This document shows, piece by piece, positions 1 through 64,000 of a stretch of 64,000 nucleotides of DNA. Origin of the DNA: an uncultured Acidobacteriota bacterium (GTDB taxonomy: Bacteria; Acidobacteriota; Thermoanaerobaculia; Multivoradales; UBA5704); assembly GCA_963770895.1 (NCBI GenBank), contig CAVYRF010000002.1, forward strand, positions 3,168,001 to 3,232,000. Direction: 5' to 3'. Numbering within the stretch: position 1 is the first letter of the stretch; every line of letters starts with the position of its first letter. The position numbers and the translations under genes were made by a program. Below the pieces are notes generated by a model. The model had not been told where the DNA came from and did not search any database. It worked only from the letters and a program-made list of their open reading frames with translations.

Positions 1-60
1 CAGCAGTTCGCAGCGTACGTCGCCGAGGCATCCGCGCTCCTGTCAGGCGCGCCGCCGTAG
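1..60 (+). CDS. Possible 3' end of an upstream CDS (partial)
   Basis: Frame 1 reads QQFAAYVAEASALLSGAPP* with GC-rich codons and ends in TAG at 58-60. Too short to identify. Confidence 0.3.
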   Translation, partial: QQFAAYVAEASALLSGAPP

Positions 61-173
61 GCTGAATCGTCGAAGCCGCGTGCAGCTGCGACAGGTCGAC
101 GCCCTGTCCTGAAGATGGCGCGCAGCGGCTACAATGCGGTGATCTGGATGGCCACCGTTTTTCCGCGGGAGGC

Positions 174-1652
174 GTGATGACGGCGAAGCGTGGTGCGGGG
201 CAGGGGAGTGAGCGCGTGTCGCCCGCCGCTGACGCGGGCTTGGCGCTGCGTGATGGAGCTGGTTTGCCGCCGGCGGCGCCGGTGCCGCTGGCGTGCATCC
301 TGCTGGCGGCCGCCGTTGCGGCTTTGGGTGGTCTGAAACCGGCGGCGGCGCAGTCCGTGGCTGAGCCGGCGCCGGTGGTTGCCAAGGCGGCGACGCAGGC
401 GCCAGCCTGGGAGCCGCCGTCCGCGGCGCTGATCGAGCGGGCGCGGACGTTGCTTCGCCAGACGCCGGTCATCGATGGGCACAACGACCTGCCTTGGGAG
501 CTGCGCCAGCGGTTCCACGACCAGCTGGGCAAGATCGATCTACGGCGGGACGCCAGCGGCTTGCAGCCGCCGCTGCAGACCGATATCCAGCGGTTGCGGC
601 GTGGCGGTGTGGGCGGCCAGTTCTGGTCGGTGTACGTGCCGGTCGAACTGACGGGAGCGGCGGCGGTGCAGGCGGTGTTCGAGCAGATCGACGTGGTGCA
701 CCGCCTGGCCGAGCTGTATCCGGACACCTTCGAGCTGGCCTGGACCGCCGGCGACGTGGTGCGGGTTCAGCGCGCGGGGCGGATCGCGTCGCTGATCGGG
801 GTCGAGGGCGGCCATTCGATCGGCAATTCGCTCGGCGTCTTGCGCGAGCTGTACAGGGCCGGCGCGCGCTACATGACGCTGACCCATGAGCGCAACACGG
901 ATTGGGCCGATTCGGCGACCAACGAGCCGCATCATGACGGGCTGACGCGCTTCGGCCGCGAGGTGGTTGCCGAGATGAACCGGCTCGGCATGCTGGTGGA
1001 CCTGTCGCACGTGGGTCCGGCAACCATGCGCGCGGCGATCGCGGTTTCGGCGGCGCCGGTGATCTTTTCCCACTCTTCGACGCGCGCCCTGGACGGCCAT
1101 CCCCGCAACGTGCCGGACGACGTGCTGGCGTCCCTGGCGCAGAAGGACGGCGTGGTGATGGTCACCTTCGTCGGCGTGTTCACCTCCGAGGCAACCCGCG
1201 CCTACGCCGCGCAGCACAGCGGCGAAGAGGCACGGCTCAAGGCTCTCTATCCCGAAGATCCGGCGCGCGTCCAGCGGGAGCTCGCCGCGTGGAGCGCCGC
1301 GCATCCCGGGCCGCATGCCACGCTGGCCCAGGTTGCCGACCACATCGATCACGTCCGCAAGCTGGCAGGCATCGACCACATCGGCCTGGGCTCGGACTTT
1401 GACGGCACCACGTCGCTACCCGACGACCTGCGCGACGTGGCGCAGTACCCCGTTCTGCTGGCGGAGCTGCTGCGCCGCGGCTACTCCGACGAAGACGTCC
1501 AAAAGGTGGCCGGCGCCAACATCCTGCGGGTCCTCCGCCAGGCGGAAATCGTCGCGGCTCGCCTTCGCCAGCAACGCCCGCCGTCCGACGCCCGCATCGA
1601 AGACCTGGACGCCGCCCCGGCCGCACCGCCCGCCACCGGTCGACATCGCTAG
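174..1652 (+). CDS. Membrane/renal-type dipeptidase (peptidase M19), probably secreted; true start may be later
   Basis: Motifs [52 protein letters not shown]; hydrophobic signal-like segment near the N-terminus. Confidence 0.92.
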
Positions 1653-1735
1653 GCTGGCTGCTTCCTGCACACTCGTTGGCCGCAGGGAACCGGCCATTTC
1701 CGGTTCCGCGGCACGGTCGTGTGAAATGGGAGCAG

Positions 1736-3271
1736 CTAGCTGCAGGCGCCGCCGAGATGGGCGGCGAGGGCGGCGCAGGCGTCGATCTGGTCGATGGGAG
1801 TGGGGGGGCGGCTGCCGCCTGTGGTGGAGGCGACGGCCGTGTGGGAGGCGGTGGGAGTTGCGGAGGCGGCGGGTATGGGATGCCCGGTGCGGTGAAAGAG
1901 GGCGGCGATCTGACTGGCCGTCAGGCTGGGGGTGCGCTGCAGCAGCAGGGCGACGACGCCGGAAACCTGGGCGGCGGCAAAGGAGCTGCCCGAAAAGAAG
2001 TCGTAGTGACCGTGCGGCACGGTGGTCAGGATGTCGACGCCGGGAGCCGCCAGCGTGCCGGCGGCCAGGCGGCGGGCGGGGAAGCGCAGGCCGCCCTGCA
2101 GGTCGTCGCTGCCGGCGACGGCCAGGACGCCGGGCTCCGAGGCTGGAAACGAGCGCTCGACGTCCGGACCGTCGGCGGCCACCACGACGATGCCGCGCCG
2201 CAGGGCGGCGGCGATCAGCTTGGCCAGCAGCGGATCGGGCGGCCCGGCCAGGCTGAAGTTGAGCACCTGTGCCCCCTGCAGGATGGCGAAGTCGACGGCT
2301 TTGGCCAAGGTATAGCTGTCGCAGACCGCTTCGCGCGCACCGGGCCGCTCCTGCCAGCAGGCCTTGAGCGCAAAGACCTGGGCGTCCGGCGCCACCCCGA
2401 CCAGGCCGATCTCGGAATTGAGGGCGGCGGCGATCACCCCGGCGACGGCGGTGCCGTGGATGTCGCTGTTGAATTCGAGGTCGCGATGGCCGGGGCGGTC
2501 GACGAAATCGCCGACCTTGGCGATCCGGCCGCGCAGATCGGGATGGTCGACGTCCATGCCGGTGTCGATGACCGCCACGCGGACGCCCTTGCCGGTCGCC
2601 CAATGGTGGGCCTGCGCCAGGCGCAGGGCCTGGGCGCTGTGCTGAAGCGGCACCGGAGTGGAGGTGAAATGCGCATCCTGGGTGGAGAAGCGCTGAACCG
2701 GTTGCGCCAGCTCGACGCGCGGGTCGGCGGCCAGCCGGCGCAGCAAGCTGCTGACCGAACGATCGCCGGACGAGGCCTCGAAGACGATGCAGCGCTCGCC
2801 CACCGATTGCATCGACCAGGCAAAGACGGTGCGCAGCCGGTAGGTGCGCTCCAGGTCGAGAGTGACCTGGTTCCAGATCGGCGGCGGCGCCGGCGCCAGG
2901 GTGACCATGACCCGCGGAAGGCCCTGGTCAGGCGCCGGGTCGTCCTGGACCTGTCCGTTCGGAGGCCGTCCACCGGCGCCACCGGCGCCGGCGGGCAGCG
3001 TGGCCGGAGATGCTGTGTCCAGCCGGTCGCTGGCCTGCGTGGCGCCGGCTGTGGGCACGGCGGTGGCGGTGGCGGCCGTGCCGAGAGTGCCGGCGGCCGC
3101 CGGGTTGGTCACGGCCGCCGGGTTGACCGGGTCGACCGCGGTCGCCGCTTTTCCGGCGGGACCGGCGGTGGTCATGCAGCCCAGCCAGATCGAGCACAGA
3201 AAAGCCGCCAGGGCGCCGGCAAGCAGCGCCCTGTGGCGGTCAGGGCGGGCAGGCTGGGTAGTGTGGGTCAT
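1736..3271 (-). CDS. S8 subtilisin-like serine peptidase with propeptide, secreted or lipoprotein
   Basis: Catalytic triad motifs VAVIDTG, HGTAVAG, SGSSFAA; oxyanion-region LNFSL; propeptide ending DPRVELAQP; N-terminal hydrophobic stretch ending WLGC. Confidence 0.92.
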   Translation of the reverse strand: MTHTTQPARPDRHRALLAGALAAFLCSIWLGCMTTAGPAGKAATAVDPVNPAAVTNPAAAGTLGTAATATAVPTAGATQASDRLDTASPATLPAGAGGAGGRPPNGQVQDDPAPDQGLPRVMVTLAPAPPPIWNQVTLDLERTYRLRTVFAWSMQSVGERCIVFEASSGDRSVSSLLRRLAADPRVELAQPVQRFSTQDAHFTSTPVPLQHSAQALRLAQAHHWATGKGVRVAVIDTGMDVDHPDLRGRIAKVGDFVDRPGHRDLEFNSDIHGTAVAGVIAAALNSEIGLVGVAPDAQVFALKACWQERPGAREAVCDSYTLAKAVDFAILQGAQVLNFSLAGPPDPLLAKLIAAALRRGIVVVAADGPDVERSFPASEPGVLAVAGSDDLQGGLRFPARRLAAGTLAAPGVDILTTVPHGHYDFFSGSSFAAAQVSGVVALLLQRTPSLTASQIAALFHRTGHPIPAASATPTASHTAVASTTGGSRPPTPIDQIDACAALAAHLGGACS

Positions 3272-3307
3272 GGTTGCCCTGCTTGGCGCGATGCCTTGGC
3301 GCCGTGC

Positions 3308-4438
3308 CTACGGATCTCCGCTTGGCGCCGCTCCAGCGGTCGCCCCGGCGACCGCCCCGCCGATCGGTTCTGCAGCTGCCCCGGCAATCGGTTCGGCGAA
3401 GCGCACGACCGGCTGCGCGTGCAGGAAAGCCAGGACGCATCCCAGGGTATCGCCCGGTCCCGCTGATTCCGCCGCTCCCGGCGCCCCCGTCGTTCCCAAC
3501 GACCCCAACGTTCCCGTCGATCCCATCGTGGGCACCTGTCCAGCGCCGCGAGGGGCGCGGCTGCCGGGGCTTGCGGAAGACGGAGCGGCGGCAACCTCCA
3601 GCGTATAGGTGCCGAGAGGCGACGGCCCGTCGGTCAACCGCCCGCGCACTTGCAGCAGTACGTCGCGGATCTGCCTTTCGGTCGCCGTTTCAGAGAATAC
3701 CACTCGAATCTGCTGCCGCGGTACCGTCGAAGCCGAGGATGCCGCCGCCGCGGGTGCCGAAAGGGTATGGAACAGCGGCTGCCGACCGGTGGCGGAGGCC
3801 TGCTGGGTGGCTGCGGCGGGCGTACCGGCTGCGGGCCGGCCTTCTCCGGGAGCTCCGGGGGTTCCAGGGACTCCGGATTTGCCGGGCAGCCGCAGCACCA
3901 GCGCCACGCCGAGCAGCAGCATCGCCGCCAGCTGGCCGACCAGGACCATGCGCACGGCGCGCGGTGTGGCCGCAAGCTGCGCCCGCCGCCACGCCGGACC
4001 GCGACGCACACGAGCCGCGCCGAAGGATTGGGAGGGGTCGGGGTCGGCCATGGGGTCCACATAGCCGTGCATGAAGTCGGCGCCGGTGCCGTCGTCGGCT
4101 GCCGCGGCGCCGAGCAGAGCCGGACGCGAACCCCGCGCCCGGCGTGAGGCACCGGCGGCAGGTGCGGTCGCGTAGGCCCCTTGCTCGCTCGCCTCGATGC
4201 GGGCCATCAGCCGCGCCAGCTGAATGGGATGCGGTGACGGCGCGTGATCCGGCTCGGCGCGCAGGGCGGCGCCGAAGCTCTGGCAGTGTTCCAGCTCGGC
4301 GCGGCAGCGTGCGCAGGCGCCGAGGTGCTCTTCGACGTCGCGCCGTTCGGCGGCTGCCAGCGAGCCGTTGGCATACCAGGGCAGCAGCAGCCAGACGCTG
4401 TCGTGCCGGTTTGGGTCGGTGTGGCTCGGATCGTTCAT
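3308..4438 (-). CDS. Zinc-binding (zf-HC2/ZAS) transmembrane anti-sigma factor with C-terminal extracytoplasmic domain
   Basis: H...LLPWYANGSL...EEHLGACARC (HxxxCxxC); TM helix VLVGQLAAMLLLGVALVL; ATG 4438 preceded by GAAGGAG. The frame is open up to 4645. Confidence 0.88.
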   Translation of the reverse strand: MNDPSHTDPNRHDSVWLLLPWYANGSLAAAERRDVEEHLGACARCRAELEHCQSFGAALRAEPDHAPSPHPIQLARLMARIEASEQGAYATAPAAGASRRARGSRPALLGAAAADDGTGADFMHGYVDPMADPDPSQSFGAARVRRGPAWRRAQLAATPRAVRMVLVGQLAAMLLLGVALVLRLPGKSGVPGTPGAPGEGRPAAGTPAAATQQASATGRQPLFHTLSAPAAAASSASTVPRQQIRVVFSETATERQIRDVLLQVRGRLTDGPSPLGTYTLEVAAAPSSASPGSRAPRGAGQVPTMGSTGTLGSLGTTGAPGAAESAGPGDTLGCVLAFLHAQPVVRFAEPIAGAAAEPIGGAVAGATAGAAPSGDP

Positions 4439-4567
4439 TGCGGCTCCTTCGACACGGTTGCCGTCATCTCCGCCTGCCCTGCGTACTGTGCCGTCGCCGG
4501 CGTTGCCAGGGTCGCCGGCGTTGGGGACGTCGCCGCGGATGCCTGCATCGCCGCCGTGGCTGCCGTC

Positions 4568-4606
4568 GCCGGCATTGCCGGCGTTGCCGGCATTACTGGC
4601 GTTGCC
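4568..4606. repeat. 9-bp imperfect tandem repeat (GCCGGC[A/G]TT-like x4)
   Basis: gccggcatt gccggcgtt gccggcatt actggcgtt; encodes GNA/SNA repeats in the anti-sigma frame. Confidence 0.7.
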
Positions 4607-4634
4607 GCGGGCGGAGATGCCGTGCGGATCGGAT

Positions 4635-5201
4635 TCATCCCACATGGCTGGACACGCCCATTTCGGGCAGCAGGTCGCGCAGCCGGCGCCGGGCGTGGAA
4701 CATGCGGGTCTTCACCGTGTTGACCGGGCACGCCATGATCTGAGCGATCTCCTGGTATGCCAGGCCGTAGTAATAGGTCAGCTCGACGACCGAACGCTGC
4801 TCGGGTGAAAGCGCGAGCAGCGCCCGGCCGAGTGTCGCCGCCAGCTCGCGGCGCACCAGCAACGTTTCGGGTTCATCGCTGTCGATGGGCTCGTTGACCG
4901 CGTTTTCGCGGTCTCCCGGCTGCTCGGGAGGCCGCCGCTGCCCCAGCGCCTTCATCGCCTTGTGGTAGGCGATGCCGAAGATCCAGGTCGAAGGCTGCGA
5001 CCTGCCGTCAAACGTCGCGGCCTTGGTCCAGATCACCAGCATCACGTCATTGAGCACTTCTTCGACCATTTCGGCGCGTCGCGTCAGCTTGAACAGGTAG
5101 GAGAAGAGCCGGCGGTAGTAGAGCGAGTAGAGCGCTTCGAAGGCCCGCCGGTCTTTCTGGGCGATCTGCCGCAGCAGAACGAGATCGTCATCGCGTCGCA
5201 T
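4635..5201 (-). CDS. ECF sigma-70 factor
   Basis: Region 2 AFEALY...EEVLNDVMLVIW...STWIFGIA; region 4 LSPEQR...YQEIAQIMACPVNTVKTRMFHARRRL; start reassigned to ATG 5201. Confidence 0.95.
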   Translation of the reverse strand: MRRDDDLVLLRQIAQKDRRAFEALYSLYYRRLFSYLFKLTRRAEMVEEVLNDVMLVIWTKAATFDGRSQPSTWIFGIAYHKAMKALGQRRPPEQPGDRENAVNEPIDSDEPETLLVRRELAATLGRALLALSPEQRSVVELTYYYGLAYQEIAQIMACPVNTVKTRMFHARRRLRDLLPEMGVSSHVG

Positions 5202-5209
5202 GGTTGCCC

Positions 5210-5239
5210 GTATGTGCCGCCCCGGCGCGCGAAGGTTCA
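5210..5239 (-). promoter_or_regulatory. Putative ECF promoter for the sigma operon: TGAACC-N18-ACATAC
   Basis: Near copy of the plus-strand motif at 5265; the -10 element ends 8 nt before ATG 5201. Confidence 0.65.
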
Positions 5240-5264
5240 AGTGTCGCGCCCCACGGTGCCGGCA

Positions 5265-5294
5265 TGAACCTTCCGCGCCGGCGACCGGACAGAC
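5265..5294 (+). promoter_or_regulatory. Putative ECF promoter for the cupredoxin operon: TGAACC-N18-ACAGAC
   Basis: TGAACCTTCCGCGCCGGCGACCGGACAGAC; AAC-containing -35 typical of ECF promoters. Confidence 0.65.
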
Positions 5295-5391
5295 CGGCGA
5301 CTTCGATCGTTGGACCGGCAGTCCGGCCGCCAGCCGCAGGGCGATGGGTCAGCTGCCAACCACGGACTATTTCAGAACCCGGAGGCATGCG

Positions 5392-5805
5392 ATGTTCAGA
5401 TCTCGTTGGGGATTGGTAGCGGCGGTGGCGGGGCTGCTGTTGAACGCTTGCGGTGGCAGCCACGGCGGTTCCACGCCGGCCGAGCCGGCTCCGCCGTCGA
5501 CGACCAAGACGGTGGTGATCCAGATAATGGACGACTCCTTCAGTCCCAAGGACGTGACCATCAATCCCGGCGACACCGTGCAGTGGGTGCTGACCGGTGC
5601 CACCCTGACCCACACGGTGACCGCCGACAACGGCGCGTTCGATTCGGGCTCCATTTTCACTCACCAGGGCGCCACCTATCAGCAGACCTTCAACACCGCC
5701 GGCGTCACCGTCAACTACCACTGCAAGGTCCACCAGGTCTGCTGCGGCATGCAGGGAGCCATAAAGGTCGGTTCCAACGCCCCGGCGCCGGCGCCTGGCT
5801 ACTGA
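5392..5805 (+). CDS. Cupredoxin (plastocyanin/azurin-like) lipoprotein
   Basis: Lipobox LLNAC; FSPKDVTINPGDTVQW, HTVT, YHCKVHQVCCGMQGAI (type-1 Cu ligands H, C, H, M); GGAGG RBS before ATG 5392. Confidence 0.9.
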   Translation: MFRSRWGLVAAVAGLLLNACGGSHGGSTPAEPAPPSTTKTVVIQIMDDSFSPKDVTINPGDTVQWVLTGATLTHTVTADNGAFDSGSIFTHQGATYQQTFNTAGVTVNYHCKVHQVCCGMQGAIKVGSNAPAPAPGY

Positions 5806-5829
5806 CGTGAGCCTACGCGCCTCGGCGGC

Positions 5830-5859
5830 TGAAAAGCGAGCTGTGCCTTGCACGCAGAC
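5830..5859 (+). promoter_or_regulatory. Possible third, degenerate ECF promoter: TGAAAA-N18-GCAGAC
   Basis: Same 18-nt spacing as the two motifs above; lies 23 nt before the cytochrome ATG. Confidence 0.35.
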
Positions 5860-5882
5860 TACTTGACGACGGAGCTTGACCG

Positions 5883-6326
5883 ATGCGGAACAGGGCTGCG
5901 GCCGCGCTTGCACTTGGATTGACGGGGCTGGCCGCCGCGGGGTGCGGCGGCAAGCTCCGGTCGCCGACCGACGTGGGACCGGTGGCGCCGGGCGCGACCG
6001 CCCTGACGTTCACCCAGATCCAGAGCCAGATCTTCACCCCCAACTGCGCCAAGGCAGGTTGCCACAGCGCATCGTCGGCAAGCGAAGGCCTGGTGTTGGC
6101 TCCAGGCCTCGCCTATGCCTCGATCGTCGGCGTCCGCTCTGTCGAGCAGCCGCAGCTCGATCGGGTCAAGCCGGGCGAGCCCGACGCCAGCTATCTGCTG
6201 GAGAAGGTGCGGGGTGACTCCACTATCACCGGTGCCCGCATGCCGCTCGACGGGCCGCCCTACCTGACGCCGCAGCAAATCGGCGGGCTGACCGCCTGGA
6301 TTCAGGCGGGCGCCCCCAACAACTGA
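5883..6326 (+). CDS. Monoheme c-type cytochrome lipoprotein with CX4CH motif
   Basis: Lipobox LAAAGC; IFTPNCAKAGCH; RVKPGEPDASYL; RMP (distal Met); C-terminal WIQAGAPNN. Confidence 0.82.
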   Translation: MRNRAAAALALGLTGLAAAGCGGKLRSPTDVGPVAPGATALTFTQIQSQIFTPNCAKAGCHSASSASEGLVLAPGLAYASIVGVRSVEQPQLDRVKPGEPDASYLLEKVRGDSTITGARMPLDGPPYLTPQQIGGLTAWIQAGAPNN

Positions 6327-6346
6327 GCCGCTGGCTTGCCAGCGAG

Positions 6347-7438
6347 ATGGGAGCTCTGGCCGTGCCGCGTCCGTTTCCGACCCGTCTGCAAACCTCGCAG
6401 CCCGCTGCGCCGTGCTCTGCGGCACGGCGGCACCGCGCCGGCGCCGTCCTGCTGGCCGGCGCCTGCGCCGTGATCTTCCTTGCCGGACCAGCCCAATCCC
6501 AGGCGCCGCCGCCGCCGTCCCCGGCCGAGCCGCCCGGCGCGTCGTCGCCAACGGCCCAATCCGGCGGGCCGGCGACCGCGCCTCCCAGTGAGGCGGCGCC
6601 GGCAGGATCGGCGGACTCAGCGGCAGGTGCCCCGCCGGCGAGTGCGGCGCCGGCGGCGCCCTCGCCGGCGAAGGGGGACGACTACCTGGTGCAGGCGCCG
6701 GCGCCGCTGGAGCGCGATCCGGTGGGCACGCGGCTGATCGATATTGCGACGCCGTACACGGTGGGTGAGCACTGGCTGGAACTGCTGGTAACCCATCGCT
6801 TCATCCAGCCGGTCAACCAGGGAGGCAGCGCGCACAACCTGTGGGGGCTCGACAGCGGCGCCGAGGTGGGCATCGGCTTCACCTACGGGCTGTTCCGCCA
6901 GGTCGACCTGTCGGTCTATCGCGGGGAATTCCAGGAAGACTACGAGCTGGCGGCCAAGTACCAGCTGCTGCAACAGGGGGCGCACATGCCGCTCTCGCTG
7001 GCGGTGCGGGCAGGTGCCGACATGCTCGGGCGTCCGGGCGTCGTGGACCCGCATCGGCCTTTCGCCCAGCTGCTGCTCGGGCGGCGCCTGGCGCCCGGCT
7101 GGAACGTCTTCGTGTCGCCGTCTTTCGTGCATGCCACGCCGCTGCTGCGCGACGCCTACAACGTGCCGGTGGGAGTGACGGCGCCGCTGCCCGGCCACTG
7201 GCTGATCGAAGCCGAGGGGATCCCGGCCAACCAGGCGTTGCACGCTACCCCCGGCGCCAGCCAGTTCGCGTGGCACGTCGCCTTCACCAAGCCGCTGGGC
7301 TGGCATCTCTTCCAGATTCTGATCGGCAACTCGCGCGCCACCAACGTAGATCAGATCCTGGGCGGCGACTTCGCCGGCGGCTTTGCCGAGCGCGACCTGC
7401 GGCTGGGCTTCAACCTGGTGCGCTACTTCGACCTGTGA
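6347..7438 (+). CDS. Outer-membrane beta-barrel protein, DUF5777-like
   Basis: Signal peptide, Pro/Ala linker, VTHRF...LWGLDSGA, HLFQILIGNS, C-terminal LGFNLVRYF. Confidence 0.75.
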   Translation: MGALAVPRPFPTRLQTSQPAAPCSAARRHRAGAVLLAGACAVIFLAGPAQSQAPPPPSPAEPPGASSPTAQSGGPATAPPSEAAPAGSADSAAGAPPASAAPAAPSPAKGDDYLVQAPAPLERDPVGTRLIDIATPYTVGEHWLELLVTHRFIQPVNQGGSAHNLWGLDSGAEVGIGFTYGLFRQVDLSVYRGEFQEDYELAAKYQLLQQGAHMPLSLAVRAGADMLGRPGVVDPHRPFAQLLLGRRLAPGWNVFVSPSFVHATPLLRDAYNVPVGVTAPLPGHWLIEAEGIPANQALHATPGASQFAWHVAFTKPLGWHLFQILIGNSRATNVDQILGGDFAGGFAERDLRLGFNLVRYFDL

Positions 7439-7457
7439 GCTGGGCGGCGGCGACGGT

Positions 7458-8087
7458 TCAGTAGCCGCGGCGCCGGCGCCGCCGCGCCAGGGAGCGCCGG
7501 GCGGCGAGGCCGCCGGCCAGCAGCGTGACGCCAACGACGCCGGCCGCCATCGCCAGCCCTTGCCGGCGGCGGCGTGCGGCATCCAGCTCGTGCGGCGGCA
7601 CCGGTGCCAGATCGACCGCGCCGCCGTCTCCGGCAGCGCCGCCGTCTCCGGCAGTGGGGGCGCCGTCGCCGCCAGCGCGTCGCACCAGTGCCGGTGGCGG
7701 CCCGAACAGGAAGTGGTTGGCGCGGGACAGCTGCGGCCGGTGGTTGGCGATCCAGCGGTAGCCCCATTCGCTGACCGGGCGGGCGCCGGGGAGGCGCTCG
7801 TACAGTTGCAGGAGCTTGCCGTAGTGCGACGGCTGCGGCGCCATGGCCAGCGAGCGGAACACCGCTTCGGCGCCCTGGTAGACCGTGCCGTCGGGCAGGA
7901 TCAGGTGGAGCGCGTGGCGGAAGCGGCTGCGCGGGATGGTGGGGAAGCGCGCCGCGGCCGTCTGAAAAGGCTCGTAGGCGATGCGGTCTCCCAGCCGACG
8001 GCGCCAGCGCGCCACCCAGGTGCGGCAAAAGCCGCAATCGGCGTCAAAGACGAGCAGCGGTTCCGGCGGCGGGTTGGGGATCTTCAT
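7458..8087 (-). CDS. DCC1-like thiol-disulfide oxidoreductase (DUF393) with C-terminal membrane anchor
   Basis: FDADCGFC (DxxCxxC), GAEAV, YRWIANHR; ATGA overlap with the upstream stop at 8084-8087. Confidence 0.88.
   Translation of the reverse strand: MKIPNPPPEPLLVFDADCGFCRTWVARWRRRLGDRIAYEPFQTAAARFPTIPRSRFRHALHLILPDGTVYQGAEAVFRSLAMAPQPSHYGKLLQLYERLPGARPVSEWGYRWIANHRPQLSRANHFLFGPPPALVRRAGGDGAPTAGDGGAAGDGGAVDLAPVPPHELDAARRRRQGLAMAAGVVGVTLLAGGLAARRSLARRRRRRGY
7619..7654. repeat. 18-bp tandem duplication CGCCGCCGTCTCCGGCAG x2
   Basis: Exact duplication, in frame (AGDGGA x2) within a linker. Confidence 0.8.
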
Positions 8088-9274
8088 GCTACGACCTCGG
8101 GTTGCGGCTCCGTCGCGGCGAGCGGCTCTGCGGCGGAAAACGCTGGAACGTCGGGCGATGCTTCGGCCCCTGGGGGCTCGATCACCACCTTGAATGCTTC
8201 CTTTCGCATCATACTCCACAGGGCCGCCTCCACCTGGTCGACCGGCCGCCGCGCCGACAGCAGCACGCCGGGGGCGGCCAGGCCCGCGGCCAGCAGCTGG
8301 AGCGCCGCTGCAAAGGTCGCCGGCCGGTGGTGGTAGGCGCTCTTGATGGCGATCTCCGAGTAGTGCAGGCGGTGGGTGTCGAGCGGCACCGAGGTGCCCG
8401 GCGGGCAGCCGCCGAACAGCAACGCCGTGCCGCCCGGACGCGCCGAAGCGAGCGCGTCCCACCAGGCCGCGGGCGAGCCGGTTGCCTCGACCGCCAGGTC
8501 GAATCCGTCGCCAGCCAGCGACCGCAGGCGCACCCGGTCGGCCTCGCCCCCCTCGCGCCCGACGTGCACCCCCGCGGCGGCGCCAAGGGACAGGGCCGTC
8601 GCCAGGCGGCCCGAATTGGGATCGGCCGCCACCACCCGGTGGCCGGCGCGCGCCAGCGCCTCGACGAACAGCAGGCCGATCGGCCCGGCGCCATAGACCG
8701 CCACGTCCGACCGCCGATCGAGCGCGGCCGCGTCCAGGCCGTGCAGCACGCACGCCAGCGGCTCGGCGAGCGCCGCCACCGCCAGCGGCAGCCCGGCCGG
8801 GCAGCGATGGACGCTCGCGCGCCCGAACGCCGCCGGCACCAGCAAGTACTCCGCAAAGGCGCCGTTGAGGTAGACCAGCGACGAGCACAGGTTTTCGCGC
8901 CCGCGGGCGCACCACTCGCACTGGCCGCAGGCGGCCGAGTTGGCGACCACCACCCGGTCGCCGACGGCGAACGCCGGCGCGTGGGCGGCCGCCCCACCTG
9001 AGCGCCCGCCGGCGGCGGCGCCGCCACCGCCGGGCAGCGGCAGCCCGACCGCCGCCACCGTTCCCGCCATCTCGTGACCGAAAGGCCCCGGCACGCGCAG
9101 CATGCGCGGATGGCCCCCCCGGCGGTAGACCTTGATGTCGGTGCCGCAGGTGGTCGCCGCCCCGATGCGCACCAGCAGCTCGCCGGGCCCCGGTTGGGGC
9201 ACCGGCACCTGGCGCACCTCAAGCCGCTCGGGACCCACCAGGTAGACCGCGAGCTGTGTGCGGGCGGCGGTCAG
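8084..9274 (-). CDS. Zinc-dependent alcohol/polyol dehydrogenase (MDR family)
   Basis: CGTD, GHE, CGQCEWC...C, EPLAC, GAGPIG; start probably CTG at 9274. Confidence 0.9.
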   Translation of the reverse strand: MTAARTQLAVYLVGPERLEVRQVPVPQPGPGELLVRIGAATTCGTDIKVYRRGGHPRMLRVPGPFGHEMAGTVAAVGLPLPGGGGAAAGGRSGGAAAHAPAFAVGDRVVVANSAACGQCEWCARGRENLCSSLVYLNGAFAEYLLVPAAFGRASVHRCPAGLPLAVAALAEPLACVLHGLDAAALDRRSDVAVYGAGPIGLLFVEALARAGHRVVAADPNSGRLATALSLGAAAGVHVGREGGEADRVRLRSLAGDGFDLAVEATGSPAAWWDALASARPGGTALLFGGCPPGTSVPLDTHRLHYSEIAIKSAYHHRPATFAAALQLLAAGLAAPGVLLSARRPVDQVEAALWSMMRKEAFKVVIEPPGAEASPDVPAFSAAEPLAATEPQPEVVA

Positions 9275-10614
9275 GAGCGCCTCCCCGCCGGTGCGGCTAC
9301 CTGCCGCGGCGTGTCCGCGAGGCCGCGCGCAGCCCCGCCGGCGCGGGTCGCGCGCCGCGCACCCGGTCCGATCGGATCGGCGTCGGGCACCAGCAGGACC
9401 TTCAGCGCCCGGCGCGTGGCGGCCAGCTCGACGGCTTCGGCCGCCGCCTCCAGCGGCAGCCGGTGGGTGACCAGCGGGAGCGGGTCCAGCCGGCCGCTGG
9501 CCAGCAGCTGGCAGGCGGCCAGCTGCTCGGCGCGGCCGCTCGAATAGGTGGCGATCAGCCGCCGCTCGCTCTTGAAAAAGGCGTTGAAGGGGAAGGCCGC
9601 CCATACGTCCGTCCGCTGACGGTGGCCCGCGCCTGAGTCGTCCGTGGTGTCCGCTGCATGGGCGAACAGCAGCACCGTGCCGCCGGTCCGGCCGACCGCC
9701 AAGGCTTCGGCGAGCGGCACGGCGCCGCCCACCGTGTCGATCACCACGTCGGCGCCGCGCCCTTGCGACAGCTCCATCACCCGCCGGTGTAGCGGTTGAC
9801 CGGGCGCCGCCGCGGCGTCGGCGCCAAGCCGCCGCGCCAGGGCGCGCCGGGCGGCGAGCGGCTCGGACAGTACGACGTGCGTCCCGGCGCCGTGCAGCGC
9901 GCGCAGCACCAACAGGTGCAGCAGACCCATGCTGCCGGCTCCCAGGATGGCGACGACCGGCGCCGGCGCCCCCTCTGCTTGGCCGCCGTGCTCGCCGCGC
10001 GCCGCCAGGCCGGCGCGCGCCAGGCCGCGCAGCACGCAGGCCGCCGGCTCCAGAAAGACTGCGGCGTCATCGCTCAGCTGGTCGGGCAGCAGAAACATGC
10101 CGCCGGCCGCGGCGCGCCGCCGCACCAGCACCAGGTCGCTCCAGCCGCCGGGCGCCAGCAGGTTCTGCTGGAAGGCCGGGCACATCGTTTCGCTGCCCTG
10201 CAGGCAGTACGCGCAAACGCCGCAGGCGACGTGATGGACCGCCACCACGCGGTCGCCGGGCCGCCAGATCCCTTCGCCGTCGACCGGCGTGCCGGGACGA
10301 GCGCCTCCGGTGCGGTCCACCGCGGCGCCAGCACCTGCATCACCGCTGCCCACCGCCTCGACGATGCCCACCACCTCGTGGCCGAGCACGGTACCCGCCG
10401 CCGCGGTGCGCTGGCGCAGCTTCCACAGGTCGGTGCCGCAGATGCCGCCGCGGCGCAGCCGCAGCAGGACCTCGCCGGGGCCGGGGTGCGGCGGCGGCAC
10501 GGTTTCGATCCGCACGCCGCCCTGCCCGTCGCACACCACGGCCCGCGGGCGGCGTGGTCCGGCGGTCCGCTCGACGGCGGCAGGTGCCGGCGCGGTCTGG
10601 TCCTGGCGGCTCAT
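9271..10614 (-). CDS. Zinc-dependent alcohol/polyol dehydrogenase (MDR family)
   Basis: GICGTD, GHE, CGVCAYC...C, EPAAC, GAGSMG. Confidence 0.9.
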   Translation of the reverse strand: MSRQDQTAPAPAAVERTAGPRRPRAVVCDGQGGVRIETVPPPHPGPGEVLLRLRRGGICGTDLWKLRQRTAAAGTVLGHEVVGIVEAVGSGDAGAGAAVDRTGGARPGTPVDGEGIWRPGDRVVAVHHVACGVCAYCLQGSETMCPAFQQNLLAPGGWSDLVLVRRRAAAGGMFLLPDQLSDDAAVFLEPAACVLRGLARAGLAARGEHGGQAEGAPAPVVAILGAGSMGLLHLLVLRALHGAGTHVVLSEPLAARRALARRLGADAAAAPGQPLHRRVMELSQGRGADVVIDTVGGAVPLAEALAVGRTGGTVLLFAHAADTTDDSGAGHRQRTDVWAAFPFNAFFKSERRLIATYSSGRAEQLAACQLLASGRLDPLPLVTHRLPLEAAAEAVELAATRRALKVLLVPDADPIGPGARRATRAGGAARGLADTPRQVAAPAGRRS

Positions 10615-10790
10615 GAGAGCGAGTGTACCGTCTCCCGCTGCCGCCGCACCGGCGCTCCCGATCGGCTAGGCTGGCTAAGTGGTTGGTTGGAGAGGTTCCT
10701 TGATTGTTGCGTACACGGGGCAGGGGTTTTCACGCGTAGCGGCAAGGCGTATTCTTGAAAGACACAGGGGCGGGCGGAGGCTGTCAGCGG

Positions 10791-11507
10791 ATGAATCGAC
10801 GGCAGAGCGAGCGGTACACCCGGCGGGTCGAAGTCCAGTTCTGGCAACCGGGGCAGAAGGTGCTGCGCGGCTACAGCACCAACTTTTCAGCCACCGGGAT
10901 GCATATCTCGACGCCCAATCCGCTGCCGCCGCGGTCGCGGCTGCGGATCGAAGTGATCTGTGGCGAGCGCGGTTTCCTGATCGAAGGTGTGGTGGCGCAC
11001 CGCCGCGCCGTCCACCCCGAGCTGGTGAAGGTGTCCGCTCCCGGCATGGGGGTGCGATTCATGAGCGCCGCCGAGCTGATCGGGGAAATGCTGCCCGGCG
11101 AAGCGAGCCGGTCGGCGGCGGCCGCCGCCGCGGCCCCGTCGGACCGCGCGGCGCTGCAGGCGGGACGCGACCCCTTGCCGGGCGAGCTTGAGACCCGCAC
11201 CTTCAGCGTACGCTTTGCCAGCGCCAGCGACTTTCTCAGCGTCTACGATCGCGACATCGTGAACGGCGGCCTCTTTGTCGCCACCAGCCGCCCCGGCCGG
11301 ATGCGCGAAGTGGTCTGGGTGGAAATCCATCCGCCCGCCCCCGGCCTGGCCACGGTCGTGCTGCCGGCGCGCGTCGTCCAGCGCTTCGAACCCAAGCCGA
11401 CCAGCGGCGCCGTGCTGGTCGGCATGGGAGTGGAACTGCTCGACCGGCCCGAAGCGCTCAAACGCCTCCAGCCCATCGTCGGCCAGATCCGCAACCTGCC
11501 GTCCTGA
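10791..11507 (+). CDS. Tandem PilZ-domain protein (second domain TIGR02266-like)
   Basis: RQSER (RxxxR) and NFSATG ([D/N]xSxxG), GMGVRF; second domain DIVNGGLFVAT...GMGVEL. Confidence 0.85.
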   Translation: MNRRQSERYTRRVEVQFWQPGQKVLRGYSTNFSATGMHISTPNPLPPRSRLRIEVICGERGFLIEGVVAHRRAVHPELVKVSAPGMGVRFMSAAELIGEMLPGEASRSAAAAAAAPSDRAALQAGRDPLPGELETRTFSVRFASASDFLSVYDRDIVNGGLFVATSRPGRMREVVWVEIHPPAPGLATVVLPARVVQRFEPKPTSGAVLVGMGVELLDRPEALKRLQPIVGQIRNLPS

Positions 11508-11619
11508 AAACCATCTGCCGGCGCGCCGGGCGCGTCCGCCGCCGTGCGGCACCGGCGTGCCGTCGGCGCCCTGTATCCGGCGACGACCTGGCCGCCTGCG
11601 CCTTGCGCCGGCCCGGCCG

Positions 11620-12681
11620 TCAGTGCCCCGCGCCGGGCGCACCGCCGGCTGCCGGCGTCGCTGGCGCATCTGCTCCGCCTGGCCCGCCCAAGCCGCCTGC
11701 CGCTCCCGATCCCGCCGAGGGCGGCCCGCCGGGCGCGCGATGGCCTGTCGGGCCGCCGGTCGCGGTCGGGTCGAAGCCGAAGGCACCGATCTGCTGGGCC
11801 ACGCGGTCGGCCGCGCCGGCGCCGTTGTCCATGAAGATGATCTTTCCTTGAGAGTGATCGCTCACATACTTCAGTGCGTCGGTATATTCCAGGAAAAGCA
11901 GGAAATTGGAGTCCACGCCCGCCTGCGCCAGGTTGGCGGCGGCCTCCTTCATGCCCTCGGCGATGTTGCGCCGGAACAGGGCGAGCCCTTCGCCGCGCAG
12001 CGCCGCCGCCTTCTTTTCGGCCTCGGCGCCGATCGTCTTGTAGGCCGCCTCGGCTTCGGCGTCCTTGGTGCGCTTCACCAGCAGGGCGGCGCCCTCGTTG
12101 GCGGCGGCGGCCAGCAGGTTTTTGGACGAGACGACGCGCGCCATCGAATCCATGATCTCCTTGTCGAAGGTCATGTCGGTGATCTGGATGTCACGCACCA
12201 CGTAGCCCCACGACGACACCACTTCGTCCAGGGTGCGCTTGGTGTGATCGACGATCTCGGCGCGCATCGCCAGGATGTCGGCCTGCAGGGTGGTGGCGAC
12301 GAACTGGCGGATCGAGCCGTCGATCGTGCGCTGCAGCGCCAGCTGAAACTCCTGATACGAGGCGAAGCTGAACACCGCCCGCTGGATCGTGTCTTCGCCG
12401 GCGTTGGCCACCGCATAGACCACCATGGTGGAGAACTTGACGTTCGCCTGATCGCGGGTGATCGCCTGAAACTCCATCTGCAAGGCGCGGTTTTGCAGCG
12501 ACAGCTTCTGGTAGATCGCCTCCCACGGCAGCTTGAAATTGAGCCCTTCGCGCATCAGGCGCCGGTACTTGCCAAACATGGTGACCACGGCGACGTTGGC
12601 CTGGCCGATGCTGCGCACCTGCGCCAGCACGAAGAAGAAGCCGCACACCAGGATCAGGAACAGGATGAAGGTGGGTACCAC
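11620..12681 (-). CDS. SPFH/band 7 domain membrane protein
   Basis: N-terminal TM, FGKY...EGLNFKLPW, TRDQANV, AEAEK coiled coil; GAGGAG RBS before GTG 12681. Confidence 0.92.
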   Translation of the reverse strand: MVPTFILFLILVCGFFFVLAQVRSIGQANVAVVTMFGKYRRLMREGLNFKLPWEAIYQKLSLQNRALQMEFQAITRDQANVKFSTMVVYAVANAGEDTIQRAVFSFASYQEFQLALQRTIDGSIRQFVATTLQADILAMRAEIVDHTKRTLDEVVSSWGYVVRDIQITDMTFDKEIMDSMARVVSSKNLLAAAANEGAALLVKRTKDAEAEAAYKTIGAEAEKKAAALRGEGLALFRRNIAEGMKEAAANLAQAGVDSNFLLFLEYTDALKYVSDHSQGKIIFMDNGAGAADRVAQQIGAFGFDPTATGGPTGHRAPGGPPSAGSGAAGGLGGPGGADAPATPAAGGAPGAGH

Positions 12682-12878
12682 GGGACACACTCCTCTCAGG
12701 TTCGCCGCTGCCTGGCGCCTTGCTGCGGCGCGCACGATCGGCCGGGTTGGAGCGCAAACCTGGACACTGCGGCGGCGGTATTTCAGCTTATCAGCTTGGC
12801 TAGTGTCCCGCCCGGTTCATTCGCTTGGTATTCGCTTGCCCTCCGGCGGCGGGGGGGTGAGGTGGTGGAGCGGCGCGA

Positions 12879-13637
12879 TCAGCGCAGGGTGAGGACGGCG
12901 ACGGTCTGGCTTTTGTAGTCCTGGCCCATGCCGGAGGCGCTGTCGCTGACTTCGTGGCGGGCGGCGAACAGGCGCGCGCCGCGCCGGCCGAAGACCCAGG
13001 TCTGCCGGCGCTCGCTTTCGAAAAAGAGCACCAGGAACCTGCCGCGCGTGTGCTCGACCTTTTCGGCGCCGAGCGGCTGTCCGTCGGCGCCCAGCCAGAT
13101 GGTGAGCTGGCTGGCCGCCGTCTTGATGTGCTTGCGCGCCTCTTCCGACAGCCGCGGTGGCAGCGTCAGGCTGACTTCGCGGGCGGGCTTGCCCAGGTAG
13201 GTCACCGGCTTGACGTCGACCAGGTGGGACAGCGCGACGTCCTGGCTCAGCTGCGCCGCGCAGTCCAGGTCGCCCGCCGCCTCGTTGAGGGTGAAGACCT
13301 GCAGCGCGTTATAGGTCGGGGTCCGCTTGCTGGGGTCCAGGGTCTGGGTGCGCAGCTCCTGCAGGGCCAGGTGCGAGGCGGCGCGGGGCAGCCCGACCTT
13401 GATGCCCTGCGGGCCGGCTTCGACGTCCACGCTGACCAGCGACTGGTCGGTCCAGGCCTCCTCCGTGCTGTGCCGGGACAGGTGGAATTCCAGCGTGCCC
13501 TGCACGTCGTCGCTGGCGGGAAAGCGGCCCAGGGCGGCGGTGAGCTCCGCCATCACGTCGGGGCCGGCGCCGCGCGCTGGCAGCGCCGCGCCGGCAGCCC
13601 ATAGCAGCAGGAACAGGCCGAGGCGGAGCGGTTTCAT
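12879..13637 (-). CDS. Secreted hypothetical protein (LolA-like beta-rich pattern)
   Basis: Signal peptide MKPLRLGLFLLLWAAGAALPARG; coding-like codon usage. Confidence 0.7.
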   Translation of the reverse strand: MKPLRLGLFLLLWAAGAALPARGAGPDVMAELTAALGRFPASDDVQGTLEFHLSRHSTEEAWTDQSLVSVDVEAGPQGIKVGLPRAASHLALQELRTQTLDPSKRTPTYNALQVFTLNEAAGDLDCAAQLSQDVALSHLVDVKPVTYLGKPAREVSLTLPPRLSEEARKHIKTAASQLTIWLGADGQPLGAEKVEHTRGRFLVLFFESERRQTWVFGRRGARLFAARHEVSDSASGMGQDYKSQTVAVLTLR

Positions 13638-13920
13638 GAGGCGGAAGGTTGGTCCTGATGTCGCACGCAAGGGGCCGGTGCTCGCCGGAGCGCCCGGCAG
13701 CCGCCGATTGGCCGCTCACTATACCTCGCCGCCGCGGCGCCGGGATGCTGCCGCATCACCGCCTGGTGCCTCCGGGCACCGTCACCAGCCGCGGGAATGC
13801 GCAGCGCTGCCACTTCGTTGCTACGCACAGCCCGAGCCTCAGGTTGCGGGCGCCGGCCGCGGCGGTTTGGACGCTGCTGCGGTAGACTCCCCTCAGGTCC
13901 ACCACAGGAGGCAAATAGCC

Positions 13921-14373
13921 ATGCCCTACAGTCCGTTGCTGGTCAAACCCATGCGCGATGAGCTCACCGAGATCGGCGTCCAGGAGCTGCTGACTCCCGG
14001 CGACGTCGATACCTTCATGCAGGAAAAGACCGGCACCGCCATGCTGGTCATCAACTCGGTGTGCGGGTGTGCCGCCGGCATGGCGCGTCCGGGCATCCGG
14101 GCCGCCCTTGCCGACGCGTCCAGCCGGCCCGACCGGGTAGCCAGCGTCTTCGCCGGCCAGGATCTGGAAGCCACCGCCAGGGCGCGCGGCTACCTCGCCC
14201 AGATTCCGCCCAGCAGCCCCTCGATCGCCTTTTTCAAGGACGGCGAGCTGGTGTCGTTCATCCCCCGCCACCGTATCGAAGGGCGCGACGCGCGCGCCGT
14301 GGCCGGCGACCTGACGGCGATCTTCCAGGAGCACTGCGCGGCGACGACCGCGGCGGGCGGCGCCGTCCGCTGA
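13921..14373 (+). CDS. BrxA/BrxB family bacilliredoxin
   Basis: MPYSPLLVKPMRDELT, INSVCGCAAG (CGC), VFAGQD, PPSSPS, RHRIEG; AGGAGG RBS. Confidence 0.93.
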   Translation: MPYSPLLVKPMRDELTEIGVQELLTPGDVDTFMQEKTGTAMLVINSVCGCAAGMARPGIRAALADASSRPDRVASVFAGQDLEATARARGYLAQIPPSSPSIAFFKDGELVSFIPRHRIEGRDARAVAGDLTAIFQEHCAATTAAGGAVR

Positions 14374-14401
14374 GCGGGCGCGGCCGGCCGGGACAGCCGT
14401 C

Positions 14402-14674
14402 ATGGGTACCTTTCACCACAACAAGAGCGCTCTGCACGGCATCACGGTAGTCGTCGACACCACCGGGCCGGAAGTGTTCGTCGGCCGCTGCGACGACGAG
14501 GATGAGAGCGGCATCGTGCTGCACGACGTGGACGTGCATCTTGACGGCGACGGCGGGCGCTCCAAGGCGGAATACGTCGAGCGTGCCGCCGTGTACGGCG
14601 TCTTCAAGAAGCACCGGCGGCTGCTGATCCCGCGCGACAAGGTGGCGTCGGTGCGGCGCCTGGGCGAGCTCTGA
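14402..14674 (+). CDS. Small hypothetical protein, possibly Sm/LSm-like fold
   Basis: 90-aa ORF within the operon; beta-strand pattern TVVVDT..VFVGR...GIVLHDV...LLIPRDKVASV. Confidence 0.7.
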   Translation: MGTFHHNKSALHGITVVVDTTGPEVFVGRCDDEDESGIVLHDVDVHLDGDGGRSKAEYVERAAVYGVFKKHRRLLIPRDKVASVRRLGEL

Positions 14675-14699
14675 CGGCTTCGGACCGGCGGTCTGGTCG

Positions 14700-15071
14700 A
14701 TGATCGTCCTGGGCGCCCTGTGCTGTGCGCTGGCGGTCATCCTGGGCGCGTTCGGCGCCCACGCCCTGGCCGGGCGGCTGGACGCCCATGCGCTGCAGCT
14801 GTGGGAGACGGCCGCTCGCTACCTGATGTACGGCGGGATCGGCCAGGTGCTGGTCGGGCTTGCGGCGCTCGCTTCGGCGCGGCGCGGTGGGCGCCTGCTG
14901 AGCGCGGCGGGCGCCAGCCTGTTGGCGGGCACCCTGCTGTTCAGCGGCACGTTGGCGGCGCTGGCGCTGGGCTCGCCGCGCTGGCTGGGGGCGGTGACAC
15001 CGCTCGGCGGCCTGCTGCTGATCGCCGGCTTCCTGCTGTTCGCCTGGGCGGGGCGTAGCCTCGATCGCTGA
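14700..15071 (+). CDS. DUF423 family membrane protein
   Basis: LGAFGAHAL, WETAARY, LFSGTL, GAVTPLGG. Confidence 0.9.
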   Translation: MIVLGALCCALAVILGAFGAHALAGRLDAHALQLWETAARYLMYGGIGQVLVGLAALASARRGGRLLSAAGASLLAGTLLFSGTLAALALGSPRWLGAVTPLGGLLLIAGFLLFAWAGRSLDR

Positions 15072-15187
15072 CCGGGGCGGCGGGGTAAGAAGGTAAGATG
15101 GGCGCCGGCACCCGCAACGAAGTTCCGTCATCCGCGGAGCGCGCGAACCCGTCGCCTCCGCATTGAACGCAGGGGAGGGCACCGCCC

Positions 15188-16132
15188 ATGGCGACCGAAC
15201 CGCTGGCAAGTGGCGACGAGCTGCTCGACGAAGCGGAAGCTGACGTCGAAGCTGCTGAAGGCGGCGGCCGGCGGCCGCGCATCAAGGAGTTCGAGGCCAT
15301 CGTCGAAGAAGCGGTGCGGGAAACCGCCGACTCGACCACGCTGTTCTTTTTCACCGGCAGCGAGCAGCTGGAGTACCAGGCCGGCCAGTTTCTCACCATC
15401 CGCCCGCACCAGTTTCCCGCCCTGGAACGGTTCGTCAAGTTCTTTGAGGACGTCAAGGGCAAGCGCGAGCCGGCGCGCGCCTACTCGATGTATTCGGCGC
15501 CGCACGAACGGCGTCTGGCGGTGACGATCAAGGAGGAGCTGTACATCTCCGGCGCCACCAAGTACCCGCCGCTGATGTCGCCGTTCCTGACCTATCGGAC
15601 ACCCCCGGGCACGCGCATGGTGCTGACCGGCTTCGGCGGTCCCTACACCCTGCCGACCGATATCGAATCCAGGACCGACCGGCTGATTCACGTCTGCGCC
15701 GGGTCGGGCATCGTGCCCAACATGAGCATCATCCGCCACTGCCTGGCGACCGGCGTCAAGCTGCGCCACCTGCTGATCTACGGCAACAAGACCTGGGACG
15801 ACGTCATCTTCCGCCGCCAGCTCGAAGACCTGACCCGGCGGTATCCCGGCCAGCTGGAAGTGGTGCACGCGCTCAGCCGCGAACAGGACGTGGCGCGCTA
15901 CGGTCCCAACGTGCGGCACGGCCGCGTGGGCGAAGCTCTGCTGCGCGAAACCATCGCCGATCCCAGCGCCGCCCAGGTCTTCACCTGCGGTCCGGGGATC
16001 GGCAAGTTCGAGCGCCAGGCCGCGCGCGAAAAGGGCGAGCAGCCGACGCCGCGGTTTCTGGAAACCGTGCTGGCGGGGCTGCAGGCGATCGGCGTGCCGC
16101 GCGCCCAGGTCCATCGCGAAATGTACGGCTGA
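15188..16132 (+). CDS. FAD/NAD(P)-binding oxidoreductase (FNR family)
   Basis: YQAGQF, RAYS, AGSGIVP, LIYGN, FTCGP. Confidence 0.88.
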   Translation: MATEPLASGDELLDEAEADVEAAEGGGRRPRIKEFEAIVEEAVRETADSTTLFFFTGSEQLEYQAGQFLTIRPHQFPALERFVKFFEDVKGKREPARAYSMYSAPHERRLAVTIKEELYISGATKYPPLMSPFLTYRTPPGTRMVLTGFGGPYTLPTDIESRTDRLIHVCAGSGIVPNMSIIRHCLATGVKLRHLLIYGNKTWDDVIFRRQLEDLTRRYPGQLEVVHALSREQDVARYGPNVRHGRVGEALLRETIADPSAAQVFTCGPGIGKFERQAAREKGEQPTPRFLETVLAGLQAIGVPRAQVHREMYG

Positions 16133-16183
16133 GCGCGGCGCGTTGCGCAGCCGTCCTGACAGCAGCAACAGAAAAGGAGTCGC

Positions 16184-17814
16184 ATGAACTCGATCGTTCC
16201 GCTGGCGATCCCAACCAACGAGCCGGTGCGTGCCTACGGACCGGGGTCGCCCGAAAAAGCGTCGCTCAAGCGGCGCCTCGAAGAGATGCTGCGCGACACC
16301 GTCGAGGTGCCGCTGATCATCGGCGGCCGCGAAGTGCGCACCGGCGACACCGCGCAGGCGGTCTGCCCCCACGATCACGGCCACGTGCTGGCCACCTTCC
16401 ACCAGGCCGGCGCGCCGGAAGTCAACGCCGCGGCGGAAGCGGCCCAGAAGGCGTGGCGCGACTGGTCGGAAACGTCGTGGGAGACGCGCGCCGCGGTGCT
16501 GATGCGCGCTGCCGACCTGCTGGCGGGGCCGTGGCGCGACACCTTGAACGGCGCCACCATGCTCAACCAATCCAAGACGGCGCACCAGGCGGAGATCGAT
16601 GCGGCTTGCGAGCTGATCGATTTCTGGCGCTTCAACCCGTACTTCATGCAGGTGATCTACCAGGCGCAGCCGTGGTCGCACGCGGGGGTGTGGAACCGGG
16701 TGGACTATCGCCCGCTCGAAGGGTTCGTGTTCGCGGTGACGCCGTTCAACTTCACCTCGATCGGCGGCAACCTCCCCACGTCGCCCGCGGTCATGGGCAA
16801 CACGGTGCTGTGGAAGCCGGCCTCGACGGCGGTGCTGTCGGGCTACTACATCATGAAGATCCTGCAGGAGGCGGGGCTGCCCGACGGCGTGATCAATTTC
16901 CTGCCCGGCCGCGCCAACAAGGTGGGCGACCCGGTGCTCGCCCATCCCGACCTGGGCGGTATCCATTTCACCGGCTCGACGCCGGTGTTCCAGGGGATGT
17001 GGAAGACCCTGGGCGACAACATCGCGCAGTACCGCAGCTACCCGCGCATCGTCGGCGAAACCGGCGGCAAGAACTTCGTCTTTGTCCACCCGTCCGCGGA
17101 TCGCGACCACGGTGGTCACGGCGATCGTGCGCGGCGGCTTCGAATACCAGGGCCAGAAGTGCTCGGCGGGCTCGCGCGTCTACGTGCCGCGCTCCCTGTG
17201 GTCGGGGGTGCGGCAGGACCTGGTCGACCAGGTCGGCAGCATCCGCATGGGCGGCGCCGACCGATTTCCGCAACTTCATGGCGGCGGTCATCGATTCGTG
17301 GGCCTACGACCGGATCAAGCGCTACATCGACTTCGCCAAGGATTCCCCCGACGCGGAGATCCTGGTGGGCGGCGGTTGCGACAACTCGGCGGGCTATTTC
17401 ATCCAGCCGACGGTGGTGGTGACCACCAACCCGCGCTTCAAGCTGATGACCGAGGAGATCTTCGGCCCGGTGGTCACGGTCTTCGTCTACGAAGACGGCG
17501 ACCTGGACGCCACCGCCGACCTGTGCGACTCGACCAGCCCCTACGCCCTGACCGGCGCCGTGTTCGCCGAAGACCGCGCCGCGATCGAGCGCCTCAGCCG
17601 CCGCCTGCGCCACGCCGCGGGCAACTTCTACATCAACGACAAGCCGACCGGCGCCGTCGTCGGCCAGCAACCCTTCGGCGGCGCCCGCGCCTCGGGCACC
17701 AACGACAAGGCCGGCTCGATGGCCAACCTGATGCGCTGGACCTCCCAGCGCGCCATCAAAGAGACCTTCGTGCCGGCGCGGGACTACCGCTACCCCTTCA
17801 TGGCGGAGGAGTAA
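16184..17814 (+). pseudogene. pruA: 1-pyrroline-5-carboxylate dehydrogenase with two +1 frameshifts (about 17108 and 17253); pseudogene or sequencing error
   Basis: AEIDAACELIDF, PFNFTSIGGNL, FTGST, GETGGKNF | FEYQGQKCSA | EEIFGPV, NDKPTGAVVGQQPFGG spread over three frames. Confidence 0.9.
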
Positions 17815-17853
17815 AGGCCGGCGTGGCGGCTTGGTAGGAGCCCCCCGGTCAGC

Positions 17854-17931
17854 CGTGAGGGCCGCGGGCGGGGCGGGGGCCGGGCGGCTGAAGGCGGCCG
17901 CCCTCCGGCCCCCCGTCTTCTGGGCCTCACG
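17854..17931. terminator. Long imperfect GC-rich hairpin between convergent genes
   Basis: CGTGAGG/CCTCACG outer arms; GGGGGCCGG/CCGGCCCCC and GGGCGGC/GCCGCCC inner arms; no U-tract. Confidence 0.55.
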
Positions 17932-17952
17932 AGGGCGACCGCGCAGCTTGAG

Positions 17953-18114
17953 CTAGGTGCAGGTAATACAGGTCTGCACGATGGTGACGCAGGGCGGGGA
18001 AAGGGTGGGGCAGGGGTGGGAAGCAGCGGCCACCATACCCGCGAGGTGATCGCCGACCAGTTGGTGGACGGTTTCGCGGCTCAGCGTCAGCTTCCTGGTG
18101 TGTGGTTTTCTCAC
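17953..18114 (-). CDS. Putative lanthipeptide/RiPP precursor peptide (53 aa; not in the ORF track)
   Basis: MRKPHTRKLTLSRETVHQLVGDHLAGMVAAASHPCPTLSPPCVTIVQTCITCT*; GGGGAAG upstream of the GTG start; alternative in-frame ATG at 18129. Confidence 0.8.
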   Translation of the reverse strand: MRKPHTRKLTLSRETVHQLVGDHLAGMVAAASHPCPTLSPPCVTIVQTCITCT

Positions 18115-18542
18115 GGTTGGCTTCCCCATCGGCAGGCGAGATCCGTCGCGGTTCCCGGGGCGAGCGCCGTCACGCGCGACGCGGCGTCCTGGGAGAGCAG
18201 AGGGGTTCCGCGGGCCGGTAGATGCAAAAAATCTATTCGAAAGGGATGAGCGCCCGCAACCTGGAGGCGATCTGCGCTCCCGCGTTCCCGCCTACCGGTG
18301 GTGTCCTATCAGTGTGTTGGAGCTCGGGTTGGCCTAGACCTGCTGCAGGTTTCTCCCCGCAAGGGGAGGAACCGTTCCGAAACCGCCCTGCTCTACGTCG
18401 ATGAACCGGAAGGCAAGGAGACTCTGCGTCGCCTGGGCCGGCTCATCCTCAACCTGGCCGTCGAGACGACCCGCTTGCCCTGCGAGGAGTCGACGACCCG
18501 GGGCCGGGCGCTCCCGGAGGCCTGCGGTAGGATGCCGCCGCC

Positions 18543-19805
18543 ATGGGCTCGCGCATCGTATTGACCACCTTCGGCTCGCTCGGCGATCTCCATCCGTTCC
18601 TCGCCATCGGCATCGCGCTCAAGGCGCGCGGGCACGGCGTCGTGCTCGCCACCAGCGAGGGCTACCGCGACAAGGTGACGGCGGCAGGTCTCGAGTTCTA
18701 TCCGGTGCGGCCGCACGTCTCGCTGGAGGACCGCGACCTGGTGGCCTATGTAATGGACCTCAAGAAGGGCCCGGAGAGGGTGCTGCGCGAGATCATCCTG
18801 CCGGTGCTCCACGACAGCTACGTCGACCTGCTGGCGGCGATGGCGGGGGGCGCGGATCTCCTGGTCACCCATCCGCTGAGCTTCGCCGGCCCGCCGATCG
18901 CCGAGACGCGCGTCCTGCGCTGGGCCTCGGTGGCGCTGGCGCCGATGGGCTTCTTCTCGGCCTTCGATCCGCCGCTCCTGCCTCCCTTTCCGGCGCTGGC
19001 GCGGCTGCGCGCCCTGGGGCCGTGGATCAACGGCCGGGTGATGGGGTTCGGGCGCCGCATGGTGCTGCCGTGGACCGAGCCGGTGCGCCGCCTGCGCGCC
19101 GAGCTGGGCCTGCCGCCGGGCGCCAATCCGATCTTCGAGGGCCAGCACTCGCCGTATCTCGTGCTGGCGCTGTTCTCGGCGGTGCTGGGCGCGCCGCAGC
19201 CCGACTGGCCGCCGCAGACCGGGGTGACGGGCTTCGTGTTCTACGACCACCACGACGGGGCGGTCGACCTGCCGGCCGACCTGGAGCGCTTCCTCGCCGG
19301 CGGCGAGCCGCCGCTCGTTTTCACCCTCGGCTCGGCCGCCGTGCTCAGCCCCGGCCCCTTCTTCGCCGAGAGCGCCGCCGCCGCGCGGAGCCTCGGGCGC
19401 CGGGCCGTGCTGGTCGGCGTCGAGCCGCACGAGTGTCCCGCCGGGCTTCCCGACTCGATCTTCACCATCCGCTACGCCCCCTTCTACCGCCTCTTCCCGC
19501 GCGCCGCGGCCATCATCCATCAGGGAGGCATCGGCACCACCGGCCAGGCCCTCGCCGCCGGCCGGCCCATGCTGGTCGTGCCGTGGAGCCACGACCAGCC
19601 CGACAACGCCGCCCGCCTGGTGCGCCTGGGCGTCGCCCGCACCCTCGGCCGCGCGCGCTACACCGCCCCGCGCGCCGCGGCCGCCCTGCGTTCGCTGCTG
19701 AGCGACGCGCCAGCCACCGACCGCGCCGCCCGGCTCGGCGCCAAGGTGCGCGGCGAAAACGGCGTCGAGGTCGCCTGCGCCGCGCTCGAACGCCTACTGG
19801 CCTGA
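18543..19805 (+). CDS. Family 1 glycosyltransferase (MGT/sterol/rhamnosyltransferase-like)
   Basis: GSLGDLHP, FTLGS, IIHQGGIGTT, PWSHDQPDNA. Confidence 0.92.
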   Translation: MGSRIVLTTFGSLGDLHPFLAIGIALKARGHGVVLATSEGYRDKVTAAGLEFYPVRPHVSLEDRDLVAYVMDLKKGPERVLREIILPVLHDSYVDLLAAMAGGADLLVTHPLSFAGPPIAETRVLRWASVALAPMGFFSAFDPPLLPPFPALARLRALGPWINGRVMGFGRRMVLPWTEPVRRLRAELGLPPGANPIFEGQHSPYLVLALFSAVLGAPQPDWPPQTGVTGFVFYDHHDGAVDLPADLERFLAGGEPPLVFTLGSAAVLSPGPFFAESAAAARSLGRRAVLVGVEPHECPAGLPDSIFTIRYAPFYRLFPRAAAIIHQGGIGTTGQALAAGRPMLVVPWSHDQPDNAARLVRLGVARTLGRARYTAPRAAAALRSLLSDAPATDRAARLGAKVRGENGVEVACAALERLLA

Positions 19806-19819
19806 CCCGCCGGCGCCGA

Positions 19820-22102
19820 TCACCTCGAAGGCGGCTCGCCTTCGCCGAGCATCCTCTGCAGCGCCGCGGCGGCTCCCGGCACGTCCAGACGGGCGGCGGC
19901 ATAGTCGGCGGCCAGCAGGTCGTCGGAGAGGTAGGGGTGGAACTTCTCGCGGCTGCGATTGGCGACCGAGCGCGCGAGGTCGAGCGCCGGTGGCGGCTCG
20001 CCGGCTGCCATACGGCCGAAGAGAGGGCGCAGGCGCTCCGGCGCCATCCTGGCGATGCCGAGCGCGGCGCCGAAGGCGGTCGCCTCGCAGCCGGCGAGAC
20101 GGAGCCAGAGCCGCAGCGTTTCCAGGATGCGGTCGCCGCACCACGGAAAGACGAGCGTGGTGTCGCCGTCCGCGAGCCACCAGGCCTTGGCCAGGCCATA
20201 GCGGATGAAGCTGGCGCGCCCTTCCGCCAGCAGCTCGCGCGCCCGCGGATCCAGGTAAACCGGCACCTCAGTCCCCGCCAGCACCTCGAACATCTTGCGG
20301 CGCACGCGATCGTGGACAGGCGGGAAATCGGCCGGCGCGAAGACCGGTGGGCGGCCGCCGCCGGCCGCCTGCACGTCGATCGTCTTTTGCCCCGCATCGA
20401 TGCCGACGATGCGCCAGCGGCGGCCGCCGAAAATGAGGAAGGAGCCGATCAGCAGGGAGATCTCGACCGGCATGTTCCCCAATACCCGGTCGCCGGCCAC
20501 GATGCGGTACTCCTCGGGCGACGAGAAGGCGGCGTAGAAGCCATAGTGGTTGACGACGCTCTCACCCGCGCCTCCCAGGACCAGCTCGCCGTCGTGATCC
20601 TGCTGAAGGAGGGAATGGCTCGCGAGGCTTCGCAGCACGGTGCCAAACTGCGAGCGGCTGACGCTCCCGAACGGACCCTGGCCGCAGAGGTCGTCCCAGG
20701 CTGGCGCGGCCCGTACGCCGCCGTGCTGGGCGATGAGGGAGAGGGTCTGCTGCACCAGGGTCGACAGGTGCAGCGCCCCCGGCCACGGCGGCTCGCACCA
20801 GCCGGCGAGCAGCAGATCCAGGGTGGCGATGGTCTGCACCAGCTCGGTCCGCAGGGCGTCACCGGGTGCGCTGTCGGCCTGCACCTCGCTCTCGGTGATG
20901 TAGACCCGCAGGATCGACGGGCCGCCGGTACGGCCGGAGCGGCCCAGCCGCTGACGCGTGCTGGCGACCGACGGCGGCGCGCCGAGCTGGGCGATGCTCT
21001 CGATCGCCCCGACGTCGATGCCCAGCTCCAGGGTTGTCGTGCAGATGGCCGTGGCGGGCCGCGAGCGGTCCTTGATCGCCGCCTCGGTCTCCTCGCGCAG
21101 GGCTTTCGAGAGGTTTCCGTGATGCGGCCAGAACTCGTTCGGCACCGCGAGGTCCTGACACCTCCGGCGCAGGCGGTCGGCGCAGAGCTCCACCCGCCGC
21201 CGCGAGTTGGCGAACACGAGGTGATGGCCGCCGCGAAGGGTCGCGAAGAGATGCGTCGCGATCTGCAGCTCGTCGGCAGACTCTGCATCCGGCTCCGCGC
21301 CGGCCTTCGCACTGCCATCGGTCGCGGTTTCAGCCGTGGCGGCGCCGACCCATCGCTCGCCGGCGCGCGCCGTTCCGGCACCGGCGCCCAGGCGGTAGCC
21401 GCGCACCTGCAGGCGCACCTCCTGGCCGCTCTCGTTGGAAACCACGATTCGCACGCCGCCGCCGCGGCGGGGGCGCAGAAAGTCGGCGGCGAGGCCCATG
21501 TCGCCCAGGGTCGCGCTCAGGCCCACCCGGGCGACGCGGCGAGCCAGGGCCGCCTCCAGCCGGTGGAGCTGCGATTGCAGCTGTCGCCCGCGCTCGGAGC
21601 CGATGAAGGCGTGCAGCTCGTCGATCACGCAGTAGGAGAGGCCGGCGAAGAGGGTTGCGATCCGCGAGCCGTGCAGCACGAAAAGAGCTTCCAGGGATTC
21701 CGGCGTGATCACCAGCACGCCTTCGGGATGCCGCAGCAGCCTCCGCTTGAAGCCGGCAGCCACGTCGCCGTGCCAGCGGTAGAGTGGCAGATCCAGCTCC
21801 TCGCAAAGGCCTTCTAGGCGGCGGAATTGATCGTTGATCAGCGCCTTGAGCGGCGACACGCAGAGGGCGCGAATCCCCTCTCCCGATCGTCCGGCCAGTG
21901 CGCTCAGGATGGGCAGGAAGGCGGCTTCCGTCTTCCCCCGCGCGGTACCCGCGGCGACGATGACGTCCGCGTCGCCACGCAGGATGAGCGGGATTGCCGC
22001 CTCCTGGATGTCGCGCAGCTCGTCCCAGCCCTGGTGCCAGATCCAGCGCTGGATCCTCGGATCGAGCTCGCGAAATGCGAGCGATTCGCCGGCGCCTGCC
22101 AT
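19820..22102 (-). CDS. Lhr-like SF2 DEAD/DEAH helicase
   Basis: Q motif LRDIQ, AGTARGKT, SPLKALINDQ, TPESL, DELH, SAT, HHGNL, TTLELGID, QRLGRSGR. Confidence 0.92.
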   Translation of the reverse strand: MAGAGESLAFRELDPRIQRWIWHQGWDELRDIQEAAIPLILRGDADVIVAAGTARGKTEAAFLPILSALAGRSGEGIRALCVSPLKALINDQFRRLEGLCEELDLPLYRWHGDVAAGFKRRLLRHPEGVLVITPESLEALFVLHGSRIATLFAGLSYCVIDELHAFIGSERGRQLQSQLHRLEAALARRVARVGLSATLGDMGLAADFLRPRRGGGVRIVVSNESGQEVRLQVRGYRLGAGAGTARAGERWVGAATAETATDGSAKAGAEPDAESADELQIATHLFATLRGGHHLVFANSRRRVELCADRLRRRCQDLAVPNEFWPHHGNLSKALREETEAAIKDRSRPATAICTTTLELGIDVGAIESIAQLGAPPSVASTRQRLGRSGRTGGPSILRVYITESEVQADSAPGDALRTELVQTIATLDLLLAGWCEPPWPGALHLSTLVQQTLSLIAQHGGVRAAPAWDDLCGQGPFGSVSRSQFGTVLRSLASHSLLQQDHDGELVLGGAGESVVNHYGFYAAFSSPEEYRIVAGDRVLGNMPVEISLLIGSFLIFGGRRWRIVGIDAGQKTIDVQAAGGGRPPVFAPADFPPVHDRVRRKMFEVLAGTEVPVYLDPRARELLAEGRASFIRYGLAKAWWLADGDTTLVFPWCGDRILETLRLWLRLAGCEATAFGAALGIARMAPERLRPLFGRMAAGEPPPALDLARSVANRSREKFHPYLSDDLLAADYAAARLDVPGAAAALQRMLGEGEPPSR

Positions 22103-22121
22103 GCCGTACCGTGCCGCGTCG

Positions 22122-23513
22122 CTAGAGCTTGAACGCGGCGAGCTCGTCGTCGGCGTCAACGGTGGAGCCAGGGGTCGGGCTGGGGCCGGAGGTCGCCGGG
22201 TGGGGGTCGAACCCGGATTCGGGGTCGCCGGGGCTGCCGGCGGGAAGGGCCGCGGGATCGGCTTCGCCGGAGACGGTCACCTCGCCGAGCAGGCTTCGCC
22301 AGGAAGCCTCCGGGTTCTGGTCGAGGACGGCGAGCAGGTCGAGGAAGGCGCGGATGGTGTTGCGCGGCGTCCGGAAGTAGGCTTCGCCCACCTTGCGATA
22401 GCAATGTTCGAGGAAGGCGAGAATGGCTTCGTCGGGCAACAGCAGTGGGGCGGCGGCGCGGTCGGACGCATGGACCTCGCGCAGCCGCACCAGCAGCACG
22501 TAGAGCTCCTCCTGCGTCAGGTTGGGCAGATGGATCACCGGCCCGCTGTAGTCTCTCAAGCCCTCGCCGGCGAAGCGGTTGGCGCCCAGGCGGGAGCGCA
22601 GCGCCTCGTAGCTGTAGAGGCCGCGGCGCTCATCCATCAGGAGCTCGGGCGTGCCGCCCAGCAGGAAGCCGAGCCCGACGCTCGCTCCCTGCAGGGAGTC
22701 GTTGAGCATGCGCAGGATCTGCTCGTAATTGCTCGACCGGGCGCGCGTGTTGGCGAGCTTGTAGAGGTTGACCAGCTCGTCGAGGCAGACGAGCAGACCT
22801 CCGTAGCCGGCCAGCCGCACGAAGCGGGCGAAGACCTTGATCTGATCGTAGAAGTTGTCGTCGTCGACGATGGTGCGCACGCCCAGCGCCTTCCTGGCGT
22901 CGGTCCGGGTGGTGAACTCCCCCCGCAGCCAGCGGACGGCATCGCCCTTCAGGCGATCGTCGCTGGTGTCGTGACCGCGCCAGTAGGCGGCGACGACCGC
23001 CGCGAAGTCGTAGCCGCCCACCAGCTCCGACAGGCTGCCCAGGCGCTCCGTCAGGACGGCGTCGACCGCCAGGCCGCGGGTCTTGGCGTCCTCGAGCGCG
23101 GAGGTGACGAAGCGCTCGACCACGTTCGCCACCGCTCCTCCCTCGGGGCGGCTGCGCGTGGCGAGGTTCGCCATCAGCTCGGCGTACAGCGACCGCGCCT
23201 CGCCCGAGGTGCCGTGAAGCCGGCGGTCGGGGTTGAGGTCGGCATGAGCGCAGACCAGACCGCGCTCCATGGCGATAGCCCGCACCAGGAAAAGGAAGAA
23301 CGTCTTGCCCGAGCCGAACTCGCCGATCACGAAGCGGAAGGCCGAGCCGCCGTCGCGGATCGCCTCGACGTCCCGCAGCAGGGCCTCGATCTCCAGCTTG
23401 CGCCCCACCTGGATGTAACGCTGGCCCCGCCGCGGCACCACGCCGGCCCGCAGCGACTGCAGGATCGCCTCGCGATCGCGCGGGCGGATGGTCTCGGTCT
23501 TCGGCTCATCCAT
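22122..23513 (-). CDS. DUF2791 (BrxD-like) P-loop ATPase
   Basis: SLRAGVVPR, GEFGSGKT, LVCLDE, YEALRSRL, TPRNTIR. Confidence 0.9.
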   Translation of the reverse strand: MDEPKTETIRPRDREAILQSLRAGVVPRRGQRYIQVGRKLEIEALLRDVEAIRDGGSAFRFVIGEFGSGKTFFLFLVRAIAMERGLVCAHADLNPDRRLHGTSGEARSLYAELMANLATRSRPEGGAVANVVERFVTSALEDAKTRGLAVDAVLTERLGSLSELVGGYDFAAVVAAYWRGHDTSDDRLKGDAVRWLRGEFTTRTDARKALGVRTIVDDDNFYDQIKVFARFVRLAGYGGLLVCLDELVNLYKLANTRARSSNYEQILRMLNDSLQGASVGLGFLLGGTPELLMDERRGLYSYEALRSRLGANRFAGEGLRDYSGPVIHLPNLTQEELYVLLVRLREVHASDRAAAPLLLPDEAILAFLEHCYRKVGEAYFRTPRNTIRAFLDLLAVLDQNPEASWRSLLGEVTVSGEADPAALPAGSPGDPESGFDPHPATSGPSPTPGSTVDADDELAAFKL

Positions 23514-26016
23514 GCAGCATCCCCTCCAGCAGATCGGTTCTCACCTCGACCACCTCGTCGCCTTCGAGCACGGCCTCGCCGAAGGCTGTGAAAGCCGCCT
23601 CGTTGATGGTTTCGAGCGCTCCTTGCGGCAACAGGCCGAGCGCCTGGGTGAGCTGGGCGACCTTTTCGCGGCGCCACTCCGGACACGACGTGAGATAGCG
23701 TAGCAGGGCCGAATGGGCGGCATCCAAGCCGAGGATCGCGTAGCCGTCCGGGGCGGCGCGGCCAGCTGCGGGCGCGGCCGGAGTGATGGATGGAGCGGAC
23801 GCGGCGGCGGAGCTGGCGGAATCCACGGTGTCGGCGGAATCGAAGATCGAGGCCAGCACGCCGTGGAGCGCTGCCGTTTCCGCGATCGTGGTGCGAATCC
23901 GTGCCGCGTCGAGCACCGGACCCGGCGCAGTCGCAGGCGCCACCGGCGCCGCGGCCGCCGGCGGCGGCAGGGCAAAGCCAGCCGAGCTGCCGGCCGGCGC
24001 CACGATGATCGGCGCATCGGCCGATGAGGCGGCGACCGAGGAGCCGGCGGCAAGGGCGTCGGCGGCTGGGGCCGCGGGCGCGCCGAGGGCGCCGGCAGCA
24101 GCAGGCGCCGCCCCCGCGCTGAGGCGCGCGTGGACGTCGGAATAGACCTGCGCCGCCGGCAGGCCGAGAAGGCCGTAGATCTTCGCCAGGTGCGGCAGAT
24201 GCTCCGGCAGCGGCTGCCCTTCCGCCGTGACCAGCTCGACCAAGGCGCGCGGCAGCCACCCGCGCTGGGCGCTATCGAGCGGCGCCAGCCGCTTCCTAAC
24301 CTCTACAGGGCCCGGAGGATTGGCAATCAGCCAGAGGCGCCGCGCCTCCAGGCGGGCGAGCCATGCCGGGGAGCAGCCCAGACTGCCCGCGAAGGACGCC
24401 GCAAGCTGGTGCTCGCGGTGCGCGAGAAGCGGCGCCGCGCCGTCGCGTACCGTGGCCGCCAGATGAAGGAGCGCATCGGCCGCCCCGCTGCCAGCGGTCG
24501 CGGCGGCTGTGACAACGCCGGCGGTCGCGGCGGCGGTAGCGCCATCGCCGCCGGCGCGGCCACCACCCCCGGCGCTATCAGCGCCAGGCTGGAAGAAAGC
24601 CAGCCGGTGGACGCGGGACGGCGCGAAGCCGGCCATCCGAGCGTCGGGCTCGACGCCATAGCCGCGCGCCTCGAGAAACGCCGCCAGGGCTTCGGCATCG
24701 CCGCGGGCGAAGCGTCCGGCGCTCTTCGCCGGCCAGCGGGCGGCCACATCCCGCAGCTCGACGACGCCGCGATCGGGGCCGGCGATCTGCTCGGCGATCC
24801 AGGCGAGCAGCGACTTTCCCGCGGCGCTGTCGTGCGCCGCGGTCAGCTCGTGCGGCAGGAGAGCCACGGCCGCCGGGCTGTCGCCTTCGCCCGTCCGGCC
24901 GATCCACCGGCTGTAGGGCGCCAGCTCGTCGAGAACGCGGTTGCCGAGGTCCCGCAAGAGCGGTGGCGGCGCCGTGACGTCGACGTCCGGCATGTCGGGC
25001 AGAGCGAGCGGAAGAGGGCCGTCGAAGGTCGGGCTCGCGGCCACGTACTGCGTGGTGAGCCGGGCGCCGCCCGCCTCCAGCTGGAGCCCCGCCGCGAACG
25101 CCTCGTGGTAGCGCAGCAAGAAGAGGCGCCGGAAGTCCTCGGAGCAGCGCTCCGCCGCTCGGCGATGGCTGACCTCGGGCAGCGCGAGCATCCAGGCGAG
25201 CGCCCACTCGCCGGGCAGCGGCGCGCCGCGCCCGGCGCAAGCGCCGAGGCCGATTTTTAGGTCCAGCCAGCTGTTCGCCGACGTGGCGTCGAGCGGCGGC
25301 GCCAGGGTCGCTGGATTCACCCCTTCGAAGAGGATATTCACGGCGCGCAGGAAGCGGCTGGCATAGCCGTGAAATGACCGATTGGCGCCATACAGGGCGA
25401 GCAGCCGGCGCACCTCCGCAACCAGCAGCGGCACCTCCCGCGTTGCTGCCGGGTACCGCCGCGCGTCGATCAGCAGCCGGCGCTCGATGCCGTAGAAGTA
25501 CAGGAAGACGTAGCCGATATGGGCCAAGGGATCGGCGCGCCCGCCGGCGAGCCAGGCGAGATAGGCCGCCCGGCAGGCGGGCGGCATCGTCGAGTAGGAC
25601 GGCCAGTACGACATCTGCGCGCCCTGGTGGTCGGGGTGGCTCCGCGCCACCGGCAACCGCGGGTCGATGAGCGCCGGCTCGACGGGGGCGCGCCACCGGC
25701 TGAGTCCGGCGAGTCCCGACCCGACGTACAGCATGCCGGTGCCCAGGTCGAAGCCGCCCACCCTTCCGGACCACTCGCGCGGCTGCCACCAGCCATCCCG
25801 CACGGCGGCCGCGGAGACCGGCGCGGCGGACGCGACGGAGGCGACCGAGGCGACCCGGACCGCAACGGCCGACTGCGGCACCGGATCCGGATCCGCCGCC
25901 GGCGGGATGGGGCCGATCGCCAGCGAGATCGGGCCAGCCTGGCGCGCGGCGAGGTCGGCGCGCAGCCGCGCGATCGCCTGCTCGGCCCAGCGCAGCACTT
26001 CCGCGCCGAAACTCAC
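23506..26016 (-). CDS. TerB-N / TerB-like / TerB-C domain protein
   Basis: TerB-N: GMLYVG, EPALID, SYWPSY, YLAWLAGGR, IGYVFLYFYGIERR. TerB-C: GLDAAH, GALETINEAAF. GTGA overlap with the upstream stop. Confidence 0.88.
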   Translation of the reverse strand: MSFGAEVLRWAEQAIARLRADLAARQAGPISLAIGPIPPAADPDPVPQSAVAVRVASVASVASAAPVSAAAVRDGWWQPREWSGRVGGFDLGTGMLYVGSGLAGLSRWRAPVEPALIDPRLPVARSHPDHQGAQMSYWPSYSTMPPACRAAYLAWLAGGRADPLAHIGYVFLYFYGIERRLLIDARRYPAATREVPLLVAEVRRLLALYGANRSFHGYASRFLRAVNILFEGVNPATLAPPLDATSANSWLDLKIGLGACAGRGAPLPGEWALAWMLALPEVSHRRAAERCSEDFRRLFLLRYHEAFAAGLQLEAGGARLTTQYVAASPTFDGPLPLALPDMPDVDVTAPPPLLRDLGNRVLDELAPYSRWIGRTGEGDSPAAVALLPHELTAAHDSAAGKSLLAWIAEQIAGPDRGVVELRDVAARWPAKSAGRFARGDAEALAAFLEARGYGVEPDARMAGFAPSRVHRLAFFQPGADSAGGGGRAGGDGATAAATAGVVTAAATAGSGAADALLHLAATVRDGAAPLLAHREHQLAASFAGSLGCSPAWLARLEARRLWLIANPPGPVEVRKRLAPLDSAQRGWLPRALVELVTAEGQPLPEHLPHLAKIYGLLGLPAAQVYSDVHARLSAGAAPAAAGALGAPAAPAADALAAGSSVAASSADAPIIVAPAGSSAGFALPPPAAAAPVAPATAPGPVLDAARIRTTIAETAALHGVLASIFDSADTVDSASSAAASAPSITPAAPAAGRAAPDGYAILGLDAAHSALLRYLTSCPEWRREKVAQLTQALGLLPQGALETINEAAFTAFGEAVLEGDEVVEVRTDLLEGMLHG

Positions 26017-29000
26017 GGCCACGGGGTTCCCATTTCGATGACGCGGCAGAGCGCGTTGGCGAGCCGCATCTGGCGCGGCGTCCGGCACCGCACCCGCGCC
26101 AGGTCGGGGCTGGCGACCACCACGGCGAGGCAGCAGCCGCGCGAGGTCGCGACGTTGAGGCGGTGCAGGCTGTACAGAAACTCCATGCCGCGCGGCGCAT
26201 CCTGGGCGGTGCTCGTCGCCATCGAATAGATCGCGATCGGCGCTTCCTGACCCTGGAACTTGTCGACCGTGCCGACGAGCGCGTCGGGCAGCGCCTCGCT
26301 GATCGTCTTGACCTGCGCATTGTACGGCGTGATCACCAGCACGTCGCCCATGCCGAGTGGGCGTGATAAACCTTTCGAATCCGACCACGTCCCCGCCGCG
26401 GCAAGCAGCGCGCCGACGATGCGGGCGATGAGCGCCGCCTCCTCGCTCGACTCCTTGCCGTTGCCGGCATGCGGCACGGGGAGATAGCGCAAACCGGCGC
26501 CGTCGAGCGGTCCCGCGCCGCGCACTTGCTGCCGATCGCGGCCGGCCTCAGGCGCCAGGCGGTCGTCGTAGAAGGCGCTGGAGGTGAAGTCGCAGATCGC
26601 GGGATGCAGGCGCCACGTCCGCTCGAGGAAGAGCCCCAGCTCCGGCGGCATGGTGAGGGCACCCCCGAGCAGGTGGGCCAGCGCCGACTTCTCGGCTCCC
26701 GGCGGATGGCTGCCGCGCAAAGGCTGATCCAGCTGTTGCGGGTCGCCGAGCAGGACGAGATTGCGGGCGCTGGGCGCGACGGCCACCGTGTTGGCGAGCG
26801 ACATCTGGCCGGCCTCGTCAACGAACAGCGTGTCGACCGCCGCGCCGAAGTCCTCGCGCGCCCACATCCAGGCGGTGCCGCCGGCGACGTCGATCGCACG
26901 CTCCCGAAGCGCCCGCAGCAGCGACTCGTTGGTGCCGAAGCTTTGCGCGCCGGCGCAGGTGCAGCTCTCCCCGGCGCCGGGCTTCTGGCCGAGCCGCAAC
27001 GTCAGCTTGCGCGCCGCGGCGGCGAGCGCCACCTTGTCGAGCAGATTGCCGATCACCTTATGGCTGTTGGCGGTCACCCCCACCTGCCGGCCCGCCGCCA
27101 CCAGATCGACGATCATCTCGGTGCCGGTCGTCGTCTTGCCCGAGCCCGGCGGCCCCTGGATGGCGAGGCAGCCCCGGTCGAGGGCCAGGCCGAGCCGGCG
27201 CGCCGCCACCGCCGCCGGCTCGTCGCCGGCAAGGACGCTGCCCGCCGCCTGGCCGGCGCGCGGCGGCCGCCGCAGCAGGAGATCCCGCGCGGCCCCGTAG
27301 CGCCCGTCGCCCTGCTCGTTCTGCTCGCTCTGGAGACCGTGCTCGATCACCCACTCGGCCACCCGCAGCAGGCTGTCCTTCTGCTCCTGTGCCTTTACCA
27401 ACAGCTCCGGGATCACCGAGGTGGGGTGCGGCTCGGCGCTGGTCCGGCCGCGCTTGAGGTCGAGCGTCCCGGCCGCGGTGTCCACCGCGACCACCTCGAT
27501 CGACTTGCCGGTCGCGGGATCCTTGACCGGTCTGCCCGGGCTCACCTCGTGCTCCTGCGGTGGAAACCGATAGCGGTGCACCAGCGACCTGGCCACGGTA
27601 GCGACGACGCCCTCGTAGACTAGGCCGCCGATCGGCTCCGGCTCCTCGATCCTTTCCTCGTCGCTCAGCCCGACCAGGAAGAACCAGCGCCACCATGCCG
27701 CCTTGTCCTCGCGGCGGTGCCAGGAAAGCAGCTGCGCCAGCAGCCAGCGGGCGCGCGCCGCGTCGCAATCACCAGCCACCCCGGCCTCGGCGCCGACGGC
27801 GGTTTCGTCCTTCTCGTCTTTCTCGACGCTCGCGGGCCCGGCCGCGGCCGGATCGAAGCCGGCGGTCAAGCGCTCCTCCGCCGCCCTCACCCGCTCTAGA
27901 TATTCGGTCAGCGCCGGGCTCGGCGACGGCTCGGGCCGCGCCGGCCGCGCCAGCGGCGTACCGCCCAGCCGCTCGGCCAGCTCGCGCCGGCGCTCCTCCA
28001 GCCAGTCGCGCAGGCGCCAGTTCGAGCGGCAGTCGTCGCGGTTGTACGCTTCGACGTGCTCCCGAATCGCCGGATCGCCATCTGGGCGGCCGCCTTCGTC
28101 CAGCCAGGCCGAAAAGGTCGCGAGGCTCGCGCCGGCGTCGCGCAGATCGACGGCGCGCTCGAAGCCGTACAGGGGTTCCAGACACTTGATCGAGTAGCTC
28201 TCGACCGAGGCCCGCAGCGATTGCCGCACCACGCGATAGAGGTCGACCAACACGCCACCGCGCAGCAGGCGATCCACCGCGTCCTCGCGCGTGGCGTGGC
28301 GGCCCATGAGGCGGCTGAGCGCCGTGCGCTCGTAGGGCGCGTAGTGGTAGATGTGGAGGTGCGGATCGCGCTCCAGCCGCGCGATGAAGAAATCGACCGT
28401 CTGCTCGAAGGCCCGGCGTTCGCCGGCGAGACTGATGGCGCCGCCATCGTCCCAGGACCAGAAGCGGTGGAACGCCGGCTCGCTCGCGGCATCCGGGCAG
28501 CCCGGATCGACAATGCCGAAGAGGAAATCGACGCCATCTTCGAGCGCGAACGGATCCCCCTCCATGTCGAAGAAGAGGTCGCCCGGCGAGGGCGCGGGAA
28601 GACCCGCCAGGCCGAGCGCGGGCTCGAGCTCGCCGGCGCGCGTCCGTGGCGGTTCGAGCAGCTCGTAGAGCGTGCGTCCGGCGCGCTCGCCCTCCACCTG
28701 GATGCGGGCCTGCTCGCGAACGCGCGCCAGGGCCGCGTCCTTGGTGCCGGCGGCCGCTCCGCGTTCCGCCGGTGGCAGCAGGGCGAGGGCTTGCCGCGTC
28801 GTGACGTCGCGCTCGCGCAGGTCGCGCCGCTGCTGCGCGGTGATGCCGGCGACCAGCGAGAGGTCGTCGACGCGGCGCAGGTGCGCCCGGCACTCGCCGC
28901 TCCACCGGCAGACCTCGCAGTGCTCCACAGGGTCGGGGCGGGTGGGAGGCGGAAAGCAGGGGGCGCCGTGGATGGGGAGCGCTTCGAAGCGCTGCTTGAC

Positions 29001-29594
29001 CAGCCGGTAATAGGCCGCGTACGAGGCCACCCGATGCGCCTCGACGCGCCGCAAGCTGCCGCCGAGCACCACATGCATCCAGGTGGGAGTCACGCCCTGG
29101 ACGGCGGCCAGCAGCTCGCTGTAGAGCGACAGCTGCAGCACCGCGCCGGCAGTCGCTTGGCGCGCCAGCTTGGTGTCGTACACCTCGTAGCTCCAGGGGC
29201 CGAGGGCGCTCGGCACCTCGACGCGCACCAGGAAGTCGGCGTGGCCGCGCCAGCGCCCGTCGAAGAGCGTCGCCTGGTAGACGACGTCGTCGCCGCGATG
29301 CAAGGCGGCCGCCAAGTCCTCGACCGCGGCGCGGAGCGCCGTGCCGCTCCGCGCTCCCCAACCGTCGTTCGCCATCTCGGTGACGCGGCGCCCCTCGGCG
29401 CGGAGCGCCGCCAGGAACCGCTTCTCGTGCTCCAGGCCGCGCCGCGCGATCGCGTCGAGCTCGGGATCCTCGCGGAAGGGCCGCTTGGCGAGGCCGGCGA
29501 GCGCCGCGGCCTCGAGATGCGCCAGGTGCTCGCAGGCCAGGTAACCGACGAGGTCGGTAGCGCTCCAAACGGTTTGGCCGTCGATCCGCTGCAT
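26013..29594 (-). CDS. TM0106-family RecB/Cas4-like nuclease + RNase H-like domain + SF1 (Upf1/Dna2-like) helicase
   Basis: SATDL...C, GHADFL, YDTK, QLSLY, CEVCRWSGEC; FFDMEG, DLY, YNRDD; QGPPGSGKT, DEAGQ, GDPQQL, TPYNAQ, TVDKFQGQE, RLNVATSR. Confidence 0.92.
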   Translation of the reverse strand: MQRIDGQTVWSATDLVGYLACEHLAHLEAAALAGLAKRPFREDPELDAIARRGLEHEKRFLAALRAEGRRVTEMANDGWGARSGTALRAAVEDLAAALHRGDDVVYQATLFDGRWRGHADFLVRVEVPSALGPWSYEVYDTKLARQATAGAVLQLSLYSELLAAVQGVTPTWMHVVLGGSLRRVEAHRVASYAAYYRLVKQRFEALPIHGAPCFPPPTRPDPVEHCEVCRWSGECRAHLRRVDDLSLVAGITAQQRRDLRERDVTTRQALALLPPAERGAAAGTKDAALARVREQARIQVEGERAGRTLYELLEPPRTRAGELEPALGLAGLPAPSPGDLFFDMEGDPFALEDGVDFLFGIVDPGCPDAASEPAFHRFWSWDDGGAISLAGERRAFEQTVDFFIARLERDPHLHIYHYAPYERTALSRLMGRHATREDAVDRLLRGGVLVDLYRVVRQSLRASVESYSIKCLEPLYGFERAVDLRDAGASLATFSAWLDEGGRPDGDPAIREHVEAYNRDDCRSNWRLRDWLEERRRELAERLGGTPLARPARPEPSPSPALTEYLERVRAAEERLTAGFDPAAAGPASVEKDEKDETAVGAEAGVAGDCDAARARWLLAQLLSWHRREDKAAWWRWFFLVGLSDEERIEEPEPIGGLVYEGVVATVARSLVHRYRFPPQEHEVSPGRPVKDPATGKSIEVVAVDTAAGTLDLKRGRTSAEPHPTSVIPELLVKAQEQKDSLLRVAEWVIEHGLQSEQNEQGDGRYGAARDLLLRRPPRAGQAAGSVLAGDEPAAVAARRLGLALDRGCLAIQGPPGSGKTTTGTEMIVDLVAAGRQVGVTANSHKVIGNLLDKVALAAAARKLTLRLGQKPGAGESCTCAGAQSFGTNESLLRALRERAIDVAGGTAWMWAREDFGAAVDTLFVDEAGQMSLANTVAVAPSARNLVLLGDPQQLDQPLRGSHPPGAEKSALAHLLGGALTMPPELGLFLERTWRLHPAICDFTSSAFYDDRLAPEAGRDRQQVRGAGPLDGAGLRYLPVPHAGNGKESSEEAALIARIVGALLAAAGTWSDSKGLSRPLGMGDVLVITPYNAQVKTISEALPDALVGTVDKFQGQEAPIAIYSMATSTAQDAPRGMEFLYSLHRLNVATSRGCCLAVVVASPDLARVRCRTPRQMRLANALCRVIEMGTPWP

Positions 29595-29642
29595 GACGTA
29601 GCCGAAGGTGACGTGGGGACCGAGCCACTGTAGCAGAAACCC

Positions 29643-29664
29643 TCGAAGATGCTTAGATCTTCGA
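29643..29664. promoter_or_regulatory. Perfect 8-6-8 inverted repeat, candidate operator
   Basis: TCGAAGAT-gcttag-ATCTTCGA, about 50 bp upstream of the nuclease-helicase ATG. Confidence 0.5.
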
Positions 29665-29835
29665 CAAAGCACCTCCTGCACAAACACTGTCCAAGGACAG
29701 CGCCCGCCTACCGGGTTGCTGCGGGTTTGCGTGCTCTTGTGCTATGCTTTTGGGGCTATCGACTGACGTCACGTCTGCCAGGTCACGCTTGCAACCAACG
29801 CCGCAGCTCTGACCTGTACCGCTGGCCCTATCGCC

Positions 29836-30177
29836 ATGATCGTGGAGAAGCGCCATCTGGAGGGGGGGATCACTCTCCTCAACGTCGAAGGGGTCATCAA
29901 GCTGGGGGAGAGTGCGCAGTTTTTCGCCCAGACCCTGGACCGCACGCTGACCGACGACACCAGCCACGTGATCATCGACTTCAGCCGCATCAACTACATC
30001 GATTCGACCGGCATCGGCGAGCTGGTCGGCTACCTGGGCCGCTTTCGCAGCTTCCGGCGGGAACTGGTGCTGGTCAACCCGTCGGATCGCATCCGCAAGC
30101 TGCTGCACGTGGCGCGCCTGGACACGCTGTTCCCCACCTACGACTCGGTGGACGCGGCGCTCGCGGCGCAGCGCTGA
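29836..30177 (+). CDS. STAS-domain anti-sigma factor antagonist
   Basis: VIIDFSRINYIDSTGIGELV (phosphorylatable Ser in DSTG). Confidence 0.93.
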   Translation: MIVEKRHLEGGITLLNVEGVIKLGESAQFFAQTLDRTLTDDTSHVIIDFSRINYIDSTGIGELVGYLGRFRSFRRELVLVNPSDRIRKLLHVARLDTLFPTYDSVDAALAAQR

Positions 30178-30305
30178 TCCGCCCGCTCCCGCCGGCCGCT
30201 AACCCCGCTGCAGACGATCGCCGTTGCTCGCCCGCGGCCGGCAAGGGTCGTTCAGGGTCGGGGTTGGGTCCCTAACATGTGCGGGTCAGGTACACTACCG
30301 GGTTG

Positions 30306-30887
30306 ATGGCACGCCGCAGACTGCCGCTTTGGATGCGGATCGCCGCCGGCCTGCTTGCGGCCGCCACTCTGGCCGGCTGCGGCACGATCGCGCACTGGAT
30401 GGACGCGCGGCGGGCCAGGAAGGGGCCCTATGCGATCGTCAGCCCGGCGGTCGCCTTCGAGATCATGCGCGATGCGCCGCTGGTCTTTGTCCTGGACCTG
30501 CGCTCGCCCGAAGCTTTTCAGGGGCCGTACGGCCACGTCCGCAACGCTTTCAACATCCCGCTGGGACGCCTGCCCTACCGGCTGCTGGAGATGCGGGCCT
30601 ACAACCGTGAAACCTTCCTGGTCTACTGCGACACCGCCGATTGCGGCCTTGCCGGCATGAAGGTCCTGAAGGACAGCGGCTTCACCGACGCGGTCCTGAT
30701 CCGCGGCGGCATCGGCGGCTGGCTCTGCGGCGGCTTCGCCACCTTCGTGCGAACCGGCACCGTGATTCCGGCCAATGCCAAGGTCCGCAAGCGCAAGAAC
30801 GTCGAGCTTGAGCCGGACAGCAACCAGACGCAATACGAGCTGCAGGTCATCCCGCCTCCCCTGGCACAGTCTTGCGGCAACGGGTGA
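30306..30887 (+). CDS. Rhodanese-domain lipoprotein
   Basis: Lipobox LAGC; LDLRSPEAF, GHVRNAFNIP, VYCDT, GGIGGW. Confidence 0.85.
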   Translation: MARRRLPLWMRIAAGLLAAATLAGCGTIAHWMDARRARKGPYAIVSPAVAFEIMRDAPLVFVLDLRSPEAFQGPYGHVRNAFNIPLGRLPYRLLEMRAYNRETFLVYCDTADCGLAGMKVLKDSGFTDAVLIRGGIGGWLCGGFATFVRTGTVIPANAKVRKRKNVELEPDSNQTQYELQVIPPPLAQSCGNG

Positions 30888-30915
30888 CCGCCGCGGCTCT
30901 TCTTCGGAGACCCTG

Positions 30916-32361
30916 ATGACGGTACAAAGCCCTGTTCCCACCGCCACCGCCGCCCTGCGCGAGGCGCAGCAGCGATTTGGCGAGCGCATCGTGCTGGACC
31001 TGGAATCGCGCAGCGCCCTGCGCTCCGACTTCGGCCGCATGGTGGACGACCTGCCGGCGGCCGTGGGCCGCTGCGCCTCGGCGGAGGAGGTTGCCGAGCT
31101 GGTCCGCTTCTGCCGCGAAAAGCACATCCCCATCGTGTCGCGCGGCCAGGCGCACTGCCAGAGCGGCCAGTCCACCTCGAACGGCGGCATCGTGCTGGAC
31201 ACCTCCGCCATGGCGGTCATTCACGAGATCGACCAGGCCGGACAGACCGCCACCGTCGGCGGCGGCGTCCTCTGGCGCGACCTGGTGGACGCCACCCTGC
31301 CGCTCGGTCTGGTGCCGCGCGTGCTGACCAACAACCTGGGCGTCAGCATCGGCGGCACCCTGTCGGTGGCGGGCCTGGGCGTCGCCAGCTTCCGCTATGG
31401 CGCGCAGGCCGACAACGTGATCGAGATGCAGGTGGTCACCGGCGCCGGCGACATCGTGACGTGCTCAGCGCGCGAAAACCGCGAGCTGTTCGACGTGGTG
31501 CGCTGCGGCCTGGGCCAGTTCGCGGTCATCGTCAGCGCCAAGCTGCGGCTGCGGGCCTGCAAGCCGACGGTGCGCATGTTCTACCTGCTGTACGACGACC
31601 TGGCGACGCTGATGCGCGACGTCGAGGGCATCATGCAGCCGGGGACGGCGTGGACCTCGCTCGAAGCCTGGTGTACCCCCTGCCTGCAGGGCATGCGGCA
31701 CATCGGCGAGGGCATGGAGCTGGGCGAAGGGATCCAGACGTTCGCGCAGTGGTTCTACCCGCTGCACCTGACCGTCGACCTCGATCCCGACGAAGCGGCC
31801 GGCCACGACGACGCAGCGGTGCTCGCCGCCCTGCACCCCTATCGCCACGTCCACACCGAGGACTTCTCGCAGCACGAGTTCTGCCACCGCATGGACCCGG
31901 TCTTCGAGCTCTGGCGGCGCAGCGGCTACTGGGACATGCCGCACCCGTGGACCGAAACCATCCTGCCGTGGGACACGGCGCACCAGTTCATCGAGCAGGT
32001 GCTGGCGGCCACCCCGCCGCAGGCGCTGGGGCCGGGCGGCCACATCCTGCTGTGGCCGGCCTACGGTCCCACGTCCGAAGCGCCGCTGTTCATGCATCCG
32101 CCGGGCGACCTGGTGATGGGTTGGGGCATCCTGCCCGGCGTGCCGCGCGCCTTCCTGCAGCGCGGCCTGGCGCAGCTGGACATGGTGAGCGACATGTCCG
32201 TCCTCTTCGGCGGCAAGCGCTACCTGTCGGGCTACATCACCTACGATTCCGCCGAAAAGTGGGCTCAGCACTTTGGCGACCAGTGGCCCCGCATCCAGGC
32301 CGCCAAGCGCACCTTCGACCCCGACGGCATCCTGGCGCCCGGCTTCATCATCTACGAGTAG
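30916..32361 (+). CDS. FAD-linked oxidoreductase (VAO/PCMH fold), cytokinin dehydrogenase-like
   Basis: DFG, RGQAHCQSGQS, IGGTLSVAG, GLGQF, PHPW, KRYL, KRTFDPDGILAPG. Confidence 0.85.
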   Translation: MTVQSPVPTATAALREAQQRFGERIVLDLESRSALRSDFGRMVDDLPAAVGRCASAEEVAELVRFCREKHIPIVSRGQAHCQSGQSTSNGGIVLDTSAMAVIHEIDQAGQTATVGGGVLWRDLVDATLPLGLVPRVLTNNLGVSIGGTLSVAGLGVASFRYGAQADNVIEMQVVTGAGDIVTCSARENRELFDVVRCGLGQFAVIVSAKLRLRACKPTVRMFYLLYDDLATLMRDVEGIMQPGTAWTSLEAWCTPCLQGMRHIGEGMELGEGIQTFAQWFYPLHLTVDLDPDEAAGHDDAAVLAALHPYRHVHTEDFSQHEFCHRMDPVFELWRRSGYWDMPHPWTETILPWDTAHQFIEQVLAATPPQALGPGGHILLWPAYGPTSEAPLFMHPPGDLVMGWGILPGVPRAFLQRGLAQLDMVSDMSVLFGGKRYLSGYITYDSAEKWAQHFGDQWPRIQAAKRTFDPDGILAPGFIIYE

Positions 32362-32364
32362 TGG

Positions 32365-34455
32365 TCACTGGCCCGCGGGGCCGTCCGGCGCCAGCCGCAG
32401 GGCGGTGCGGGCGGCCGCGGCGGCGGCCTCGCGCGCGTAGTCTTCGCCGTCCAGCGTTTGCCGCAGCCGGTCGGCGGCCGGGGCGACCATGGGGAGCGCA
32501 TGCCAGGTGAAAGGCTGCCCCGTGGCGGCGTCCAGCACCCGCCCCTGGTCGATGGCCAGCGTGGCGGCGGTCAGCGGCACGCGGACGAACACCGCGGCCA
32601 GGGCGCGGAACAGCCCTTCGTCCCGCGGGTCCAGGAACCGCCCGCCGCCGTACCAGCTCTGCACCGCGATGTGGTAGTGCGCCGGCACCCAGAGCAGCGC
32701 ATCCAGCTGCAGGCGCTCGCTGGCCGCGACCAGCAGCGCCACCGCCTCGCGCAGCATGCCCAGGCCGGGATGGTCCTGGCCGGGCAGGCGTGGCCGCGCG
32801 GCGGAAAAGGCGGCGCGCGGGTTCTGCAGCAGCAGCCACTCCACCCGCAGCAGCACCAGGTCGGCGATCGTGCGGCGGTCGATCGATAGCCGCACTTCGG
32901 CCAGCATCGCCCGCGCGTCCGTATCGCCGTACACCCGCACCGTCTCGCCGCCGGGATGATCCAGGTCGAGCATCACCGACGGGTGCGCAAAGCCCAGCCG
33001 CCGCAGCTTTTCCAGCACCCCGCGCCGCTCCAGCGCCAGCTCGATCTGCTGGCGGGTGAAGACGCCGAACAGCCGGAACGGCCGGTGCGCTCCCCCCAGG
33101 CTCCCCAACAGGTCTTCCGTCGTCAGCTGCCAGTCCGCCACCGCTGCCGGAGCCGGTGCGGCGCGGGACACCGCGTGGAGCGCGCCAGCCGCCGTGCCGG
33201 CGACTCTCCGCCAGGCAGGGGCTGGCCGGTTGGTCGCGCCGTTGCGCCAGCGCCCAGGCCGCCCGGCGGCCGACGGGCCTGCCGGCCGCCGCGTGCGATA
33301 GCGGTAGCGCGCCAGCATCGCGTCGGCGGCCGCGGACCCGGCAGGCGGCTCGACCGGTCTGCCGCCCGGGCGCAAGCTGGACAGGAAGCGGGCGGTGTAG
33401 CGCCACGCACCGGGGCCGTAGCCGCCGGCGAGCAGCATCACCATCGGCACCGGCGGCAGATCGCGGGCGCGCCGCCGCCTCACCAGGTCGTACACCATGC
33501 GGTCGCGCCGCAGCATGCCATCCGCCGAGATCCGCCAATTGCCGATGGCGTCGTCGGCCGCCGGGTCGCAGCCCGCCAGGTAGAAAACCAGTCCCGGCGC
33601 CGCCGCGGCAAACGCGCCCGGCAACCGCTCGGCCACCGCCGCCAGGTACCCGTCGTCGCCCACCCCATCCCCCAGCGCCACGGTCGTCGCCGCGCCGCTG
33701 CCGCCCGCCGCGCCGCTGTCGCTTGCCGCACCGTCGCCAGGTCCGGCATTGCCTCCGCTCAGCGCGGCGCCGCCGGTCGCGGCGTCGTCGCCCGCTGCGG
33801 CACCCGTGCTGCCCGCCGGCTCGAAGGTGGTGTGGTTGTGGATGGAAAAGGTGTGGACGCTCGGGTCGCGGGCAAAGATCGAGCGCGTGCCGTCGTCGTC
33901 GTGCAGGTCCAGGTCGATCACCAGGACGGGGGCCGCAAAGCCTTCGGCGCGCAGGGTCGCGACGGCGACGGCGACGTCGTTGAAGATGCAGAAGCGCTGC
34001 CCCTTGTCGGCGAAGCCATGGTGCAGGCCGCCACCCAGGTTGACTGTCAGGCGCCCCGACGCCAGGGCCAGCCGGCTGGCGGCCAGGGTGCCGCCGACCA
34101 TCGCGCGCTGGGACTCGACCGCCCGTTCGGCCAGGGCGTCCGGCAGCTCGAAGCCGAAGATGGGCAGCAGCGATGCCGGCTGCGACAGCGAATCGAGGTA
34201 GTCGTCCGAGTGCACCCGGCGCAGGTCGCGGAAGCTGGCCGGCTCGGCCCGGTGCAGGTGCCGGCGGTCCAGCAGCCCCGCGGCATCCAGCGCCGCCAGG
34301 ACGCGCTCCCCCCGCCGTACATCGACGCCCGGCAGGTCGAGCTGGTAGCGGTCGCTATGCACCAGGTCGAGCCGCGGCGCCCACAACCGCCGCACGACCC
34401 GCCGCCGCACCCGCCGCGCGCACCGCACACCTGCCTGACAGAGGGCCCCCACCAA
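32365..34455 (-). CDS. Histone deacetylase family protein with extra C-terminal domain
   Basis: RVHSDDY, GGGLHH, FCIFNDV, DLDLH, GCD, LAGGY; start uncertain. Confidence 0.88.
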   Translation of the reverse strand: MVGALCQAGVRCARRVRRRVVRRLWAPRLDLVHSDRYQLDLPGVDVRRGERVLAALDAAGLLDRRHLHRAEPASFRDLRRVHSDDYLDSLSQPASLLPIFGFELPDALAERAVESQRAMVGGTLAASRLALASGRLTVNLGGGLHHGFADKGQRFCIFNDVAVAVATLRAEGFAAPVLVIDLDLHDDDGTRSIFARDPSVHTFSIHNHTTFEPAGSTGAAAGDDAATGGAALSGGNAGPGDGAASDSGAAGGSGAATTVALGDGVGDDGYLAAVAERLPGAFAAAAPGLVFYLAGCDPAADDAIGNWRISADGMLRRDRMVYDLVRRRRARDLPPVPMVMLLAGGYGPGAWRYTARFLSSLRPGGRPVEPPAGSAAADAMLARYRYRTRRPAGPSAAGRPGRWRNGATNRPAPAWRRVAGTAAGALHAVSRAAPAPAAVADWQLTTEDLLGSLGGAHRPFRLFGVFTRQQIELALERRGVLEKLRRLGFAHPSVMLDLDHPGGETVRVYGDTDARAMLAEVRLSIDRRTIADLVLLRVEWLLLQNPRAAFSAARPRLPGQDHPGLGMLREAVALLVAASERLQLDALLWVPAHYHIAVQSWYGGGRFLDPRDEGLFRALAAVFVRVPLTAATLAIDQGRVLDAATGQPFTWHALPMVAPAADRLRQTLDGEDYAREAAAAAARTALRLAPDGPAGQ

Positions 34456-34585
34456 CCCAGCTTACTCCGCCCGGCCCGGACCTCACCAGCATACCGGCCG
34501 CGCTGTCGGCGCCCCCCCGCCCGGCAGCTGGAAGCTCACCGGGATACCGGCTCTGCTAATGTCGGTGGTCAGTTGGGAGGAAGCG

Positions 34586-34882
34586 ATGGACTGGGACGGG
34601 ATGGACAAGGACGCGGTGGAGCTGCCGATCACGGATGTGCTGGATCTGCATAGCTTCCTTCCCGCGGACGTGCCGGACGTGGTGCGCGACTACCTGGACC
34701 TGGCGTATGTGCAGGGGCTGCGCGAGCTGCGCATCATTCATGGGCGCGGCGCGGGGGTGCAGCGGCGCACGGTGCGCGAGCTGCTGGGGCGCGACCCGCG
34801 GGTCAAGAGCTTTGGCGACGCGCCGCCCGAAGCCGGCGGCTGGGGCGCCACCTGGCTGAAGCTGCGCGGCGGCCAGCGCTAA
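34586..34882 (+). CDS. Standalone Smr domain protein
   Basis: LDLH, IIHGRGAG, GGWGAT. Confidence 0.92.
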   Translation: MDWDGMDKDAVELPITDVLDLHSFLPADVPDVVRDYLDLAYVQGLRELRIIHGRGAGVQRRTVRELLGRDPRVKSFGDAPPEAGGWGATWLKLRGGQR

Positions 34883-34948
34883 AAGCTCGCCACGGCGGCG
34901 TGACCATCACCCGCACGCCCGCACACCCGCAAAACTGTCCCGCCAGGT

Positions 34949-37900
34949 CTAGTGGAACAGCTTGAGGAAGACCAGGTAGAGGACGAAGCCGTGGTCGGGG
35001 CCGGCGACGGGCACGCCGGCGTTGAGGGTGATGAAGCTCCTCCAGGGTCCCATGATGCTGCCTTCCAGGCCGGTGCCGCCCAGCAGGGTGTTGTGCATGG
35101 CGCTTTCGTTGTCGGTGGCCAGGGCGGCATCGACCAGCACGTCCAGGCGGAAGACGTCGCCAAAATCGAAGCCGTAGCTGAGGTGGCTGAGGTAGGCCTT
35201 GGAGGCGATCACGGCGTTGCTGCGAAAGCCTTCGATGCGGGTGCCGCCGAAGTAGCCGAACTCATACTTGCTGAAGCGGTCCAGGTGGTCGCCCGCGTCG
35301 TAGTCGACTTCCGCGCCGATTTTCTGGAACCACGGCAGGTACCAGTTCTTGCTCAGCGCCAGGCCGTAGCGTGAAAAGTCGCGGTCGGCGGGGCTGTAGT
35401 CGGGGTTGCCGGGTTCTCCCCAGGCGCGCCAGCTGGAGCGGATGCTGTAGCTGTAGTTGCCGGCCAGGGTGTAGCCGAAGCGCGCGTAGTTGGCGTCGAG
35501 CTCGGCCGACTGCGCCACGTTGTCGCTCGGCAGCACGAAATTCTTGGCGGTGTTGCTGTTGCGGCTGTAGGACTGCTCCAGCAGGCCGTACTGGACGCCG
35601 ATGTTGAGAAAGTTGCCGATGGGGTGGCCCAGCTTCAGGTCGAAGTTGGCGGGCAGGATGCGCAGCTCCTGGTTGACGACCTCGCGGCCCTTGTCGTACA
35701 GGTCGTCGGTGAACGGCACGGCGATGGCGAAGGCGTCGCCGCCCAGGTGGAAACGCGTGCCGCCCAGGCGCGGATCGGAGGCGCTGGCGACCAGCAGGAC
35801 GCCGGCAAAGAAGATGTTGGCCTGCTCGCCGGTGTTCTTGAAATCGAAGCTGAAGTAGTTGATGCCGCCGAGCGGCAGCGGATAGCTGAGCGAGTCGTCG
35901 TAGAACAGCCCGGCGACGCCGAACAGCTGGCTGGGCGTCGTCCCTTCCTTGACCTGGCGCGGCTCGCCGGGGTGTTTGCGGATCAGGTAGCGCAGGCCGT
36001 GGTCGGTTTCCCGCACCATCGTCGCGTCCGAGTCGAGCGCCGCCTGGCGCCGGGCGGCGAAGTCCGTGGGATTGAGGCGGACGTCGGTGAGCAGGGTTTC
36101 GCGCTCGACCACCGTGGGAGCGTCGAGGATGGTGAAGATCTGTTCCGCCAGCAGGTGCAGCGGCAGCACGAAGCTGTCGGCGGACCAGGGGGCGGCGTGG
36201 CCCTGGGCGTCGATCGGGGAGTAGACCAGCGTCTCTTCGTTGGAGACCACTTCGCCTTCCAGGCCGAGCTGCACGGCGCGGGTCTTCAGGCGCGCGTAGA
36301 GCGTGCGGTCGATCCACACGGTTCCCTGGTACAGGTGGCCGCCGGCCCCCGCCGGCGCGAAGTCGACCACCCAGGCGTCGCGGCCGTCGAGCTTTTCGAC
36401 GCCGCGCAGGCGATACCGATAATCGTGGGTGAACTGGATGGTCAGCGGCGTCGCCGCCGCCTTTTCGGGCTGGATCAGCGGAATCTGCGGCAGGGTTTTG
36501 GCGCGCCAGCGCACGCCGTTGACGTACAGCGTCTCCCAGGCCCAATCGGCGCCGGCGTCGTGGCTCCAGAAGTACGGCCCGGTCAGCGCCACGTCGACGC
36601 TGGCCGCCCCGGCGCTGGGCTGGAAGCGCAGGTGCGTGGTGTCGGTTGCCGTGTAGGTTTCCAGGCGGCGCCCCTGCGCGTCCTCGAAGACCTGCAGCCG
36701 CTTGAGGATCTCCTCGACGGGCATGTCCCGCTCCGACGCCACGGTGACCTTTTCGGCCACCCCCTGCCGCTCGGCGGCGCTCAGCCGTTCCAGCCCCAGC
36801 ACGACGACGGCGCCGGGCTGGGCGATCCGTACCTCCAGCCCCGCCTGCGGCGCCGGCAGCACCCGGCTGGCCGGCGGGGGCACCGGTCCGGCGGTAAAGG
36901 GAAACCGCGTCGGCCGGCGCAGCGCAGGGTCGCCAAAGCGCAGCACCAGGTCGGCCGCGCCCGCACCGCCCGGCGCCGCTTCGCCCGCTCCGCCTGCCGT
37001 CGATGCGCCGGCGCCGCCGTGGGCTGGCTGGCCGGCGTCGCCTTGCGGCGCCCCCCCGGTACCGCCCGCGGCGGCCGGCGTCTCGGCGATGACCCGCAGC
37101 GCCAGGTCCTTGCCGCGCACGAAGGCCCAGGCCGCCGCGGTGCCTTCAGGGACCGAGCTGGGATCGTAGGACAGGTCGCCGCTGAACTCGCGCGCCAGCA
37201 CGATCAACGGGTTGCAGACGGCGGCGTCGACGCCGCCCTGGTCGGCGCCCGGCGCGCGGAACAAGGTCAGGTCGAAGCCGCCGGCGGCCTGGCGCGCCGC
37301 CTGCGCCAGCGCGCCGCCTGCCGGCGCCGTGGGGTAGGGGAGCAAGCCGATCGCCACCGGCTTGCCCGCGTCGAGGTCGTGCACCCTTTGCAGCGCCGCC
37401 GCCTGCGCGCTGGCGGCCGTGGGCGCCGGCACCGTCCCCGGCGCCGCTCCATGTTGGCCGCCGCCGGCGGTCAGGACGACCAGGTCGACGTAGGGGGCGA
37501 CGTCGGCACCGTAGAAGGCGGTCACCGTCGCCGCGTCGGCAGGCAGCGGCTGGGTCGCCACGTGCGCCCCGGTTTCTGCGCCCGCCAGCGCCACCGTCGC
37601 GCGCTTGATCAGAAAGCCGTATTCCGCGGCGTCGAACGGTGGCTCCGGCCTGGCGCCGCCGGCCGTGGGTTGCGGGCGCCAGGTGATCTGGAACCAGGTG
37701 TGGGCGGGAGCTGCCGCCGCCAGGTCGCCCGCAGCCGCCAGCTCGACCTGCAAGCGCGCCAGGTTGCGCACCAGCGGCGGCGGCGTGGTGAACACCAGGT
37801 TGATCCACGGTGTCGCGCCCACCGCGACCACTGCCTGGGCCGCCGCCGCTGCCGCTGCCACCTGCGGCGCCGGCGCGGCTGCCGCGGCTCCGGTCGCCTG

Positions 37901-38305
37901 TGGCACCGGCTTCGCCGCCGGCACCGGCGCCGCCGTCGAGGTGGCGTCCGCCGCGTCCAGCTCCACGTCCCAGGCAAGAAACAGCGGGCTGGCCGGCGGC
38001 AGGTGCGCCGCCCGCAGATAGGCAAGCAGGTCGAAGGCATGCGCCGCCGGCGGCGCGCCCGCGGCTCCTGGTGCACCCGCGCCCGCGGCTCCGTCGTCAG
38101 TTGGAGCGGGCACGTCGGCAGCCGCCGCGGCTGCCGGAGCACCACCGTTGGCGGGCGCGCCGGGCGGCGCATCCAGATGGAGCCCGGCGCAAGGCTGGCA
38201 GGGCAGTCCTGACGCCGCCGCGGCGCCGGCGCCCGCCAGCGCGGCCGCGGTGCCGCAGACGACCATCACCCAAGGGAGCAGCAGCGGCACAGGGCGATGG
38301 ACCAT
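34949..38305 (-). CDS. Large secreted/outer-membrane hypothetical protein with C-terminal beta-barrel
   Basis: Signal peptide, CQPC motif, central WVVDFAP..YQGTVWID (LolA/MucB-like) segment, aromatic alternating strands ending FLKLFH. Confidence 0.75.
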   Translation of the reverse strand: MVHRPVPLLLPWVMVVCGTAAALAGAGAAAASGLPCQPCAGLHLDAPPGAPANGGAPAAAAAADVPAPTDDGAAGAGAPGAAGAPPAAHAFDLLAYLRAAHLPPASPLFLAWDVELDAADATSTAAPVPAAKPVPQATGAAAAAPAPQVAAAAAAAQAVVAVGATPWINLVFTTPPPLVRNLARLQVELAAAGDLAAAAPAHTWFQITWRPQPTAGGARPEPPFDAAEYGFLIKRATVALAGAETGAHVATQPLPADAATVTAFYGADVAPYVDLVVLTAGGGQHGAAPGTVPAPTAASAQAAALQRVHDLDAGKPVAIGLLPYPTAPAGGALAQAARQAAGGFDLTLFRAPGADQGGVDAAVCNPLIVLAREFSGDLSYDPSSVPEGTAAAWAFVRGKDLALRVIAETPAAAGGTGGAPQGDAGQPAHGGAGASTAGGAGEAAPGGAGAADLVLRFGDPALRRPTRFPFTAGPVPPPASRVLPAPQAGLEVRIAQPGAVVVLGLERLSAAERQGVAEKVTVASERDMPVEEILKRLQVFEDAQGRRLETYTATDTTHLRFQPSAGAASVDVALTGPYFWSHDAGADWAWETLYVNGVRWRAKTLPQIPLIQPEKAAATPLTIQFTHDYRYRLRGVEKLDGRDAWVVDFAPAGAGGHLYQGTVWIDRTLYARLKTRAVQLGLEGEVVSNEETLVYSPIDAQGHAAPWSADSFVLPLHLLAEQIFTILDAPTVVERETLLTDVRLNPTDFAARRQAALDSDATMVRETDHGLRYLIRKHPGEPRQVKEGTTPSQLFGVAGLFYDDSLSYPLPLGGINYFSFDFKNTGEQANIFFAGVLLVASASDPRLGGTRFHLGGDAFAIAVPFTDDLYDKGREVVNQELRILPANFDLKLGHPIGNFLNIGVQYGLLEQSYSRNSNTAKNFVLPSDNVAQSAELDANYARFGYTLAGNYSYSIRSSWRAWGEPGNPDYSPADRDFSRYGLALSKNWYLPWFQKIGAEVDYDAGDHLDRFSKYEFGYFGGTRIEGFRSNAVIASKAYLSHLSYGFDFGDVFRLDVLVDAALATDNESAMHNTLLGGTGLEGSIMGPWRSFITLNAGVPVAGPDHGFVLYLVFLKLFH

Positions 38306-38415
38306 GGCGGCAAGCATAGATGGGCTGGCGCGCCGAGTCACGCAGCCAGCCGAGTCGCGCAGCCAATCGGCGAGCGCGCTGCAATGCACATTGGGAGTAG
38401 AATCGCAGCCACACT

Positions 38416-39543
38416 ATGGAGTTCTCTGGCCGGCTCAATTCGTTCCCGCCGAGCGACCTCCTGCAGTGGGCACTCAACGACCGCCGTTCGGGAGCGTTGG
38501 TGCTGCGCCGCAGCGAGCGGGAAAAACGCGTGTACTTTCACGGCGGGGAGGTCATCGCCTGCCTGTCGAACGACCCGGCCGAATTCTATGGGCAGCACCT
38601 GCTGCTCAACGGGCACCTGCAGCAGGACCAGCTGTTTACGGCGCTGACCTATTGCACCACCCAGGGGGTGCGGCTGGGCACGGCCCTGCTGGAGCTCGGC
38701 CTGATGAGCCCCGAGCGGGTGCAGCAGACCCTGCGCGCGCAGATCGAAGATTCGATCTGCGACCTGTTCCTGTGGGAGCGCGGCGTCTTCTACTTCCGCG
38801 CCGAAATGCCGCAGGAAGAGGAGATCCTGCCCGAACCCATCCACGCCATGGGCCTGATCATGGAAGGGACGCGCTGGCTCGACGAGTACCGGCGCATCCG
38901 CAAGCTGTTCGTCCACGACAACATGGTGGTGCGCCGCGGCGCCGGCTGGCCGGGTGAGGGGCTGACGCCGGTCGAGCGGCGCGTCGCCTCCGAGCTGGAC
39001 GGCAAGCGCACTCTGGCGGAGCTGTACAAGGCCGTCCGCGGCTCCTACTTCCGCTTTCTGGAAGCGGCGTACAGGCTGGCGATCGCGACGGTGCTCGACA
39101 TCGATTCGGTGGGCGAGCCGATCGATCACAGCACCAGCGAGATGAGCGTCTACGACCTGCTGCTGGAGCAGGCGACCGAGGAGCAGATCCTGGTCGCCCA
39201 GCGCCACATGGCGGTGCCGCTCGACCTGCTGGAGCGCTGGGTGCCGGTCTGGGTGGGGGAGCCGGGAGCCGAAGAGCAGACCCGCATGCCGGCGCGCGCG
39301 CGCGACTTCTACGCCCGGCTCGACGGCAGGACCACGCTGGGCGACGCCTTTTCCGGTGATGCGCGGCTGCGCGGACGCGAAATGGACCTGTTGCTGCTGC
39401 AGCTGCAGAAGGGGCGCCTGGCTCTGCTGCCGGGGTCGGTGGAGGCGCTGGAGGCCGAGGCCGACCGCCGCGGCTCGCCGCCGCTCGACCGCTGGTGGCA
39501 GCGGGTCTTCGCCCCCCGGCCCAAGGGCCCGCCGGCGCGCTGA
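38416..39543 (+). CDS. DUF4388 (PATAN-like) domain protein
   Basis: FSGRLNSFPPSDLLQW..RRSGAL, RLGTALLELG, LFLWERGVFYF. Confidence 0.87.
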   Translation: MEFSGRLNSFPPSDLLQWALNDRRSGALVLRRSEREKRVYFHGGEVIACLSNDPAEFYGQHLLLNGHLQQDQLFTALTYCTTQGVRLGTALLELGLMSPERVQQTLRAQIEDSICDLFLWERGVFYFRAEMPQEEEILPEPIHAMGLIMEGTRWLDEYRRIRKLFVHDNMVVRRGAGWPGEGLTPVERRVASELDGKRTLAELYKAVRGSYFRFLEAAYRLAIATVLDIDSVGEPIDHSTSEMSVYDLLLEQATEEQILVAQRHMAVPLDLLERWVPVWVGEPGAEEQTRMPARARDFYARLDGRTTLGDAFSGDARLRGREMDLLLLQLQKGRLALLPGSVEALEAEADRRGSPPLDRWWQRVFAPRPKGPPAR

Positions 39544-39556
39544 GCGCCGCGGCGCT

Positions 39557-41365
39557 TCAGGCCGTGGCGTCGGCGTTGCGCTCGCCGGAAATGATGCGCC
39601 AGCCGATCACCTTCTCGTCGATCTCGCGCAGCCGGTTGGCCACCAGGCGGCACAGCAGCTGCATGAATTCGAGCGCCGCGTGGGGGTCCATGGCCAGGAT
39701 CTCGCGCACCATCGCCTGGTCGAGCGTCAGCACGGTGAGCGGTCCGGCGTAGGCGCGCGCGTCGGCGGAGCGCGGCTCGCCGTCGATCAGCGCCATCTCG
39801 CCGAAGAAGTCGCCGCGTTCCAGGATGGCAAGCGCTTCTTCGCCGGCGCCGGGGATGAACTTGCTGATCATCGCCTTGCCTTCCAGGATGATGTACATCT
39901 CGTTGCCCTCGTCGCCTTCCTGGAAGAGCGACGCGCCGGCGGCAAAGCGCTCCTCGCGCGAGAAGGTGGCCAGGGTGATCAGCTCGCTGCGCGACAGCCC
40001 CTGCTCGCGGAAGAGCCGGATCTTGTCGGTCGATTCCACCTTGATCGCCGCCGGCGGCGGCACCGCCGGGTGTTTGCGCAGGCGCAGGAAGTTTTCGGGC
40101 ATCGATTCAGAGGCAAAGAACCCCTTCAGCTGGTCGTTGGTGGCGCGCAGCTTTTGCGCCAGGCTGTGCCAGAAGCTCCAGTACAGCTTGACCCCCAGCT
40201 CGGGAGCGTCCTCGATCAGCGCGTCCAGCGCCGCCGCCTCGCAGCGGAAGACCTGGCAGGCCGCAAGCGCGCTGGCGTCGGAGCTGCGGTCGAGGCCGGT
40301 GAAGAAGCTCACTTCCCCGAACAGGCTCCCCGGCTCCAGCTTGCCGAGCGTGAAGGTGCCGTAGGCGGTGGGGCGCTGGATGAGGATTTCGCCGCGCTCC
40401 AGCAAGTAGAGATCGCGCCCTTCGCTCTGGTGGGCGAACACCAGGGCGCCGGTTTCGTGGATCTCTTCCTTGACCACCGAGGTGAGGCGGAAGATCTGCT
40501 CGTCGCTCAGGTGCGACCACAGCTTCATCCGGCGCAGGCGCGCCGCCAGGTGGAGCTTGCCGCCATCGGAAACCTCGGGAGGCGGCGTGGTGGTGGCGAA
40601 GGTGGCGCCGGGGGAGAAGCCGCCCTGCTCCAGGAAACGCTCGCGGTGCCACTCCAGGCGATCGAAGGCGGTGCGGATCTCCTCCTGCCGGTCGTGGAAC
40701 AGCTGCGCCAGCTCGCGGCCGCCCAGGCCCAGGATCTGCTTGAGCGTCTGGATGCGGCGCCGCAGCCGCCGCCCGCCCTCCTCATCCCCCACGTCGAGCA
40801 GCAGAAAGGCGTGGATGGTCGCCGCCAGCGCCGCCTCGAAGCGTTTGCGCTCGTATTCGGCGCGGCTCAGCGCTTCCGCGACGTGGCGGTTGAAGGGGTT
40901 GAGACGCAGCGCCTTGCCGAGCTCTTCGGCGGCGCCTTCGAAGTCCTTGCGCCGCAGCAGCAGGCGGCCGTGCAGCTGCGAATGGGCGGGGTTGGCCAGG
41001 TCCTTGGCCTTGGCCACTTCAAGGCATTCGATGGCGCGCGCGCTGTCGCCCCGCTCGGCGTAGAGGTAGGCCAGGCCGAGGAAGTGGGCGGCGTCGATGG
41101 CGTTGCGGCGAAAGCCTTCGCGCAGGACGTCGCGCAGGCTGCGCCCGCGGCCGTCGCCGCCGCCTTCGCTCTGCTGCAGCTTGCGCACTTCCGCCAGCGC
41201 CAGCTTGACCTTCAGGTTTGCGGGATCCAGCCGCAGGGCCAGCAGCAGCAGCTCGGCCGCCTCGTCGTGCCGGGACGCGGCGCTGACGCGGCGCGCCAGG
41301 TCGGCGATCTCCTCGACCTCGACGCCAAGGGCCGGGGATGGGGATTGGTTCTGCGGTTCGCTCAT
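39557..41365 (-). CDS. TPR + tandem cyclic-nucleotide-binding domain protein
   Basis: TPR helices; FGEVSF...RSSDA and FFGEMALIDGEPRSADA phosphate-binding cassettes. Confidence 0.88.
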   Translation of the reverse strand: MSEPQNQSPSPALGVEVEEIADLARRVSAASRHDEAAELLLLALRLDPANLKVKLALAEVRKLQQSEGGGDGRGRSLRDVLREGFRRNAIDAAHFLGLAYLYAERGDSARAIECLEVAKAKDLANPAHSQLHGRLLLRRKDFEGAAEELGKALRLNPFNRHVAEALSRAEYERKRFEAALAATIHAFLLLDVGDEEGGRRLRRRIQTLKQILGLGGRELAQLFHDRQEEIRTAFDRLEWHRERFLEQGGFSPGATFATTTPPPEVSDGGKLHLAARLRRMKLWSHLSDEQIFRLTSVVKEEIHETGALVFAHQSEGRDLYLLERGEILIQRPTAYGTFTLGKLEPGSLFGEVSFFTGLDRSSDASALAACQVFRCEAAALDALIEDAPELGVKLYWSFWHSLAQKLRATNDQLKGFFASESMPENFLRLRKHPAVPPPAAIKVESTDKIRLFREQGLSRSELITLATFSREERFAAGASLFQEGDEGNEMYIILEGKAMISKFIPGAGEEALAILERGDFFGEMALIDGEPRSADARAYAGPLTVLTLDQAMVREILAMDPHAALEFMQLLCRLVANRLREIDEKVIGWRIISGERNADATA

Positions 41366-41454
41366 GCCGGAAGGTGGTGCGCGGCCATCTCCACAATCCA
41401 AGCTATCGCCGCCACCGCGCGAGATAGACCTGGGGCAGTGTAGCATGGCGGGTC

Positions 41455-41982
41455 ATGGCGCCCCCGCCCCCACTCCCGCCATCACCGCGCTCCGCGGCTG
41501 CCGAGCTCACCGCTGAAATGCGCGATGCCATCGACCGCTGCCGCCGCGGCAGCTGGAAGGACGGCCTGCCGCTGCTCGCCCGCCTGGCGGAAGAAGGCGA
41601 CCGCAAGGAGGGCCGGCCGCTGCCGGCGCTGGTCTATTCCTATCTGGGCTACGGCATCGCGCTACGCCAGCAGCGCGTCCAGGAAGGGCTGAAGCTCTGC
41701 CAGCACGCCATCAAGGTGGAGTTCTACCAGGCCGAAAACTATCTCAACCTGGCGCGCACCCTGATGCTTGCCGGCCAGCGGCGCCCGGCCGTGCGCGCCG
41801 TCACCGACGGCCTGAAGGTCGAGCCCGACCATGCCGGGCTGCTCGACCTGCAGCACGAGATCGGCGTGCGGCGAAGGCCGGTGCTGCCTTTTCTGAATCG
41901 GAGGAACCCGCTGAACCTGCTGCTGGGCAAGCTCCGCCACATCCTCCGCCCGGCGCCCGCGGGAAGCGTTCAGAAGGACTGA
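41455..41982 (+). CDS. TPR protein
   Basis: YSYLGYGIA...AENYLNLAR...GLKVEPDH; C-terminal LPFLNRRNPLN. Confidence 0.8.
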   Translation: MAPPPPLPPSPRSAAAELTAEMRDAIDRCRRGSWKDGLPLLARLAEEGDRKEGRPLPALVYSYLGYGIALRQQRVQEGLKLCQHAIKVEFYQAENYLNLARTLMLAGQRRPAVRAVTDGLKVEPDHAGLLDLQHEIGVRRRPVLPFLNRRNPLNLLLGKLRHILRPAPAGSVQKD

Positions 41983-42014
41983 ACCGGGGCGGGGCGGGGA
42001 TGGGCGGTTGAGCG

Positions 42015-42452
42015 CTACCGCGAGGTCGCGACCGGAGTGGGCCTGAGGTCGTCGAAGACGATGCCCAGGTTTTGCGCTCCGGCGTCGCGGCACATATCCA
42101 TGAACGTCGCCACCTTCTCGTAGGTCAGCTCGCCATCGGCGGCGAAAAAGATCACCTTGTTCTGGCGCCCGGTCAGCGCGGTGCGCAGGCGGCCGGGAAA
42201 GTCGGCGGTTTCGACCGGGGTCTTGTTGATGAATGCGTGGCCCTGATCGTCAAGCCGCACGATGATCTGATCGGCGTCGGGCTGCGGCGTCGCGGTGGTG
42301 ACCTTGGGCGGCACCTGCACCGGATAACCCATCTGCAGCAGCGGCACCGCCACCATGAAGATGATGAGCAGCACCAGCACCACGTCCACCAGCGGCGTGA
42401 TGTTGATGTCGCTGCGAATTCCGCCGGCTCCGCCTTGTACGTCCATTGCCAT
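42015..42452 (-). CDS. exbD: ExbD/TolR family protein
   Basis: INITPLVDVVLVLLIIFMV. Confidence 0.93.
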   Translation of the reverse strand: MAMDVQGGAGGIRSDINITPLVDVVLVLLIIFMVAVPLLQMGYPVQVPPKVTTATPQPDADQIIVRLDDQGHAFINKTPVETADFPGRLRTALTGRQNKVIFFAADGELTYEKVATFMDMCRDAGAQNLGIVFDDLRPTPVATSR

Positions 42453-42475
42453 GGGGCACGACTCCTTTTCTGCGC

Positions 42476-42910
42476 TTATCCGGCGGCGCCCGACTTGAGC
42501 TTCTCGGTCACCAGGCCGACGCGGCTGAACCCCGCCTCGTTGATCAGCTTCATGACGTCACGCACCTTTTTGTACTTGAGGCGGCGGTCGGCCTTGAGCA
42601 CCACCGACTTGTCCGGAAACTGGTCGTGGGTGTTCTTGAGCTGTCCCGCCACCTGGTCGTCCGGCACCCAGTTCTGACTGACGAAGACGCTGCCGTCCTG
42701 CTTGACCGAGATGGTCAGCTGCTTGCTGTTCTCGGGCATCTTGTCGGGCTCGTGCGTTTCCGGCAGGGCGACGTCGATGCCCTTTTGCAGCATCGGCGTG
42801 ACCACCATGAAAATGATCAGCAGCACCAGGCACACGTCCACCAGAGGCGTCACGTTGATCTGACTCCGCACCTCCTGGACGAGCTGCGGTTTAGCGCGCC
42901 GCGGCAGCAT
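42476..42910 (-). CDS. exbD: ExbD/TolR family protein
   Basis: INVTPLVDVCLVLLIIFMV, LKAD. Confidence 0.93.
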   Translation of the reverse strand: MLPRRAKPQLVQEVRSQINVTPLVDVCLVLLIIFMVVTPMLQKGIDVALPETHEPDKMPENSKQLTISVKQDGSVFVSQNWVPDDQVAGQLKNTHDQFPDKSVVLKADRRLKYKKVRDVMKLINEAGFSRVGLVTEKLKSGAAG

Positions 42911-43583
42911 TCCGGCTCCTCTGCTTCATGAAGAAGTCGACCAGCTCGGAGGAGGAGTTGGACATTTCCACCTGCAGCCGCTCCAGCTGGTTGGTGAAGT
43001 AGTTGAACACCCAGGCGGCCGGAATGGCGACGGCCAGGCCGATGGCGGTGGAAACCAACGCTTCGGCGATACCGGCGGACACCGCGCCGATGCCGCCCGA
43101 GCCGGTCAGCGCCATGCCGGTGAACGCCTTGATGATGCCGACGACGGTGCCGAACAGACCGATGAAGGGGGTCAGCGTGGCGATCGTCGCCAGGCCGCCG
43201 ATGCCGCGCTTGAAGTCCGAGGTGGTGAGCAGCGCGGCACGCTCGACGGCGCGGCCGGCGGCTTCGACGATCTCGACCTGCGACAGCGGGCTGGTGGCGC
43301 TTTCGTACTGGAAGGACTGCAATCCGGCGGCGACGACGCGGGCCAGGTGGCTCTGCGGGAACTTCATCGCCGCGTCGATGGCGGCCTGCGGCCGGTCGTG
43401 CTTGAGGTGATCGGTGGCCAGTCTGGCGAACTCAAGCGACTGCTTGCGCGCCTTGCGGAACAGCAGCCAGCGCTCGACGGACACGTACAGCGTCCAGATG
43501 GAGAGTATCGCCAGGATGACGACCACCCCTTTGTTGATGATGCTCATTTCCTGCCACACAACCGCTGGACTTAGGCCGCCCAT
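42891..43583 (-). CDS. exbB: MotA/TolQ/ExbB proton channel
   Basis: PFIGLFGTVVGI, GIAEALVSTAIGLAVAIPA. Confidence 0.94.
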   Translation of the reverse strand: MGGLSPAVVWQEMSIINKGVVVILAILSIWTLYVSVERWLLFRKARKQSLEFARLATDHLKHDRPQAAIDAAMKFPQSHLARVVAAGLQSFQYESATSPLSQVEIVEAAGRAVERAALLTTSDFKRGIGGLATIATLTPFIGLFGTVVGIIKAFTGMALTGSGGIGAVSAGIAEALVSTAIGLAVAIPAAWVFNYFTNQLERLQVEMSNSSSELVDFFMKQRSRNAAAAR

Positions 43584-43627
43584 TCGCTTCTCCTTGTCAT
43601 AGCGTTGAGATCAAAGGGAACCAGGCT

Positions 43628-44365
43628 TCACTGCACCTGAAAGTTGACGGTGAGCGTGTAGTAGACCTTGACCGGCTTGCCCTGCAGCGTCGCCGGCTTG
43701 AACCGCCACTTCTGGACGGCATCCAGGGCCGCGCGGTCGAGGCCCAGCGGCATCCCCTTGAGGATGTGCGCGCCGGTGACGTTACCCTGCGCGTCGATGA
43801 TCGCCTCGATGATGACGACGCCCTGGACGCGCGCCTTGCGCGCCGGCTCGGTGTAGATCGGCGGCGGCGACGAGATCTTTTCCGGCTTGGTGACGGCGCC
43901 GCCGACGCGCAGCGGAGCGTCGTCCACCGCGCCGCCGACGACACCGCCTTCGGTGCCGCCCGGCACGCCGCCGGCAACGCCGCCCGGCACGCCGCCGGGA
44001 ACGCCGCCTTCGACGCCGCCGCTATCGGGGGGCGCTTCGTCCTTGATCGGTTCGGGGAGCTTGTCCGGTACCACGACAGGCTGCACCGGCTCGGTCGGCT
44101 TGAACACCGGCACCTGCTTGACCACCGGCTTGGGCGCCGCGGGAGGAGGAGGCGGCGGTGGAGGTGGCGGTGGTGGTGGCGGCGCGGCGTTCATGAATAC
44201 CACGTTGATCGGCGGCTCTTCGACCGCCGGCACCTGCCAGTACTGCGCGAAGAGCATGCCGCCCAGCGCCGCCAGCTGCAGGATGAGCGCCGAGGTGAGG
44301 ATCCACCAACGGACGCCTCGGCTGTTCCTTTTCTTGTCCAGCGCGACCAGGGAATTCTCAAACAT
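43628..44365 (-). CDS. tonB: TonB energy transducer
   Basis: TM anchor, poly-Pro, GGVPGGV repeats, YTEPARKARVQG, WRFKPA. Confidence 0.92.
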   Translation of the reverse strand: MFENSLVALDKKRNSRGVRWWILTSALILQLAALGGMLFAQYWQVPAVEEPPINVVFMNAAPPPPPPPPPPPPPPAAPKPVVKQVPVFKPTEPVQPVVVPDKLPEPIKDEAPPDSGGVEGGVPGGVPGGVAGGVPGGTEGGVVGGAVDDAPLRVGGAVTKPEKISSPPPIYTEPARKARVQGVVIIEAIIDAQGNVTGAHILKGMPLGLDRAALDAVQKWRFKPATLQGKPVKVYYTLTVNFQVQ

Positions 44366-44375
44366 CGGCGGTCCC

Positions 44376-45206
44376 CTATTTGGCCTGGCCGGCGGCGGGC
44401 GCGGCTGCCTGCGCCTTTTTCCGCAGATCCAGGCCCTTCTTCAGCCAGGTCTCGGCATCGTTCACGTCGTTGGTGCGCGCGACGTCGGTGGTTTCGAGCT
44501 TCGCTTTTTCGCGCAACATCAGGCCGAGGTAGAACATCGCGTCGAAGTAGTCAGGCTTCAGCTCGACCGCCTTGCGCAGCGATCCCAGGCCCATTTCGAC
44601 CTTTGCCTGCTTGGTCGCAAAGTCGATGCTGTTGTTGTTGTAGACCTTGCCCCAAGCCGCGACCCCGATTGAATAGAGGGAGATCGGCTGTTCGGGACCA
44701 GGGGTTTCCAGCGCCAGCTTTTCGGCGTCTTCGAGGCGTCCCGCCTGGATCAGCACGTTGATCCGATATTTGTTCCACTTCGGATCGTTGGCTTCTTCGG
44801 GGTGCTGCTTTTGCAGGGTATCCACGAACGAAAGCGCCTGGGGATACTGCTTGGAATTGACCAGGATGGACATCAGGTAGTCCTGGACCTTGGCGTCGTC
44901 GGGATTGTCCTTCAGGTAGTTCTCGAATGCAGTGGAAGCGGTGTGCGCGTAATCGAGGTTCTTGGGCGTGTCGTCGCCGGGACGGTAGAGCGCCAGCGCG
45001 GTCAAGCCCACCGAGCGCCATTCGAACGTCGCCGACGGGTCCAGCTGCAGCCCTTTTTGGAACTCTTTGAGCGCTTCGCTGTATTGCTCCTGCTGGTACA
45101 GCGAATTGCCCTTCTTCATTTCGACTCGCGCTTCCAGCTTCTGGCAGCCGGACAGCAACGGCAGTACCAGGAGAGCCGGTGCGGCGAGGGCCAAGGTTCT
45201 ACGCAT
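44376..45206 (-). CDS. TPR lipoprotein
   Basis: Lipobox LLSGC; several TPRs. Confidence 0.87.
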   Translation of the reverse strand: MRRTLALAAPALLVLPLLSGCQKLEARVEMKKGNSLYQQEQYSEALKEFQKGLQLDPSATFEWRSVGLTALALYRPGDDTPKNLDYAHTASTAFENYLKDNPDDAKVQDYLMSILVNSKQYPQALSFVDTLQKQHPEEANDPKWNKYRINVLIQAGRLEDAEKLALETPGPEQPISLYSIGVAAWGKVYNNNSIDFATKQAKVEMGLGSLRKAVELKPDYFDAMFYLGLMLREKAKLETTDVARTNDVNDAETWLKKGLDLRKKAQAAAPAAGQAK

Positions 45207-45350
45207 TCGTCACCTCTTCCCCCTTAGATGGGTGTGCCTCCGCGGCGGTTCCGCCGCTGCCCCGCGGATTGGCGGATACCACTACGTGCCGTTGCCAAAG
45301 ACAGACGACGCGCGCCTTCCCCCACCCGCTGCTCTTGAGCATGGCGCGCC

Positions 45351-45378
45351 AGTTTACCTTGGGAGGGATGCTTGTCAA
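45351..45378 (-). promoter_or_regulatory. Sigma70 promoter TTGACA-N16-TAAACT for the TPR-tonB-exbBDD operon
   Basis: Perfect -35 (45378-45373) and 4/6 -10 (45356-45351), unlikely by chance in GC-rich DNA. Confidence 0.7.
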
Positions 45379-45798
45379 GTGGGACGATCCCCTTTCGATC
45401 CAAGGTCGTGGGCCCCTCTGGGCCGAGGCGAATGCAAAGGCCAGGCCGTGGTTCCCGAGCCCATGTCTGCGATGGGGGCCGACCTGGCGGGTAGCCGGTT
45501 CAACGGATTGAACCCAAAGTTGCACGCCGATCCATCACGCCGTAGCGATTTCTGCTCATTGCCCTCCCGGGACCAGACCCTGGATGCTAGTGGAAAACGG
45601 CGCCGTTGCCAACTGCTTTGCGCCCGAGAGGCTGTTTGAGGCACCTTGTAGGGAGAACCGGAGCGTGTCAGACTCCGCCAGCGTCAGTCCTGGAGCTGGA
45701 AGGTATGCGCGCCGGCGTCCAGGCGCACCGCGGGAGCCGCCGCGGCACGCGGGGGCGCCGCGCCCCGCGCCATGGAAATGGAATAGGGAGGTTCCCCT

Positions 45799-47613
45799 TT
45801 GCTGCGAGGCATCTTTCAACCCAAGCCGCTGCGCGCGATCCTGGCCTCGGCCGAAGCTTCCGAATCGTCGCTGAAGCGCACCCTGGGGCCGGTGCAGCTG
45901 ACGCTGCTGGGCATCGGCGCGATCATCGGCGCCGGGATCTTTTCGACCGTCGGCACCGCCGCGGCCGGCGGCGGCGATCACCTGGGAGCCGGCCCCGCCC
46001 TGATCCTTTCGTTCGTGATGACCGCCGTCACCTGCGGCTTCGCGGCGCTGTGCTACGCCGAGTTCGCGTCGATGGTGCCGATCTCGGGCTCCGCTTATAC
46101 CTACGCCTACGCCACCCTGGGCGAGCTGGTCGGCTGGATCATCGGCTGGGACCTGATCATCGAATACGCGGTCGGCAACGTCGCCGTCGCCATCTCGTGG
46201 GCGGGCTACTTCCAGGAGCTGCTGCGCGGTTTCGGCATCCGCTTCCCCGATTGGCTGGCGACCGACTACCGCACCGCCTTCGACGGCGCCCGCCAGCTGG
46301 CCGAGGCGCGCGCCGCCGGCACCGATCCGTCCACCCTGGGCGATACCGTGGCGCAGGGAGCCAACGCCCTGGCCCGGGCGCCGCACCTGTTCGGAGTGCC
46401 GGTGATCTTCAACCTGCCGGCGGTGGCGATCGTCATGCTGGTCACCTGGGTGCTGGTGATCGGCATCCGCGAAAGCGCCTGGTTCAACTCCGCGATGGTG
46501 ACGCTCAAGCTGGTGATCATCGTGTTCTTCGTCGGGCTGGGCGGCGTCTACGTCAAGCCGGCCAACTGGCACCCGTTCGCCCCCAACGGCTTTGCCGGCA
46601 TCTCGGCGGCGGCGGCGATCATCTTCTTCGCCTACATCGGCTTCGACGCCGTATCGACGGCGGCGGAGGAGACGCGCAACCCGCAGCGCGACATGCCGCT
46701 GGCGATCATCGCCAGCCTGGTGGTCTGCACGATCATTTATATAGCCGTCGCGGTGGTGCTCACCGGCATGCTGCCCTGGCGGCAGCTGGGCACCGCCGAG
46801 CCGCTGGCCACCGCTTTTTCGGCGCTGGGGATGAAGTGGCCGGCGCTGTTCATCTCGTTGGGAGCGGTGTTTGCCACCACCTCGGTGCTGGTGGTGTTCC
46901 AGCTCGGCCAGCCGCGGATCTTCTTTTCGATGGCGCGCGACGGCCTGCTGCCGAAGTGGGCGGCGAAGGTCCATCCCAAGCACCGCACCCCTTACGTCAC
47001 CACCTGGCTGAGCGGCATCCTGGTGGCGGTGTTCGCCGGCCTGCTCAACATCAACGAGGTCGTCGAGCTGACCAACATCGGCACGCTGTTCGCGTTCCTG
47101 CTGGTCTGCATCGGCATCGTCATCCTGCGCCACCGCGACCCGGATCGGCCGCGGCCCTTCCGCGTGCCGCTCGGTCCGTGGCTGCTGCCGCTGCTGGGTT
47201 CCGCCTCGTGCATCTTCCTGATGGTCTACCTGCCGCCGTCGTCGTGGTGGCGCTTCATCGGTTGGCTGGTGCTCGGGATGTCGATCTATTTCTCCTACGG
47301 CTACAACCAGAGCGTGGTCGGCCGCGAGATGGGCAGGGCGGACAGGACGCCGCCGGCGCTCAAGGCGGCGGCCATCGGCTTCCTGCTGCTCGCGCTGGCT
47401 CTGTTCACCATCCCGCACGACGCCTCGCTGCCGCGGCTGCTCGCCCTGGCGCTGCCGCCCGCCGGCGCCGCGCCGCCGGCCGATCACCTGCGCTCGCTGC
47501 TCGGCCTGCTGACCGGCGTCTGCGGACTGGTGTTGGCGGCGGCGGGGCTGATCAAGGAATGGCGGCGGGGCGAGGGTACGGCAGCACCCGCCGGTGCCGG
47601 CAGCGGCCGGTGA
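45799..47613 (+). CDS. APC family amino acid permease
   Basis: GIGAIIGAGIF, CYAEFASMVPISGSAY, FFAYIGFD, EETRNP, MARDGLLP. Confidence 0.95.
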   Translation: MLRGIFQPKPLRAILASAEASESSLKRTLGPVQLTLLGIGAIIGAGIFSTVGTAAAGGGDHLGAGPALILSFVMTAVTCGFAALCYAEFASMVPISGSAYTYAYATLGELVGWIIGWDLIIEYAVGNVAVAISWAGYFQELLRGFGIRFPDWLATDYRTAFDGARQLAEARAAGTDPSTLGDTVAQGANALARAPHLFGVPVIFNLPAVAIVMLVTWVLVIGIRESAWFNSAMVTLKLVIIVFFVGLGGVYVKPANWHPFAPNGFAGISAAAAIIFFAYIGFDAVSTAAEETRNPQRDMPLAIIASLVVCTIIYIAVAVVLTGMLPWRQLGTAEPLATAFSALGMKWPALFISLGAVFATTSVLVVFQLGQPRIFFSMARDGLLPKWAAKVHPKHRTPYVTTWLSGILVAVFAGLLNINEVVELTNIGTLFAFLLVCIGIVILRHRDPDRPRPFRVPLGPWLLPLLGSASCIFLMVYLPPSSWWRFIGWLVLGMSIYFSYGYNQSVVGREMGRADRTPPALKAAAIGFLLLALALFTIPHDASLPRLLALALPPAGAAPPADHLRSLLGLLTGVCGLVLAAAGLIKEWRRGEGTAAPAGAGSGR

Positions 47614-47731
47614 GCGCGATGCCCGCGGAGACCCGCCGGGGAGGCTCGGCGGCGCCCGCGGGTCCGCACTCCAGTGCGCGGCGGCTTCGGTGATAGGCTG
47701 ACGCCGCCCCTTCGCTCAGCGGAGCCAGCCC

Positions 47732-49270
47732 ATGAAGCCCGTGTTCGCCACCCTGCTGCTGGTCGGGGCGGCGGTGACGTCGCCCGCCGCCGCGGCGGCA
47801 GCCATGGGCGGTCGCCTGGCCCAGGCGGCCACCACCGCCGCGGCGCCGCAGCCTGACCCTGGTGCCGACGGTTGCGGCGCCGCCGCCGCGGCCCCCTGCG
47901 CGACGCCAAGCCCGGCACCCGGCAGGTCGTCCACGGCACCCGCCGCGCCGGCACCTGCCGCCGGCGACCCGCCCGCTGCTCCTGCCGCGGCCGGTATGGG
48001 CGGTTCGGGTGCTACGGGCGGCGGTGCCGGCGCCTCTGCCGGCGACCGGGTCCGCCCGCCGTCGATGCCGGCGCTGTTCGGCTCGTACGGCCGCAGCCGC
48101 GAATCCTCGGGCACGTCGTGGCAACCCGAATCGGCGCCGCGCGACGCTCTTTTCCGCAGCGACGGCGCCTGGCAGTCGGCGTTTTCCGCCATGGTGTTTG
48201 CGGCGTACGACGACCAGGAGGGGCCGCGCGGCTCCATCCGATGGTTCAGCCGCAACTGGGTCGCCGGCGATGCGGCGCGCGAGCTGGGGCCGGGACGGCT
48301 GGGGCTGCGCACCATGCTGTCGCTGGAACCCTGGACGATCGGCCGCGCCGGCTATCCCCTGGAATTGCAGACCGGCGGCACCGCCAACGGCAGGACGCCG
48401 CTGGTCGATCGGCAGGCGCCCGACGACCTGGTCGAAGAGCTGGCCGCCACCTACAGCCTGGCGATGGCGTCCGAAAGCTCGGTCTTCGTGTATGCCGGTC
48501 TGCCCGGCGAACCGGCGCTTGGGCCGCCGTTTTACATGCAGCGCTTCTCGGCCATGGACAACCCCGAGGCGCCGCTGTCGCATGAATGGATCGATTCGAC
48601 CCACACCTCCTACGGCGTCGCCACCCTGGGCTGGATCATGGGCGAGCTCAAGCTGGAGGGCTCGTCGTTTCACGGCCGGGAGCCGGACGAGCACCACGTG
48701 GATTTCGAGTCGCCCAGCCTGGACTCCTACTCCTTCCGCGCCACCCTGGAGCCCGACCCGGGATTGGCGGTGCAGGCCAGCTACGGCTACCTCACCAGCC
48801 CCGAGCAGCTGCACCCCGACGTCAACGTGGACCGCTGGACGGTCTCGGTGCTGTACAACACGCCGCTGGCGGAGGACGGAAACCTGCAGACCACCTTCGC
48901 CTGGGGCCGCAACCAGCGCCATCCGGGGCGGACCACCGACGCCTACCTGTTCGAGGGGGAGGCCGCGTTCCTCAGCCGCCACACGTTCTTCTATCGCCTG
49001 GAGCAGATCGAGAACGACGAGCTGGTGCCGGACATTTTCGGCGACCTGGTGACGTTGGGCCACGGCGGCCAGCCGCCGGTGGCGCTGGTCACCAAGGTCG
49101 GGGGTGGGTACGTGTACGACCTGCTGGTCGGCGAGTCCTACCGCGTCGGCGCCGGCTTTGACGTCAGCGTCACCCACATCGCGTCGCGCCTGGAGGTCCC
49201 CTACGGCTCCGATTGGGTCCCCGGCTGGATGCTCTTCCTGCGCTGCCGCGTCGGCGGCGCGGGTCACTAG
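47732..49270 (+). CDS. Outer-membrane beta-barrel hypothetical protein
   Basis: Signal peptide, SSGTSWQP, GEPALGPP, NPEAPLSH.W.DSTH, FHGREPDE. Confidence 0.75.
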   Translation: MKPVFATLLLVGAAVTSPAAAAAAMGGRLAQAATTAAAPQPDPGADGCGAAAAAPCATPSPAPGRSSTAPAAPAPAAGDPPAAPAAAGMGGSGATGGGAGASAGDRVRPPSMPALFGSYGRSRESSGTSWQPESAPRDALFRSDGAWQSAFSAMVFAAYDDQEGPRGSIRWFSRNWVAGDAARELGPGRLGLRTMLSLEPWTIGRAGYPLELQTGGTANGRTPLVDRQAPDDLVEELAATYSLAMASESSVFVYAGLPGEPALGPPFYMQRFSAMDNPEAPLSHEWIDSTHTSYGVATLGWIMGELKLEGSSFHGREPDEHHVDFESPSLDSYSFRATLEPDPGLAVQASYGYLTSPEQLHPDVNVDRWTVSVLYNTPLAEDGNLQTTFAWGRNQRHPGRTTDAYLFEGEAAFLSRHTFFYRLEQIENDELVPDIFGDLVTLGHGGQPPVALVTKVGGGYVYDLLVGESYRVGAGFDVSVTHIASRLEVPYGSDWVPGWMLFLRCRVGGAGH

Positions 49271-49297
49271 TTCCGGCTGGTACCTCCCAAATCGGAA

Positions 49298-51118
49298 GTG
49301 GAAAAGCCGGCCGCCGGCGCGGCCCCGCGGGCCGGTGGCAGGCGGATTGCTACTGGCAGGCCCATGATCGATCGGGTGGGACCCACGGAGAAGCCAGGCA
49401 AGCCGCACCCTCGCCATGCCAACAGGGCGCATGCGGCGCAAGCGACGGACGCTCCGGCCGGGGCGGCAGCGCCGGACAAGGCCGGGCCGAAGCGCCGGAA
49501 GGATGCCGCGGCGAAGCGGCGCCGCTGGACGCCGCGGGGCCGGCGGCGCCTGCTGGTGTGGCTGGGGGTGGCGCTGGTCGCCGCGGCGCTCGCCGTGGTC
49601 ACCTTCGGCTTGAGCGCGCTGGACGGTCCCTTGCGCACTCAGCTGGAGCGCAGGATGAACCAGAACCTGCACGGCTACCGGGTGTCCCTGGGACACGCGC
49701 ACGCCGCGCTGTTCGGCCTGCGGCTCAACCTGAACGACCTGGTGGTGCGGCAGGAGGCCAATCCCGAGCCGCCGGTTGCCGACCTGCCGCGCCTGCACCT
49801 GAGCGTCCAGTGGCTGTCGCTGCTGAGCTTCCACCTGGTCGGCGACGCCTTTTTTGACCGCCCGCGCATCCACGCCAACCTGCCGCAGCTCTCCAGCGAG
49901 GCGCACGACCGCATGAGCCCCAGGCAGCGCGGCTGGCAGCAGGCGCTGGAATCGATCTTCCCGCTCAAGTTCAACAGCTTCCGCGTCCGCGACGGCGCCA
50001 TCGTCTACGTGGACGAAGACGCGCAGCACCCGCTCGAGATCACCCATTGGGACCTCGAGGCCAACAACATCCGCAACATCGACTCGCGCGACCGCACCTA
50101 TCCGTCGCCGTTCCATTCCGAGGGCAAGATCTTCGACACCGGCGGCTTCATCATCGCCGGCAACGCCGACTTCCTGGCCGTCCCCTTCCCGGGCGTGCGC
50201 GGGACCTACAAGCTGGTCAGCGTGCCGCTCGACCGGCTGGCGCCGATCGGCGCGCGCACCAACCTGGAGATTCACGGCGGCCGCATCAGCACCAACGGCG
50301 AGGTGGAATATTCGCCGCGCTACCGCTCGGTGCACGTCGTCGACGTGCGCCTGGACGCGGTGCACGTCGACTACGTGCACAGCAGCGCCACGGCCCAGGC
50401 CGAAAAGCGGCGGGGCGAAGAGGTCGCGGCGGCCGCCAAAGCCGCCGCCAGCTCGCCGGTGCGCATCGCCATCGACCAGATCCACATCGTCGACGGCAAC
50501 GTCGGCTTCGTCAACCACGCCACCAACCCCTCGTATCGCGTCTTCGTCGACCAGGCCAGCCTGGTGGTCCAGAACCTGGACAACCGCCAGGCGCAGAGCG
50601 GCGCTCCGTCCGCGGCCCACCTGCGCGGGCGCTTCATGGGCACCGGCAGCGGCAAGGTGGACGCCACCTTCCGCCCGCAGTCGCCCACCGAAGACTTTGC
50701 CGCCGAGGTTGCGCTGGAGGACGCCCAGCTGACGGCGGTGAACGACGTGCTGCGCGCCTACCACATGGTGGACGTCGCCGCGGGCACCCTCTCCCTCTAC
50801 TCCCAGGTCACGGTCAAGGGCGGCAAGGTCCAGGGCTACGTCAAGCCGCTGCTGCGCGACGTGCGGGTCTACGATCCGCAGAAAGACCGCGCCAAGCCCC
50901 TGGGCACCAAGATCAAGGAGAAGGTCATGAACGTCGCCGCCAAGGTGCTGAAGAACCGCGACACCGGCGTCGTCGGCACCCGCGCCGAGCTCTCCGGCCC
51001 CGTCAACGCGCCGCACACCAGCTTGAGCCAGATCCTGGTCGGCCTGCTGCACAACGCCTTCGTCAACGCCCTGCTGCCCGGCTTCGACCAGGCCACCCGG
51101 CAGAAACACGCCGGCTAG
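49298..51118 (+). CDS. DUF748/AsmA-like protein
   Basis: N-terminal TM, repeated beta-taco-like pattern, GYVKPLL, LLHNAFVNAL. Confidence 0.82.
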   Translation: MEKPAAGAAPRAGGRRIATGRPMIDRVGPTEKPGKPHPRHANRAHAAQATDAPAGAAAPDKAGPKRRKDAAAKRRRWTPRGRRRLLVWLGVALVAAALAVVTFGLSALDGPLRTQLERRMNQNLHGYRVSLGHAHAALFGLRLNLNDLVVRQEANPEPPVADLPRLHLSVQWLSLLSFHLVGDAFFDRPRIHANLPQLSSEAHDRMSPRQRGWQQALESIFPLKFNSFRVRDGAIVYVDEDAQHPLEITHWDLEANNIRNIDSRDRTYPSPFHSEGKIFDTGGFIIAGNADFLAVPFPGVRGTYKLVSVPLDRLAPIGARTNLEIHGGRISTNGEVEYSPRYRSVHVVDVRLDAVHVDYVHSSATAQAEKRRGEEVAAAAKAAASSPVRIAIDQIHIVDGNVGFVNHATNPSYRVFVDQASLVVQNLDNRQAQSGAPSAAHLRGRFMGTGSGKVDATFRPQSPTEDFAAEVALEDAQLTAVNDVLRAYHMVDVAAGTLSLYSQVTVKGGKVQGYVKPLLRDVRVYDPQKDRAKPLGTKIKEKVMNVAAKVLKNRDTGVVGTRAELSGPVNAPHTSLSQILVGLLHNAFVNALLPGFDQATRQKHAG

Positions 51119-51196
51119 CCGGCAGCCAACGGCTCGGCGGGCCAAGGGCGGCGCCGGGCCGCGATCCGGGCGCCGCGGACGGGACCTGGGTCGCGA

Positions 51197-53068
51197 TCAG
51201 GGCGCTGCGGGCGCCGGCGGCTGGCGCGGCGCCAGGGGCAGGATGCGGCCTTCGTTGCCGGCGGGTTGCAGGATGCCCAGGATGTCGGCCAGGGTGGGCG
51301 CCAGGTCCAGGGTGGAGACGCGGGCGGAGATGCGGGCCGGGTGGATGCCGGAGCCGGCGAGCAGCAGCGGGACCTGGGTGTCGTAGGAGTAGGGGGAGCC
51401 GTGGGTGGTGCCCCGGCCCTTGCCGGGCATCCAGAAGGGATCGGTGATCAGCACCACGTCGCCGCTCACGGCGGGGTGAAAGCTGCGCTCGATGCGGGCG
51501 CCGACGTCGGTACGGGGCAGGCGGCCTTCCAGGATGCGGGTGCGGGTGTAGGCGGCATAGATGCCGGGCACCGCGGCGAGCGCGGTGGCGGCGACGTCCT
51601 CGGCCTGGGCGTGCTGGATCTTGTGGGCATCCAGGGCGGCCAGGTTGAGGTAGAAGTTGGATTCGACCAGGGCGGTCACCCAGTCGCCGGGACCGTAGGC
51701 GGCCTCCAGGGCGTGCGCCGCGGCGGTGCGCAGGGCTGCCTCGTCGATCAGGCCGGCAGGCATGTGGGCGTCGCGCAGCGCCCCGGGCAGCGGCGATACG
51801 CCGTGGTCGGCGCTTAGCGCGATGACCACGCGGTCCAGGCCGCCGGGCACGGTGCGGGCCAGAAAGTCGAAGAACTCAGCCAGCTGGCCGTCGGTGCGGA
51901 CCGCGGCGTCCAGCACCTCGGGGCTGTCGGGACCGTAGGCGTGGCCGATGTAGTCGTTGCTCGACAGGTTGATGGCCAGCAGGTCGGGGACGTCGTCGCG
52001 GCCCAGTTGCTCGTGCTCGATCAGATCGCGCGCCGTGCGCAGGACAAATTCGTTGCCGAACGGCGTGGTGGTGAAGGCGCCGTAAAACGCCTTTCCCGCC
52101 TTGGCCGCGCCGCCGTCGATGCGATGCGGGAAGTGGGTGCCCAGGTGATGGGGATCGCTGGCATGGGCGCCGTCGGAAGTCCACGCCCGCGCCAGGGCCT
52201 GGGGCGGCACCGAGGGCAGCCACTGCTTGCCGAACCAGGCGTCGATGCGGTGTTCGGCGTTGACCGCGGCGACCCACGCCGGCAGCGTGCCGTCGGGCCG
52301 GTAGAAGCGGCTGCTGATCCAGGCGCCGCTGTCTTCGTCCAGCCACAGCACGCCGTCCGCCAGGTGGCCCGCCATCAGCACCGCGGCGCGGTCCTTGAAG
52401 GCCAGCCCCCACACCTTGGCCCGCCCGCCGGTCGCCATCTTCAGCTCGTCGCCCACGGTGCTGACCAGGAGCGTCGCCGGCGACACGCCGGTGCGCTCGT
52501 CCGCTTTACCGGCCGCCGCCATGCCGCCACCGCCCGCCATGGCACTGCCCGGCGCGGGGCCGGCGGCCGTGCCGCCGCCCGGCGTGGCGCCGGCGCTTCC
52601 ACCGGGGGCCGCGCCGGGAAGCCCCACCAGCGGGCTCGCCGCGTCCTCGACGCAGTAGCGGGTCCGGCCCAGCGCGCGGTCGTACCACTCATTGCCGACG
52701 ATCCCCGACTTGTAGGGCGGCGCCCCGGTCAGCAGGATGGAGTGGCCGGGCCCGGTGTACAGCGGGAAGTGATCGTGGTGGGCGTCCGCAAACCAGGCGC
52801 CGCGTTCCATCAGGTAGCGGAACCCCCCCGGCTGGGCGTCCGTCCCCGCCGGCCGGTACAGATCGCCAAACCGCGTCAGGTAGTCGCCGCGGAACTGATC
52901 GATCGAAATCAGCACCACCAACCGCGGCCGCTCGCCCAATCCGCCGCCCGCGCCACCGCCTCCGGTGTCCCGTCCCAGCAGGGGCATCCCCAGCAGCGCC
53001 AGGCAGCCGACGATCACCGCCAGTGCCGCCATCCGCAACGCTTCCGACCGCCGCACCAACCTCTGCAT
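51197..53068 (-). CDS. Alkaline phosphatase superfamily (PafA/NPP-like) phosphatase
   Basis: ISIDQFRGDYL, YTGPGH (Thr nucleophile), GIVGNEWYDR, KDRAA, DYIGHAYGP, SADHG, HGSPYSYD. Confidence 0.9.
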   Translation of the reverse strand: MQRLVRRSEALRMAALAVIVGCLALLGMPLLGRDTGGGGAGGGLGERPRLVVLISIDQFRGDYLTRFGDLYRPAGTDAQPGGFRYLMERGAWFADAHHDHFPLYTGPGHSILLTGAPPYKSGIVGNEWYDRALGRTRYCVEDAASPLVGLPGAAPGGSAGATPGGGTAAGPAPGSAMAGGGGMAAAGKADERTGVSPATLLVSTVGDELKMATGGRAKVWGLAFKDRAAVLMAGHLADGVLWLDEDSGAWISSRFYRPDGTLPAWVAAVNAEHRIDAWFGKQWLPSVPPQALARAWTSDGAHASDPHHLGTHFPHRIDGGAAKAGKAFYGAFTTTPFGNEFVLRTARDLIEHEQLGRDDVPDLLAINLSSNDYIGHAYGPDSPEVLDAAVRTDGQLAEFFDFLARTVPGGLDRVVIALSADHGVSPLPGALRDAHMPAGLIDEAALRTAAAHALEAAYGPGDWVTALVESNFYLNLAALDAHKIQHAQAEDVAATALAAVPGIYAAYTRTRILEGRLPRTDVGARIERSFHPAVSGDVVLITDPFWMPGKGRGTTHGSPYSYDTQVPLLLAGSGIHPARISARVSTLDLAPTLADILGILQPAGNEGRILPLAPRQPPAPAAP

Positions 53069-53144
53069 GCCGCTTCCCTCCAGCCGCTGCCGCCATACCC
53101 GCGGTGCCGGAAAGCCTACCACCCTGGTTGCCTGGGTTGGGGGG

Positions 53145-53837
53145 CTAGCCGGCGGGGGCGCCGGGGAGGGTTTTGCCGCGCACGGTGAGCAGGAAGTCGT
53201 CCAGGGTTTTGCCGGGTTCGGGCGCGAAGGTGTCTGCGGTGATCTCCAGGTCGGCGATGCGGTCCAGACGGAAGCTGCGGAAGTCGTTGCGGGTTTCGCA
53301 CCAGGCGACCTGGGTCCAGACGGCTCCCCAGTAGAAGAGGCCGAGCGGCCGCACGGTGCGCTGGGAGGGGGCGCCGTCCTGGCGCTGGTAGCGGAAGCGG
53401 GTCTTGCGCCGTTCCAGGGTGGCGCGGCGCAGCAGGCCGACCAGGCGGACCGGGTAGGGGTGCAGCTGCGGCGCGAAGAGCGCTTCGCCGGGATCGTCCA
53501 GCTCGGCGGGAAGGACGGCTTCGATCTTGCGCAGCGCGTTGCCGGCGGCCTGCGACAGGTCGGGATCGGCCCAGGAGCGGACCATCCGGGCGCCCAGGCG
53601 CAGGGCCTGCAGCTCTTCACGGTCGAACATCAGCGGTGGCAGCTCGAAGCCGCGGCGCATGCGGTAGCCGACGCCCGCGGCGCTCTCGATGGGCAGGCCG
53701 CAGGCGGAAAGCTCCTGCACGTCGCGGTAGATGGTGCGCTCCGACACCTCCAGCGCCTGCGCCATGTCCCGAGCGGTCGAGACGCGGCGCCGGCGCAGAT
53801 ACAGGACGATCTGAAACAGCCGGTCCGCCCGCCGCAT
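53145..53837 (-). CDS. YafY-family HTH-WYL transcriptional regulator
   Basis: RADRLFQI, EVSERTIYRD, LPPLMF, RTVRPLGL, AWCETRNDFRSFRLDRI. Confidence 0.94.
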   Translation of the reverse strand: MRRADRLFQIVLYLRRRRVSTARDMAQALEVSERTIYRDVQELSACGLPIESAAGVGYRMRRGFELPPLMFDREELQALRLGARMVRSWADPDLSQAAGNALRKIEAVLPAELDDPGEALFAPQLHPYPVRLVGLLRRATLERRKTRFRYQRQDGAPSQRTVRPLGLFYWGAVWTQVAWCETRNDFRSFRLDRIADLEITADTFAPEPGKTLDDFLLTVRGKTLPGAPAG

Positions 53838-53926
53838 GGGGTTAGCTTAGTGCCTGGCGCGGCCGGACTGGTACCAGCCAGGGTCACTACACGCCGCTTT
53901 GCCCATGGGCGGGATGCCGGCATCTC

Positions 53927-54301
53927 CTACTGTGGCGAGTGGAGCCCGACGCGGTTGCCCTCGGGGTCGTCGAAATAGGCGATCGACCCGATCTGGTCCG
54001 ACAGCTTGATCTTGTCGCCGACCAGCTGGCCGCCCGCCGCCGTCACCCGCGCCATCGCTCCGTCCAGGTCGCCGCCGGCATCCAGGTAGACGACGATGCC
54101 CTGGGTGCTGGGCACGTACCGGTCGGCGCGCACCAGGGCGCCGCCGACGCCGCTGCCCTGGGTGTATGGCAGGACCGCCATGTCTACGCCGGCGACCGTG
54201 CCGCGCCGCAGCTCGCCATTGAGCACGGCGCCATAAAAGCGCTCGGCGCGGGACAGGTCGGTCACCGGGATCTCGAACCAGTTGAGGGCATTGTTGGTCA
54301 T
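53927..54301 (-). CDS. VOC (glyoxalase/bleomycin resistance) protein
   Basis: WFEIPVTDLSRAERFY, DPEGNRVGLHS; AGGAG RBS. Confidence 0.93.
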   Translation of the reverse strand: MTNNALNWFEIPVTDLSRAERFYGAVLNGELRRGTVAGVDMAVLPYTQGSGVGGALVRADRYVPSTQGIVVYLDAGGDLDGAMARVTAAGGQLVGDKIKLSDQIGSIAYFDDPEGNRVGLHSPQ

Positions 54302-54369
54302 GATCTTCTCCTTTGGGTTGGCATCGATCGGCGGCAGCGCCGCCCGATGGGAGAGATCCTGACCGGGTG

Positions 54370-54393
54370 CTCCTGACAGCGTCCTGTCAGGAG
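54370..54393. promoter_or_regulatory. 10-4-10 perfect palindrome, likely YafY/WYL operator
   Basis: CTCCTGACAG-cgtc-CTGTCAGGAG upstream of the VOC-yafY unit. Confidence 0.78.
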
Positions 54394-54400
54394 AGTTGGC

Positions 54401-55102
54401 TCAACCGACGATCTGTCGGTAGCAGTGGAGCATCGACGGCAGCGGCTCCTGCCACAGCCAGCCGACGTCGATCCAGAAGCCGGCCATCACCGCCGAGTCC
54501 AGGCGGCCCGCGGTCAGCGTCCGCGTCTGGTAGGCGCTGTCGGCGTCGGCGAGGGCATCGGCGGGGGAGTCGGTGTCGAAGCTGAAGTCGCCCGGGGCGT
54601 CGGAGCTGGTGGGGACGCCAAGCTCGGCAGGGAGGCCCGGCAGGAGTGTATGCACCTGCACCGAGCGGGAGAACGAATCGATCAGCCAGATCTCAGGGAC
54701 CCTTGCCTGCCGATACCGGGGCAGCTTGCGGCGCACGTCCGTGCGCGGGCGGCCGCCGGAGAGCTCGATCACCAGGTCGGCCGGTCCCTCCATGCGCTGC
54801 GGACCCATGAGATGACGGCGGTCCTGCCGCACCCACATCACGTCCGGTTCGGGCGACCACCGCGGGTCGAGGCGCATCGGGTAGCGCCCGCCCACGGCCA
54901 TGCCGCCTCCCCGTTCGCCCACGAACGCTTGCATCAACCCGCTGAGAAGGGCGAGACGCGATTCGTGCCAGAACGAGGCTGGCTCGCTGACCAGGTCCCC
55001 GCCCAGCAGCTGCCAGGGACTGTCTTCGCCGAGCGCGTAGTAGGTCTCTTCCGTGACGTTGCGGATGATGGCTGGTCGTGGTGCTCTTGCTGTCTGACGC
55101 AT
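54401..55102 (-). CDS. Uma2 (DUF820) family endonuclease-like protein
   Basis: EPDVM, PADLVIELS, KLPRY...VPEIWLID. Confidence 0.85.
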   Translation of the reverse strand: MRQTARAPRPAIIRNVTEETYYALGEDSPWQLLGGDLVSEPASFWHESRLALLSGLMQAFVGERGGGMAVGGRYPMRLDPRWSPEPDVMWVRQDRRHLMGPQRMEGPADLVIELSGGRPRTDVRRKLPRYRQARVPEIWLIDSFSRSVQVHTLLPGLPAELGVPTSSDAPGDFSFDTDSPADALADADSAYQTRTLTAGRLDSAVMAGFWIDVGWLWQEPLPSMLHCYRQIVG

Positions 55103-55212
55103 CTTCGCAAAATATCACCGCTCGCCTATGCCCGCCATCCCTATACGCCACCGCGGGGAAGGGCACCGGTGGCGCCTGCTGGGGGGCGGGGCCAGCGGGG
55201 CCAGCCGGGCGG

Positions 55213-56079
55213 CTAGCCGAAGCGGCCGGTGATGTAGTCTTCGGTCTGCTTCTTGGCGGGGCGGGTGATCATGGTCTTGGAGTCGTTGAACTCAACCAGT
55301 TCGCCCAGGTACAAGAGCGCGATGTAGTCGGCCACTCGCGCCGCCTGTTGCAGGTTGTGGGTGACGATCGCCACGGTGTAGTCCTCGACCAGCTCCTGGA
55401 TGAGCTCTTCGATGGCCGCGGTCGAAATCGGGTCGAGCGCCGAGGTCGGTTCGTCCATCAGCAGCACTTCGGGCTTGACCGCGATGGCGCGCGCGATGCA
55501 CAGGCGCTGCTGCTGGCCGCCCGAAAGGCCGCGGCCGCTCTGCTTGAGCTTGTCTTTCACTTCGTCCCACAGCGCCGCCTTGCGCAACGCCCATTCCACC
55601 CGCTCGTCCATCTCGGGTCCGCGCAGCCGCTCGTACAGACGCACGCCGAAGGCGATGTTTTCGTGGATCGACATCGGGAACGGCGTCGGCATCTGGAACA
55701 CCATGCCGACGCGTTTGCGCAGCAGGTTGAGGTCGACGCCCGGATCGAGCAGGTTCATGCCGTCGAGCATCACGCGGCCTTCGGCCCGCTGCTTGGGGTA
55801 GAGCTGGTACATGCGGTTGAACATCCGCAGCAGGGTCGACTTGCCGCAGCCCGAGGGGCCGATGAACGCGGTGACGCGGTTGCCGTAGATCTTGAGGTCG
55901 ATGCCCTTCAAGGCGTGCGTCTTGCCGTAGTAGAAGTGGGCGTTCTGCACGTCGATCTTGGTTTCGGGAGCTTCGGTCGCGTCGGCCAGGTCGACGGCCA
56001 TCGCCGGCAGGCCGAGAGGCGCGCGCTCGGTTGCGGGCGACGGCGCGGTTGCGACCTGGGGAGTGTCTGAGACCATCAT
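55213..56079 (-). CDS. pstB: Phosphate ABC transporter ATPase
   Basis: [36 protein letters not shown]. Confidence 0.97.
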
Positions 56080-56086
56080 CGGTTGT

Positions 56087-57028
56087 CTACCCCGCTTTCT
56101 GCTGCCGAAAAACGATGCGTGCCACGATATTGAGCAGCAGCACGCTCAGGGTGATCAGCAAGGACGCCGCCCACGCGAGCTTCTGCCAGTCTTCGTACGG
56201 GCTCATGGCAAACTGAAAGATCACGTAGGGGAGGTTGGCGATCGGCGCGTTGAGGTTGGAGCTCCAGAACTGATTGTTGAGCGCGGTCCACAACAGCGGC
56301 GCGCTTTCGCCGCTGATGCGGGCGATCGCCAGCAGGATGCCGGTGATGATGCCGGAGCGGGCGGCGCGAAAGACGATCAGCATCACGATTTTCCACTGCG
56401 GCGCGCCCAGCGCCGCCGCCGCTTCGCGCAGGCTCACCGGCACCAGGGACAGCATGTTCTCGGTGGTGCGGACGATGATCGGCACGGCGATGGTGGCCAG
56501 CGCCATCGCGCCGGCCCAGCCCGAGAAGTGCCCCATCCTGGCCACCATCACCGTGTAGATGAACAGCCCGATGATGATCGACGGCGCCGACAGCAGGATG
56601 TCGTTGATGAAGCGTGTCACCTGGGCAAACCACCGCAGCTTGCCGAATTCCGACAGCCAGGTGCCCGCCAGGATGCCGACGGGGGCGCCGACCGCGATGC
56701 CGATGACGGTCATCAGCAGGCTGCCGAAGATGGCGTTGGCCAACCCGCCGGCGCTGCCGGGCGGCGGCGTCGACTGCAGGAACACCACCGGCCGCAACGC
56801 CGTCAGGCCGCGCGCCGCGAGCGTCCACAGGATCCAGCCCAGGAACAGCAACCCGATCGCCATGGTCGCCGTCGAAACGGCCAGCGCCGCCAGGTTCACG
56901 ATGCGCCGCCGGCGATAGATGGCGCTCGAAACGACCGGCACGTAGGGCGGCGGCGCGGTGTGTCCGCCGCCCGTCGCGGGCGAATCCGCCAGCCGCGACG
57001 GCGGCGCCGAGGCACGCGGCTCGGCCAT
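56087..57028 (-). CDS. pstA: Phosphate ABC transporter permease
   Basis: [37 protein letters not shown]. Confidence 0.96.
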
Positions 57029-58068
57029 CAGCTGGGCCTCCCTTCCATGCGTTGCAGCCGCAGCAGCAGGAGCTTCGAGCAAGCCAGCACGATGAACGTG
57101 ATGATGAACAGCAGCAGGCCCTGGGTGATGAGCGCCGAGGTGTAGGTGGCGCCGACCGCTTCCGCGAACTCGTTGGCGAGGTTGGACGAAATGGTGTTGC
57201 CAGGCATGAACAGCGAACCGGACAGGTCGTGGGCGTTGCCGATGACGAAGGTGACCGCCATGGTTTCACCGAGCGCGCGGCCGAGCCCCAGCATGATGCC
57301 ACCGGCCACGCCGACGCGGGTGTAGGGCAGCACGATGCGCCACACCACCTCCCAGGTGGTGGCGCCCACGGCGTAGGTCGATTCCTTGAGGATCGCCGGC
57401 ACCGTTTCGAAGACGTCGCGCATGACCGAGGCGATGAACGGGATGACCATGATCGCCAGGATGAGGCCGGCGGTGAACACGCCGATGCCGAGCGGCGGCC
57501 CCTGGAAAAGGTCCCCCACCAGCGGCCAGCCGCCGAAGTGGTCGGTGATCCACGGCTGCACGTTTTCGGCGAGCAGCGGCGCCAGCACGAACAGACCCCA
57601 CATGCCGTAGATGATGCTGGGGATGGCCGCCAGCAGCTCGATGGCGGTCGAGAGCGGCCGCTTGAGCCAGGGCGGGCACAGCTCGGTGATGAACAGAGCG
57701 ATGCCGAAGCTGACCGGGATGCCGATCACCATGGCGATGGCGGAGGTCACCAGCGTGCCATAGATGGCGACCAGGGCGCCGAACTGGTTGGTGACCGGGT
57801 TCCATTCCTTGCTGGTGGCAAAGCCCCAGAAGCCGAAGCGGGCCAGCGCCGGCCGGCTTCCCAGGTAGAGAGACAGCAGGATCCCTGCCAGCAGCGCGAA
57901 GACGACGAAGGCGAAACCGAAGGTGGCGCGGCGGAACAGGCTGTCGGCGAGGCGTTGACCGCGGGCCCGGTTGGCCACCAGGCCGGCGGTCTGTACGTCG
58001 CCGCTCGCCGGCGCGGAGGGATCCGGCGCCGGCGAGCTGGCAGGTGAATCGTTACGAGATGAGCTCAT
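57028..58068 (-). CDS. pstC: Phosphate ABC transporter permease
   Basis: [23 protein letters not shown]. Confidence 0.96.
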
Positions 58069-58126
58069 CCAGTGGTTTTGCGTAGCGAGCTGAGCAGTCG
58101 CGGCGACCGGACCCTTGACCGGCGGC

Positions 58127-59245
58127 TCACTGACCCGTCCAGACCGGCTGGCCGCCGGCCTTGATCTGGGTCCGCCAGCTATCCTCCACCAGCTTTATCA
58201 CACTGTCGGGCAACGGCACATAGTCGAGCTGGGCCGCCATCGGGCCGCCGTTGTGGAACGCCCAGTTGAAAAACTGCAGCACGGCGCGGCCGTTTTCCGC
58301 CTTCACCTGGTTCTTGTACATGAGGATGAAGCTGGCGCCGGTGATCGGCCAGGACTGCGCTCCCGACTGGTTGGTCAGCAGCAGGTAGAAGCCGGGCGCC
58401 TTCGCCCAATCCGCGCTGGCTGCCGCGGCCTGGAAGGCTGCGGTCGTCGGCTCCACGAAGTTGCCCGCCTTGTTTTGCAGCTGCACATGGGCCAGCTTGT
58501 TCTGCAAGGCGTACGCGTACTCGACGTAGCCGATGGCGCCGTTGATGCGGCTGGCGTAGGAAGCGACTCCTTCGTTGCCCTTGCCGCCGACGCCGACCGG
58601 CCACGCCACCGAGGCGTCTTCGCCCACCTTCGACTTCCACTGCGGGCTGACCTCGGACAGGTAGTGGGTGAAGATGAACGTGGTGCCCGAGCCGTCGGAG
58701 CGGTGGACCACCGAGATGGCGCGGTCGGGCAGGGGGAGGCCGGGGTTGAGGGCCTTGATCGCCGGGTCGTTCCAGTTCTTGATCGCACCCAGGTAGATGT
58801 TGGCGAGCACCGTGCCGCTCAGCTTGAGCTTGCCGGCGCCGATCCCCTGCACGTTGACCACCGGCACCACGCCGCCCATGATCACCGGGAACTGCACCAG
58901 GCCGTTGGCATCCAGGTCCTTGGGCTCAAGCGGCTTGTCGGTGGCGCCGAAATCGACGGTCTTGGCTTCGATCTGCTTGATCCCGCCGCCCGAGCCGATC
59001 GACTGGTAGTTGAGCGCGACGCCCGACTTCTGCTTGTAGGCTTCCGCCCACTTGGCGTAAATCGGATAGGGGAAGGTCGCACCCGCGCCGGCGATATCCA
59101 CCGCGGCGGCGGGCGCGGCGGAGGCGACCGCCAGCGTTGCCGCCATCCCGACCGTCGCCAGCGCGCCGGTCGCCATCACTGCCGTGGCTGACACCCATGT
59201 CCCAAGCCGGACCGCAGTCCGCCTACAACCAGCCATGTAATTCAT
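58127..59245 (-). CDS. pstS: Phosphate-binding protein
   Basis: [31 protein letters not shown]. Confidence 0.97.
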
Positions 59246-59293
59246 CGCAAGGTTCCTTTCAGGGATTCACGCGTCGTATTCGAGGGTGCCGCC

Positions 59294-59349
59294 ATTGTCC
59301 GCATCGCGGATGGCAGCAGCAGGTCCGGAATGTGACAGAAATGTTACAG
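59294..59349 (-). promoter_or_regulatory. Pho box promoter of pstS
   Basis: 11-bp-phased CTGTAAC, CTGTCAC, (degenerate), CTGCCAT, then 10 nt and GACAAT (-10). Confidence 0.8.
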
Positions 59350-59477
59350 GAATGCCGCGGAGATAAGGCGGCGGGTCGCGCGCCGCGATGTGGCAACGGC
59401 GACCCGCCGGCATCACGGCGGAGCCCCGTCCCTGCTGGCGCAAGGCTTGGCGCGGCCGCCGGCGCGCTGCCTTTGGG

Positions 59478-59506
59478 CCGTCACACCACTGTTCCACATC
59501 TGTCAC
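59478..59506 (+). promoter_or_regulatory. Pho box repeats upstream of the porin gene
   Basis: CCGTCAC, CTGTTCC, CTGTCAC at 11-bp spacing. Confidence 0.7.
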
Positions 59507-59643
59507 GTTTTGGCTCACCGCGCTCCTTGCGTGGCCTCTTTCGCTCGACTACTGTAGCGGCCGATCGAATACAACGCAGCAAGTCGATCCCGGTTTCACC
59601 CAACACGCCTGTGCCATCAGGCAGGATGAGAAAGGATAGAGTT

Positions 59644-60747
59644 ATGCTGAGAGGCGTTTCGCACTATGTGAGGAGAGGGGCACTGTTGGCACTTCCACTG
59701 CTGGCGGTGTTGGCCGGCCGTCAGGCGGCAGCCCAGCTGCTGGTCACCTCGGCGGACGGCAATGTGACCTACCGGCTGGGCATCCTGGCCCAGGTCCAGG
59801 GCCAGGCCGAAGAGAACGCGGCGGCCAACAGCGGCACCGCCCAGCAGATCGGCTACTTCCGCCGCCTGCGCCTCCAGGGCGAGTTCACCTTTTACAAGAA
59901 CCTGGTGGTGTTTTTCGAAACGGACGATCCCAACTACGGCAAGGGCAACGCCGACGGTACCAAGAACCAGCCCAGCATCTTCATGCAGACGGTCTATGTG
60001 ACCTACCAGTTCGCCCCTGAGTTCATGCTCGACGGCGGCGAGCTGCTGGAGATGAACAGCTACAACCACCTGCAGTCGGCGGCTTCGATCATGCCGATCG
60101 ACCTGTCGCCCTACACCAACACCGACAGCACCCCGCTCACCGGCAACAACGGCCGGGACTACGGCCTGGAAGCCCGCGGCTACATCGCCGACCACCTGGA
60201 GTACCGCGCCGGTGTGTTCCAGGGCCTGCGCGGCGTCGACGACATCAATTCGTTCCGCTACAGCGCCCGCCTTTCCTACTACTTCGTCGGCATCGAGACC
60301 ACGCGCTTCTATCGCGGCACGTCGCTGGGCAAAACCCAGACGCTGGAAATCGGCGGCAGCTACGACGCGCAAAAGACCTACAAGAGCTACGACGCCGACT
60401 TCTTCTGGGACCAGCCGACCGGCGGCGGCAACGGCCTGACGGCGCAGCTTGACTACGGTTGGTGGAACGGTGGCAGCTTCGTCGTCGCCATCCCCAAGCA
60501 GACCACGCTCAACGCCGAGCTGGGCTACTACATCGACGCCATCAAGACGCAGCCGTTCGCGCAGTATGTCCGTGAGCAGTACGCCTCCGGCGTCACCGCG
60601 CCCGACCAGAAGCAGTGGCAGGTCGGTCTGGGCTGGTACTTCCACGGCTACCAGTCCAACTTCAAGGTCGGCTACGGCATGGTGGACGTGGCCAACGTCC
60701 GCAACCGCAGCAACTTCCTCGCGCAGTACCAGTTCTCGGGCTTCTGA
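59644..60747 (+). CDS. Porin, OprO/OprP-like (phosphate-selective candidate), paralog 1
   Basis: Signal peptide, FRRLRL, GRDYG, terminal F; divergent from pstS. Confidence 0.8.
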   Translation: MLRGVSHYVRRGALLALPLLAVLAGRQAAAQLLVTSADGNVTYRLGILAQVQGQAEENAAANSGTAQQIGYFRRLRLQGEFTFYKNLVVFFETDDPNYGKGNADGTKNQPSIFMQTVYVTYQFAPEFMLDGGELLEMNSYNHLQSAASIMPIDLSPYTNTDSTPLTGNNGRDYGLEARGYIADHLEYRAGVFQGLRGVDDINSFRYSARLSYYFVGIETTRFYRGTSLGKTQTLEIGGSYDAQKTYKSYDADFFWDQPTGGGNGLTAQLDYGWWNGGSFVVAIPKQTTLNAELGYYIDAIKTQPFAQYVREQYASGVTAPDQKQWQVGLGWYFHGYQSNFKVGYGMVDVANVRNRSNFLAQYQFSGF

Positions 60748-60775
60748 ACCCGGACTTCCCAGGACGTCTCTCCTG

Positions 60776-60822
60776 ACGCCGGCAGGCGCCCCGCACCGAG
60801 CGGGGTTGCCTGCCGGCGTTTT
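60776..60822 (+). terminator. Rho-independent terminator
   Basis: ACGCCGGCAGGC-GCCCCGC-loop-GCGGGGT-TGCCTGCCGGCGT followed by a T-tract. Confidence 0.82.
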
Positions 60823-60881
60823 GCTTGTGCTATTGTTGACCAAGAAGGTCATCTTTAAACTGCGAGAGGGGAACACTACCG

Positions 60882-61976
60882 ATGGGGAGACACCGGTCGC
60901 ACCCAGTTGCACTCGTTTTGCCTGCCGTCGCCGCCCTGACCCTGGCGGTCATGTCGCAGCGCCCCGCCGCGGCGCAGCTGGTCATCGCCTCGGCGGACGG
61001 CGGCACCAGTTTCAAGCTGGGCACCATCGTGCAGATCCAGGGCGAGGACCTGAGCACCGGCTCCTACAGCTCCGACAACCTGTTCTTCCGCCGCGTCCGC
61101 CTGGAGGGTCTGTTCAACACCGGCGACCTGTCCGTCTACTTCGAGACCGATTCCGGCACCCTGGGCAAGGCAGCCCTCAACGGCACCAAGGCCAGCTCGA
61201 CGGCGATCGATTTTCTGGACTTCGCCCTGACCTATTCGTTCGCCAAGGAGTTCATGCTGGACGGCGGCCTGATCCGCCTGGCGCCCAACTACGACCACAA
61301 CATCTCGGCCAATTCCACGATGGCCATGGACATCAGCCCCTACGCCTACGTCGAGAGCACGCCGCTGACCACCAACAGCGGCCGCGATTACGGCGTCCAG
61401 GCGCGGGGCTACTTCGACGATCACCTGGAGTACCGCATGGGGGTGTTCCAGGGGCTGCGCGGCCAGGACGACGTGAACGACTTCCGCTACAGCGGCCGCC
61501 TGGCGTGGTACTTCTTCGGTCCGGAAGAGACCCTTTCCTACCGTGGCACGTCGCTCGGCAAGATCCAGACGCTCGAGATCGGCACCGCCTTCGATACCCA
61601 GAAGAGCTACCACAACTACAACGTCGACCTGTTCTACGACCAGCCGCTCAACGGCGGCGACGGCCTGACGCTGCAATTTGACGACAGCTGGTACAACGCC
61701 AACGACTTCCTGCCGACGTTGCCCAAGCAGACCACCATGCTGGCCGAGATCGGCTATTACTTCCACGCGATCAAGCTGCAGCCGTTTTTCCAATACAGCC
61801 GCGAGAAGTTCGGCGCCTTTGTCGACCAGCCGAGCGAAGAGCGCTACCAGGTGGGCGCCGGCTACTACTTCCACGGTCAGAACTCCAACCTCAAGTTCGC
61901 CTGCACCTTCATCGACCACCAGGGGATCGCGCAGCAGAAGGACTACGTGCTGCAGTATCAGTTCTACGTGTTCTAG
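60882..61976 (+). CDS. Porin, OprO/OprP-like, paralog 2
   Basis: Colinear with paralog 1 (EFMLDGG, STPLT, GRDYG, DHLEYR, GVFQGLRG, YRGTSLGK); terminal F. Confidence 0.8.
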   Translation: MGRHRSHPVALVLPAVAALTLAVMSQRPAAAQLVIASADGGTSFKLGTIVQIQGEDLSTGSYSSDNLFFRRVRLEGLFNTGDLSVYFETDSGTLGKAALNGTKASSTAIDFLDFALTYSFAKEFMLDGGLIRLAPNYDHNISANSTMAMDISPYAYVESTPLTTNSGRDYGVQARGYFDDHLEYRMGVFQGLRGQDDVNDFRYSGRLAWYFFGPEETLSYRGTSLGKIQTLEIGTAFDTQKSYHNYNVDLFYDQPLNGGDGLTLQFDDSWYNANDFLPTLPKQTTMLAEIGYYFHAIKLQPFFQYSREKFGAFVDQPSEERYQVGAGYYFHGQNSNLKFACTFIDHQGIAQQKDYVLQYQFYVF

Positions 61977-62082
61977 CAGGTCCGGCGGTTGCCGGCGCGC
62001 GGTCTTCCGCGGGGTGGGGGGGACGGGGGGCGCCGGGTGGTGGCAGGGGAGCCGGGGCGCGGTCCGGGGTGCGGGGCGGCGG

Positions 62083-63570
62083 TTACGGCGCCGGCGCGCC
62101 GAGGGTGCCCAGGGTATATTGCAGGGCGGCGTACTGGCTCTGGTAGCCGTAGCGGGCCTGGAGGCTTTCGATCTGGGCCTGGGTCAAGGACAGCTGGGCC
62201 TGGGTCAGCTCGACGATCGACGCCAGGCCCAGGTCGTAGCGCCCCTGTGCCAGGTCGACGCCCAGGCCGGCCTGGCGCAGGTAGTCGGCGGCCACGGCCA
62301 GGCTTTGCAGCGAGGTGGACGTGCGAGCCCAGGCGGTGCGCACGTCGCGCGCCACCACCGCTTCCAGGTCGCGCACGCGCTGGGCGGCGGCGACGGCGCG
62401 ATAGTGGGCCGCCGACTTGCGCGCCGAATACAGGTGGCCGTTGAAGATCGGCACGTCCAGGTTGATCGCCGCGCCCTGATAGTGGTCCGGCACCGTCGCC
62501 GCGTCGGGGGCGATCCAGGGCAGCGAACCGGCGACCCCCACCAGGCTGAGCGTCGGGCGCGACAGGTCCCTTTCGGCCTTCTCGAAACGCGCCGCGGCGT
62601 CGCTTTCGGCGCGCAGGCCGAGCAGGTCGGGGCGATGCGCCAGCGCGGTCGCTACCAGCGCTTCGGGGTCGGGCGGCAGCGCCGGCGGCAGCGGCGGCTC
62701 GGTCAGGTCGTAGGTGGCGGCCCGCGGCGATCCCAGCTCGCGCGTCAGCTCGTCGTAGGCCCCCAGCGACCGTTCCTGCGCTTCGAGCAGCAGCAGCCTG
62801 GCCTGCGCCAGGTTGACGTCGGCAAAGCTGACGTCGAGCTGCGAGCGCAGGTTGTTTTTGGCCAGCTGGCCCACCTGGTCGGCGACCGCCTGGCGCGCCG
62901 CGACCGTCTGCCGCGCCACCGCGATCAGCGCCTGCGCCGCCAGGGCTTCGAAGTACGCCTGGTCGACCGCCAGCAGCACGTCGGCGCGGGTGGCCTGGTA
63001 GGACTGGTCGGCCGCCTGGGCGTGCAGGCGGGAGCTGGCAACCAGGTTGGGCGTGCGGCCCGAATCGGTGATCAGCTGCGACAGCTGCAGCCCCTGCCCT
63101 TCGCGGTTGAACAGGCGCGACGCGGCCAGCGCTCCGGCGCCGATGCGCGCGTCGCCGTTGGCGACCGACCCGGTGACGTCGCCGCTGATCGTAGGGTAGT
63201 AGGCGGCGCGCGCCTCGGTCACCTGCTGGTGCGCCTCGGCCGATGCGGCCTGCGCTGCCAGCACGTGCGGGTGGTTGGCCAGCGCCGTCGCTTCGGCCTG
63301 GGCCAGGGTGAGCGGGGTCGCCGGCGGCAGGGGCGCCGTTGCTGGCGGCGCGCCGGCTGCCGGGGCGGCTTGGGAGCTGGGAGCCGGCGCCACGGCGGCC
63401 GGCGGTGCTGCGTCGATGGGCTGCCTCGCTGCCGGTGCTGGGTTTGGGTTTGGGTTTGGGTTTACCGGCTGTGCCGCGGCCGCCGGCGGCATGCCGCTCG
63501 CTTGCGCCCAGGCGACCGCCGGTCCCGGCAGCAGCAGGAGGGCGAGCGCGGCGGCGGCGTGGCGTTTCAT
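62083..63570 (-). CDS. TolC family outer-membrane efflux protein
   Basis: LTLAQA...NHP, two helical repeats, RYDLGLASIVEL. Confidence 0.92.
   Translation of the reverse strand: MKRHAAAALALLLLPGPAVAWAQASGMPPAAAAQPVNPNPNPNPAPAARQPIDAAPPAAVAPAPSSQAAPAAGAPPATAPLPPATPLTLAQAEATALANHPHVLAAQAASAEAHQQVTEARAAYYPTISGDVTGSVANGDARIGAGALAASRLFNREGQGLQLSQLITDSGRTPNLVASSRLHAQAADQSYQATRADVLLAVDQAYFEALAAQALIAVARQTVAARQAVADQVGQLAKNNLRSQLDVSFADVNLAQARLLLLEAQERSLGAYDELTRELGSPRAATYDLTEPPLPPALPPDPEALVATALAHRPDLLGLRAESDAAARFEKAERDLSRPTLSLVGVAGSLPWIAPDAATVPDHYQGAAINLDVPIFNGHLYSARKSAAHYRAVAAAQRVRDLEAVVARDVRTAWARTSTSLQSLAVAADYLRQAGLGVDLAQGRYDLGLASIVELTQAQLSLTQAQIESLQARYGYQSQYAALQYTLGTLGAPAP
63440..63463. repeat. (GGGTTT)x4 microsatellite encoding an NP linker
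   Basis: Direct observation; unit length is a multiple of 3. Confidence 0.8.
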
Positions 63571-64000
63571 GCCCCGGCCTCGGCGGCGGTGATCGGGGGG
63601 GCGGGGGGGCCGGCGGGATGGGTGGGCGCGGCGGTCAGGGGGGTCGGGACGGGCGCCGGCGGCAGTTGCTTGTTGCGGTAGACCAGCAGGTAGGCCGCCG
63701 GCACCATGAAGACGGTCAAGAGAACGGAGACGGTCAGGCCGCCGATGACGGCGCGCGCCAGCGGCGCGTACTGCTCGCTGCCGGTGCCCAGCTTGAGGGC
63801 CATCGGCGCCATGCCGATGATGGTGGCGCCGGAGGTCATCAGGATGGGCCGCAGGCGCACGCGGCAGGCGGTGATGACGGCCTCCTTGACCGAGCCCATC
63901 TGATTTTCGAGCCGGTGGGCGAAATCCACGATGAGGATGCCGTTCGAGGCCGAGATGCCGACCATCATCAGGACGCCCATCAGCGACATGACGTTGAGGG
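63567..64000 (-). CDS. RND efflux permease (AcrB family), C-terminal part, truncated by the window edge
   Basis: NGILIVDFA, RLRPILMT, PLARAVIGGL; ATGA overlap with the TolC gene. Confidence 0.92.
   Translation of the reverse strand, partial: LNVMSLMGVLMMVGISASNGILIVDFAHRLENQMGSVKEAVITACRVRLRPILMTSGATIIGMAPMALKLGTGSEQYAPLARAVIGGLTVSVLLTVFMVPAAYLLVYRNKQLPPAPVPTPLTAAPTHPAGPPAPPITAAEAGA

Follow-up and report, generated by a model that had tools for sequence, protein, structure and literature searches.

A 53-codon open reading frame in the genome of an uncultured soil bacterium of the Thermoanaerobaculia raises two questions: whether it encodes a lanthipeptide precursor and, if so, which enzymes would mature a peptide with no maturation gene in its vicinity. 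The genome (G000; 8.16 Mb, 70.7% G+C, three contigs) was examined starting from a stretch of 64,000 nucleotides, G000:C2:3168001–3232000, referred to here as the window; positions given without a contig name are those of the window. The first-pass annotation of this stretch had described the frame as a hidden lanthipeptide-like precursor and had proposed that it belongs to a dispersed family whose members are matured in trans.

The frame occupies positions 17953–18114 on the minus strand (53 codons and a stop) and is open from a GTG codon, as first described; the 53-residue product is MRKPHTRKLTLSRETVHQLVGDHLAGMVAAASHPCPTLSPPCVTIVQTCITCT. It lies inside a 590-bp gap, with a convergent aldehyde dehydrogenase gene stopping at 17814 and, on its other side, a divergent gene for a GT1-type (EryCIII-like) glycosyltransferase (18543–19805). 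An in-frame ATG at 18129 defines an alternative frame of 58 residues (17953–18129, minus strand). The GTG start matches the family spacing MRKxxxxKL, and six other members lacking an ATG likewise begin at GTG. The ribosome-binding site proposed earlier, GGGGAAG, is present at 18121–18127 (minus strand), 6 nt before the GTG, as a weak Shine–Dalgarno-like motif, and the ATG at 18129 has no such motif. The GC3 of the frame is 0.78, compared with approximately 0.9 for typical genes of the genome.

The downstream hairpin noted in the first pass corresponds to a G+C-rich stem-loop between the convergent stop codons (approximately 17875–17913, minus strand), but it has no U tract and is no more stable than chance would give (fold z = −0.10; 85 of 200 dinucleotide shuffles equally stable), and a terminator scan returned none at this position. 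A scan for σ70 promoters of the precursor gene found 0 sites. A search for sequencing runs with this region returned metagenomic DNA contigs from soil and leaf litter and none from RNA. Short-read contigs of soil metagenomes, from four runs of one study, cover the frame with zero differences; this agreement excludes only an assembly error, as the runs possibly derive from the same sample as the assembly. Searches with the peptide itself gave little: Pfam returned only a sub-threshold, unrelated match, and a word search of a protein database found no protein with three shared 5-residue words, a result that is uninformative for a hypervariable query of 53 residues.

The peptide is divided into a leader (residues 1–30, MRKPHTRKLTLSRETVHQLVGDHLAGMVAA; 18025–18114, minus strand), defined in an alignment with 40 paralogues (alignment A1), and a predicted core of 23 residues (ASHPCPTLSPPCVTIVQTCITCT; 17956–18024, minus strand) containing four Cys, two Ser, five Thr and four Pro. 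The boundary between them was placed from alignment A1 and from a relative in genome G004 with the junction VAGA–ASKPCPT. As had been pointed out, all four Cys, the five Thr and the two Ser fall in the last 22–23 residues, so that the core offers seven Ser/Thr for its four Cys. In the 53-residue form, the leader motif reads L9-T-L11-S-R13-ETVHQ-L19, and the segment LTLSRETVHQL was rightly recognized in the first pass as a fit to LxLx[KR]x5L. Conservation in alignment A1 is 90% or higher at L14, L16, R18, E19, T20 and L24 (58-residue numbering).

The precursor belongs to a large set of paralogues. Scanning the genome in six frames for small ORFs with the leader motif, as the first-pass annotation had proposed, yielded 58 ORFs with a regular expression; an HMM derived from these gave approximately 100 matches at E ≤ 0.5 with a short tail, of which an inspected census retained 94–95 members separable into leader and core. 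The leaders follow the consensus MKKxxxKLxLxRETLxxLxxxxLxxAAGG, and the cores are hypervariable and rich in Cys, Ser and Thr. Membership of the window copy was assessed with a leader HMM made from 57 other members, and the evidence is not circular because the window ORF was left out of the model. Against 108,811 six-frame segments of the genome, the window copy was recovered at E = 2.4e-7 (32.7 bits), 64th of 115, with 86 genome matches below 1e-3; the reversed database gave 0 matches below E = 1e-3 with the same HMM (best 0.36).

Cores of the family have a median length of 25 residues and a median of four Cys, with at least two Cys in 91 of 94 members and Ser plus Thr equalling or exceeding Cys in 92 of 94. 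Cys accounts for 16.8% of core residues, compared with 0.7% of leader residues. Mean pairwise identity is 39% for leaders and 22% for cores (4371 pairs), and in only one of these pairs does core identity exceed 60%. The proposed dispersal of the family is borne out by the approximately 95 ORFs in the genome, 72 of 94 having no second member within 5 kb. Most members are tens to hundreds of kilobases from any lan gene, the window copy being 134 kb from the nearest, a LanC-like gene. A Shine–Dalgarno-like motif between −21 and −6 precedes 86 of the 89 members with an ATG start (19% in random 15-mers), the norm being a cleaner, AAGGAG-type site than the GGGGAAG of the window copy, and by their upstream sequences the family members look translated. 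A k-mer enrichment analysis of the sequences upstream of these 89 members revealed no convincing motif, and a common family promoter was rejected: a σ54-like GGCAC..TGC element occurs in 7 of 89 regions against a background of 4.9%, with 0 strict matches.

Assignment of the family leader to the class I lanthipeptide LxLxKx5L/GG type is supported by two lines of evidence, matches of the NCBIfam model NF038153 ('class I lanthipeptide') to 28 of the 41 leaders of alignment A1 (best 7.3e-7) and the adjacency of the leader to LanB orthologues in other genomes, described below. The same model does not match the window copy, either with the leader at E ≤ 1 or with the whole peptide at E ≤ 10. Leaders with the LxLxKx5L motif and a Gly-Gly end belong, in the available part of Walker et al. 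(2020; PMC7268733), to Bacteroidetes LanAs of class I whose clusters include C39 proteases. For C39 proteases, the accessible text of PMC10885120 gives a rule of hydrophobic residues at −4, −7 and −12 and cutting after GG, GA or GS. The window copy keeps L at −12, L at −7 and M at −4, with Ala-Ala at −2/−1. The segment LAGMVAAA, assigned in the first pass to a double-Gly-type cleavage site, does sit at that position, but its Ala-Ala is outside the canonical GG/GA/GS, which makes cleavage of the window copy doubtful. Among the members, split heuristically, the dipeptides at this site are 57 GG, 20 GA, 12 AG, 3 AA and 2 GS.

Beyond this genome, a profile search of 5.8 billion proteins returned 950 proteins at E ≤ 1e-5, mostly labelled 'hypothetical'. 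A few carry the names 'natural product precursor' (JGI) or 'class I lanthipeptide [Thermoanaerobaculia bacterium]' (NCBI), so that the kind of peptide is known and in part annotated. As NCBI already gives the name 'class I lanthipeptide' to some family members in related MAGs, the earlier description of the precursor as hidden holds only in part. Family members were detected in at least 25 of 41 relatives and in at least 20 of the 24 genomes that share the taxonomic family of G000, most of them with at least 16–58 matches; these counts are lower bounds, 150 candidates per genome having been scored. A sample drawn evenly from the phylum gave matches at E ≤ 1e-5 for 11 of its 301 genomes, among them the unpublished G182. 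Many copies were seen in that sample only in G000, G018 and G025, all of the order to which G000 belongs, and the expansion is thus confined to one clade.

Synteny with congeners delimits a 12-kb insertion specific to G000 (17815–29832), and the window copy is located at its left edge. The 3′ end of the aldehyde dehydrogenase gene is kept in all nine congeners (86–91% identity) and homology ends at its stop codon; synteny returns at 29833, after just 69–206 bp in G003, G002 and G009, and the interval between these two points is therefore taken as the insertion. No repeat of at least 9 nt, direct or inverted, was found at its flanks. Besides the precursor and the GT1 gene, the insertion carries an MkoA-like helicase and a complete Shango system (SngC, SngB and SngA, identified by PADLOC). 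None of the nine congeners has a family ORF within 1.5 kb of the aldehyde dehydrogenase gene, and no syntenic orthologue was found. Across 60 genomes of the taxonomic family, the sole relative of the core is a 65-residue ORF in G004 (...DHLADVAGAASKPCPTSLPCPT...), 58% identical over 34 residues (E = 0.007). The cleavage dipeptide is Ala-Ala in the window copy, Gly-Ala in the G004 relative and mostly Gly-Gly in the family. The window copy is, in sum, atypical in its weak ribosome-binding site, in having Ala-Ala for Gly-Gly and in lying at the edge of a strain-specific defence island.

Such features raise the alternative that the frame is a genuine member of the family but a decaying or non-productive copy, poorly translated, or modified yet unreleased, and recently arrived on the defence island. 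This account is on the unlikely side, though it is the main alternative. It would explain why Ala-Ala stands where the family has GG or GA and where even the nearest relative, in G004, keeps Gly-Ala; why a weak GGGGAAG and a GTG start are found in place of the clean site of 86 of 89 ATG-start paralogues; and why NF038153 misses this copy. The absence of the gene from the syntenic site in nine of nine congeners, its place at the edge of the 12-kb insertion and its GC3 of 0.78 point in the same direction. Set against these are an intact frame with a complete leader motif, the hydrophobic residues retained at the three positions of the C39 rule as worded in the available part of PMC10885120, and a core with four Cys and seven Ser/Thr like that of typical members. 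Ala-rich cleavage sites, moreover, occur in several other members (for example, L060), and six others begin at GTG. Lineage-specific copies are also to be expected in libraries of the prochlorosin type.

The second question, that of the maturation enzymes, was addressed over the whole genome. Profile matches comprise 14 LanC-domain, two LanB-N, two LanM and nine C39 matches, and several of the LanC-like genes are stand-alone. None of the genome's LanB, LanC, LanM or C39 matches falls inside the window (C2:3168001–3232000), and Pfam detected no LanB, LanC, LanM, C39 or radical SAM domain in 50 window ORFs; both results agree with the first-pass statement that the window lacks LanB, LanC, LanM, radical SAM and peptidase-transporter genes. 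The maturases that it had expected elsewhere in the genome were found there, in the form of one full-length LanB with a LanC, the two LanMs and the nine C39 matches.

The only full-length, strongly matching LanB (G000:C2:5180050–5183583) has 1177 residues with both N and C domains, and its best match in the PDB is MibB. Its divergently encoded partner is a LanC in which the zinc motifs WCYG and CHG are retained. This locus lies on the same contig as the window copy at a distance of approximately 2 Mb, not clustered with it but available in trans, and the 20 kb around it contain no family precursor. A C39 peptidase–ABC exporter (PCAT) is encoded from C2:2970253 onward together with another LanC (LanC5) and two HlyD-type proteins, again with no family precursor nearby; it is 59% identical to the PCAT of G027, and is the best orthologue of a cluster PCAT. 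Both LanM genes adjoin a mersacidin/lichenicidin-type precursor of their own, and no further ORF of this type occurs in the genome; the zinc-ligand motif of LanM1 and LanM2 is CHG, not the ProcM-type CCG. A LanM was first considered as the enzyme of the library, a family precursor being located 3.5 kb from LanM2, and was downgraded on account of the mersacidin-type precursors that the LanMs have for themselves.

In several relatives, the leader and the class I enzymes are encoded together. The gene order is lanA–LanC–LanB in G030, where the LanB is 47% identical over its full length to that of G000, and PCAT–lanA–LanC–LanB in G027. The latter genome also has six tandem lanA genes on contig C7, 1.7 kb from a second LanB, and the single family match of the congener G002 is 4.8 kb from its LanB. 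A family leader is present in the fetched flanks of 23 of 36 public loci with a LanB orthologue, mostly from Thermoanaerobaculia MAGs but including a Paenibacillus and an Actinomycetota record; several of the 13 precursor-negative loci are short contigs. An adjacent precursor occurs in 2 of the 11 loci with a LanB at least 58% identical to that of G000, compared with 21 of the 25 below 58%, a distribution that suggests loss of the LanB-adjacent precursor in the clade nearest to G000.

The co-occurrence of enzymes and family in whole genomes is descriptive only, because the genomes are related and are not independent samples. In the 19 of 41 relatives with at least 16 family matches, a LanB (E < 1e-100) was detected in 16, or in 17 if two adjacent pieces in G020 are counted, and not below that threshold in G005 (84% complete) or G024 (96% complete). 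For LanM, detection likewise extends to 16 of these genomes, the exceptions being G008, G018 and G022, of which G018 is 100% complete and has at least 33 family matches.

Docking of the leader on LanB was examined by complex prediction with residues 1–800 of the enzyme and the leader alignment. The prediction scored 0.48, with 0.02 for the best control, and was rated as 'weak support'; at least 60% of the contacts were common to the runs, and the pLDDT of the partner was at least 48. Of 157 solved complexes, 116 reach the mark used for such predictions, as do 2 of 215 mismatched pairs; at a score of 0.60 or under, only 18 of the 157 solved complexes passed, along with both of the passing mismatches. 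A solved complex of NisB with the NisA leader exists, and the score may for this reason reflect likeness to, or memory of, that structure.

A different maturase for the family has also to be considered: a LanM, a stand-alone LanC-like protein together with an unknown dehydratase, or a GMC-family oxidoreductase that converts Cys to thiazoles in the manner of ThaO/TheO of Thermoanaerobaculia. Members of the family do occur at 3.5 kb from LanM2, as immediate neighbours of LanC3a, LanC10 and LanC12 and, in two cases, at approximately 2 kb from genes for GMC oxidoreductases (C2:2151057 with 2153424, and C2:4968566 with 4970417), so that more than one maturase may read the leader. That 16 of the 19 family-rich genomes have a LanM also fits, as does the report that a GMC oxidase makes a thiazole on a Cys-rich Thermoanaerobaculia precursor (available sections of PMC13083261). 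Yet each LanM adjoins its own mersacidin-type precursor; G018, G022 and G008 have at least 26–34 family matches with no LanM match, and G014, G034 and G036 have a LanM with no family match among the candidates scored. The leaders of ThaA and TheA are of the mersacidin/lichenicidin type, different from that of the family, in the portion of the PMC13083261 supplement that was available, and the thiazole site reported in the accessible main text (PMC13083261) is a Gly-Cys/GGC motif that is absent from the core of the window copy. The family leader is, in addition, paired with LanB in other genomes, and a maturase of another kind is improbable.

The GT1 gene in the insertion suggests a further reading, in which the precursor and the divergent glycosyltransferase (18543–19805) make up a cassette of two genes that yields a glycosylated peptide. 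The two genes are 414–429 bp apart, depending on the start codon, and share the left edge of the insertion. The only paralogue of the glycosyltransferase in the genome (31% identity) is nevertheless 45.7 kb from any family member, no homologue of it is present in the 3.1-kb locus of the G004 core relative, and known glycocin enzymes belong to a GT family other than GT1, so that a cassette of this kind is very improbable. A chance open frame, conceivable in a genome of 70.7% G+C rich in spurious ORFs and in view of the missing promoter-like site, is scarcely credible given the leave-one-out match with its empty reversed control and the agreement in register with 94 paralogues, from the leader motif through the spacing of the cleavage helix to the Cys-rich tail.

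The explanation that we prefer, and hold with somewhat better than even confidence, is that the frame encodes a class I LanA with a leader of the LxLxKx5L/double-Gly type, belonging to a lineage-specific, dispersed library of approximately 95 genes. Its leader would dock on the single full-length LanB of the genome, which would glutamylate Ser and Thr of the core and then eliminate the adducts to give dehydro-residues. The divergently encoded LanC, or another LanC paralogue of the zinc type, would add the four Cys to these, forming up to four thioether rings, and the C39 peptidase–ABC exporter with its HlyD partners would remove the leader and export the peptide. The sequence data themselves establish membership of the family, the type of the leader, the existence of LanB/LanC and PCAT loci devoid of precursors and, elsewhere, the association of this leader with LanB orthologues. 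Maturation of the family in trans by the distant LanB and LanC is likely on the genomic arrangement, in which the LanB/LanC and C39 transporter loci are devoid of precursors and both LanMs have mersacidin-type precursors of their own; a LanM is the less likely maturase of the family. Because Ala-Ala replaces Gly-Gly, the window copy is possibly a poor substrate of the exporter protease; it may undergo modification yet be released inefficiently, or be in the process of being lost.

A wider picture can be proposed more tentatively, at a little under even confidence. In this uncultured soil family of the Thermoanaerobaculia, a class I equivalent of the prochlorosin system would have evolved. A single tRNA-dependent LanB, a C39 exporter and one or more cyclases, none of them with substrate genes of its own, would serve a genome-wide set of 16 to approximately 95 hypervariable precursors, which would be turned over through copies arriving on strain-specific islands such as the Shango island of the window copy.

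The peptide kind itself, a class I LanA with an L1a leader, is already known. On the best reading of the data, the genes form a precursor library of class I, associated with LanB and LanC and dispersed over the genome, as a counterpart of the prochlorosin library that is restricted to a single clade of soil Thermoanaerobaculia. In the open-access literature, no account was found of a dispersed class I library or of an expansion of the family in Acidobacteriota; an earlier description is possible in subscription journals or preprint supplements, which were outside the scope of that search. If the proposal holds, the combinatorial strategy arose independently with different chemistry, based on a glutamyl-tRNA-dependent LanB and a separate LanC; dehydratases of class I require glutamyl-tRNA-Glu (PMC9993889). 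The LanB/LanC pair would then have been selected for very broad substrate tolerance, a property wanted by peptide engineers, and would constitute a naturally promiscuous, combinatorial machine for cyclising peptides. Each genome of these abundant uncultured soil bacteria would hold dozens of unexplored scaffolds. Genome mining centred on clusters misses most precursors of such organisms; the RODEO survey of 2020, as described in the available part of PMC7268733, covered seven genes on either side of a LanC. The gain from the window ORF alone is modest, as it is one more and somewhat aberrant member of the library, but it is high for the phenomenon at the level of the family.

Three known systems invite comparison. 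The ThaA/ThaM/ThaO and TheA/TheO systems, in the accessible text of PMC13083261, come from the same bacterial class and have Cys-rich RiPP cores, and GMC oxidoreductase genes are also found near two family members in G000. They differ, in the same text (PMC13083261), in having leaders of the mersacidin/lichenicidin type, in being clustered with their enzymes and in forming the thiazole at a Gly-Cys motif that is missing from the window core. Closer in leader are the L1a class I LanAs of Bacteroidetes (the pinensin family; NF038153, lant_leader_L1a), which have the same motif in the available part of PMC7268733, with Arg mostly replacing Lys in the family described here. The two groups are also alike in the GG-type end of the leader, in their C39 peptidase-transporters and, in genomes related to G000, in having LanB and LanC beside the precursors. 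The present family differs in belonging to a soil acidobacterium of the Thermoanaerobaculia and in having approximately 95 copies, mostly far from lan genes, and the window copy differs further in escaping NF038153 and in its Ala-Ala at the cleavage site.

A parallel in genome organization is offered by the prochlorosins of marine Prochlorococcus and Synechococcus (ProcA/ProcM). Prochlorosin-like clusters are described, in the accessible sections of PMC10027976, as the only diversity-oriented example so far, and in the same sections the CCG zinc motif is that of ProcM-type enzymes (PMC10027976). The prochlorosins are of class II, with a single, CCG-containing LanM and long Nif11-type leaders, whereas the leader of the present family is short and of class I; no match to Nif11 or NHLP was obtained for the 30-residue leader in Pfam or NCBIfam. 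The candidate enzymes are likewise different, being a separate LanB and LanC in a genome in which both LanMs have a CHG motif and their own precursors. The likeness lies in the design of the library: many scattered precursors that combine one conserved leader with hypervariable cores rich in Cys, Ser and Thr, copies specific to individual lineages, and far fewer synthetases than substrates.

The 12-kb insertion that carries the precursor at its left edge (window positions 17815–29832) is missing in three congeners and contains a complete Shango defence system, as identified by PADLOC. The system is made up of SngC (19820–22159, E = 4e-260), SngB (22122–23513, E = 1.6e-176) and SngA (23506–26388, E = 2.8e-72), and the insertion also encodes a GT1 glycosyltransferase (18543–19805) and an SF1 helicase that resembles MkoA and contains an RNase H-like domain (26013–29687). 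Neither an integrase nor flanking repeats were seen. The aldehyde dehydrogenase gene to its left (16184–17814) is split over two frames, 16184–17422 and 16453–17814. Short-read contigs have one base fewer than the assembly at 17105 and at 17252, and the frameshift therefore probably reflects two indel errors in the assembly and is not the mark of a pseudogene.

The precursor family contains a single near-identical pair, L024 and an ORF at G000:C2:3876774–3876926 (C2 being a contig of the studied genome, G000), which are 95% identical in the core and 83% in the leader and lie 870 kb apart. Together with a third, related copy at C2:5454012, this pair is evidence for recent duplication and dispersal within the family.

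Upstream of LanB, a 1.5-kb stretch (L071:13632–14890) contains low-complexity frames that overlap one another and abound in Gly/Asn or Ala/Thr repeats, and no recognisable precursor was found there. The two LanM genes of the genome, L072:11447–14992 (G000:C2:4307447–4310992) and L073:8811–12463 (G000:C2:272811–276463), each adjoin a mersacidin/lichenicidin-type precursor (..AWRDEDYYLSL.. and ..AWKDPVYRSSL..), and these are the only two ORFs of that type in G000. An NRPS condensation/adenylation gene neighbours LanM1.

Two LanC-like proteins, encoded at locus L008 (G000:C1:1579906–1581279) and at G000:C2:2707932–2709301, lack the zinc-ligand motifs WCxG and CHG. Each of their genes adjoins a Cys-free, His-rich precursor of an 'RI..ETLLPL' leader sub-type, which has two more members, at C1:652841 and C2:5020187; these pairs may represent a distinct, non-thioether modification. 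At a further locus, L088:5235–13737 (G000:C2:2967235–2975737), LanC5 is found with a 507-aa protein of no known kind, a C39-ABC exporter, a GAF-HlyD protein and an HlyD protein. No precursor gene is present at this locus, which probably encodes the shared machinery for export and cleavage.

Family precursors also lie approximately 2 kb from GMC-family oxidoreductase genes at G000:C2:2151057–2153594 and C2:4968566–4970905. This arrangement recalls the thiazole-forming oxidases ThaO/TheO of Thermoanaerobaculia (PMC13083261), although these systems use a leader type other than that of the G000 family.
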